Shown: positions 1 to 32,000 of the stretch, in pieces
How positions within the stretch are numbered: position 1 is the stretch's first letter
How the letters are laid out: each line of letters opens with the position of its first letter
Assembly (NCBI GenBank): GCA_942492995.1
Contig: OW818653.1
Location: 240,001-272,000, forward strand
Origin: an uncultured Erysipelotrichaceae bacterium
GTDB taxonomy: Bacteria > Bacillota_I > Bacilli_A > Erysipelotrichales > Erysipelotrichaceae
Direction: 5' to 3'
DNA length: 32,000 bases
The notes under the pieces: model-generated
The model's input: the letters and a program-made list of their open reading frames with translations, nothing else
The model's database searches: none
What the model was told of the DNA's origin: nothing
Made by a program: the position numbers and the translations under genes

Positions 1-2
1 CT

Positions 3-554
3 GGGTCATTTGCGGATGATGAATACATAAGTTCAACTATTAATCCTTGGTTTAATGTAGCAGAACCTATTTATCCATTACCGTTATTTGCAAGTAACGA
101 AGATGAATTTCTAATAACATTGAAATTCAATTATGAGATTGATTTTGATTTAACTTCAGTTGCAAGTGCCTTCACGATTAAAGATTTTACGAATGTACAG
201 TTTTCGATATTATCGACACAACCTGGAATAGATAATTCAGAGATTATATTTACTTTGAGTAATTTTGCCAGTGCAAGTGGTAATTTGTATATTTCTTATG
301 ATCGAACAATATTAGAATTAGATAGTTTACATCAAGGAAGTCGATTTGCTATTGAAAGTTTTGTGTTTGATTTTACACCTGAATTAGTACCACCAGAAGG
401 AAATGATTTTGAGAATATTACAATATCATTACCAGTAACGTTTGTATTAAAACAAGTGTTTTATTCAAGTGCATTTAATGGGAATGAAAACATTACATTA
501 AGCTTATCGAATATAAGTTTTATAGTTACGAAAGTTGGAAGTAATCCACTATAA
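3..554 (+). CDS. Phage structural protein of unknown function, C-terminal part (5' end outside window)
   Basis: The frame of the tracked 120..554 ORF stays open back to nt 3 (GSFADDEYISSTINPW...LITLKFNYE), so the gene enters the window truncated. It ends 8 nt before the next tail gene. No catalytic motif recognised. Confidence 0.5.
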   Translation, partial: GSFADDEYISSTINPWFNVAEPIYPLPLFASNEDEFLITLKFNYEIDFDLTSVASAFTIKDFTNVQFSILSTQPGIDNSEIIFTLSNFASASGNLYISYDRTILELDSLHQGSRFAIESFVFDFTPELVPPEGNDFENITISLPVTFVLKQVFYSSAFNGNENITLSLSNISFIVTKVGSNPL

Positions 555-562
555 GGAGAGTT

Positions 563-2455
563 ATGAATTTAAAAAATAAAGTTAATATTCACAATCGATT
601 TGACATCGAGATTAAAGATTCTATAACTGGAGAGTTAAAGAAATCGATTACTTCATATAATATAGTTTTAAATCAAATGTATACTCGTTTATGTGGTGGA
701 TCTTCGTATTTTGTTAACATACATTTTGGATCAGGCGCAGGTACTTTAGCTGCATCAAGAACAACTTTGTTTAGTCATCTTGGTACTAAAGTAGCAGTTG
801 ATGAAGAGATAATAAAAGCTATTCCTTTAAGTACTTGGAAACGCAAAGTCGTTTTAAATCCAGAAGAATTTGTTGGTAATACGATATCTGAAGTAGGTAT
901 TGCTTATGGAGCAACAAACACAAATTTGGTAACTCACTCGTTATTAAAAGACAGTGAAGGCAATCCAATTTCAATTGTTAAGACAGACGTAGATATTATC
1001 ACGATTTATGCGACTGTTTTTGTTACTTTTGATAATACTAATCCGAATTTAACGTACTTAAGCATGCCAAGTAGTAATACATTAGTTAATTATCTAATCG
1101 GTGGAGCAACTGCACCGACTGGAGCTTTTAGTTTAAATGATACATTTTTAGCGAAAATTAAATTGGGAACAACATCAACCGTTACATGGACAAGTGATAC
1201 GGCTAACAAACAAAGAAAAACAAATATACCTAGATTTGCGACTACTTCTGGTAATGGACACGTGAAATTTTTAGAATTCACAAATATATTTAGTCTAGAG
1301 TTGCCTTATACACCTGTATTTACAGGTCAAGGATATACTGGAGTATCTTTAGGTATCGGTGATGGAGTAGAGGAAGAATTTCAATTACCATCTGCTAATA
1401 TTAAGGATGATAGCATAGTGGTTAAGAGAAATGGTGTTGTAGAATCGTTATCAAATTATGTTTTGAGTGATTTTATAGGCGAACATAGATCTTCTAAAGT
1501 TCAAGTATTATCAATTGGAGGTTATTCAATACCATCTATTGCAATCTCAGGTGATGGCAAAGTTGTAGCAATCCCTCTTAGTAATTCGAATAACATAAGT
1601 ATATGTGATTTTGATGGAGAAAACTTAATATCTAGGTTTGAATATAATACACTTGCTCAATCAACTTATGATATAGCATTGAGTTATGATGGAATGGTTG
1701 TTGCAAGATCGAGTGCAAACGGTTCAATAATAGGCAGTGTAAGTGGATTCGCCAAAGTGTTTGATGTTGTTGGAAGTACACTTATTCCAAGAGCAACATT
1801 ATCCGATACTAATAGTGTTGTTCAACATTTAGAACTTTCAAACGATGGAAATCGACTTATATATGCGCCAAACTCTAGCACTTTAAAGAGTGTATTATGG
1901 AGTGGAACAAGCTGGAGTTATCAAACATTCGATGAAGTAATTAATAGTGCAAATATTGTTCAATTGAAGATGAATAAGACAGGCAATGTGTTAGCTGTTG
2001 CAATTAGTATTTCACCATTTATTGTCGTATTTGATTTAGTCGGTACAGTATGGTCAAAGCGTGTTAATCTATCAGTGTTGCCTAGTACTGCACCAACAGG
2101 AATATATATAAGTGAAGATGGTCAAATCCTTTATGTAGAGTTTGTAACAGGAAATGAGATGCACAGATGGAGTGGAGTAACTTGGAATAAAGCACCAAGA
2201 GTTGTTCGTGACCCTCAATGGTATAGAAAGAATACATCAATAAGCGATGATAGAAAATATTTAGTGAATACAAATGGTGGTGCATCTCCTTTTAATGACA
2301 TCAAATATGGGTTACCATTCAAAATTATTGAGTTCAATACACCACCTGCAGTTAATGATGTGATCACTGCAGATTATATTGTAGATGGAGTACACAAAAC
2401 GGATCAATTCGTAATTGATGCATTTTTTGCAATTCAATTCGGGGAGGGGATATAA
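563..2455 (+). CDS. Phage tail fibre / receptor-binding-type structural protein with a beta-propeller-like repeat domain
   Basis: 630-aa ORF with SD GGAGAG upstream. Six repeats spaced about 44-52 aa apart carry the motif [hydrophobic]-x-[IL]-S-x-D-G: IAISGDG, IALSYDG, LELSNDG, LKMNKTG, IYISEDG, SISDDR. It sits just upstream of the lysis module. Confidence 0.6.
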   Translation: MNLKNKVNIHNRFDIEIKDSITGELKKSITSYNIVLNQMYTRLCGGSSYFVNIHFGSGAGTLAASRTTLFSHLGTKVAVDEEIIKAIPLSTWKRKVVLNPEEFVGNTISEVGIAYGATNTNLVTHSLLKDSEGNPISIVKTDVDIITIYATVFVTFDNTNPNLTYLSMPSSNTLVNYLIGGATAPTGAFSLNDTFLAKIKLGTTSTVTWTSDTANKQRKTNIPRFATTSGNGHVKFLEFTNIFSLELPYTPVFTGQGYTGVSLGIGDGVEEEFQLPSANIKDDSIVVKRNGVVESLSNYVLSDFIGEHRSSKVQVLSIGGYSIPSIAISGDGKVVAIPLSNSNNISICDFDGENLISRFEYNTLAQSTYDIALSYDGMVVARSSANGSIIGSVSGFAKVFDVVGSTLIPRATLSDTNSVVQHLELSNDGNRLIYAPNSSTLKSVLWSGTSWSYQTFDEVINSANIVQLKMNKTGNVLAVAISISPFIVVFDLVGTVWSKRVNLSVLPSTAPTGIYISEDGQILYVEFVTGNEMHRWSGVTWNKAPRVVRDPQWYRKNTSISDDRKYLVNTNGGASPFNDIKYGLPFKIIEFNTPPAVNDVITADYIVDGVHKTDQFVIDAFFAIQFGEGI

Positions 2456-2620
2456 ATGAAGTTCGGAGAAATTCATTGTTCGTGTGGGCAAGTCTTCTAT
2501 TTTGAAACAAATAGAAGTGAAATAAATTGTGTAGGTTGTGGATTAAATCATAATGTTGAAAATTATCCTATAAAAGAAGAAGTTGTTGAGGAAGAACTTT
2601 TAGCTGAATCAGCAATGTGA
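2456..2620 (+). CDS. Small zinc-ribbon protein (54 aa), not in the ORF track
   Basis: ATG at 2456 lies directly after the TAA of the upstream gene and is preceded by GGGGAGGGGA. It translates to MKFGEIHCSCGQVFYFETNRSEINCVGCGLNHNVENYPIKEEVVEEELLAESAM, with a CxC...CxxC pattern and an acidic tail. Stop TGA at 2618-2620, 8 nt before the next gene. Confidence 0.45.
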   Translation: MKFGEIHCSCGQVFYFETNRSEINCVGCGLNHNVENYPIKEEVVEEELLAESAM

Positions 2621-2628
2621 GGTGTTGA

Positions 2629-3516
2629 ATGATATTAACATTTGAAAATCAAGGAGTAGTCGGGACTGGACTATTCCCTGATTTCTTACAGTTTTATGAT
2701 ACTGAAGGTCAATTGTTCTATGTTAAAGAAGGTGAGTTGTTTGGTAAACCAAGTGAAAAACTCAATGGATATTTTAACTCTCCCGATTGGTTGAGTGAAA
2801 ATAAAGTTTTAAATGATTCAAATGTTTCACTCTTAGAAATAAAGACATTGAATGGTTTTGGATTAATTGGATCATTTAAATCGAATGATACTCAAAAGAT
2901 GATAATCTATGAATTTCAATTTAATATGGATCAGTATTTGAAAGATGGAAATATTCAGTTCAGTGTAGATAACCCGATTTATTCATTTAATTTATCAGTG
3001 GAAAATCCAAAAGATGAATACAGTGATATTGATGGTAATGTTGCGATTAGTGAAAATTCAAGTTTGTTTTCACCTGGTGCAAAAGTCATATTTAAATTCT
3101 CAATGGGTGAAGGTGAAGAAGATTTTGAGATGGGAACATTTTACATTGATCATTCAGACTATTCAGTGTTATCCGAATCAGTTCAAGTTGATGGAAGAAA
3201 TCTCATTGGCAAAGCTTTAAAAGACCAAACTTTAAATACACACAAATCGATTAGTTATAAAACAATTAGTGGAATATTTGAAGAGTTACTAGAATATGCT
3301 AACTTGACTCATGATCAGTATGATGTTCAATTCGATTCAAACCAACGTTCTTTTGGGTTTACTGCAGATAAAGATATATTGAGTGCGATTAATGAAATTC
3401 TAAAGACAATGGTTACCTGGAAGATTGAAGAGAGTACTGACGGAAGAATTGTTATTGGTGATTTGAGTTATGGGTTATTTTGCTCCAAAATCAACTTATA
3501 CATTTCTAAGAAATAA
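2629..3516 (+). CDS. Phage structural (baseplate/tail-associated) hypothetical protein
   Basis: 295-aa ORF with SD GAGGTG upstream, in the tail-to-lysis gene block. Its 3' end overlaps the next ORF by 47 nt in another frame. Confidence 0.5.
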   Translation: MILTFENQGVVGTGLFPDFLQFYDTEGQLFYVKEGELFGKPSEKLNGYFNSPDWLSENKVLNDSNVSLLEIKTLNGFGLIGSFKSNDTQKMIIYEFQFNMDQYLKDGNIQFSVDNPIYSFNLSVENPKDEYSDIDGNVAISENSSLFSPGAKVIFKFSMGEGEEDFEMGTFYIDHSDYSVLSESVQVDGRNLIGKALKDQTLNTHKSISYKTISGIFEELLEYANLTHDQYDVQFDSNQRSFGFTADKDILSAINEILKTMVTWKIEESTDGRIVIGDLSYGLFCSKINLYISKK

Positions 3517-4000
3517 AGATATCTTCAGTCGTAGTATTCGAAGAGATGATGAATCAGCGTATCGTAAAGTGTGTATTCATGATCGTAATTGGACTGTTGA
3601 AGTCTATCGCGATGTTCAGTCATATTCTGGTTGGAATTTACAATCGAATAAAACATTGTTTATTGATGTGCCAGATGGAACATCACTAGCGAATGCATCG
3701 AGTATCGCGGATTCAATTGCTAGTCGTTTAGAGAGTGTTGGTAAGCTTGAAAGTTTCACAGGTCCTTTTAGACCTTTTTTATTAATAGGTGACGGAGCAT
3801 CAATTGTTGACGATAATGGAACAACTGAACTTGGGTTAATCACTGAAGTTTCTCATACATTCGGGAAGAGTGGATTTACCACGAGTTTTGCTGTTGATTC
3901 TGGAGGTAAAGTGGGTAGAGGAAGATTAGTTGATTATATTGCCATGGTACGTGGGGAAAGGACACCAGGATCGATTGGATACGAAGATATCATCCCATAA
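3470..4000 (+). CDS. Phage structural hypothetical protein (possibly the C-terminal part of the 2629 gene)
   Basis: 176-aa ORF in the +1 frame relative to 2629..3516. Its ATG comes one codon after an in-frame TGA (3464-3466). Only a weak SD (GGTGAT). Confidence 0.45.
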   Translation: MGYFAPKSTYTFLRNKDIFSRSIRRDDESAYRKVCIHDRNWTVEVYRDVQSYSGWNLQSNKTLFIDVPDGTSLANASSIADSIASRLESVGKLESFTGPFRPFLLIGDGASIVDDNGTTELGLITEVSHTFGKSGFTTSFAVDSGGKVGRGRLVDYIAMVRGERTPGSIGYEDIIP

Positions 4001-4256
4001 TGAGTTTAGCAAAAAATTAGTTCGAATAAGTTATTTGTTAGCAGTGTTACTAACTATTACTCTTTTTATAGGTTCTATTTTGGATAAAGATATGTCATCC
4101 TTTTCAAATGTAGTTTTAGCTAGTTGGGTAGAACTAAGTAGTATTAATGCATTTTATATTTGGAAAGCAAAAGCAGAGAATAAGATAAAAATTATTTCAT
4201 CATTACCTAAAGAGGTAATAGATAAGATAGAAGTCCTCCGGGACTTTTTTAATTGA
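3930..4256 (+). CDS. Small membrane protein, holin-like
   Basis: TTG start preceded by AGAGGAAG at 5-nt spacing. Two hydrophobic segments (ISYLLAVLLTITLFIGSIL and VVLASWVELSSINAFYIW). Located just upstream of the endolysin. The start is uncertain because it overlaps the previous ORF by 71 nt. Confidence 0.4.
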   Translation: MIILPWYVGKGHQDRLDTKISSHNEFSKKLVRISYLLAVLLTITLFIGSILDKDMSSFSNVVLASWVELSSINAFYIWKAKAENKIKIISSLPKEVIDKIEVLRDFFN

Positions 4257-4266
4257 AAGGAGAACT

Positions 4267-4626
4267 ATGGAAGTTCTAAAGAAATTTACATCACGCAAGT
4301 TTTTAATCCAACTCGGAGGATTGATATTCTCGATATTAGCTATTTTATATGGGAAGGATAATGAATCAGTAATGCTGATTGGTCAAGTAGGAGTTATTGT
4401 ATTTCCTTTAGCATATATCGTTGTCGAAACATATCTTGATGGAAAAGCGCTAAGTTTAAAACAAACTGTTCCAACATTTGCGAAAACTATCAATGATTTA
4501 GTTCAATTATATGAAGATCGATACGGTGAAGATGGTATAACAAACTTTATTCAAGATTTCTTAGCTTTACTAAAACGTCATTTTGAAGAAGACCAAGATA
4601 TAAAAGGCCCTGAGGTTACGGAATGA
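4267..4626 (+). CDS. Holin-like membrane protein
   Basis: SD GAAAGGAGAA upstream. Two TM segments (FLIQLGGLIFSILAILY and LIGQVGVIVFPLAYIVV) and a charged C-terminus. ATGA stop/start overlap with the endolysin gene. Confidence 0.5.
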   Translation: MEVLKKFTSRKFLIQLGGLIFSILAILYGKDNESVMLIGQVGVIVFPLAYIVVETYLDGKALSLKQTVPTFAKTINDLVQLYEDRYGEDGITNFIQDFLALLKRHFEEDQDIKGPEVTE

Positions 4627-5381
4627 AGTTAGCAGATGGATTACTAAGACGTACTGACTACGTACCAGGTGATCTATTTGGAATGCGATTCCATCCAATA
4701 GATAAAGTTTACAAAATGCATAATGGTGTTGACATTAAGACATATAAGAACAAATGGCCAATTTTTTCATTAGAACATGGAATAGTCGAAAATGTTGGAT
4801 ACGACAAGTTGATCGGTAATTTTACGCGTATCATTTATAGACGAATTGGTTATACTATTTTTCTTTATCATAAAGATGATAATTTATTAAAGAAGAAACA
4901 ACAGATTGGTCCATCAACATTAATTGGTCATGTTGGAACTACCGGTAAATCTACTGGTGTTCATTTGCATATTGGAGTAAAACGTATCGGTAGTGATGAA
5001 TGGATAGATCCAAATACAATTGATTATATTCCTCCAAATGATGAGCTTCTAATTGAAAATGGTATTCTAGATTCTAAAACACTTTATAAAATTCAGCTTT
5101 ATTACAAATTGTTTCCAGATTGCGAAATAAGTGGTCAAGTTAATTTGGATCTAATTAAGAAGTTTAAATTTATCAAGCTTGGAACAAGTGGATCTAATTT
5201 GATTAAAGCTATTCAAAAAGACTTATCGATCACAGTTGATGGTAAAGCTGGTAAACAGACAATTAAGGCTATGCAAAAATCAACTGGTACACCTGAAACC
5301 GGAATAATTCTTGTAAAGAATGATCCTATGATTTTGGAAATGCAAAAAAGAATTAATCGTGGGGGAAAATTATGGGGGTAA
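4623..5381 (+). CDS. Endolysin: M23 family metallopeptidase with a C-terminal peptidoglycan-binding-like domain
   Basis: M23 motifs HNGVDI (HxxxD) and GVHLHIGV (HxH). The C-terminal LIKAIQKDLSITVDGKAGKQTIKAMQK resembles a PG_binding_1 repeat. Position is typical of a phage lysis cassette. Confidence 0.8.
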   Translation: MKLADGLLRRTDYVPGDLFGMRFHPIDKVYKMHNGVDIKTYKNKWPIFSLEHGIVENVGYDKLIGNFTRIIYRRIGYTIFLYHKDDNLLKKKQQIGPSTLIGHVGTTGKSTGVHLHIGVKRIGSDEWIDPNTIDYIPPNDELLIENGILDSKTLYKIQLYYKLFPDCEISGQVNLDLIKKFKFIKLGTSGSNLIKAIQKDLSITVDGKAGKQTIKAMQKSTGTPETGIILVKNDPMILEMQKRINRGGKLWG

Positions 5382-5384
5382 AAT

Positions 5385-5702
5385 ATGATTGATGCAAACA
5401 GTGGATTAACATTTGGATTACTTGGAGTAATGGTTGGAGCTGCAATTGGAATGTTCAGTTATATGGCCAAGGTTAAAACCGAAGCTAAAGCTGAAGGTAA
5501 GGCAGAAGGAACACTTCAATCAACCATGGACAATATTGATAAAAAGATTGATAAAATGAATGATTCGAATGAAGCTTTTCAAAAAGAACATCGAGAAGAA
5601 CATAAAGAACTTAATAATCGAGTTCAAAGAGTTGAAGAATACGTATCAATTCAGAAATCAAAAACAAAAAGTAAGGGACATAACGATCCTGAAGAAGCAT
5701 AA
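5385..5702 (+). CDS. Membrane-anchored coiled-coil protein (lysis accessory or holin-like)
   Basis: N-terminal TM (LTFGLLGVMVGAAIGMFSYMA) followed by a charged, heptad-like region (KTEAKAEGKAEG...HREEHKELNNRVQRVEE). Last gene before a strong terminator. Confidence 0.45.
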   Translation: MIDANSGLTFGLLGVMVGAAIGMFSYMAKVKTEAKAEGKAEGTLQSTMDNIDKKIDKMNDSNEAFQKEHREEHKELNNRVQRVEEYVSIQKSKTKSKGHNDPEEA

Positions 5703-5726
5703 CCCCTCTTAATTGAGGGGTTTTAT
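5701..5726 (+). terminator. Rho-independent terminator ending the phage late/lysis operon
   Basis: AACCCCTC-TTAATT-GAGGGGTT hairpin followed by TTTAT. It overlaps the TAA stop at 5700-5702. Confidence 0.8.
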
Positions 5727-5840
5727 ACTTGTAAATAATAATTGAAATAGAATATGAATAAACTTGACCATGGGCAACATTTTATGTTGAATCAGAAAAT
5801 GCGTGTATAATAAACTTATATTAGTTAGGGGGATGTGATT

Positions 5841-6293
5841 ATGATTTATGTTTTTGAAGATCCAAATGTTGTAGCTAGATACATTTTAAGTAAAGTTCCT
5901 TCTTCGCAGAAGAAACTTCATAAGTTACTTTACTATGCATTTAGTTGGTATCTTTATATTAATAACGAAAAAGATGAAATTAAAAATCTATTATTCCCTA
6001 ATAGTTTTCAAGCATGGGTACATGGTCCAGTTTTAAGAGATGTTTACCCTGTATATTCAAAATTTGGATTTAGGGAAATGGAAGTAACTAATTTTAGTGA
6101 CAATATTAATCATGATGTTGCTTTATTTCTTGATAATGTAATTGATACTTATGGTGATTTTGACGCAAATACTTTAGAAGAAAGAACACACTCTGATACC
6201 GCTTGGATTAAAGCTAGGGGTAATTTAGAAGCGAATGAACCATGTAAAGTGGTGCTAAAACTTGAAGATATTTATGAGAGTTTAGATAACTAA
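5841..6293 (+). CDS. Panacea / DUF4065 domain protein (SocA-like, putative PanA-type antitoxin)
   Basis: Shows the family signature as I remember it: KKLHKLLYYAFSW...FQAWVHGPVLRDVYPVYSKFG...LEERTHSDTAWIKA. SD TAGGGGGA lies 7 nt before ATG 5841; the tracked GTG at 5835 abuts the SD and is unlikely. 150 aa, with no extra HTH domain. Confidence 0.75.
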   Translation: MIYVFEDPNVVARYILSKVPSSQKKLHKLLYYAFSWYLYINNEKDEIKNLLFPNSFQAWVHGPVLRDVYPVYSKFGFREMEVTNFSDNINHDVALFLDNVIDTYGDFDANTLEERTHSDTAWIKARGNLEANEPCKVVLKLEDIYESLDN

Positions 6294-6838
6294 TGCCTGC
6301 AAAAAATAAGAAAATAGATGTTAAATCAACGGAAGTTGATTCATATAGTCAAAATATAATTGTCGATTACTCATTTAAAACCATTTGGGTTTCTGTAACT
6401 GTGGATGAGTTTACGAATTATTTATGTAGTAAAGAAGAATTTTTTAAGTTTCACTATATGATTTTTTCAAAATTGACTTTCGAGTTAAGTGGTATAAGTA
6501 GAAAAGAATTATTTGTTAAATTTCCACATTCAAGAACATTAAAAGATTATGATCTTAAAAAAATCACACCAATTTTAAGAGCATTATTAAAAAAACAAAA
6601 TGATGCATATTCTGAAAAGGATATTACAGATGCAATAAATCAAAATATTTCTGAAGAGCAACTATATCAAATTGGACATAATTCGATGAGAGTTATAGGG
6701 TATTTCAAGAAAAATGTATTTAAAGTTTTATTTTTTGATTACTATCATCTAATAAATCCTGATAAAAATTATAATGAATCAGATTATTCCAGCTACTCAT
6801 TTTGTGTATACTCTGAGGGAAAAAATCAAAATGGATAA
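6293..6838 (+). CDS. Hypothetical protein, candidate toxin/effector partner of the Panacea protein
   Basis: 181-aa ORF. Its ATG shares one base with the upstream TAA (TAATG). No family recognised. The C-terminal LYQIGHNSMRVIGYFKKNVFKVLFFDYYHLI is reminiscent of the RelE/ParE/HigB beta-hairpin region. Confidence 0.5.
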   Translation: MPAKNKKIDVKSTEVDSYSQNIIVDYSFKTIWVSVTVDEFTNYLCSKEEFFKFHYMIFSKLTFELSGISRKELFVKFPHSRTLKDYDLKKITPILRALLKKQNDAYSEKDITDAINQNISEEQLYQIGHNSMRVIGYFKKNVFKVLFFDYYHLINPDKNYNESDYSSYSFCVYSEGKNQNG

Positions 6839-7145
6839 AAATCTATTATATTCATCAAATAAAGAAGAACTCATGGCTAAAATTAAAACTTTAGTGCAAT
6901 CTGGAGAAGGCGGTAAGTACCAAGAACCATTAGAAAAATGGTTAGTTTGGTTTGAGAAAAACTATTCTGAAATTAAACTCGAAAATTTATTATTCCCAAA
7001 TTTCTATCGAGCATATTATTGTGATCGAGATATATTTTCTGTACAGATTTGGATAGAAGACGAAAATGGAGTTAAAAGTCATTTGAAAACACTTTACTCT
7101 AATATACCCAATGAGTTAAGTGAATTAGAAACTGTGTATCTATAA
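6831..7145 (+). CDS. Hypothetical protein, third gene of the Panacea cassette
   Basis: ATG 6831 lies 10 nt after SD GAGGGA and overlaps the upstream stop by 8 nt (ATGGATAA). 104 aa, MDKNLLYSSNKEEL... The tracked start at 6774 has no SD. Tandem terminators follow. Confidence 0.45.
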   Translation: MDKNLLYSSNKEELMAKIKTLVQSGEGGKYQEPLEKWLVWFEKNYSEIKLENLLFPNFYRAYYCDRDIFSVQIWIEDENGVKSHLKTLYSNIPNELSELETVYL

Positions 7146-7192
7146 TTTGGATAGAATAAGTCAAAAAACAGTCAATAAAATTAATCGGTATC

Positions 7193-7221
7193 AAAAAGCC
7201 TTATAAATAAAGGCTTTTTTT
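7193..7221 (+). terminator. Rho-independent terminator (first of two) after the three-gene cassette
   Basis: AAAGCCTT-ATAAATA-AAGGCTTT hairpin followed by a run of six T. Confidence 0.75.
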
Positions 7222-7228
7222 CATCAAG

Positions 7229-7258
7229 CAACGGACTGAAAATCCGTTGTTCGTTTTT
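7229..7258 (+). terminator. Second hairpin plus T-tract; the stem-loop is identical in form to a tRNA-Phe(GAA) anticodon arm
   Basis: CAACGGA-CTGAAAA-TCCGTTG followed by TTCGTTTTT. The 7-nt loop has U at position 33, GAA at 34-36 and A at 37. Confidence 0.55.
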
Positions 7259-7334
7259 CAACTGATATTTAAATAAAAGATATAAAGATTATTTTTGTTG
7301 GTTCGTTTATAATATTACTTAAAAGGGGAGAATA

Positions 7335-8183
7335 ATGAGTAATATTATAGATGCAATAATTAATATAGTAAATAATCCTATGTTCGAATTAAAAAAATAC
7401 GACACAACTAATAATAGAGCAAACGATATGGGAAAAGCTCTTGAAGAATATGTAAAAGATGTTTTTGCGAACACTTTATATGAAAAAAATCAAACAAAAA
7501 GGAACAACAAGATATCCAACACTTTTAGTTATCTTGGAAATAAAAATAATCCACCTGATTGTATTCTTCGTGGCGGAGATGCAATTGAAGTTAAAAAAAT
7601 ACAAGAGTATAAAGCAGATCTTGCACTAAATTCGTCCCATCCAAAATCGATGTTATATGCAAATAGTCCGTTAATTTCAAAAGCGTGTATAAATTGTGAA
7701 TCTTGGACAGAAAAAGAAATTATATATATTACAGGTGTTGTAAATGAAGATAATCTTTCAGATTTAGCTATGGTATATGGTATGGATTATGCAGCTTCAG
7801 AAGATGCGTATTTAAGAGTGAAAGAATATATTAAAGATAGTATAAGTCATATTCCAGATGTAGATTTTTCCGAAACAAAAGAGTTAGGTAGAGTAAATAA
7901 TGTGGACCCATTAGGAATAACATACCTTAGAATCAGAGGCATGTGGGGAATATCAAACCCTTTCAATGTGTTCCAATACATTTATACTAAAAACAAGAAT
8001 CATCGTTTTAATTTAATGGTAATAATTAGTTTAGAGAAATTCAAATCATTTGAAAACTCGATTGAATTATTGAGTTTATCGTTAACGGTTCCTAATTTAA
8101 AAATTAGAACAAAACAAATTTATGATCCGAATAATAAAGCTAATTTAGTCGATGCTATGTTGATAACATTTTCAAAGGAGTAG
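7335..8183 (+). CDS. Type II restriction endonuclease, PD-(D/E)XK fold (NgoPII-like, probable GGCC)
   Basis: Signature NPPDCILRGGDAIEVKK (PD...ExK). SD AAAGGGGAG upstream. It ends 6 nt before an NgoPII/HaeIII-like m5C methyltransferase gene. 282 aa is close to the size I recall for R.NgoPII. Confidence 0.65.
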   Translation: MSNIIDAIINIVNNPMFELKKYDTTNNRANDMGKALEEYVKDVFANTLYEKNQTKRNNKISNTFSYLGNKNNPPDCILRGGDAIEVKKIQEYKADLALNSSHPKSMLYANSPLISKACINCESWTEKEIIYITGVVNEDNLSDLAMVYGMDYAASEDAYLRVKEYIKDSISHIPDVDFSETKELGRVNNVDPLGITYLRIRGMWGISNPFNVFQYIYTKNKNHRFNLMVIISLEKFKSFENSIELLSLSLTVPNLKIRTKQIYDPNNKANLVDAMLITFSKE

Positions 8184-8189
8184 ATAAGA

Positions 8190-9188
8190 ATGAAATTAGT
8201 TAGCTTGTTTTCCGGAGCTGGTGGAATGGATTTAGGTTTTAAAAAAGCTGGTTTCAAAATAGTTTTTGCAAATGAATATGATAAAACGATTTGGGAGACA
8301 TATGAAAAAAACCATCATTCACATCTAAATAAGAATGATATTAGAGTTTTAAAAAGTGAAGATATTCCTGAATGTGATGGGATAATTGGTGGCCCTCCAT
8401 GTCAATCTTGGTCTGAAGCAGGCACTTTAAGAGGAATTGACGATCATAGAGGTCAGCTTTTTTATGAGTTTATCAGAATACTCAGTGATAAACAACCAAA
8501 GTTTTTTGTTGCCGAAAATGTCTCCGGAATGTTAGCTGAAAGACACAGCCCTGCAGTTGAGAATATTATCAATATGTTTGAAAATGCAGGAACTGGGTAC
8601 GATGTATATATAAAAATGTTAAATGCTTCTGATTATGGAGTTGCTCAAGATAGAAAGCGAATTTTTTATGTTGGGTTCAGAAAAGATTTAAATGTTATTT
8701 TTAAATTCCCAGAACCATTAAGTAGTAAGAAAGTTTTAAAAGATATTATTTGGGATTTAAAAGATAATGCTAAACCTGCTCAAAAAATGAATAATGCCAA
8801 TAGTGATTTAGAAATAAGTAACCATGAGTATATGACAGGTGAGTTTTCTTCTATTTTCATGAGTCGAAATAGAGTAAGAAGTTGGGATGAACCAAGTTTC
8901 ACAATACAAGCAGGTGGGAGACATGCTCCGATTCATCCAAATGCTCCAAAAATGATTAAAGTTGAAAAGGATATCCAGAAGTTCGCTGAGGGAAGTGAAG
9001 ATAAATATAGAAGATTAACAGTAAGAGAATGTGCGAGAATCCAATCATTTCCGGAAGATTTTATATTTTACTATAAAAAAGTTGCGGATGGTTACAAAAT
9101 GGTAGGGAATGCGGTTCCTGTTGAATTAGCATATTATGTCGCAAAATCAGTTAAAAATGCATTATTTCAAGTTGAACAATCCAAGTAA
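8190..9188 (+). CDS. DNA (cytosine-5)-methyltransferase, M.HaeIII / M.NgoPII-like (probable GGCC)
   Basis: Canonical m5C motifs: [11 protein letters not shown] (I), GGPPCQSWS (IV), ENV (VI), [11 protein letters not shown] (VIII), [18 protein letters not shown] and GNAVPV (IX/X). It is colinear along its length with my recollection of M.HaeIII and M.NgoPII, including the variable region ([17 protein letters not shown]). Confidence 0.9.
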
Positions 9189-9231
9189 ATAATTCTGGTA
9201 ATAATCCTGATTTATTACAGAAAAAATGATT

Positions 9232-9253
9232 TGTATCACCACTGTATCACCAC
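9232..9253. repeat. Perfect 11-bp tandem direct repeat, TGTATCACCAC x2
   Basis: Read directly: 9232-9242 equals 9243-9253. It lies between the methyltransferase stop and the tRNA-Ser terminator. Confidence 0.9.
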
Positions 9254-9284
9254 AAAAATAAAAAACCCTTATAAAATAAGGGTT
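9254..9284 (-). terminator. Terminator of tRNA-Ser (minus strand)
   Basis: AACCCTT-ATAAAAT-AAGGGTT hairpin. On the minus strand it is followed by TTTTTTATTTTT. Confidence 0.7.
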
Positions 9285-9293
9285 AAACGCTAC

Positions 9294-9381
9294 TGGCGGA
9301 GGACATGAGATTCGAACTCACGGAAGCTTGCACTTCGCCACCTTTCCAAGATGGTGCCTTAAACCGCTCGGCCAATCCTCC
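9294..9381 (-). tRNA. tRNA-Ser (anticodon GGA), class II with long variable arm, CCA encoded
   Basis: Reverse complement: GGAGGATTGGCCGAGCGGTTTAAGGCACCATCTTGGAAAGGTGGCGAAGTGCAAGCTTCCGTGAGTTCGAATCTCATGTCCTCCGCCA. The acceptor pairs, the anticodon stem is CCATC/GGTGG with loop TTGGAAA, there is a long variable arm, and the T-loop is GTTCGAATC. Confidence 0.9.
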
Positions 9382-9394
9382 AGAGGCAAGTTTT

Positions 9395-9423
9395 ATTATA
9401 CATAAAAGGGAGTAACTTGTCAT
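9395..9423 (-). promoter_or_regulatory. Putative sigma-A promoter for tRNA-Ser
   Basis: Minus strand reads ATGACA, a 17-nt spacer, then TATAAT. The -10 ends 13 nt upstream of the mature tRNA 5' end. Confidence 0.45.
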
Positions 9424-9455
9424 CAAAAAAGTTATGGAATATGAGTGAGTACTAA

Positions 9456-9486
9456 TTGATAATGAATTATTCACTTATGTTATAAT
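9456..9486 (+). promoter_or_regulatory. Putative promoter for the lemA operon
   Basis: TTGATA, a 19-nt spacer, then an extended -10 TGTTATAAT. The spacer is longer than optimal. Confidence 0.35.
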
Positions 9487-9522
9487 TCAAATTGTTAGAG
9501 AAGATATTCAAGGAGAAAAAAT

Positions 9523-10074
9523 ATGAAAAAATGGTTAATACCAATAGGTATCGTTGTCGTACTAGCAGTGATGTTAATGTCCGGATACAACGGTCTTGTA
9601 CAGATTAATGAAGATGTGAATGGAAAATGGAGCCAAGTTGAAAATCAACTTCAACGTAGAGCAGATTTAATTCCTAACTTAGTTGAGACAGTCAAAGCAT
9701 ATGCGGCACATGAAACAGAAGTATTCACAGCTTTAGCAGATGCAAGAGCCGCATTAGCAGGTGCGAGTAGTGTAAGTGAAACTGAAGAAGCTAATCAAGC
9801 AATGAATGCTGGATTGGGTCGTTTAATTGCGATTGCAGAAGCGTATCCAGAATTAAAATCAAATGTTAATTTCATGGCTTTACAAGATGAATTAGCAGGA
9901 ACAGAAAATCGAATTGCGACAGCACGTATGGATTATAATACAGTTGTTCAAACGTATAACACCAAAGTGAAATCATTACCAACAGCTCTATATGCTGGAT
10001 TATTAGGTTTTAGTGAAAAAGAATATTTCGAAGCTGAAGATGGCGCTGAAAATGGCGTAGATGTAGATTTTTAA
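9523..10074 (+). CDS. lemA: LemA family membrane protein
   Basis: N-terminal TM, then the characteristic YNGLVQINEDVNGKWSQVENQLQRRADLIPNLVETVKAYAAHE and ELAGTENRIATARMDYN. SD AAGGAGAAA upstream. Confidence 0.85.
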   Translation: MKKWLIPIGIVVVLAVMLMSGYNGLVQINEDVNGKWSQVENQLQRRADLIPNLVETVKAYAAHETEVFTALADARAALAGASSVSETEEANQAMNAGLGRLIAIAEAYPELKSNVNFMALQDELAGTENRIATARMDYNTVVQTYNTKVKSLPTALYAGLLGFSEKEYFEAEDGAENGVDVDF

Positions 10075-10083
10075 GAAGGAATA

Positions 10084-10836
10084 ATGAAACGATTTATAAC
10101 ATCATTCATTACCAAATTAGGTTTAATTAGCTTGTTTTTGGTTTGGGCACATCCTGTTTATGCGATGGATCTACCTCAGCCGAATTCAAGCTTTTATGTA
10201 TATGATCAAGCAGATTTAATTAGTACATCGGTTGAACTAGAAATTATCAAAATATCTGAAGCATTATATAAAGAATCACAAGCACAAATTGTAGTCGTAA
10301 CGCTTGATAACTTAAATGGATCTGATTTAGAACAATATTCTGTCCAACTCTTTCGTGAATGGGGTATTGGGGATGTTGAGAAGAATAATGGTGTATTAAT
10401 AATATTAGCAGTAGAAGAAAGAGAAGTTAGAATAGAAGTTGGATATGGACTTGAAGGCGCAATTCCAGATAGTGTTGCAGGTAGAATACTCGATGAAGCA
10501 ATGTTGCCAAATATTGAGGCAGGAGATTTCGATAAGGCTTTCTCAGATACGTATCAACTCGTTTTAACTCGTGTAATGAATGAGTATGGCATTGAATCAT
10601 TAGTTGGTGTTGAAACTGAACCTGAAAGTTCATATGATGATATTCCTTGGGTTTGGATCATACTTGGTGGCATAATTCTACTTATTTTAGATGGTTTTTA
10701 TTTAAATGGTTTAATCCTTAATATCCTATTTAGAATATTACTTATGTCTACTTTTGGAGGTAGAAGTGGTGGTGGTTCATTCAATCGAGGTGGTGGAGGA
10801 AGTACCGGTGGCGGTGGTTCATCTCGTGGTTGGTAA
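10084..10836 (+). CDS. TPM (YgcG-like) domain membrane protein with Gly-rich C-terminal tail
   Basis: Signal peptide, then VYDQADLIS...QIVVVTLDNLNGSDLEQYSVQLFREWGIGDVEKNNGVLIILAVEEREVRIEVGYGLEG. C-terminal TM and GGRSGGGSFNRGGGGSTGGGGSSRGW tail. This is the usual partner of LemA. Confidence 0.8.
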   Translation: MKRFITSFITKLGLISLFLVWAHPVYAMDLPQPNSSFYVYDQADLISTSVELEIIKISEALYKESQAQIVVVTLDNLNGSDLEQYSVQLFREWGIGDVEKNNGVLIILAVEEREVRIEVGYGLEGAIPDSVAGRILDEAMLPNIEAGDFDKAFSDTYQLVLTRVMNEYGIESLVGVETEPESSYDDIPWVWIILGGIILLILDGFYLNGLILNILFRILLMSTFGGRSGGGSFNRGGGGSTGGGGSSRGW

Positions 10837-10892
10837 ATTTAAAGTATTTGATTGATTTTTTTACCAATATACGATAAGATAAATCATGCAAT

Positions 10893-10977
10893 GCCCTGGT
10901 GGTGAAATTGGTAGACGCAATGGACTCAAAATCCATCGACGAAAGTCGTGTCGGTTCGACTCCGACCCGGGGCACCA
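10893..10977 (+). tRNA. tRNA-Leu (anticodon CAA), class II, CCA encoded
   Basis: GCCCTGGTGGTGAAATTGGTAGACGCAATGGACTCAAAATCCATCGACGAAAGTCGTGTCGGTTCGACTCCGACCCGGGGCACCA. Anticodon stem ATGGA/TCCAT with loop CTCAAAA, a long variable arm, and T-loop GTTCGACTC. Confidence 0.9.
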
Positions 10978-10990
10978 TTATTTGTAAATT

Positions 10991-11013
10991 AAACTCTTTT
11001 AAAGAGTTTTTTT
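10991..11013 (+). terminator. Terminator after tRNA-Leu
   Basis: AAACTCTT-TTAA-AAGAGTTT hairpin followed by TTTTT. Confidence 0.7.
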
Positions 11014-11035
11014 ATTGAATATATATGACACTAAA

Positions 11036-11060
11036 TTAAAAAGTACCTTTAAAGGTACTT
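11036..11060 (-). terminator. Terminator of the alcohol dehydrogenase gene
   Basis: Palindrome AAGTACCTTT/AAAGGTACTT, followed on the minus strand by TTTTAATTT. It overlaps the stop codon. Confidence 0.6.
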
Positions 11061-12210
11061 ACAAGCATTGTACAAACATCTCTTCAACTTCTTGTTTGCT
11101 AAGTACATCATCTTCCTCTATAGTTTGATGAACTAAATCCAAGAATTGATCATTAACCTCATATTGTGCAAACTCTTTGTATGATGTCGCTATTCCATAT
11201 TCCTTAAACATATTTTCAAGTTTGATTAGCCCTTCTTCAATAATCTGTTGATCAGTTTTATCTAACGGATCAACATGCATAACATTCTTCATATAGCTTA
11301 AACCATTCATTGGATAATGCTTAACGATTGCTTTTAACCATTTCGGGAAAATAATCGCGATTGCATATCGATACTGTATTTTAAGAATATCTTCCGCAAT
11401 GCTTTCAGATGCATATATGGACCATAAAGATTTTTTGCCTCTATTTAAAATACCTAAGGTATTTAATGCTGAAGCCCACATCAAATTTGCACGAGCATCA
11501 TAGTCATTAGGTTTATTCAGTACGATATCTAAATTTAATAAAACTTGTTTCAATACACTCTCAATTAAACCATCCGCTATACTTGATTCACCTCCGAAAT
11601 AAGATGATGATAGTTGTGCGAATGCGACCAATGCACCATAAGTAGTTTCTTTAGGGGATACACTAAAACTAAATTCAGGATAAAGAATCGCAAATTTAGG
11701 ATATTTACCATAAAGTGCCCCATGTTCACCTGTTTCAAAATAATCAATCTCCGCAGCAGAATCAACTTCGGAACCACCAGAAGGGTATGTAGGAATTTCA
11801 CCAACAGGTAACATATCAAAATCTTTATTTGATTTTTCTTCACTAAGGAATGACCAAAGATCTTTATTTTTAACTCCAAAACCAATTATCTTAGCCATAT
11901 CCATTACGGATGAACCACCAATACCCAGAATTACATCAACATGTTCATTTTGAGCTATTTGGATTGCGTCTAAAACTCTTTGATATGATGGACGTGTATT
12001 TCCACCGAAATCAATAATTTTTATATTTTCATTTAATAAAACATCTACAATCTTTTGATAATGACCGTATTTTTTAAGTGATTCACCTCCATAAACTAAC
12101 ATAGCAGTAGAACCATATTTCTTAATTTCTAAGGGAAGATTTTTTAATGAATCTTTTCCAAAATGGATGATGACAGGATTCTGATACGTAAAATCAAACA
12201 TAAGTTTCAC
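11059..12210 (-). CDS. Iron-containing (group III) alcohol dehydrogenase
   Basis: 383 aa. Fe-ADH signature GIGGSSVMDMAKIIG and overall Fe-ADH layout (LVYGGESLKK...). SD AGAGGTGAAA upstream. Confidence 0.8.
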   Translation of the reverse strand: MKLMFDFTYQNPVIIHFGKDSLKNLPLEIKKYGSTAMLVYGGESLKKYGHYQKIVDVLLNENIKIIDFGGNTRPSYQRVLDAIQIAQNEHVDVILGIGGSSVMDMAKIIGFGVKNKDLWSFLSEEKSNKDFDMLPVGEIPTYPSGGSEVDSAAEIDYFETGEHGALYGKYPKFAILYPEFSFSVSPKETTYGALVAFAQLSSSYFGGESSIADGLIESVLKQVLLNLDIVLNKPNDYDARANLMWASALNTLGILNRGKKSLWSIYASESIAEDILKIQYRYAIAIIFPKWLKAIVKHYPMNGLSYMKNVMHVDPLDKTDQQIIEEGLIKLENMFKEYGIATSYKEFAQYEVNDQFLDLVHQTIEEDDVLSKQEVEEMFVQCL

Positions 12211-12570
12211 CTCTTAATTGGATTATAAACCTAAAGTTAACTTGAGAGTCAATAGATAGATTCAAATATAATAGAAAATCAAAATAATAAAATTTTCCTA
12301 ATTATCGAATAGCCTTATAGATAAAGGTTATTTGATGTTTCATTTTAGAATATTTGTAAGTTTTTGTTGATAACAATAAATATAGAAACTATTTCAGTAA
12401 ATAATGCATAATTAGATATTAATTTATATAAAAAATACATAACAATGATTGTACACTAACGTATGAAGTTGTAAAATTAAACAAGGTATACTAACAAAAT
12501 TGAAGTACAGAAAGTAATCATAAATCATATAATAATCGCCACATGACTAAAATGAAAGGCACAATAGTTG

Positions 12571-13836
12571 ATGAGAAAGAGGAGTTTCATTCTAATTATC
12601 ACATGTTTCATTATTGTTAATCTTTTTGCATGTTCAAAACCTGAAATTAAAGATCTTTATTTTAGAATAACTTGGACAGATTATTCTGGACGTGGAGTTG
12701 CGATTCAAAAAGTTGTTGATGTTTATAACGCACAAAATAAGAATTATCGAATTGTTCTACAAGGCGGAGATGAAGATTTTGATACATTAGATAAACTAAT
12801 GACAGATGATGAACATAAAACGATTTATGTACTTCCATATCGCTTTGTGAGATATTTTGGGAGTCAAGAACACTTACTTAACCTAAGTGAAGATTTATCA
12901 AATCAAGAAGAATTATACTATCCAGATTTATGGGAATTAGGCAAAGTTGACGATAATGTATATGGTATTCCATGGGTAAGTCATTCAATCGCATTAATAT
13001 ACAATAAGAATATCCTTGATTTGGCTGGTGTTAATCCAGAACAAATCAATAGTCTAAATGCATTAGTGGATGCGTTAAAATTAGTTGATGAGAAGACGGA
13101 TGCATATGGGATTGGATTAGTAGGTGCAAATCATAATGATATATCTTGGATGGTAAATCAATTTATATATGGTTTTGGATCTAGTTTAGTTGATGATTCA
13201 GGAATGAATGTAACAATTAACAATACGAATTCAGTTGAAGCAATTAGCTTTTACAAAGATGTTTTAGGCCAGTATGCTCAACCAACTTGGTTAGATGATA
13301 CAGGTGTTGAAATAATGAATTACTTTAGAGAACAGAAATTGGCATTTGAATTTCAAGGCGTTTGGGGTATAACGGATATAGAGAAAAATGGAAGTTTATT
13401 TGAAACTGGGATAATCAATTTGAGTAATATTGGGCTAAGTCCTGAAGTAGGTCCATTATTATTATCAATTGAACCGGAAATGACTCAAGAAGACAAAGAA
13501 GAAGCGATAAAATTTATAAAATATATGATATCCGTTGAAGCTCAAGAAGAAATCATGAAGGGTGAATATAGCCCAGAACATGATGCATACTATCCATTCC
13601 GAGTACCTGCACGTAATGACTTAGTAAATAGTTTAGTCTTTGTAGAAAACCCGCAATATATTCCATTCACTACAGGATTTGAAAATCCAAGTATTGATGT
13701 ACCAACCGCTAAATGGCAAACCGTTAAAAATGATATCTATGCGCCTGGATTACATGCAGTTATGACGAATGAGTTATCAATAGAAGAATTTCTTAATCAA
13801 GTTGAAGTTGAAGGTAATCTGATTTTAAATCAATAA
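12571..13836 (+). CDS. Extracellular solute-binding lipoprotein (sugar-type ABC SBP family 1), orphan
   Basis: Lipobox IVNLFAC-S. The YGIPWVSHSIALIYNKNILDLAGVNPEQINSLNALVDALK region is typical of SBP_bac_1. No permease or ATPase genes are adjacent. ATG 12571 is preferred over TTG 12568. Confidence 0.7.
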   Translation: MRKRSFILIITCFIIVNLFACSKPEIKDLYFRITWTDYSGRGVAIQKVVDVYNAQNKNYRIVLQGGDEDFDTLDKLMTDDEHKTIYVLPYRFVRYFGSQEHLLNLSEDLSNQEELYYPDLWELGKVDDNVYGIPWVSHSIALIYNKNILDLAGVNPEQINSLNALVDALKLVDEKTDAYGIGLVGANHNDISWMVNQFIYGFGSSLVDDSGMNVTINNTNSVEAISFYKDVLGQYAQPTWLDDTGVEIMNYFREQKLAFEFQGVWGITDIEKNGSLFETGIINLSNIGLSPEVGPLLLSIEPEMTQEDKEEAIKFIKYMISVEAQEEIMKGEYSPEHDAYYPFRVPARNDLVNSLVFVENPQYIPFTTGFENPSIDVPTAKWQTVKNDIYAPGLHAVMTNELSIEEFLNQVEVEGNLILNQ

Positions 13837-13851
13837 ATTAAAGGAGTATTT

Positions 13852-14925
13852 ATGGAAAACAAGATTCTCATTGTAGAAGATTCGATTGTGGATACCGCAT
13901 TAATTAAAGCAATCTTATCAGATCAAAACCTTTACTTCGCAAAAGATGGCATAGAGGCTTTTGAAGTTATCGATAGAATACCCGATATCGATTTAATGAT
14001 TCTCGACATTAATATGCCTAGAATGAATGGATTTGAAGTGTTAGAAATTATGCGTAATAATTCAAAGTACGCAAAAATAGTAACTCTAATTTTAACGAAT
14101 CATGATGAACTTGAGAATGAAATAAAGGGATTGTCTTTAGGTGCGGTAGACTATATTCGTAAACCATTAAATATCGAATCTTTGAGAAAAAGAATTGATA
14201 TTCATTCCCGCTTAAAACAAGCCACTAAATTACTTGAAGAAAATAACTCAATTTTAGAAGAAACAGTTAAAGAGAGAACGAGTGAAATTGCATTAACACG
14301 TTCAATTACGATACATGCATTAATTGGATTGTTGGAAATTCGTGATATCGAATCAGGAAATCATACAATAAGAACACAGTACTTTATTAAGGCAATTTGT
14401 GAAGAACTCGCAAAGAAGGATCGCTACAAAGATATTCTTACTGAGGAATATATTCTGGAAATATTTGAGACAGCTCCTTTACATGATATTGGTAAAGTGG
14501 GTGTTCCGGACAATATATTATTGAAGCCGGGGAAATTAACACCAGAAGAATATGAAAAAATGAAATTGCATGTTATATATGGTGTAAATGCGATTATGGC
14601 CGATTCATATCATTTCATACCTTCGTTTATTAAAACAGCGATCGACATCATTGGTGGACATCATGAACAATACAATGGGAATGGTTATCCTAAAGGATTA
14701 AAAGGCGAAGAGATACCACTTGCTGGACGTCTTATGGCTTTTGCGGATGTTTATGATGCATTAATCAATAAACGTATTTATAAAGAAGCGTTCTCTCATG
14801 AAGTCGCGATGAATATGATATTGGAACGTTCTGGCACACAATTTGATCCTGAAATAGTTGAAGCTTTTGTCGCATGTGAAGATAGAATTATTGAAATTGC
14901 GGCACAATACAAGGCTCAGGAATAG
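13852..14925 (+). CDS. Response regulator with HD-GYP domain (RpfG-like, putative c-di-GMP phosphodiesterase)
   Basis: Receiver motifs ILIVEDS, LMILDINMPRMNGFE and KP. HD-GYP motifs HDIGKVGVPD and GGHHEQYNGNGYPKG. Confidence 0.85.
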   Translation: MENKILIVEDSIVDTALIKAILSDQNLYFAKDGIEAFEVIDRIPDIDLMILDINMPRMNGFEVLEIMRNNSKYAKIVTLILTNHDELENEIKGLSLGAVDYIRKPLNIESLRKRIDIHSRLKQATKLLEENNSILEETVKERTSEIALTRSITIHALIGLLEIRDIESGNHTIRTQYFIKAICEELAKKDRYKDILTEEYILEIFETAPLHDIGKVGVPDNILLKPGKLTPEEYEKMKLHVIYGVNAIMADSYHFIPSFIKTAIDIIGGHHEQYNGNGYPKGLKGEEIPLAGRLMAFADVYDALINKRIYKEAFSHEVAMNMILERSGTQFDPEIVEAFVACEDRIIEIAAQYKAQE

Positions 14926-14933
14926 AGGGTTTT

Positions 14934-17834
14934 ATGAAAAAATGTCTGGTCATTTTATTTAGTCTTATTTTGATGACAGGATCATTTATTTCGGTATCTT
15001 CTACATCTTTAGTAAGTTTAACGCAAGCAGAAGAAGATTTTATTAAAGCGCATCCAGTTATTTATTTAGGCGTTGATCCAAACTTTGTACCATATGAATT
15101 TATCGATATAGATAATACGTACAATGGAATTGCGAAAGACTATCTTGATCTTATTTCCGAAAAAACGGGTTTAAAATTTGAGATTACAAAAGGATTAACT
15201 TGGGATCAAGCATTTGAAAAGGCAGTCTTAAAAGAAGTCGATGGATTACCTATAATTGGTATTTCAGATGAAAGACAAAAATATTTCTTGTTCTCCGATG
15301 CATACTATTCATTTCAACGTGTTTTGTTTATTGGAGATGCGGCATCTGATATAACATCATTTAATGATTTAGAAGGTAGAATCGTTGCCGTTCAAAACAA
15401 CTCATCACATCATGAGTTTTTGAAGACAATGCCGAATATTACATTGAGTTTATATGACACAGTTGAGGATGCGCTTAAAGCTTTATCGAATGGGGAAGAA
15501 GAAGCATTTATTGGGAATTTAGCAACAACCCTGTATTTAGCGAAAAATGTTGGCATATCGCAACTTGAATACATCGCGATCCCATCCCAGAAGCAACAAA
15601 CTCTTCATTTTGCGGCACGTAATGATTATCCAGAGCTAATTAGTATCATAAACAAAGGTTTAAAAGCGATAACTAAGTCTGAGAAAATTGAAATTGATAA
15701 CCGCTGGATTGGGGTTGTATCTAAAACAGATTACACATGGTTAATTCAAACGCTTATGTTTATTGGATTTATGTTAATCATTATTTTCTTAGTTTCATTT
15801 TTCTGGATTAAACAACTTAGAAAAGAAATAACACAGCGTAAGTTTACTGAACTTGCACTTAAACAGGCAAAAGAAGAGGCAGATAAAGCCAATCAAGTTA
15901 AATCAAGTTTCTTAGCACGTATGTCACATGAGATAAGAACTCCATTAAATGCGATATCGGGTATGTCATATATTTTAAAAAAATCTGGATTAACAATGAC
16001 ACAACAGAACTATTTGGATAAAATAAGTTCCGCTTCAAAAGATGTATTAGAAATTATAAACGATATCTTAGATTTTGCGAAAATAGAATCTGGTAAAGTT
16101 GATTTAGAAATTATTTCGTTTAGTATTGATGAAATTCTAGAACATCTAATATCAATCGTGTCTTTTAAAGCAGAGGAACAAGGAATTGAATTAATTATCG
16201 AACGAGATTCAACGATTCCACTTTATTTCTTTGGCGATCCAAAACGTATCCAACAAATCCTTTTAAATATTTTAAATAATTCAATTAAGTTTACAGAAAA
16301 GGGTTCAGTCACATTAAGTATAAAACGAATCGAAACTGTAAATAATAAATTCTCACTCGAAATAAGTGTAACTGATACAGGAATTGGTATGAATGATGAA
16401 CAAGTCAATCGCTTGTTTGAACCATTTACACAAGCTGATTCATCGATTAATCGAAGATTTGGTGGAACGGGATTAGGTTTATCGATTGTTAAGAGTTTAT
16501 TGGATTTAATGGATGGGCAAATACATATTAAGAGTGTTTTAGGTGAAGGTTCGATTTTCACGATTTGTCTTTCATTAGACGAAGATGTGGAACGAAATAT
16601 TGAACAAAGACGTATTGCGTCTGAGTTATACCTTGGAAATATTAAGACATTAATACTCGATAAATCAAATGCACATGCGACGATGATTCAAGATTATCTA
16701 AGTGCGTTTAATTTAGAGACAGAGATATTTACTGAGGCAAATAAGGCATTACTAGCGATTGAATCCGCATTTATGCAGAATCATCCATATCATTTATTAA
16801 TTGTAGATTATGACACTCCTATCGAAAAAGGATTAGATTATTGTATCAAACTTAAGAACATAGAATGGATTGATCAAACACTCAAAATTATATTGTTAAT
16901 ACCATTTAACGTAGAGAATGCGTTTGAGAGACTCGGACAAGTTGGTATAAATCTAGGAATTAATAAACCGATTGTACCATCTGTATTGTTTAATGGGATT
17001 GTAGATTTATTTAGAAGTGATGTTTATCAGAAATTAAGTAATGATAAAGTTAGTGCTAACGAGACAATAGAAGAGAATAAGTATCCATATAAGGTGTTAT
17101 TGTTCGAAGATAATAAGACAAATCAATTTATTGCACAATCCTTATTAGAACAAGTAGGTTACACTGTTAAAATAGTTGAGAATGGATTAATCGGTGTAGA
17201 GGAATTTAAGTTAAATCCAGAAGTTTACGATATTATCCTAATGGATTTACATATGCCAGTAATGAATGGATTTGAGGCTTCAGTTGAGATATTGAAGATT
17301 AATTCAAAGATACCGATCATCGCAATGACGGCAGATGCGATTACTGGAATCGAAGAAAAGTGTCGTAGTGTTGGTATTTCAAATTTCATCTCAAAACCTT
17401 TTGATCCAGCGACACTTGCGGAAAAAGTGTATGGGTTTATAAAGAATAGTCCTAATACAATAGAAAAATCTCAATCTAAAATAGAACCAAGTAATCAATC
17501 TGAAAGAATATTAGATGAAAAGTTTGGATTATTAAATGTTGGTGGTAATAAGGAGATATTTGAATCGATTCTTAAGATATTCTATGATGAAAATATAGAT
17601 ACAATCGTTAACTTAGATAAACATATGTTAGAAAACGATGTTCAAGGGTCTATACAACTTGTTCATAAGATTAAAGGTAGTACTGGCGCAATTGGCGCAA
17701 AACCTTTATATGAAACTGCGATTCTATTTCAGAAGGCACTTCAAGAGAATGATACAAACGCAATTACCTATCAACATCGAACATTTAAGAAACAACTCAC
17801 CGATTTATTAAAAGAGATTGAACAGAAGATTTAA
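14934..17834 (+). CDS. Hybrid sensor histidine kinase (SBP_bac_3-type sensor, HisKA, HATPase, receiver(s), Hpt)
   Basis: Signal peptide, an amino-acid-SBP-like extracellular domain and a TM (LIQTLMFIGFMLIIIFLVSFFWI). H-box SHEIRTPLNAI and G-boxes DTGIGM / GGTGLGLSIV. Receiver motifs ILMDLHMPVMNGFE and KP. C-terminal Hpt motif HKIKGSTGAIGA. Confidence 0.85.
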   Translation: MKKCLVILFSLILMTGSFISVSSTSLVSLTQAEEDFIKAHPVIYLGVDPNFVPYEFIDIDNTYNGIAKDYLDLISEKTGLKFEITKGLTWDQAFEKAVLKEVDGLPIIGISDERQKYFLFSDAYYSFQRVLFIGDAASDITSFNDLEGRIVAVQNNSSHHEFLKTMPNITLSLYDTVEDALKALSNGEEEAFIGNLATTLYLAKNVGISQLEYIAIPSQKQQTLHFAARNDYPELISIINKGLKAITKSEKIEIDNRWIGVVSKTDYTWLIQTLMFIGFMLIIIFLVSFFWIKQLRKEITQRKFTELALKQAKEEADKANQVKSSFLARMSHEIRTPLNAISGMSYILKKSGLTMTQQNYLDKISSASKDVLEIINDILDFAKIESGKVDLEIISFSIDEILEHLISIVSFKAEEQGIELIIERDSTIPLYFFGDPKRIQQILLNILNNSIKFTEKGSVTLSIKRIETVNNKFSLEISVTDTGIGMNDEQVNRLFEPFTQADSSINRRFGGTGLGLSIVKSLLDLMDGQIHIKSVLGEGSIFTICLSLDEDVERNIEQRRIASELYLGNIKTLILDKSNAHATMIQDYLSAFNLETEIFTEANKALLAIESAFMQNHPYHLLIVDYDTPIEKGLDYCIKLKNIEWIDQTLKIILLIPFNVENAFERLGQVGINLGINKPIVPSVLFNGIVDLFRSDVYQKLSNDKVSANETIEENKYPYKVLLFEDNKTNQFIAQSLLEQVGYTVKIVENGLIGVEEFKLNPEVYDIILMDLHMPVMNGFEASVEILKINSKIPIIAMTADAITGIEEKCRSVGISNFISKPFDPATLAEKVYGFIKNSPNTIEKSQSKIEPSNQSERILDEKFGLLNVGGNKEIFESILKIFYDENIDTIVNLDKHMLENDVQGSIQLVHKIKGSTGAIGAKPLYETAILFQKALQENDTNAITYQHRTFKKQLTDLLKEIEQKI

Positions 17835-17866
17835 AAAGCGAAACATATTAGTTTCGCTTTTCTTTG
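17835..17866 (+). terminator. Terminator after the histidine kinase gene
   Basis: AAAGCGAAAC-ATATTA-GTTTCGCTTT hairpin followed by a T-rich tract, immediately after the TAA stop. Confidence 0.8.
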
Positions 17867-17995
17867 CGTTTTTTGATTATTAAACATGTTTTTGTTAATT
17901 ACCTCTACAATGCGTTCAACTGTTTCTAGAGTTTAATGATATTTTATCTGTTAAAAAGGAATAATTTAGTAATATTATTCAAAGAGAAATTTAAT

Positions 17996-18775
17996 TTATT
18001 CAGTTTCAAAACATTGAGTGATGCCTAAATATAATCCATAGGCAATTTTTTCTTGATACGCTTGAGTTGATAAAAGTTTGTCTTCTTCAGGGTTTGATAG
18101 AAAACCCATTTCTACAGTCATGATTGGAACTTTTGACCAATTAAAACCTGTCTGGTCTATCCTAGTAATTAATCCTCGATTATCCATTCCAACCTCTTCG
18201 ACTAAAGCATTTAAGATGATCTCACCATATGTATTACTTTCATCGACGATATCTACAGCGTATCCAACTTCACCTGGGACTAACATGGATGCACCATGAA
18301 TACTACTATCCTCATAAGAATCTGCATGAATTCGTATCATCATATCCGCATTATTATCGTTAGCTAAATTTGCCCGATCAATATTACTGGAAATTACTTC
18401 ATGGTTTGTACGTGTCATAATAACGATGTACCCATCTTTTTCTAATAAATCACGTAACATAAGGGATACATTTAAATCAATTTCGCGTTCTAGAGTACCA
18501 GTAACGATGCCAACCGTACCTACTCCATACTTACGTTTCATTTGTGTAGAATCTGGCGCAATCGGTTCCATATCTTTATTCACCCATGGACCGTGCCCCG
18601 GATCAATTACAATCGTAATTGATTTTTCTTTTTTTGGAATATCTGTTTCTTTTACGGGTGTTTTATTAGTATTATTATCAACATTTACTTCGATAATATT
18701 CTTAGAGGTCAATTCTAAAAAACCTAAACTTAGTGCACTTAAAATAAAGATTATAATAAAGAGCTTTTTAGCCAT
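17996..18775 (-). CDS. N-acetylmuramoyl-L-alanine amidase (Amidase_3 family), secreted
   Basis: Signal/TM at the N-terminus, then IVIDPGHG, RANLANDNNADMMIRIHADS and TVEMGFLSNPEED, which are typical Amidase_3 motifs. Confidence 0.8.
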   Translation of the reverse strand: MAKKLFIIIFILSALSLGFLELTSKNIIEVNVDNNTNKTPVKETDIPKKEKSITIVIDPGHGPWVNKDMEPIAPDSTQMKRKYGVGTVGIVTGTLEREIDLNVSLMLRDLLEKDGYIVIMTRTNHEVISSNIDRANLANDNNADMMIRIHADSYEDSSIHGASMLVPGEVGYAVDIVDESNTYGEIILNALVEEVGMDNRGLITRIDQTGFNWSKVPIMTVEMGFLSNPEEDKLLSTQAYQEKIAYGLYLGITQCFETE

Positions 18776-18834
18776 CTATATCCCCATAATCAGTATGGCA
18801 CATAAGTATAGCTTATTGATAATAATTATTAATT

Positions 18835-20073
18835 TTATTTGATCATATGAATGAATAATCCAGAACGTAATTTCGGTTCAAACCAAGTAGATTTTGGTGG
18901 CATTAACTGACCACTGTCTGAAATCTCGATTAATTCTTCTATTGATGTCGCAACTAACGCAAATGCGACAACACAATCTTCGTTTACGCGTTTCTCTAAT
19001 GCGTCTAATCCTTTTATTCCACCAATGAAATCTATTCTTGAGTCAGTTGCGGGGTTTTGGATACCTAAAATAGGATTTAGAATCTTGTTTTGAATAATCG
19101 ATACATCTAATAAGTCTATCGGAGAATTTAATAATGTATCTCTGTATTTATAGTTTAATAAGTACCATTTACGCTTGAAATACATCGCAAATTGACCTTT
19201 AGTCTCTGGTTTAATTTTTTCATACGATGTTTGTATAATATCGAACTCATCTCGAATTAGTTTTATAAACGTTTCATCTGAAAGTCCATTTAAATCTTTT
19301 ACGACACGATTATAATCCATTATTCTTAGTTGATTAGCGGGGAAGACGACAGACAAAAATAGATTCTCTGGTTTAGTTAAATCGTTTATCTCTTGATTAC
19401 GCGCTAGTGCAATTGATTTTGCGGCAGAAGCACGATGATGACCATCCGCAATATACAATGAACTGAGTTTCTCGAATTCCACTCTGATTGTGTTTATCTG
19501 TTTTTGGTCTAGTATTCTAAAGATTCGATGATGAATCGTATCATCACTTTTAAAATCAATGATAGGTTTTGAAGATTGTTTAATCATTAGAATTAATTTA
19601 TCTAATGTTAGATTTTCTTGATAAAACATTAAAATGGGACCTGTATGCGCATTACAAACATTGATATGTTTAATACGATCGGCTAGTTTATCAGCGCGTG
19701 TTTTTTCATGATCTTTTATCGATCCATTAATTAAATCTTTAACAGCAGTTAACCCTACAAATCCAGTTTGAGAATGCGTAGGTGTATTTAGTTCATATAA
19801 ATAATATGCTTCTTCATCATCTTCTATTAACATTTTAGATTCTAACCATTCACTTAAGAGTGATTTCGCCTTCATATAGACTATTTCAGAATAAATATCG
19901 ATATTATTGTCAAAATTTGTCTCAGCTCGATCAATACGTAAAAAACTATAAGGTTTATTTATCGTTTCTATTTTTGCCTCTTCACGATTAAATACATCAT
20001 AGGGTAGAGCTGCTATATCAACAGCAAGTTCAGGTTTTGGAAGTACTGATTTAAATGGGATAAATGTAATCAT
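18835..20073 (-). CDS. DUF1015 family protein
   Basis: MITFIPFKSVLP N-terminus and the conserved ADGHHR motif (LYIADGHHRASAA). ATGA overlap with the serA stop. The serC-serA-DUF1015 arrangement is common in Firmicutes. Confidence 0.75.
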   Translation of the reverse strand: MITFIPFKSVLPKPELAVDIAALPYDVFNREEAKIETINKPYSFLRIDRAETNFDNNIDIYSEIVYMKAKSLLSEWLESKMLIEDDEEAYYLYELNTPTHSQTGFVGLTAVKDLINGSIKDHEKTRADKLADRIKHINVCNAHTGPILMFYQENLTLDKLILMIKQSSKPIIDFKSDDTIHHRIFRILDQKQINTIRVEFEKLSSLYIADGHHRASAAKSIALARNQEINDLTKPENLFLSVVFPANQLRIMDYNRVVKDLNGLSDETFIKLIRDEFDIIQTSYEKIKPETKGQFAMYFKRKWYLLNYKYRDTLLNSPIDLLDVSIIQNKILNPILGIQNPATDSRIDFIGGIKGLDALEKRVNEDCVVAFALVATSIEELIEISDSGQLMPPKSTWFEPKLRSGLFIHMIK

Positions 20074-21239
20074 AGTTGGCCCTTAATGAGTCTAACTTTA
20101 ACCACATCTTCTATTAAGGATAATTGATTTAACGTTTCTTCATCGACACTACTATCGACATCAAGAACTGTATATGCCCATTGATTTCTAGATACATTTT
20201 GCATGGTATCAATGTTGAGTTGATGTTTACCAACGATACTTGTAATTTGACTAACCATATTAACGACATTCTTGTGCAGTAATGTAATACGTGATACAGA
20301 ATGACATACACCAAGTGAACAATTTGGGAAGTTAACAGAATGAGTAATTGTTCCATTTTCGAGATAATCGAGCAATTCTTGAGCAGCCATTACTGCGCAG
20401 TTTACTTCTGATTCTGGTGTAGATGCCCCAAGATGTGGGATTTGAATCGTATTTATCATTGCCTTAGTCGAATCATTAGGAAAATCAGTCACATATTTTG
20501 CGACTTTATTAGAATGTAATGCATCTCTCATGGCATGATCATCGACAAGTTCTGCTCTTGCGAAATTGAGAATCTTAACACCTTTCTTCATTTTAGCGAT
20601 CGTCTTCTTATTAATTAAGTGTTTTGTTTCATCTAGTAAGGGTACATGGAGGCTAATATAATCAGCTTCACTGAATAATTCATCAAACGAGTTTGCACGT
20701 TGTACACTACTGGATAATCCCCAAGCTGAATGAATTGAAATATATGGATCATATCCAAGTACCTTCATTCCTAAGGCAATGGCGGCATTTGCCAACAATA
20801 CACCCACAGAACCTAAGCCTACAACACCTAACGTTTTACCTTTAAGTTCTGGACCTGAGAAGTTTGATTTCTTTGCCTCAACAATTGTTAGTAATTCATC
20901 TTTTGTTTCAGTTAATTGATTTACCCAATTAACACCTCCTAAGATATCTCTTGACGCAAGCAATAAACCAGCAATCGCAAGCTCTTTTACCGCATTCGCA
21001 TTTGCGCCAGGTGTATTAAATACCACAATCCCTTTTGCGGAACATTGTTCTAATGGAATATTGTTTACTCCAATTCCAGCACGAGCAATTGCTAATAATG
21101 AGTTAGAGAAATCGGTATTATGAAGTGATGCGGAACGAAGAAGAATCGCATCCCCATCATGTTTAACAATCGTAGCTTTATTTTTAAATTGATCTAATCC
21201 AGCTTGAGCTATTTCATTCATTAATTCGATTTTAAACAT
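20070..21239 (-). CDS. serA: D-3-phosphoglycerate dehydrogenase
   Basis: 2-hydroxyacid dehydrogenase with NAD site GVVGLGSVGVLLANAAIALGMKVLGYDP and a C-terminal ACT-like domain. ATG 21239 lies 6 nt after AAGGAGA, whereas the tracked ATG 21245 abuts the SD. It overlaps the serC stop by 8 nt. Confidence 0.85.
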   Translation of the reverse strand: MFKIELMNEIAQAGLDQFKNKATIVKHDGDAILLRSASLHNTDFSNSLLAIARAGIGVNNIPLEQCSAKGIVVFNTPGANANAVKELAIAGLLLASRDILGGVNWVNQLTETKDELLTIVEAKKSNFSGPELKGKTLGVVGLGSVGVLLANAAIALGMKVLGYDPYISIHSAWGLSSSVQRANSFDELFSEADYISLHVPLLDETKHLINKKTIAKMKKGVKILNFARAELVDDHAMRDALHSNKVAKYVTDFPNDSTKAMINTIQIPHLGASTPESEVNCAVMAAQELLDYLENGTITHSVNFPNCSLGVCHSVSRITLLHKNVVNMVSQITSIVGKHQLNIDTMQNVSRNQWAYTVLDVDSSVDEETLNQLSLIEDVVKVRLIKGQL

Positions 21240-22326
21240 GAGCATTCTCCTTTAATGTTTGAACTTCAAAGTCGTTCATACATTCGATAAGTTTTTTAAC
21301 GCCTTCAATACTCATCGCATTATAAATACTTGCACGACATCCTTTAGTTAAACGATGACCTTTTATTCCATCACATCCATAGATCAATGCGAATTTAATA
21401 AATTGTTCATCTAAATCGTCATTTAATGTTGAAAACATTACATTCATAATTGATCTATCTATTTTAGAAATAGTATTAACGAATAGTTTTGAATTATCGA
21501 TCGCAGTATAAAGTAATTCTGCTTTTTCTTTGTTGATATGTGCAATTTCTTCTAAACCACCAACTTCTTTAATCCATTCAAGAACCAATCCACTTACATA
21601 AATCGCAAAACTTGATGGTGTATTATAAAGAGAATTATTTTTAGCGTAAATTGAATAATCTAACATAGAAGGTAGATGTAATTCTTTTGTGTCGAGTAAA
21701 TCTTTTCGAATTATTACGATTGTTAATCCAGCAATACCTAAGTTTTTCTGTGCACCCGCGAAAATAAGCCCGTATTTTGATACATCAATAGGTTTTGAAC
21801 AGATGTCAGAACTCATATCACAAACTAATGTTGGATGTTCAATTGGAATTGAATGAAACTGTGTACAGTATATTGTGTTATTGGAGACATAGTGTAAATA
21901 ATCAGCGTTACTCTGATAATTTTTATTTATAAAGGGAATCTGTGTAAAATTACTTGATTCACCAGTTGCGATAATATTAACTTCGCCAAAATGTTTCGCC
22001 TCTTCAATAGCTTTTTGGCTCCATACACCAGTGTGAATTATATCTAGTCGCTTAGATTTTTTTAGGAGATTCATTGGAATCATAGTGAATTGAAGGCTTG
22101 CTCCACCTTGAAGGAAGAGAACCTCATAGTTATTAGGAATGTTTAAACATTCAATTAAATCTTGTTTCGTCTTATTTAGAATGGATTCAAAATGAAATGA
22201 TCGATGACTCATCTCCATAACTGACATACCTGAACCATTAACATCTAAACACTCTTTTTGAATTTTAAGCAAAACAGATTCAGGTAATGTTGCTGGTCCA
22301 GCAGAGAAATTGTACACACGTTTCAT
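21232..22326 (-). CDS. serC: Phosphoserine aminotransferase
   Basis: MKRVYNFSAGPATLPESVL N-terminus and the PLP-lysine region GAQKNLGIAGLTIVIIR, both typical of SerC. Confidence 0.9.
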   Translation of the reverse strand: MKRVYNFSAGPATLPESVLLKIQKECLDVNGSGMSVMEMSHRSFHFESILNKTKQDLIECLNIPNNYEVLFLQGGASLQFTMIPMNLLKKSKRLDIIHTGVWSQKAIEEAKHFGEVNIIATGESSNFTQIPFINKNYQSNADYLHYVSNNTIYCTQFHSIPIEHPTLVCDMSSDICSKPIDVSKYGLIFAGAQKNLGIAGLTIVIIRKDLLDTKELHLPSMLDYSIYAKNNSLYNTPSSFAIYVSGLVLEWIKEVGGLEEIAHINKEKAELLYTAIDNSKLFVNTISKIDRSIMNVMFSTLNDDLDEQFIKFALIYGCDGIKGHRLTKGCRASIYNAMSIEGVKKLIECMNDFEVQTLKENAHV

Positions 22327-22388
22327 AATTGATTTCCTTTCTTGATTGAATATAAAAGCAGTTTAGTTAGCTTAATTATATTGTTGTC

Positions 22389-22416
22389 ATTGTATCACTC
22401 TTGTAACAATTTACAA
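22389..22416 (-). promoter_or_regulatory. Putative promoter of the serC operon
   Basis: Minus strand reads TTGTAA, a 16-nt spacer, then an extended -10 TGATACAAT. The -35 lies inside a palindromic operator-like site. Confidence 0.4.
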
Positions 22417-22455
22417 GAAATATTTTATTTATGAAAATTATTGTAAATATTTACA
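22401..22455. promoter_or_regulatory. Two LacI/cre-like palindromes of form TGTAA-N4-TTACA, 40 bp apart
   Basis: TTGTAACAATTTACAA at 22401-22416 and TTGTAAATATTTACA at 22441-22455. They sit in the divergent serC / 22624 intergenic region. Confidence 0.4.
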
Positions 22456-22623
22456 TTATTTTAATAATATTAGTAGTTTATGTAGAAAATTAGTTATTTT
22501 ATTGTGTATTATCTTATGCATAATATACAACGTTTTATCAAGAGAATGCATAAAAGTACTATTGAATCAGTAATGCAATATAATTAGATTAACTAAGTAC
22601 TTATATAAATAAAGGAGAATAAT

Positions 22624-22995
22624 ATGCAAAAATTTGAAAAGTTTCTAAATGATATTGTAGATCCTAACCATAAACAAAGGACGATAGAAGTAATTGAATG
22701 GGTTCATAAGAATTTTCCTGAATTAGAGACTCGATATGCATGGAACCAACCGATGTTTACCGATCATGATACGTTTATTGTAGGATTTAGTGTAGCTAAG
22801 CAACATCTAGCAGTCGCCCCAGAATTAGCTGGAATTATCCATTTCACAAACGATATAAAAAAAGCTGGTTATGAACATTCCCAACAATTAATTAAATTTC
22901 CATGGGATAAACCAATTGATTTTGAATTATTAAGACGTGTGATCCAGTTTAATATTGAGGACAAAGCGAATGTATCTACATTTTGGCGAAAATAA
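22624..22995 (+). CDS. DUF1801 (YdhG-like) domain protein
   Basis: 123 aa. The FLNDIVDPNHKQRTIEVIEWVHKNFPELETRYAWNQPMF...FSVAKQHLAVAP pattern is typical of the DUF1801 family. SD AAAGGAGAA upstream. Confidence 0.55.
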   Translation: MQKFEKFLNDIVDPNHKQRTIEVIEWVHKNFPELETRYAWNQPMFTDHDTFIVGFSVAKQHLAVAPELAGIIHFTNDIKKAGYEHSQQLIKFPWDKPIDFELLRRVIQFNIEDKANVSTFWRK

Positions 22996-23004
22996 TCAAA
23001 AATA

Positions 23005-23037
23005 AAAACAAGCTTAGAGTTAATCTAAACTTGTTTT
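23005..23037. terminator. Bidirectional terminator between convergent genes
   Basis: AAAACAAGCTTAGA-GTTAA-TCTAAACTTGTTTT with one mismatch, flanked by an A-run and a T-run. Confidence 0.65.
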
Positions 23038-23660
23038 TATTTATGCGTAATTTTTAAATCTTTAAAGTAAGCATCAGTCCCAACTTCACTCCATAAACCA
23101 ATCGATCCTGTATAATCGCTTCCATGTTTTAAGTCATTCACTATTAATACTGTATTTTTTGAATTGTTGATATATAGTTTCGCAACACTATCATTAACTT
23201 CTACTTTAAAATCAATCCACTCACCAATTGATATATCGACATATGATTCATATTTCCCAGGTGCGATTTGTCTAAATGTATCAAATTTATAATCGGGATA
23301 TGAGAAATATTGAGTTGTACGATTACGTCTTAGTTGATCATCTGAACTTCCATTTGTTGGTCGTATGTATATACCTTCAAACTTTGTGTTATCTTCATTG
23401 ATTCTAAAACCAATCCCAATGAATCCTCGCGCATAATCTGGTGCGTCACTTAGTAGTTGACTGAATACTTTTACTTCGATAATTCCATTATGGAAATTAG
23501 TGTTCAATAATTTAGCGTATGTTGGCTCATCAACTTCAATAATTTTTGGGTCTTTTAATACATTAAGTGTAATTTCACCATCCAATTCAACATTTTTTAT
23601 AATTGAATTAACCGCTTTATATGCATTTGATTGGATACTTACTAATGTAGAATGTGTCAT
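23037..23660 (-). CDS. DUF1080-like (3-keto-disaccharide hydrolase / LamG-type jelly-roll) protein
   Basis: 207 aa. NFHNGIIEVKV...GFIGIGFRINEDN...AKLYINNSK...GSIGLWSEVGTDAYFKDLKI follows the DUF1080 pattern as I remember it. No signal peptide. Confidence 0.45.
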   Translation of the reverse strand: MTHSTLVSIQSNAYKAVNSIIKNVELDGEITLNVLKDPKIIEVDEPTYAKLLNTNFHNGIIEVKVFSQLLSDAPDYARGFIGIGFRINEDNTKFEGIYIRPTNGSSDDQLRRNRTTQYFSYPDYKFDTFRQIAPGKYESYVDISIGEWIDFKVEVNDSVAKLYINNSKNTVLIVNDLKHGSDYTGSIGLWSEVGTDAYFKDLKITHK

Positions 23661-23753
23661 AATTACCTCTAATTTTCTTATTAATATTAGTTTATCATGT
23701 TAACAATATAAGTGAAGTAGGCACAAAAAGGTAACTGATTCTAATTCTTTTAT

Positions 23754-24989
23754 CTATTTCCCTATACGATAAAGTCTACCCGAATCCGATATTGTATAGA
23801 GTGCACCATCAAGTCCTACCGCAATATCTCTAAAACGTTGACCTTCAGATTCGAGTAAACGCTCCTCACCAACAACTTTATTATCCTCAATTAGTAATCG
23901 AATAATATGTTGGCCTTTCAACCCACCGATAAATAGGTTATTTTCCCATTCTGGAATAACATTCGAATCATAGAAGATCATTCCACCAGGCGCAATAACA
24001 GGATCCCAATAATATACTGGTTGTTCAAGACCATCACGTATTGTTAAACCATCCCCAACCGGTGTTCCATTATATTCTTCACCATAACTAATGATTGGCC
24101 AACCATAATTCTTACCTAATTCAATACGATTTAATTCATCTCCACCTTGAGGACCCATTTCATTTGCCCATAGTTCTCCGGTTACGGGATGTATCGCAAG
24201 ACCTTGTACATTTCTATGTCCAATTGAAAATATTTCTTGATGTGCATTAGTTTGAAGGTAGAATGGATTTGTTTCTACGGGTTTTCCATCTGTTGTAATA
24301 TGTAAAATCTTACCATGTCCATTCTCAATGCTTTGTGCATTTGGACGTGTCTCTAAAGACTGACGATCACCTGTTGAGACAAACAAGTTACCTTCATTAT
24401 CGAATACGATTCGACTTCCATAATGATTATTTCCACTAAAATAAGGGTAAGCTCGATAAATGATTTCAAAATTCTCTATCATGGATAAATCATTTGCTAA
24501 ACGTCCTTTACCTACAGCTGTTAATGAACCGTTTGGAGTTTTCTCAGCAAGGGTAAAATACAGTAATCTACTTTCCTCAAAATCTTGACTTACTAGTACA
24601 TCCAATAAACCGCCTTGCTCACTCGAGTTAACAGCTGGAAATCCATATATGGATGGACTAATTTCACCTAGAATGTTGATAATACGTAACGATCCAAATC
24701 GCTCAGTTATGACAAAATCACCGTTAGGTAATACATCAATTCCCCATGGACTTAGTAAACTTTCAGTTATAAGTGTTGTAGAATATGAACTTGTCGTTTT
24801 AATCCCACTAATCCTAGTTTGACCATCAAATGCAGGTTCAAACTCCGTGTTAGCTTGACCCGACTCTACAGGTTCATAGAAGATAATTTCTGGTGGATTA
24901 TCTATTGGCTGTTCAAGTATGGGTGGATCAATTGTTTTCGTACATGCGACTAATGTGAAAATGATTAAATATTTAAATTTGTTTCGCAT
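23754..24989 (-). CDS. PQQ-dependent (soluble aldose/sorbosone) sugar dehydrogenase family lipoprotein
   Basis: Lipobox FTLVAC. YliI/GSDH-like motifs HYGSRIVFDNEGNLFVSTGDR and GHRNVQGLAIHPVTGELWANEMGPQGGDELNRIELGKNYGWP. Confidence 0.8.
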   Translation of the reverse strand: MRNKFKYLIIFTLVACTKTIDPPILEQPIDNPPEIIFYEPVESGQANTEFEPAFDGQTRISGIKTTSSYSTTLITESLLSPWGIDVLPNGDFVITERFGSLRIINILGEISPSIYGFPAVNSSEQGGLLDVLVSQDFEESRLLYFTLAEKTPNGSLTAVGKGRLANDLSMIENFEIIYRAYPYFSGNNHYGSRIVFDNEGNLFVSTGDRQSLETRPNAQSIENGHGKILHITTDGKPVETNPFYLQTNAHQEIFSIGHRNVQGLAIHPVTGELWANEMGPQGGDELNRIELGKNYGWPIISYGEEYNGTPVGDGLTIRDGLEQPVYYWDPVIAPGGMIFYDSNVIPEWENNLFIGGLKGQHIIRLLIEDNKVVGEERLLESEGQRFRDIAVGLDGALYTISDSGRLYRIGK

Positions 24990-25190
24990 AAATTTCCCTC
25001 ATTTAATTCATTATGACTATAAGGTCAGTATAGAATTCATAAATCGATTTATCCATATATATACACTTTAATGATAAAGATTCTTTAATTTAATCTATTC
25101 TCTATTAATTGTTTATTGATTGGTTTATTTAAACGATTAAAAAAAGTACTTTAAATTTCAATACTGCGTTAAACTTAATATAAGGCTAGA

Positions 25191-25619
25191 GTGAAAAAAA
25201 TGTTAGAAAATATTCCAAACTTTAAAGAATTTACGCATAAACAAGCATTGAATATTGGACTAGACGCATTAAAAATAGTATCAGATCGTCAACTTAGAAG
25301 AATTGGTGTACGGATTGTGATTGACGATATTTTAGTGTTCCAATATTTGATGGATGGAAAGAATGAGGATAATTATCTTAAAGGTAAAGAAAACGTAGTA
25401 AAAGAAACAAATGAATCTTCTATGTACGTATTTGAACATAAAGAAGAGTACAGTCATTTATTAGAAGATGCTAAATATTGTGTAAATGGTGGCGCAATCC
25501 CAATTATTATTGATCACCAAATAAGAGGGTCTATAAGTATTTCAGGAATGACACAAGAACTAGATCATTCATTAGCGTTAGAAGTATTGGTGAATTCATT
25601 TAATCAATCAATCGTTTAA
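25191..25619 (+). CDS. Heme-degrading-domain / UPF0303 (GlcG-like) protein
   Basis: NGGAIPIIIDHQIRGSISISGMTQELDHSLALEVL matches the UPF0303/DUF336-type C-terminal signature. The start is uncertain (GTG 25191 or ATG 25200). Confidence 0.55.
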   Translation: MKKMLENIPNFKEFTHKQALNIGLDALKIVSDRQLRRIGVRIVIDDILVFQYLMDGKNEDNYLKGKENVVKETNESSMYVFEHKEEYSHLLEDAKYCVNGGAIPIIIDHQIRGSISISGMTQELDHSLALEVLVNSFNQSIV

Positions 25620-25775
25620 TTTTAGGTGATAAGAGGAAAATGAAGATAACCTCAGTATTCGAACAACCAGAGCTAGAGAATTTTATGAGAAATATGGGTT
25701 TGCGTACATTGAGAATGGATATCATCCATGGGGAGAAGTATCTAGACTTTTTACGTATTTAATTAAATATAAGCG

Positions 25776-25819
25776 AAACTAATTAAATAGTACGATAACT
25801 CATTTAATTAGTTTTTTTA
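25776..25819 (+). terminator. Long AT-rich hairpin terminator
   Basis: Perfect 13-bp inverted repeat AAACTAATTAAAT (25776-25788) / ATTTAATTAGTTT (25802-25814), followed by TTTTT. Confidence 0.6.
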
Positions 25820-25831
25820 GTTTTATAAACA

Positions 25832-25860
25832 TTGAATCAACATGATGTAAATGTGATAAT
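25832..25860 (+). promoter_or_regulatory. Putative promoter of the beta-eliminating lyase gene
   Basis: TTGAAT, a 17-nt spacer, then GATAAT preceded by TGT (extended -10). Confidence 0.45.
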
Positions 25861-25903
25861 AGAAGAAATAAGAATATTTTTATTACTTAAACAAGGAGAA
25901 ATT

Positions 25904-27289
25904 ATGCAATTTCAAACAGCAGAACCTTTTAGAATAAAAATGATTGAACATGTTAAGAAAACGACTAAACATGATCGGACACAATGGTTAAAAGAAGCAC
26001 AATATAATGTGTTTAAAGTCAAAGCAGAGAATGTATATATTGATTGCTTAACAGATAGTGGGACGACCGCAATGAGTAAGAATCAATGGGCTGCTTTGAT
26101 GATGGGCGATGAATCATATGCAAGTTGTGATAGCTTTTTTAAATTAGAAAAATCAGTGCATGATGTGTTCGACTTCCCATATCTACAACCTGTTCATCAA
26201 GGTAGAGCTGCGGATTATTTATTGGCAAAGCTTTATACTAAACCAGGTAAAATTGCGATTGGGAATATGCATTTTGATACGTTTAGAGGGAATGCGGAAG
26301 TATTAGGTGCATTAGTAGAGGATTTAGTAAAAGATGAAGGAAAAGATGCGTCAAGTCCAGCTTCACCTTTTAAAGGGAATATCGATTTAAATAAATGTGA
26401 ACAAATAATAAATGAGAAAGGGTTGGACGCTGTAAGTGTTATTATCCTAACTGTCACATGCAATAATAATGGTGGTCAACCAGTTTCCATGCAAAATATT
26501 AAAGATACCGCATTGTTTGCGAAAAAATATAATATACCTTTTGTGATGGACATTGCGCGTGTTGCGGAGAATGCTTATTTTATTAAAACACGTGAAGAAG
26601 GGTATCATGATCGTTCGATTGAATCAATCATAAAAGAAAGTGTCTCATATTGTGAAACAGCTGTTATGAGCGCAAAAAAAGATGGATTAGTTAATATTGG
26701 TGGATTATTCCTATCAAGAAATAAAGATATTATGGATATGGCTAACCAATTGGCCATCGTTCATGAAGGCTTCTTAACGTATGGTGGATTAGCTGGACGT
26801 GACTTAGAAGCACTTGCGGTTGGGCTAAGAGAAGTGTGTGATTTTGATTATTTGGATTATCGTATTAAACAAGTTCAATACTTAGGTGACCAATTAAAGA
26901 AAAATGGGGTTCCAATTATAGAACCCACAGGTGGACATGGTGTTTATGTAGATGCTAGACGTTTCTTTGAACATATTCCACAATGTGAATTTCCTGCTCA
27001 GCGTTTAGTTGTCGCATTATATGAAGAAGCGGGTATAAGAGCAGTAGAACTCGGCGCATGTGCATTTGGAAGTAAAGATCCAATAACACATGAAGATGTA
27101 TGGCCACAATTAGAAACAATGCGTATCGCTATTTCGCGTCGTGTTTACACAAATGATCATATGGATTGTATAGCAAATGCGCTTAGTTATATTTATCAAA
27201 ATAGAAAAGACTATCGAGGATTAAAACTTGTCTATCAAGGTCCAATTCAATCATTAAGACACTTTACTGCAGGATTTGAATTACTATAA
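25904..27289 (+). CDS. Beta-eliminating lyase: tryptophanase / tyrosine phenol-lyase family (PLP-dependent)
   Basis: Start at MQFQTAEPFRIKMIE, 6 nt after AAGGAGA. Motifs DCLTDSGTTAMS, HQGRAA, PLP-lysine SAKKD, and GGHGVYVDARRFFEHIPQCEFPAQ. The sequence is colinear with TnaA and TPL as I recall them. Confidence 0.85.
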   Translation: MQFQTAEPFRIKMIEHVKKTTKHDRTQWLKEAQYNVFKVKAENVYIDCLTDSGTTAMSKNQWAALMMGDESYASCDSFFKLEKSVHDVFDFPYLQPVHQGRAADYLLAKLYTKPGKIAIGNMHFDTFRGNAEVLGALVEDLVKDEGKDASSPASPFKGNIDLNKCEQIINEKGLDAVSVIILTVTCNNNGGQPVSMQNIKDTALFAKKYNIPFVMDIARVAENAYFIKTREEGYHDRSIESIIKESVSYCETAVMSAKKDGLVNIGGLFLSRNKDIMDMANQLAIVHEGFLTYGGLAGRDLEALAVGLREVCDFDYLDYRIKQVQYLGDQLKKNGVPIIEPTGGHGVYVDARRFFEHIPQCEFPAQRLVVALYEEAGIRAVELGACAFGSKDPITHEDVWPQLETMRIAISRRVYTNDHMDCIANALSYIYQNRKDYRGLKLVYQGPIQSLRHFTAGFELL

Positions 27290-28123
27290 TACGTGTTTTA
27301 TTAAACTGTGATATATTCCATCTTCATCATTAGATAATGTAATTTCATTTGCGGCATGTTTTAAATCCTCTACTGCATTTGCCATCGCTATGCCAATACC
27401 AGCGTAGTTGATAATCGAAATATCGTTATGCCCATCTCCAAATGAGATAACTTCATCACGATGAATACCCAATGGTTTTAAAACTGTATCTAATGCGTGT
27501 GCTTTATCGATTCCAAGAGCTGTAAACTCATAATAAATGGATGCGGTGAACATTGAATTTAATAACCCTTTGAATGGTTCACTCATACTTAAATAATTTT
27601 CCTTTAAATACTCAGGGCTTCCAGCCACGAGTATTTTATTTTGCGGAAAATCAGCGAAAGTTGCTAAATCATCAACCTCACAGAGTTTATAAGAACCGCC
27701 TCTTGATTCATATTGAATTACATTAAAATTTGGGTTATTTGGGATACTGATATTGCATTTATATACATCGTTAACATACATTACATCTTCGCGTGTAATC
27801 ATAGGAATAACATCAAATTTCTTTAAATGTTCTAACAAAGCCTGACATTCTTTAATTGGCATTGTTTGATTAAACAGAATTTCATGTGTTTCACAATCTA
27901 CAACTTGAGAACCATTGAATGACACAATTAATCCATGGTGTTTATCCATTTCTAATTCCTTTGTAAGAGCCAACATCCCAACTGTTGGTCTACCTGACGC
28001 AAGGATTATTTTTACTCCATTTTGTTGAGCTTGAATGAGTGCATTTTTAGTCAATTCTGAAATCTTTTTATCACTATTTAATAGTGTACCGTCAATATCT
28101 AATACAATAACTTTAATTTTCAT
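27284..28123 (-). CDS. Cof-type HAD-IIB phosphatase
   Basis: Start at MKIKVIVLDIDGTLL, after SD GGGAGA. Motifs DIDGT (I), ASGR (II) and GDGHNDISI (IV). The tracked start at 28150 has no SD. Confidence 0.85.
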   Translation of the reverse strand: MKIKVIVLDIDGTLLNSDKKISELTKNALIQAQQNGVKIILASGRPTVGMLALTKELEMDKHHGLIVSFNGSQVVDCETHEILFNQTMPIKECQALLEHLKKFDVIPMITREDVMYVNDVYKCNISIPNNPNFNVIQYESRGGSYKLCEVDDLATFADFPQNKILVAGSPEYLKENYLSMSEPFKGLLNSMFTASIYYEFTALGIDKAHALDTVLKPLGIHRDEVISFGDGHNDISIINYAGIGIAMANAVEDLKHAANEITLSNDEDGIYHSLIKHVL

Positions 28124-28228
28124 AGTAATCTCCCAATAGAATTGTATCATAACAAATACTCCACATTTAACCTTGCTTATTGAATCAATTCAGGAGTACT
28201 ATTTATTTATAAAAAGGGAGGAATAGTT

Positions 28229-29722
28229 ATGCGTGGTGTGTTTACAACGGTAAAGTTTTTAAGAAATGAAATATTCAAAAATATCACTGTAGCCGCATAT
28301 GAAGAATGGTCAAAGGAACAAATAGAAGCTATTCCAAACGACATACTTGTGGATGGTGCACCTAATTATCGTGACTCAGTTGAAAGAGAACGTGAAATTG
28401 TTCGAGCAAGAATAAAAGCCGCAATGAACATGGAAATGGGCACTCGTTTTGATGAACATTTTATTGAAGAAGATCTAATCGAATTACGCAATAAAAAAGT
28501 CTCGAAAGATTTAGTAACTGTTATACCGCAAGCCTGTGAAGCGTGTCCTGAGAAAAGTTTCTTTGTGACAAATGCATGTCATGGTTGTTTAGCACATCCA
28601 TGTGTTGAAGTATGTCCAGTTAATGCAGTAAGTTTAATTGATAAACATGCCTACATCGATCAAGAAGCATGTATCAAATGTGGAAAATGTTACGATGTTT
28701 GCCCATATGGATCGATTGTAAAGAATGAAAGACCATGTACTGTTGCATGTGGTGTTAATGCGATTACTAAAGATACGGAAGATAGAGCTGTTATTGTAAG
28801 TGATAAATGTGTAAGTTGTGGAATGTGTATGGTCGCATGTCCATTTGGAGCGATTGTTGATAAATCAGAAATATATCAATTAGTTGAAGCGCTTAAAGGT
28901 GAAAGTGAAGTATGCGCTATAATCGCACCTGCTTTCGTTGGACAATTTGGGGATAAAGTTTCACCTGATCAAGTTGTGGAAGGTTTATTACAACTAGGAT
29001 TTGATGATGTTGGTGAAGTTGCTTATGGAGCCGATATAACAACAGTTGATGAAGCACGCCATTTCTTAAAACATGTTCCGCTTGATCAACCATTCTTAGC
29101 GACATCATGTTGTCCTGCGTGGTTACAAGTTGCGCAGAAGGAATTAGGCGATAAAAAATATTGTGTTTCGGATTCATCATCGCCAATGGTAGAAACCGCA
29201 AACTACTTAAGACGTAATTTCCCTAATACAAAGATTGTGTTTGTTGGTCCATGTTCCGCAAAGAAATTTGAAGCTGCGTACATGGATGTACATAATAGCG
29301 TAGATTTTGTTATTACGTACGAAGAAATTAACGCAATGTTTATTGCAAGAGGGATTGAGTTATCAAAATTAGAACCTAGTCAAAAACTTAATCATGCGTC
29401 GGTTGATGGCCGTGGATTTGCGATTGCGGGCGGTGTATTAAACGCTGTAGAAAACGTTATTCGAAGAATAGATCCTGATCGCGTTGTAAAAGTTGAAAGA
29501 GCAGAAACACTACATAATTGTAAACGCATGTTATTACTTGCGAAAGCTGGTAAGAAAGATAATTATCTACTTGAAGGAATGGCATGTCCTGGAGGTTGTG
29601 TGGGTGGTGCTGGTACAATTATTCATCAGACAAGAGCGATGTCTAATGTCACAAACTTCGCAAGATCATCTGAACGTTCAAGCGCATTAAAAACATACGA
29701 AGAAGTTAAATTAAGCAAATAA
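28229..29722 (+). CDS. [FeFe]-hydrogenase-like protein with N-terminal ferredoxin-type 4Fe-4S domains
   Basis: Several Cys clusters (CHGCLAHPCVEVCP, CIKCGKCYDVCP, CVSCGMCMVACP). All three H-cluster motifs are present: TSCCPAW (L1), PCSAKKFE (L2) and EGMACPGGCVGG (L3). Confidence 0.8.
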   Translation: MRGVFTTVKFLRNEIFKNITVAAYEEWSKEQIEAIPNDILVDGAPNYRDSVEREREIVRARIKAAMNMEMGTRFDEHFIEEDLIELRNKKVSKDLVTVIPQACEACPEKSFFVTNACHGCLAHPCVEVCPVNAVSLIDKHAYIDQEACIKCGKCYDVCPYGSIVKNERPCTVACGVNAITKDTEDRAVIVSDKCVSCGMCMVACPFGAIVDKSEIYQLVEALKGESEVCAIIAPAFVGQFGDKVSPDQVVEGLLQLGFDDVGEVAYGADITTVDEARHFLKHVPLDQPFLATSCCPAWLQVAQKELGDKKYCVSDSSSPMVETANYLRRNFPNTKIVFVGPCSAKKFEAAYMDVHNSVDFVITYEEINAMFIARGIELSKLEPSQKLNHASVDGRGFAIAGGVLNAVENVIRRIDPDRVVKVERAETLHNCKRMLLLAKAGKKDNYLLEGMACPGGCVGGAGTIIHQTRAMSNVTNFARSSERSSALKTYEEVKLSK

Positions 29723-29729
29723 ACATAGA

Positions 29730-29759
29730 AACACTTTATTCCATATAAAGTGTTTTTAA
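29730..29759 (+). terminator. Terminator after the hydrogenase-like gene
   Basis: AAACACTTTAT-TCCAT-ATAAAGTGTTT hairpin followed by TT and then AT-rich sequence. Confidence 0.7.
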
Positions 29760-29817
29760 TCATAATAATTCTATTGAAATTGTGTAAATGTTACTATTTA
29801 AATAGTGGAGAGAAACT

Positions 29818-30498
29818 ATGACACAAACCGTGAACGATATCCTGAAAACTATTGCAGCACTAGCGTATGACAAACGAAAAGAAATGTATCTTAAACAAGG
29901 TGTTAAAGAAGAAATACTTGGAGTGAATTTAGGGGATTTACGTAAAATAGCTGAAAAGTATAAAACGAATCATGATCTAGCTTTACACTTATGGGAAACC
30001 AATATCTATGAGGCAAGAGTTATCGCATGTAAGCTATTCGATTCTAAACAACTCAGTTTAGGTGAACTTAATCGATTATTACTATCCACTGAGTCAGGTC
30101 CAGTTATTGATGAATTAAGTTTCCAAGTATTTGAATTCCTAGAAAATCAATTAGAATTATTTGATTTATGGATACACAGCGATGAACCAAGATTCAAACG
30201 AGCTGGTTGGAATATGGGTATTATCTTAAATCACGATTCAAAATTTAGTGATGTTAAATTAAATGAAATTCTAGATTACATAGATAATAATCTTTCTCTC
30301 GCAATGAATGTTTATCAATTTGCGATGAATCGTTGTTTAAGTGAAATCGGTATTAAATACGATCATTTAACAGAGCGATGCGTATCCATAGGTGAAAAAC
30401 ATGGAGTATACAAGGAAATGAAAGTTAGTAAAGGTTGTACATCTCCGTATGCACCGACTTGGATTAGTGTAGTACGCAAGAAAAACAATAAGAGTTAA
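29818..30498 (+). CDS. DNA alkylation repair protein (AlkD-like HEAT-repeat family)
   Basis: 226 aa. LGVNLGDLRKIAEKYKTNHDLALHLWETNIYEARVIACKLF matches the DNA_alkylation family pattern. SD GGAGAGAAA upstream. Confidence 0.7.
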   Translation: MTQTVNDILKTIAALAYDKRKEMYLKQGVKEEILGVNLGDLRKIAEKYKTNHDLALHLWETNIYEARVIACKLFDSKQLSLGELNRLLLSTESGPVIDELSFQVFEFLENQLELFDLWIHSDEPRFKRAGWNMGIILNHDSKFSDVKLNEILDYIDNNLSLAMNVYQFAMNRCLSEIGIKYDHLTERCVSIGEKHGVYKEMKVSKGCTSPYAPTWISVVRKKNNKS

Positions 30499-30500
30499 AA

Positions 30501-30524
30501 AAAAGTACCAATATTGGTACTTTC
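30501..30524. terminator. Bidirectional terminator between convergent genes
   Basis: Palindrome AAAGTACCAAT/ATTGGTACTTT flanked by an A-run and a T-rich tract. Confidence 0.65.
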
Positions 30525-30529
30525 GTTTG

Positions 30530-31012
30530 TTATGCTCTTTGACCTAAACGATCATCCATCATCATAATACCAATTGGTGTAGGTACTTTTTCAAGACGAG
30601 TGATGATATCGACTAGAGTTGATTCTTCTTCTACTTGTTCATCAATGAACCATCTATATAGATTAGCCATTGCGTATTCCTTAGCGGAAGTTGCTTCTTC
30701 GTATAATTTAACAATACGAGCCGTAACTTTCTTTTCATGTTCTAATGATAGTTTAAACAAATCTAAGAAACCTGGGAAATCAGTTGCTCCTGCTTTGATT
30801 GGAGTTAATAATACTCTTTCATTAACTTCATATAAGAAGTGCATCATTTTCTTACCATGATTTACTTCTTCAGATGCTTGTTTTTCCATCCATTTAGCGG
30901 TTCCTGGGTAACCATTTTCTTGTGCCCATGTTGACATTGAGAGGTAGAGATAACTTGATTCGAATTCAAAATTAATTTGGTCTAATGCTAATTCAAGTAG
31001 TTCTTTTTTCAT
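30530..31012 (-). CDS. ftnA: Non-heme bacterial ferritin
   Basis: LDQINFEFESSYLYLSMSTWAQENGYPGTAKWMEKQASEEVNHGKKMMHFL and LSLEHEKKVT contain the ferroxidase-centre E/H residues of bacterial ferritins. Confidence 0.85.
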   Translation of the reverse strand: MKKELLELALDQINFEFESSYLYLSMSTWAQENGYPGTAKWMEKQASEEVNHGKKMMHFLYEVNERVLLTPIKAGATDFPGFLDLFKLSLEHEKKVTARIVKLYEEATSAKEYAMANLYRWFIDEQVEEESTLVDIITRLEKVPTPIGIMMMDDRLGQRA

Positions 31013-31091
31013 AAAATTCTCCTTACTTAAAATATAACATAAAATTCAATTTAAGCATAATGACTCGCTCAATTTTATGATTTCTAGTTGT

Positions 31092-32000
31092 TTAAACAAG
31101 AGCCGCATTCTTCCATTTACCGCTCTTTAATCGACGATGTTGAACGATTGTACGATAGATCCAATCAATACCCATGGCTAAATAAACGCCATATACACCA
31201 AGATTAAATAATATCGATAATATGAATGAAGCGGTAATTCTAAACGCAAACATCGCAACAATCGAAACTGTCATCGTAAATTTCGCATCACCTGCAGCTC
31301 TTAAACCATTAGATAACGTAAATGCGGAAGGCCAGATAGCCATCGTCATTAAATTATGAATAATCATTAATGTAAACGTTATATTACGTGCTTCATCAGA
31401 TAATGTGTATAAATTAAGAATCCATGGTAAGAAGATTAATTGTGTACTTGCGATAACAACAGTCATATAACGTGCTTGTTTTAATAGCTTCTTAATGTAG
31501 AACTCAGCTTGTTCAAACTCTTTGGCTCCAATACATTGACCTACAACGGTAACAATCGCAAAATTAATCGCCATCGCAAAGCTGATCGCAAACATGCCTA
31601 GGCTATTTGTGATACCGTTAGCGGTTATTTGTGCCGTCCCGAATAAAGCGATTATACTTGTTAGTAATATACGCCCTAATTGAGTTATTCCATTTTCAAT
31701 CCCATTAGGAACCGCAACAGAAAGTATTTTCTTGATTAATGATTTATCCCAATTAAAGATCGATTTAAAATCTAAGTAAATTACATTATCGAGATTAAAA
31801 TTCAAACTAACTAACACAATGGACGCAAGTAATCGTGATAACAATGTTGCGATTGCGACACCAGTAATTCCAGACTTTAACACGAAAATAGCGACATAGA
31901 ATCCAACAATATTTAATCCATTCATAAATAATGATGCGAACATTGGGACTTTTGAATTACCCATTGATCTAAATAGAGCAGCACTCGTATTGTATAGTGC
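31092..32000 (-). CDS. MATE family efflux transporter, C-terminal part (5' end outside window)
   Basis: Multi-TM protein. The frame stays open upstream of the tracked Met (…ALYNTSAALFRSMGNSKVPMF, a typical MATE loop), so the gene continues past nt 32000. Confidence 0.8.
   Translation of the reverse strand, partial: ALYNTSAALFRSMGNSKVPMFASLFMNGLNIVGFYVAIFVLKSGITGVAIATLLSRLLASIVLVSLNFNLDNVIYLDFKSIFNWDKSLIKKILSVAVPNGIENGITQLGRILLTSIIALFGTAQITANGITNSLGMFAISFAMAINFAIVTVVGQCIGAKEFEQAEFYIKKLLKQARYMTVVIASTQLIFLPWILNLYTLSDEARNITFTLMIIHNLMTMAIWPSAFTLSNGLRAAGDAKFTMTVSIVAMFAFRITASFILSILFNLGVYGVYLAMGIDWIYRTIVQHRRLKSGKWKNAALV

Follow-up and report, generated by a model that had tools for sequence, protein, structure and literature searches.

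A Panacea-led three-gene prophage operon resembling PanAT toxin-antitoxin systems in an uncultured Erysipelotrichaceae bacterium

Three overlapping genes (g1, g2 and g3) that follow the lysis genes of a prophage in the 32,000-nt stretch of DNA analysed here (the window; contig OW818653.1, positions 240,001 to 272,000, from an uncultured Erysipelotrichaceae bacterium) are best read as a PanAT-type, toxin-antitoxin (TA)-like operon, a reading to which we give somewhat better than even odds (roughly 0.55) and in which g1 would be the antitoxin, g2 a nuclease-like toxin and g3 an additional binder or modulator. Every related locus that was found repeats the arrangement, which therefore goes beyond chance. 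Toxicity, binding partners, nuclease activity and biological role are what we infer for the cassette: it would be transcribed from a promoter of its own, apart from the lysis genes; g1 would act as a minimal stand-alone PanA, most likely binding g2 and neutralising it directly; and the likely outcome for the host would be stabilisation of the prophage or island and/or abortive defence against superinfecting phages. The analysis provides an annotation for three families of ‘hypothetical protein’ and draws attention to what is likely to be an addiction or defence cassette encoded by the prophage.

Operon layout and genomic setting

The three closely packed reading frames with overlapping stop and start signals described in an earlier note on this DNA are present in the sequence as stated, both junctions included (Table 1). 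g1 and g2 overlap by 1 nt (TAATG at 6291-6295) and g2 and g3 by 8 nt (ATGGATAA at 6831-6838); in the g1 frame, a GTG at 5835 is likewise open. Four relatives with 59-78% amino acid identity keep the g1/g2 junction as TAATG or TGATG and the g2/g3 junction as ATGGATA[AG], with an AAGG(G)A Shine-Dalgarno sequence 5' of the latter. Purifying selection acts on all three genes (dN/dS 0.06-0.2 overall; 0.12-0.20 for g1, 0.06-0.19 for g2 and 0.08-0.17 for g3), and the encoded families follow a charge pattern, with a median pI of 8.7 in the g2 family against 5.1 in PanA and 4.8 in the g3 family (g1 and g3 themselves each have a pI of 4.9).

Table 1. Positions of the cassette genes, their flanking signals and the adjoining lysis genes in the window
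Feature	Position	Strand	Description
M23 peptidase gene	4623-5381		Upstream lysis operon
XhlA-like gene	5385-5702		Upstream lysis operon
Intrinsic terminator	5701-5722	+	Ends upstream lysis operon; terminator scan, -14.2 kcal/mol, z -3.95
Putative promoter box GTGTATAATAA	5803-5813	+	-10 hexamer TATAAT at 5806-5811
RBS GGGGG	5828-5832	+	8 nt 5' of g1 ATG; conserved in relatives
g1	5841-6293	+	Stand-alone Panacea/DUF4065 protein (PanA-type), 150 aa from ATG
g2	6293-6838	+	181 aa, basic; uncharacterised Panacea-linked family; presumed toxin, possibly nuclease
g3	6831-7145	+	104 aa, acidic, alpha-alpha-beta-beta-beta; coupled to g2; clade-specific accessory component
Cassette intrinsic terminator	7193-7222	+	Hairpin 7193-7219 plus U-tract; -10 kcal/mol, z -3.84
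Hairpin, tRNA-Phe(GAA) anticodon-arm relic	7227-7251	+	Folds at -10.7 kcal/mol

The claim that the cassette is an operon of its own holds, in that a conserved -10 box, an RBS and a terminator belong to it. The GTGTATAATAA box is invariant in four relatives despite diverged flanks; no convincing -35 element was found at it, and its conservation suggests that it may be the promoter of the cassette. The cassette terminator is kept in two relatives (L001 and L003). A hairpin equivalent to the terminator of the lysis operon is found in three (L001-L003); in the window, this terminator forms the left limit of the cassette.

Two terminators had been proposed at 7193-7258, of which the first is real, whereas the second is a tRNA-Phe relic. 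At this second hairpin the window retains just the first 20 nt of the anticodon-arm segment of tRNA-Phe(GAA), while in L001 and L003 the segment runs on as GCAACGGACTGAAAATCCGTGTGTCGCCAG, a tRNA-Phe sequence, and both contigs stop there. The hairpin is therefore better taken for a relic of the prophage end or att site than for a dedicated terminator; it is probably what is left of the attachment core of the phage and of the ancestral end of the prophage. The 26-mer GCAACGGACTGAAAATCCGTGTGTCGCCAG lay inside tRNA-Phe genes in all 14 loci checked by exact-word search and ARAGORN; the short tRNA fragment in the window gave no Rfam match.

The cassette thus occupies an att-proximal cargo slot behind the lysis genes, as the proposed moron location implied, but the unit does not include the neighbouring restriction-modification (R-M) system, which compared with L002 is an indel. 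In Listeria phage B025 this post-lysis slot is occupied by a Panacea gene together with a MazF-like gene. Neither the cassette nor g2 had a match among 50,697 phage genomes (blastn, tblastn), and the prophage is itself novel, with one weak tail-protein match.

A Panacea gene and its conserved partner

The g1 product matches Pfam SocA_Panacea PF13274 over residues 26-122 (5.6e-13; 50.2 bits against a cut-off of 25.7) as well as phrog_1281 (8.9e-32), and contains all three strings by which it had first been assigned to DUF4065/Panacea (LHKLLYYAFSW, AWVHGPV and THSDTAW), so that the assignment is backed by the Pfam score. Its Panacea domain is shared with SocAB, the type VI TA system of Caulobacter in which SocA is the founding Panacea protein. 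Unlike SocAB, however, g1 falls well short of the equivalog score that the NCBIfam SocA model NF047745 requires (4e-9; 36.4 bits against 190), g2 is not SocB-like and there is no sign of a ClpXP-adaptor mechanism. No DNA-binding domain for autoregulation was evident in the cassette proteins.

An exhaustive profile search (E<=1e-3) placed g2 in a partner family of about 165 representative clusters (50% identity), mostly from gut Bacilli and Tenericutes and from their phages and satellites; a word-indexed protein search returned just three relatives for g2 and three for g3, and motif scans of IMG/VR returned none with two motif sets and seven with a third. The statement that g2 and g3 fall in no family also stands: neither has a Pfam, PADLOC or PDB assignment, Foldseek on the AF2 models gave no significant PDB match, and no informative name came from Pfam, NCBIfam, PHROGs or PADLOC. 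At the sequence level g2 matched nothing in Pfam or the PDB, nor did g3 and 38 relatives match any Pfam model (SecB included), and PADLOC-DB 2.0 (E<=1) matched neither g1, g2 nor g3, the neighbouring R-M genes alone giving matches. The matches of g2 were to phrog_24206 (1.4e-9) and to NF046006, the uncharacterised MAG6450 family of NCBIfam (17.8 bits, E 0.0036), where the curated cut-off of 40 was not reached. The latter model was matched by 36 of 88 g2-family members (best 4e-7), which hints weakly at a relation to MAG6450 that would be distant only; a literature search found no function for MAG6450.

Gene neighbourhoods were censused in prophages, IMG/VR viral contigs and chromosomal sites of metagenome-assembled genomes (MAGs) of gut Bacilli and Tenericutes, down to about 25% identity. 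In 39 of 39 loci the g2-family gene is immediately preceded by a Panacea gene, and the satellite phage Javan218 provides an additional case. One NJ clade of the g2 family, with 26 distinct members, has the third gene throughout, linked to both other genes, whereas all eight loci outside the clade lack it. Conservation of the neighbourhood, which the earlier note had named as a check that could refute its reading, thus came out in favour of the linkage. Since the Panacea gene is found at every censused locus and g3 is limited to one clade, the core of the system is the PanA-g2 pair, with g3 a clade-fixed accessory. The three-gene architecture to which the earlier note had drawn attention is accordingly real here and across that clade, but it does not extend to a universal third component. 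Fusions of g2 with g3 were absent from 150 family representatives. In the reduced-genome MAGs of Bacilli the module is compact and complete in itself, inserted between housekeeping genes, and it also occurs in prophages and satellites.

These features agree with the operational definition of PanAT systems given by Kurata et al. 2022 (PMC8832971): the cassette has a Panacea gene, a 1-nt overlap, linkage in 39 of 39 loci across many taxa, and a terminator boundary. Panacea antitoxins pair with dozens of unrelated toxins, and the cassette is like PanAT systems in its stand-alone Panacea gene that adjoins and overlaps a conserved partner, in its order from antitoxin to toxin, in being prophage-borne, as they often are, and in having no more than three genes per operon; RelE/HigB-like and MazF-like partners are known among them, and Dataset S1 of the same study pairs PanA with the RelE/HigB-like toxin clusters T14 and T28 (PMC8832971). 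The cassette is unlike them in that g2 has no Pfam, PADLOC or PDB model and no matched PanT cluster, the 88 PanA-associated toxin clusters of Kurata et al. being listed by accession only (PMC8832971), and in that its third gene is fixed in a whole clade and translationally coupled. Cluster T4 was considered as the g2 family and rejected, its members being of the coiled-coil or DUF334 membrane type. Cluster T1 is labelled as an mRNase; we draw no link between it and g2.

Synteny alone is no proof of a TA system, because of the 25 PanTs predicted by Kurata et al. eight (one third) were non-toxic in E. coli and five were not rescued by PanA, with nine of the 25 predicted pairs validated (PMC8832971). 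It is therefore worth weighing whether PanA-g2(-g3) is instead a non-toxic module of mobile elements, with a part in anti-defence, superinfection exclusion or nucleic-acid processing alongside a regulatory partner. Besides the non-toxic PanTs, the lack of a PADLOC or TA-family match for g2 and g3 is in keeping with such a module, as are the approximately 1,000 Panacea proteins of Dataset S1 that have no reliably predicted toxin partner (PMC8832971). However, the patchy mobile distribution in MAG inserts, prophages and satellites is what TA and defence cassettes typically show, and a basic partner with acidic companions in tight coupling suits a TA system, so that we consider the non-toxic module unlikely.

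Predicted structure of g2 and its candidate active site

Within the TA reading, g2 would be the effector or toxin, most likely a nuclease, and we favour the sub-hypothesis that a helical insertion interrupts a RelE/HigB-like RNase core. The AF2 model of g2 (pLDDT 94.7) has the topology beta..alpha-alpha-alpha-alpha-beta-beta-beta, with a three-stranded sheet that bears a conserved Gln-Arg-Asp-(Tyr)-His constellation and a conserved His in the preceding loop. Across the family D149 and H152 are invariant and N42, H79, Q126, R133 and N161 conserved, and distant subfamilies have additional zinc-ribbon-like CxxC..CxxC tails. This high-confidence model offers an obvious candidate for the active site. 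In Foldseek searches of the PDB, RelE and HigB proteins headed the matches without reaching significance (E>=0.17, TM 0.13-0.30), and at least 13 of the best 50 matches were RelE, HigB, YafQ, ParE or Cami1; a search of BFVD gave one unnamed match, D7RWK8 (E 3.9e-4, TM 0.46). Weak Foldseek matches to GNAT acetyltransferase toxins were discarded, as topology and CoA motif do not fit.

Like the ribosome-dependent mRNA endonuclease toxins of the HigB/RelE family, g2 is basic and has a three-stranded antiparallel sheet after its helices. In the alignment described below, which did not pass its shuffle control, HigB residues are paired with an Arg on the middle strand of g2, with the Asp-Tyr-His that closes its last strand and with a loop His. 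It differs from them in being double their size, with an N-terminal extension, a 30-residue C-terminal extension and an insertion of about 40 residues that contains two helices, and in giving no significant sequence or structure score. Pfam models of RelE, HigB, ParE, YoeB and Gp49 matched neither g2 nor 88 family members (E<=0.1), and an hhalign comparison of g2 with one HigB sequence found nothing. Against an alignment of 10 HigB sequences, hhalign paired H79, R133 and D149-Y150-x151 of g2 with H54, R73 and D90-Y91-H92 of HigB (score 18.3, P 0.017), a score equalled or exceeded by 39 of 200 block-shuffled controls; because the alignment failed this control, membership of the RelE superfamily is not claimed for g2. 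Should g2 nevertheless be a RelE/HigB derivative, the superfamily would be extended to a much larger architecture.

The conserved motif D-Y-H-H-L-I-x-P-x3-Y-N of the g2 family, which we take to resemble the HH..P..N signature of HNH nucleases, raises the question of whether g2, instead of being a RelE-like RNase, is a His-Me/HNH-type DNase, and the zinc-ribbon-like tails together with an HCH...C pattern in some subfamilies point the same way. Against this, none of 88 members has an HNH Pfam match, no HNH structure is among the Foldseek matches of g2, and in the AF2 model the His pair is not followed by a beta-beta-alpha-metal finger, which leaves an HNH enzyme very improbable.

The third gene and the division of labour in the cassette

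The g3 family comprises about 38 clusters, all of about 100-115 aa, in which Y7, K17, Q72, W74 and N91 are invariant and W37 and W40 near-invariant. The AF2 model of g3 (pLDDT 86.7) has the fold given in Table 1, for which a Foldseek search of the PDB found no match, and no catalytic-looking residues are conserved. In the TA reading, g3 would have entered this branch of the family a single time and stayed there since, and its most likely action would be to bind g2, or PanA and g2 in complex, as a co-inhibitor, a stabiliser or a modulator that responds to a trigger. The grounds for this proposed role are synteny, charge and the lack of residues that look catalytic.

An exchange of roles between the two partners, with g3 the toxin and g2 an accessory enzyme or adaptor, is hard to credit. 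The order of elements in g3 (short beta, alpha, alpha, beta, beta, beta) bears a superficial likeness to small RelE/ParE-type toxins, but Foldseek returned no RelE, ParE or other significant match; moreover, g3 is acidic and has no conserved catalytic residues, and the partner of Panacea across the family is g2.

A different division, in which g3 neutralises g2 in trans and the Panacea protein serves as sensor or regulator, is less improbable. The small size and acidity of g3 (pI 4.8), its conserved aromatics W37, W40, W74 and Y7, its lack of catalytic-type residues and its translational coupling to g2 all suit a neutraliser, and Ernits et al. 2023 (PMC10440598) put forward the hypothesis that Panacea is sensory in multi-domain PanAs, which neutralise through PAD1, Phd-C or ZBD. 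Yet the same study showed that stand-alone Panacea neutralises toxins directly (PMC10440598), and in all eight loci outside the clade PanA and g2 are paired without g3; PanA presumably suffices there, since it has the same length as elsewhere (150-165 aa) and no extra domain. Neutralisation by g3 with a sensory Panacea is thus doubtful, and direct neutralisation by g1 is the reading that we retain.

Tripartite TA systems include HigBAC/CmdTAC (with a chaperone), SpoIISABC (with two antitoxins), HipBST and PaaR-PaaA-ParE, in which a small third gene is co-transcribed with the TA pair and modulates stability, neutralisation or regulation. The cassette is like these in having a small third gene beside the pair; unlike the chaperone of the TAC systems, g3 is not SecB-like, and it has neither a helix-turn-helix nor a ribbon-helix-helix and shows no likeness to known third components. 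That the Panacea systems of the g3 clade are truly tripartite, with g3 as an in-trans neutraliser or trigger-sensing subunit for a previously unrecognised nuclease toxin that is an enlarged RelE/HigB-like protein or has a new fold, is a tentative, minority proposition. Should g3 indeed modulate the pair, no obligate third component would have been described for a PanAT system before it. Whether Panacea acts as neutraliser or as sensor is the mechanistic question left by Ernits et al. 2023 (PMC10440598), and the presumed toxin family of g2, which occurs with g3 in 26 distinct loci and without it in eight, would offer a natural comparative system for it.

Panacea partnership and the distribution of g3

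The three open reading frames of the cassette (g1, g2 and g3) are packed with overlapping stop and start signals, as the earlier note had read them, with TAATG at the g1/g2 junction and ATGGATAA at the g2/g3 junction, and these overlaps are conserved in relatives. The Panacea (DUF4065) identity proposed for g1 was borne out by Pfam (5.6e-13; 50.2 bits against a cut-off of 25.7); the protein is of the stand-alone type and scored far below the SocA equivalog cut-off.

Related loci were gathered in five ways (exact-protein look-ups, a GTDB genome scan, a metagenome scan, IMG/VR scans and GenBank phages), and HMMs for Panacea, g2 and g3 were run over all six-frame segments of the loci collected. 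A Panacea gene lay immediately upstream of the g2-family gene in all 39 of 39 loci, an order also seen in Streptococcus satellite phage Javan218. The third gene followed g2 in the window and in the related loci L001–L032, and was missing from 7/7 IMG/VR loci of a more distant subfamily and from Javan218; where the context of distant g2 subfamilies was visible (L036–L042), a Panacea partner was present and g3 was not. The linkage suspected earlier thus held for g2 throughout and for g3 across one clade. A neighbour-joining tree of 34 distinct g2 sequences grouped the 26 that are linked to g3 in a single clade, with all eight g3-less ones outside it; this is most simply explained if g3 was gained once and strictly retained thereafter, down to approximately 25% identity. 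No g2–g3 fusion was found among 150 representatives. Values of dN/dS were 0.06–0.20 for g1, g2 and g3, with synonymous sites near saturation, and each gene is by this measure under purifying selection.

In close relatives the triad lies directly after M23/XhlA lysis genes, at a contig end, while in MAGs of gut Bacilli and "Tenericutes" it stands alone, flanked by housekeeping genes (pyrH, smpB/rnr and xseAB among them), a patchy distribution that a small module with a selfish or defensive role would be expected to show. The two-gene pair of Javan218 (MK448368.1, 10481–11499) adjoins a paratox gene and is carried by a phage satellite, so PICI-like elements are a further vehicle of the module. 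In one gut-metagenome lineage (L026/L027, 4485–5426, minus strand) the triad lies approximately 1.2 kb from a RhuM/Fic-domain gene, and in another locus (L030) it is preceded by an HTH gene and by two ORFs of 156–160 aa without annotation; these surroundings may be a small defence or toxin–antitoxin (TA) islet.

The g2 and g3 families

The earlier note had been unable to place genes 2 and 3 in any family, and the searches agreed. For g2 there was no match in Pfam, PADLOC or PDB sequences, the sole PHROG match was phrog_24206 (no function assigned), and NCBIfam NF046006 ("MAG6450 family", named for a conserved hypothetical protein of Mycoplasma agalactiae with no known function) was weakly matched by 36 of 88 family members (best 4e-7). 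A word-indexed protein search gave three relatives, and a profile search run exhaustively over 1.84 billion representatives gave 165 clusters (E≤1e-3), almost all of them 165–240 aa long. The family is basic (median pI 8.7). Residues D149 and H152 are invariant and N42, H79, Q126, R133 and N161 nearly so, as is a second histidine two residues after H79, which is arginine in the window protein. Distant subfamilies (represented by P0038, P0052, P0066, P0082, P0101, P0110 and P0086, P0115, P0127, P0133, P0138, P0154) have D[PF]HH where others have DY[HY]H, and carry C-terminal tails of 30–60 aa, either CxxC...CxxC (zinc-ribbon-like) or coiled-coil, which would fit a nucleic-acid-directed protein.

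The AF2 model of g2 (88-sequence alignment; pLDDT 94.7, pTM 0.86) comprises helices at 47–66, 70–76, 85–102, 108–118 and 172–180 and β-strands at 23–25, 124–129, 132–139 and 142–149. Foldseek gave no significant match in the PDB (best E 0.17) and one unnamed viral protein in BFVD (E 3.9e-4). At least 13 of the top 50 PDB matches were RelE, HigB, YafQ, ParE-like or Cami1 chains, at poor TM scores (0.13–0.30).

A resemblance to Proteus HigB was seen in the motif R-x19-H and in D-Y-H at a strand end. When compared by hhalign with a 10-sequence HigB alignment built from plasmid records, H79, R133, D149, Y150 and residue 151 of g2 (Tyr in the window protein but His in most of the family) were paired with HigB H54, R73, D90, Y91 and H92. 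The score of 18.3 (P 0.017) was reached by 3/200 column-shuffled and 39/200 block-shuffled controls, and the RelE/HigB relationship is for this reason a lead rather than a finding. A RelE/HigB-like RNase is a tentative identity for g2, rated less likely than not; an HNH-like DNase appears very improbable.

The g3 family comprised 38 clusters of 99–115 aa in a profile search, is acidic (pI 4.8) and has no Pfam relation; Y7, K17, Q72, W74 and N91 are invariant, and W37 and W40 nearly so. Its confident model (pLDDT 86.7; two helices, then a three-stranded sheet) had no PDB match.

Relation to PanAT systems and putative roles

A PanAT locus is defined as an operon of at most three genes in which Panacea is encoded no more than 100 nt from a conserved partner; nine predicted pairs have been validated and complex formation shown, and the dataset includes RelE/HigB-like partners (Kurata et al. 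2022, PMC8832971). Our locus agreed with every element of the PanAT definition that can be examined computationally, and it did not qualify as SocAB, as TAC, as RelE/HigB at the sequence level or as any PADLOC system. In Listeria phage B025 (NC_009812.1, 21942–22834), gp27 (DUF4065) overlaps gp28, a MazF-like growth inhibitor, in the same post-endolysin, pre-attP slot. Accessory genes are so far sporadic in the PanAT literature, whereas here a translationally coupled third gene is fixed throughout the clade, which appears new; no tripartite Panacea system was found described in the later literature searched. The unannotated g2 partner family also appears new, with overlap possible since the 88 toxin clusters of Kurata et al. 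are known by accession only.

We consider a PanAT-type TA system with an accessory g3 the leading reading (probability roughly 0.55). In it, g1, of a family with acidic median pI (5.1), would be the antitoxin, g2 the toxin and most likely a nuclease, and g3 a clade-specific acidic binder that modulates the pair, whether by co-inhibition, by stabilisation or in response to a trigger. Stand-alone Panacea neutralises directly and multi-domain PanAs act via other domains, and a sensory role for Panacea has been proposed (Ernits et al. 2023, PMC10440598). The alternative in which neutralisation falls to g3, with Panacea as a sensor, draws on the latter proposal and seems rather improbable beside the former result and the g3-less pairs. 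A non-toxic module is likewise an unlikely reading. A toxic g3 is scarcely credible beside the g3-less pairs.

Cassette boundaries and flanking DNA

Features of the cassette and its flanks in the window
Feature	Position	Strand	Remarks
M23-peptidase endolysin	4623–5381		upstream of cassette
XhlA-like protein	5385–5702		upstream of cassette
Strong hairpin terminator	5701–5722		upstream of cassette
11-nt box GTGTATAATAA	5803–5813		same in four relatives
g1	5841–6293	+	ORF, 150 aa
g2	6293–6838	+	ORF, 181 aa
g3	6831–7145	+	ORF, 104 aa
Hairpin and U-tract	7193–7222		downstream of cassette
Second hairpin	7227–7251		downstream of cassette
NgoPII-type restriction enzyme	7335–8183		downstream, past both hairpins
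C5 methyltransferase	8190–9188		downstream of restriction enzyme
tRNA-Ser	9294–9381	−	downstream of C5 methyltransferase

The proposed siting between lysis genes and a restriction-modification (R-M) system near a tRNA was confirmed. Amid diverged surrounding DNA, the four relatives keep both the 11-nt box and a GGGGG ribosome-binding site unchanged, and because of this the cassette looks as if it were transcribed autonomously. The prophage structural and lysis region (window 1–5702) had a sole match among 50,697 GenBank phage records, a human-gut, IMG/VR-derived phage at 40% identity.

Of the two terminators said to close the unit, the hairpin with U-tract stood, and the second proved to be a tRNA-Phe piece, namely the initial 20 nt of an anticodon-arm segment from tRNA-Phe(GAA). 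At the same position L001 (10920–10965) and L003 (1725–1758) read GCAACGGACTGAAAATCCGTGTGTCGCCAG, a genuine tRNA-Phe continuation, and both contigs end there; this 26-mer fell within a tRNA-Phe gene in each of the 14 IMG/VR loci checked, and an intact tRNA-Phe is absent from the window. The segment is probably the core of a phage att site, intact or as a relic, and would mark where the ancestral phage ended.

In L002 (1695–1794) g3 is followed by approximately 250 bp, a TTTGTATCACCAC(T/A)GTATCACCAC repeat, a terminator and tRNA-Ser, with no NgoPII-type R-M pair; the counterpart in the window (9231–9320) lies after the methyltransferase. Compared with L002, window 7331–9234 thus contains the R-M pair as an insertion or deletion between cassette and tRNA-Ser, flanked by the similar short words AATAATGAGT and AAAAATGATT. 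Because L002 runs from g3 to the tRNA-Ser region without it, the pair is placed outside the cassette unit and looks like cargo that was gained or lost independently. A tandem direct repeat, GTATCACCAC(T)GTATCACCAC (9231–9253), lies just within the terminator next to tRNA-Ser; it is conserved in L002 and could serve the prophage as an integrase arm-type or att-associated site.
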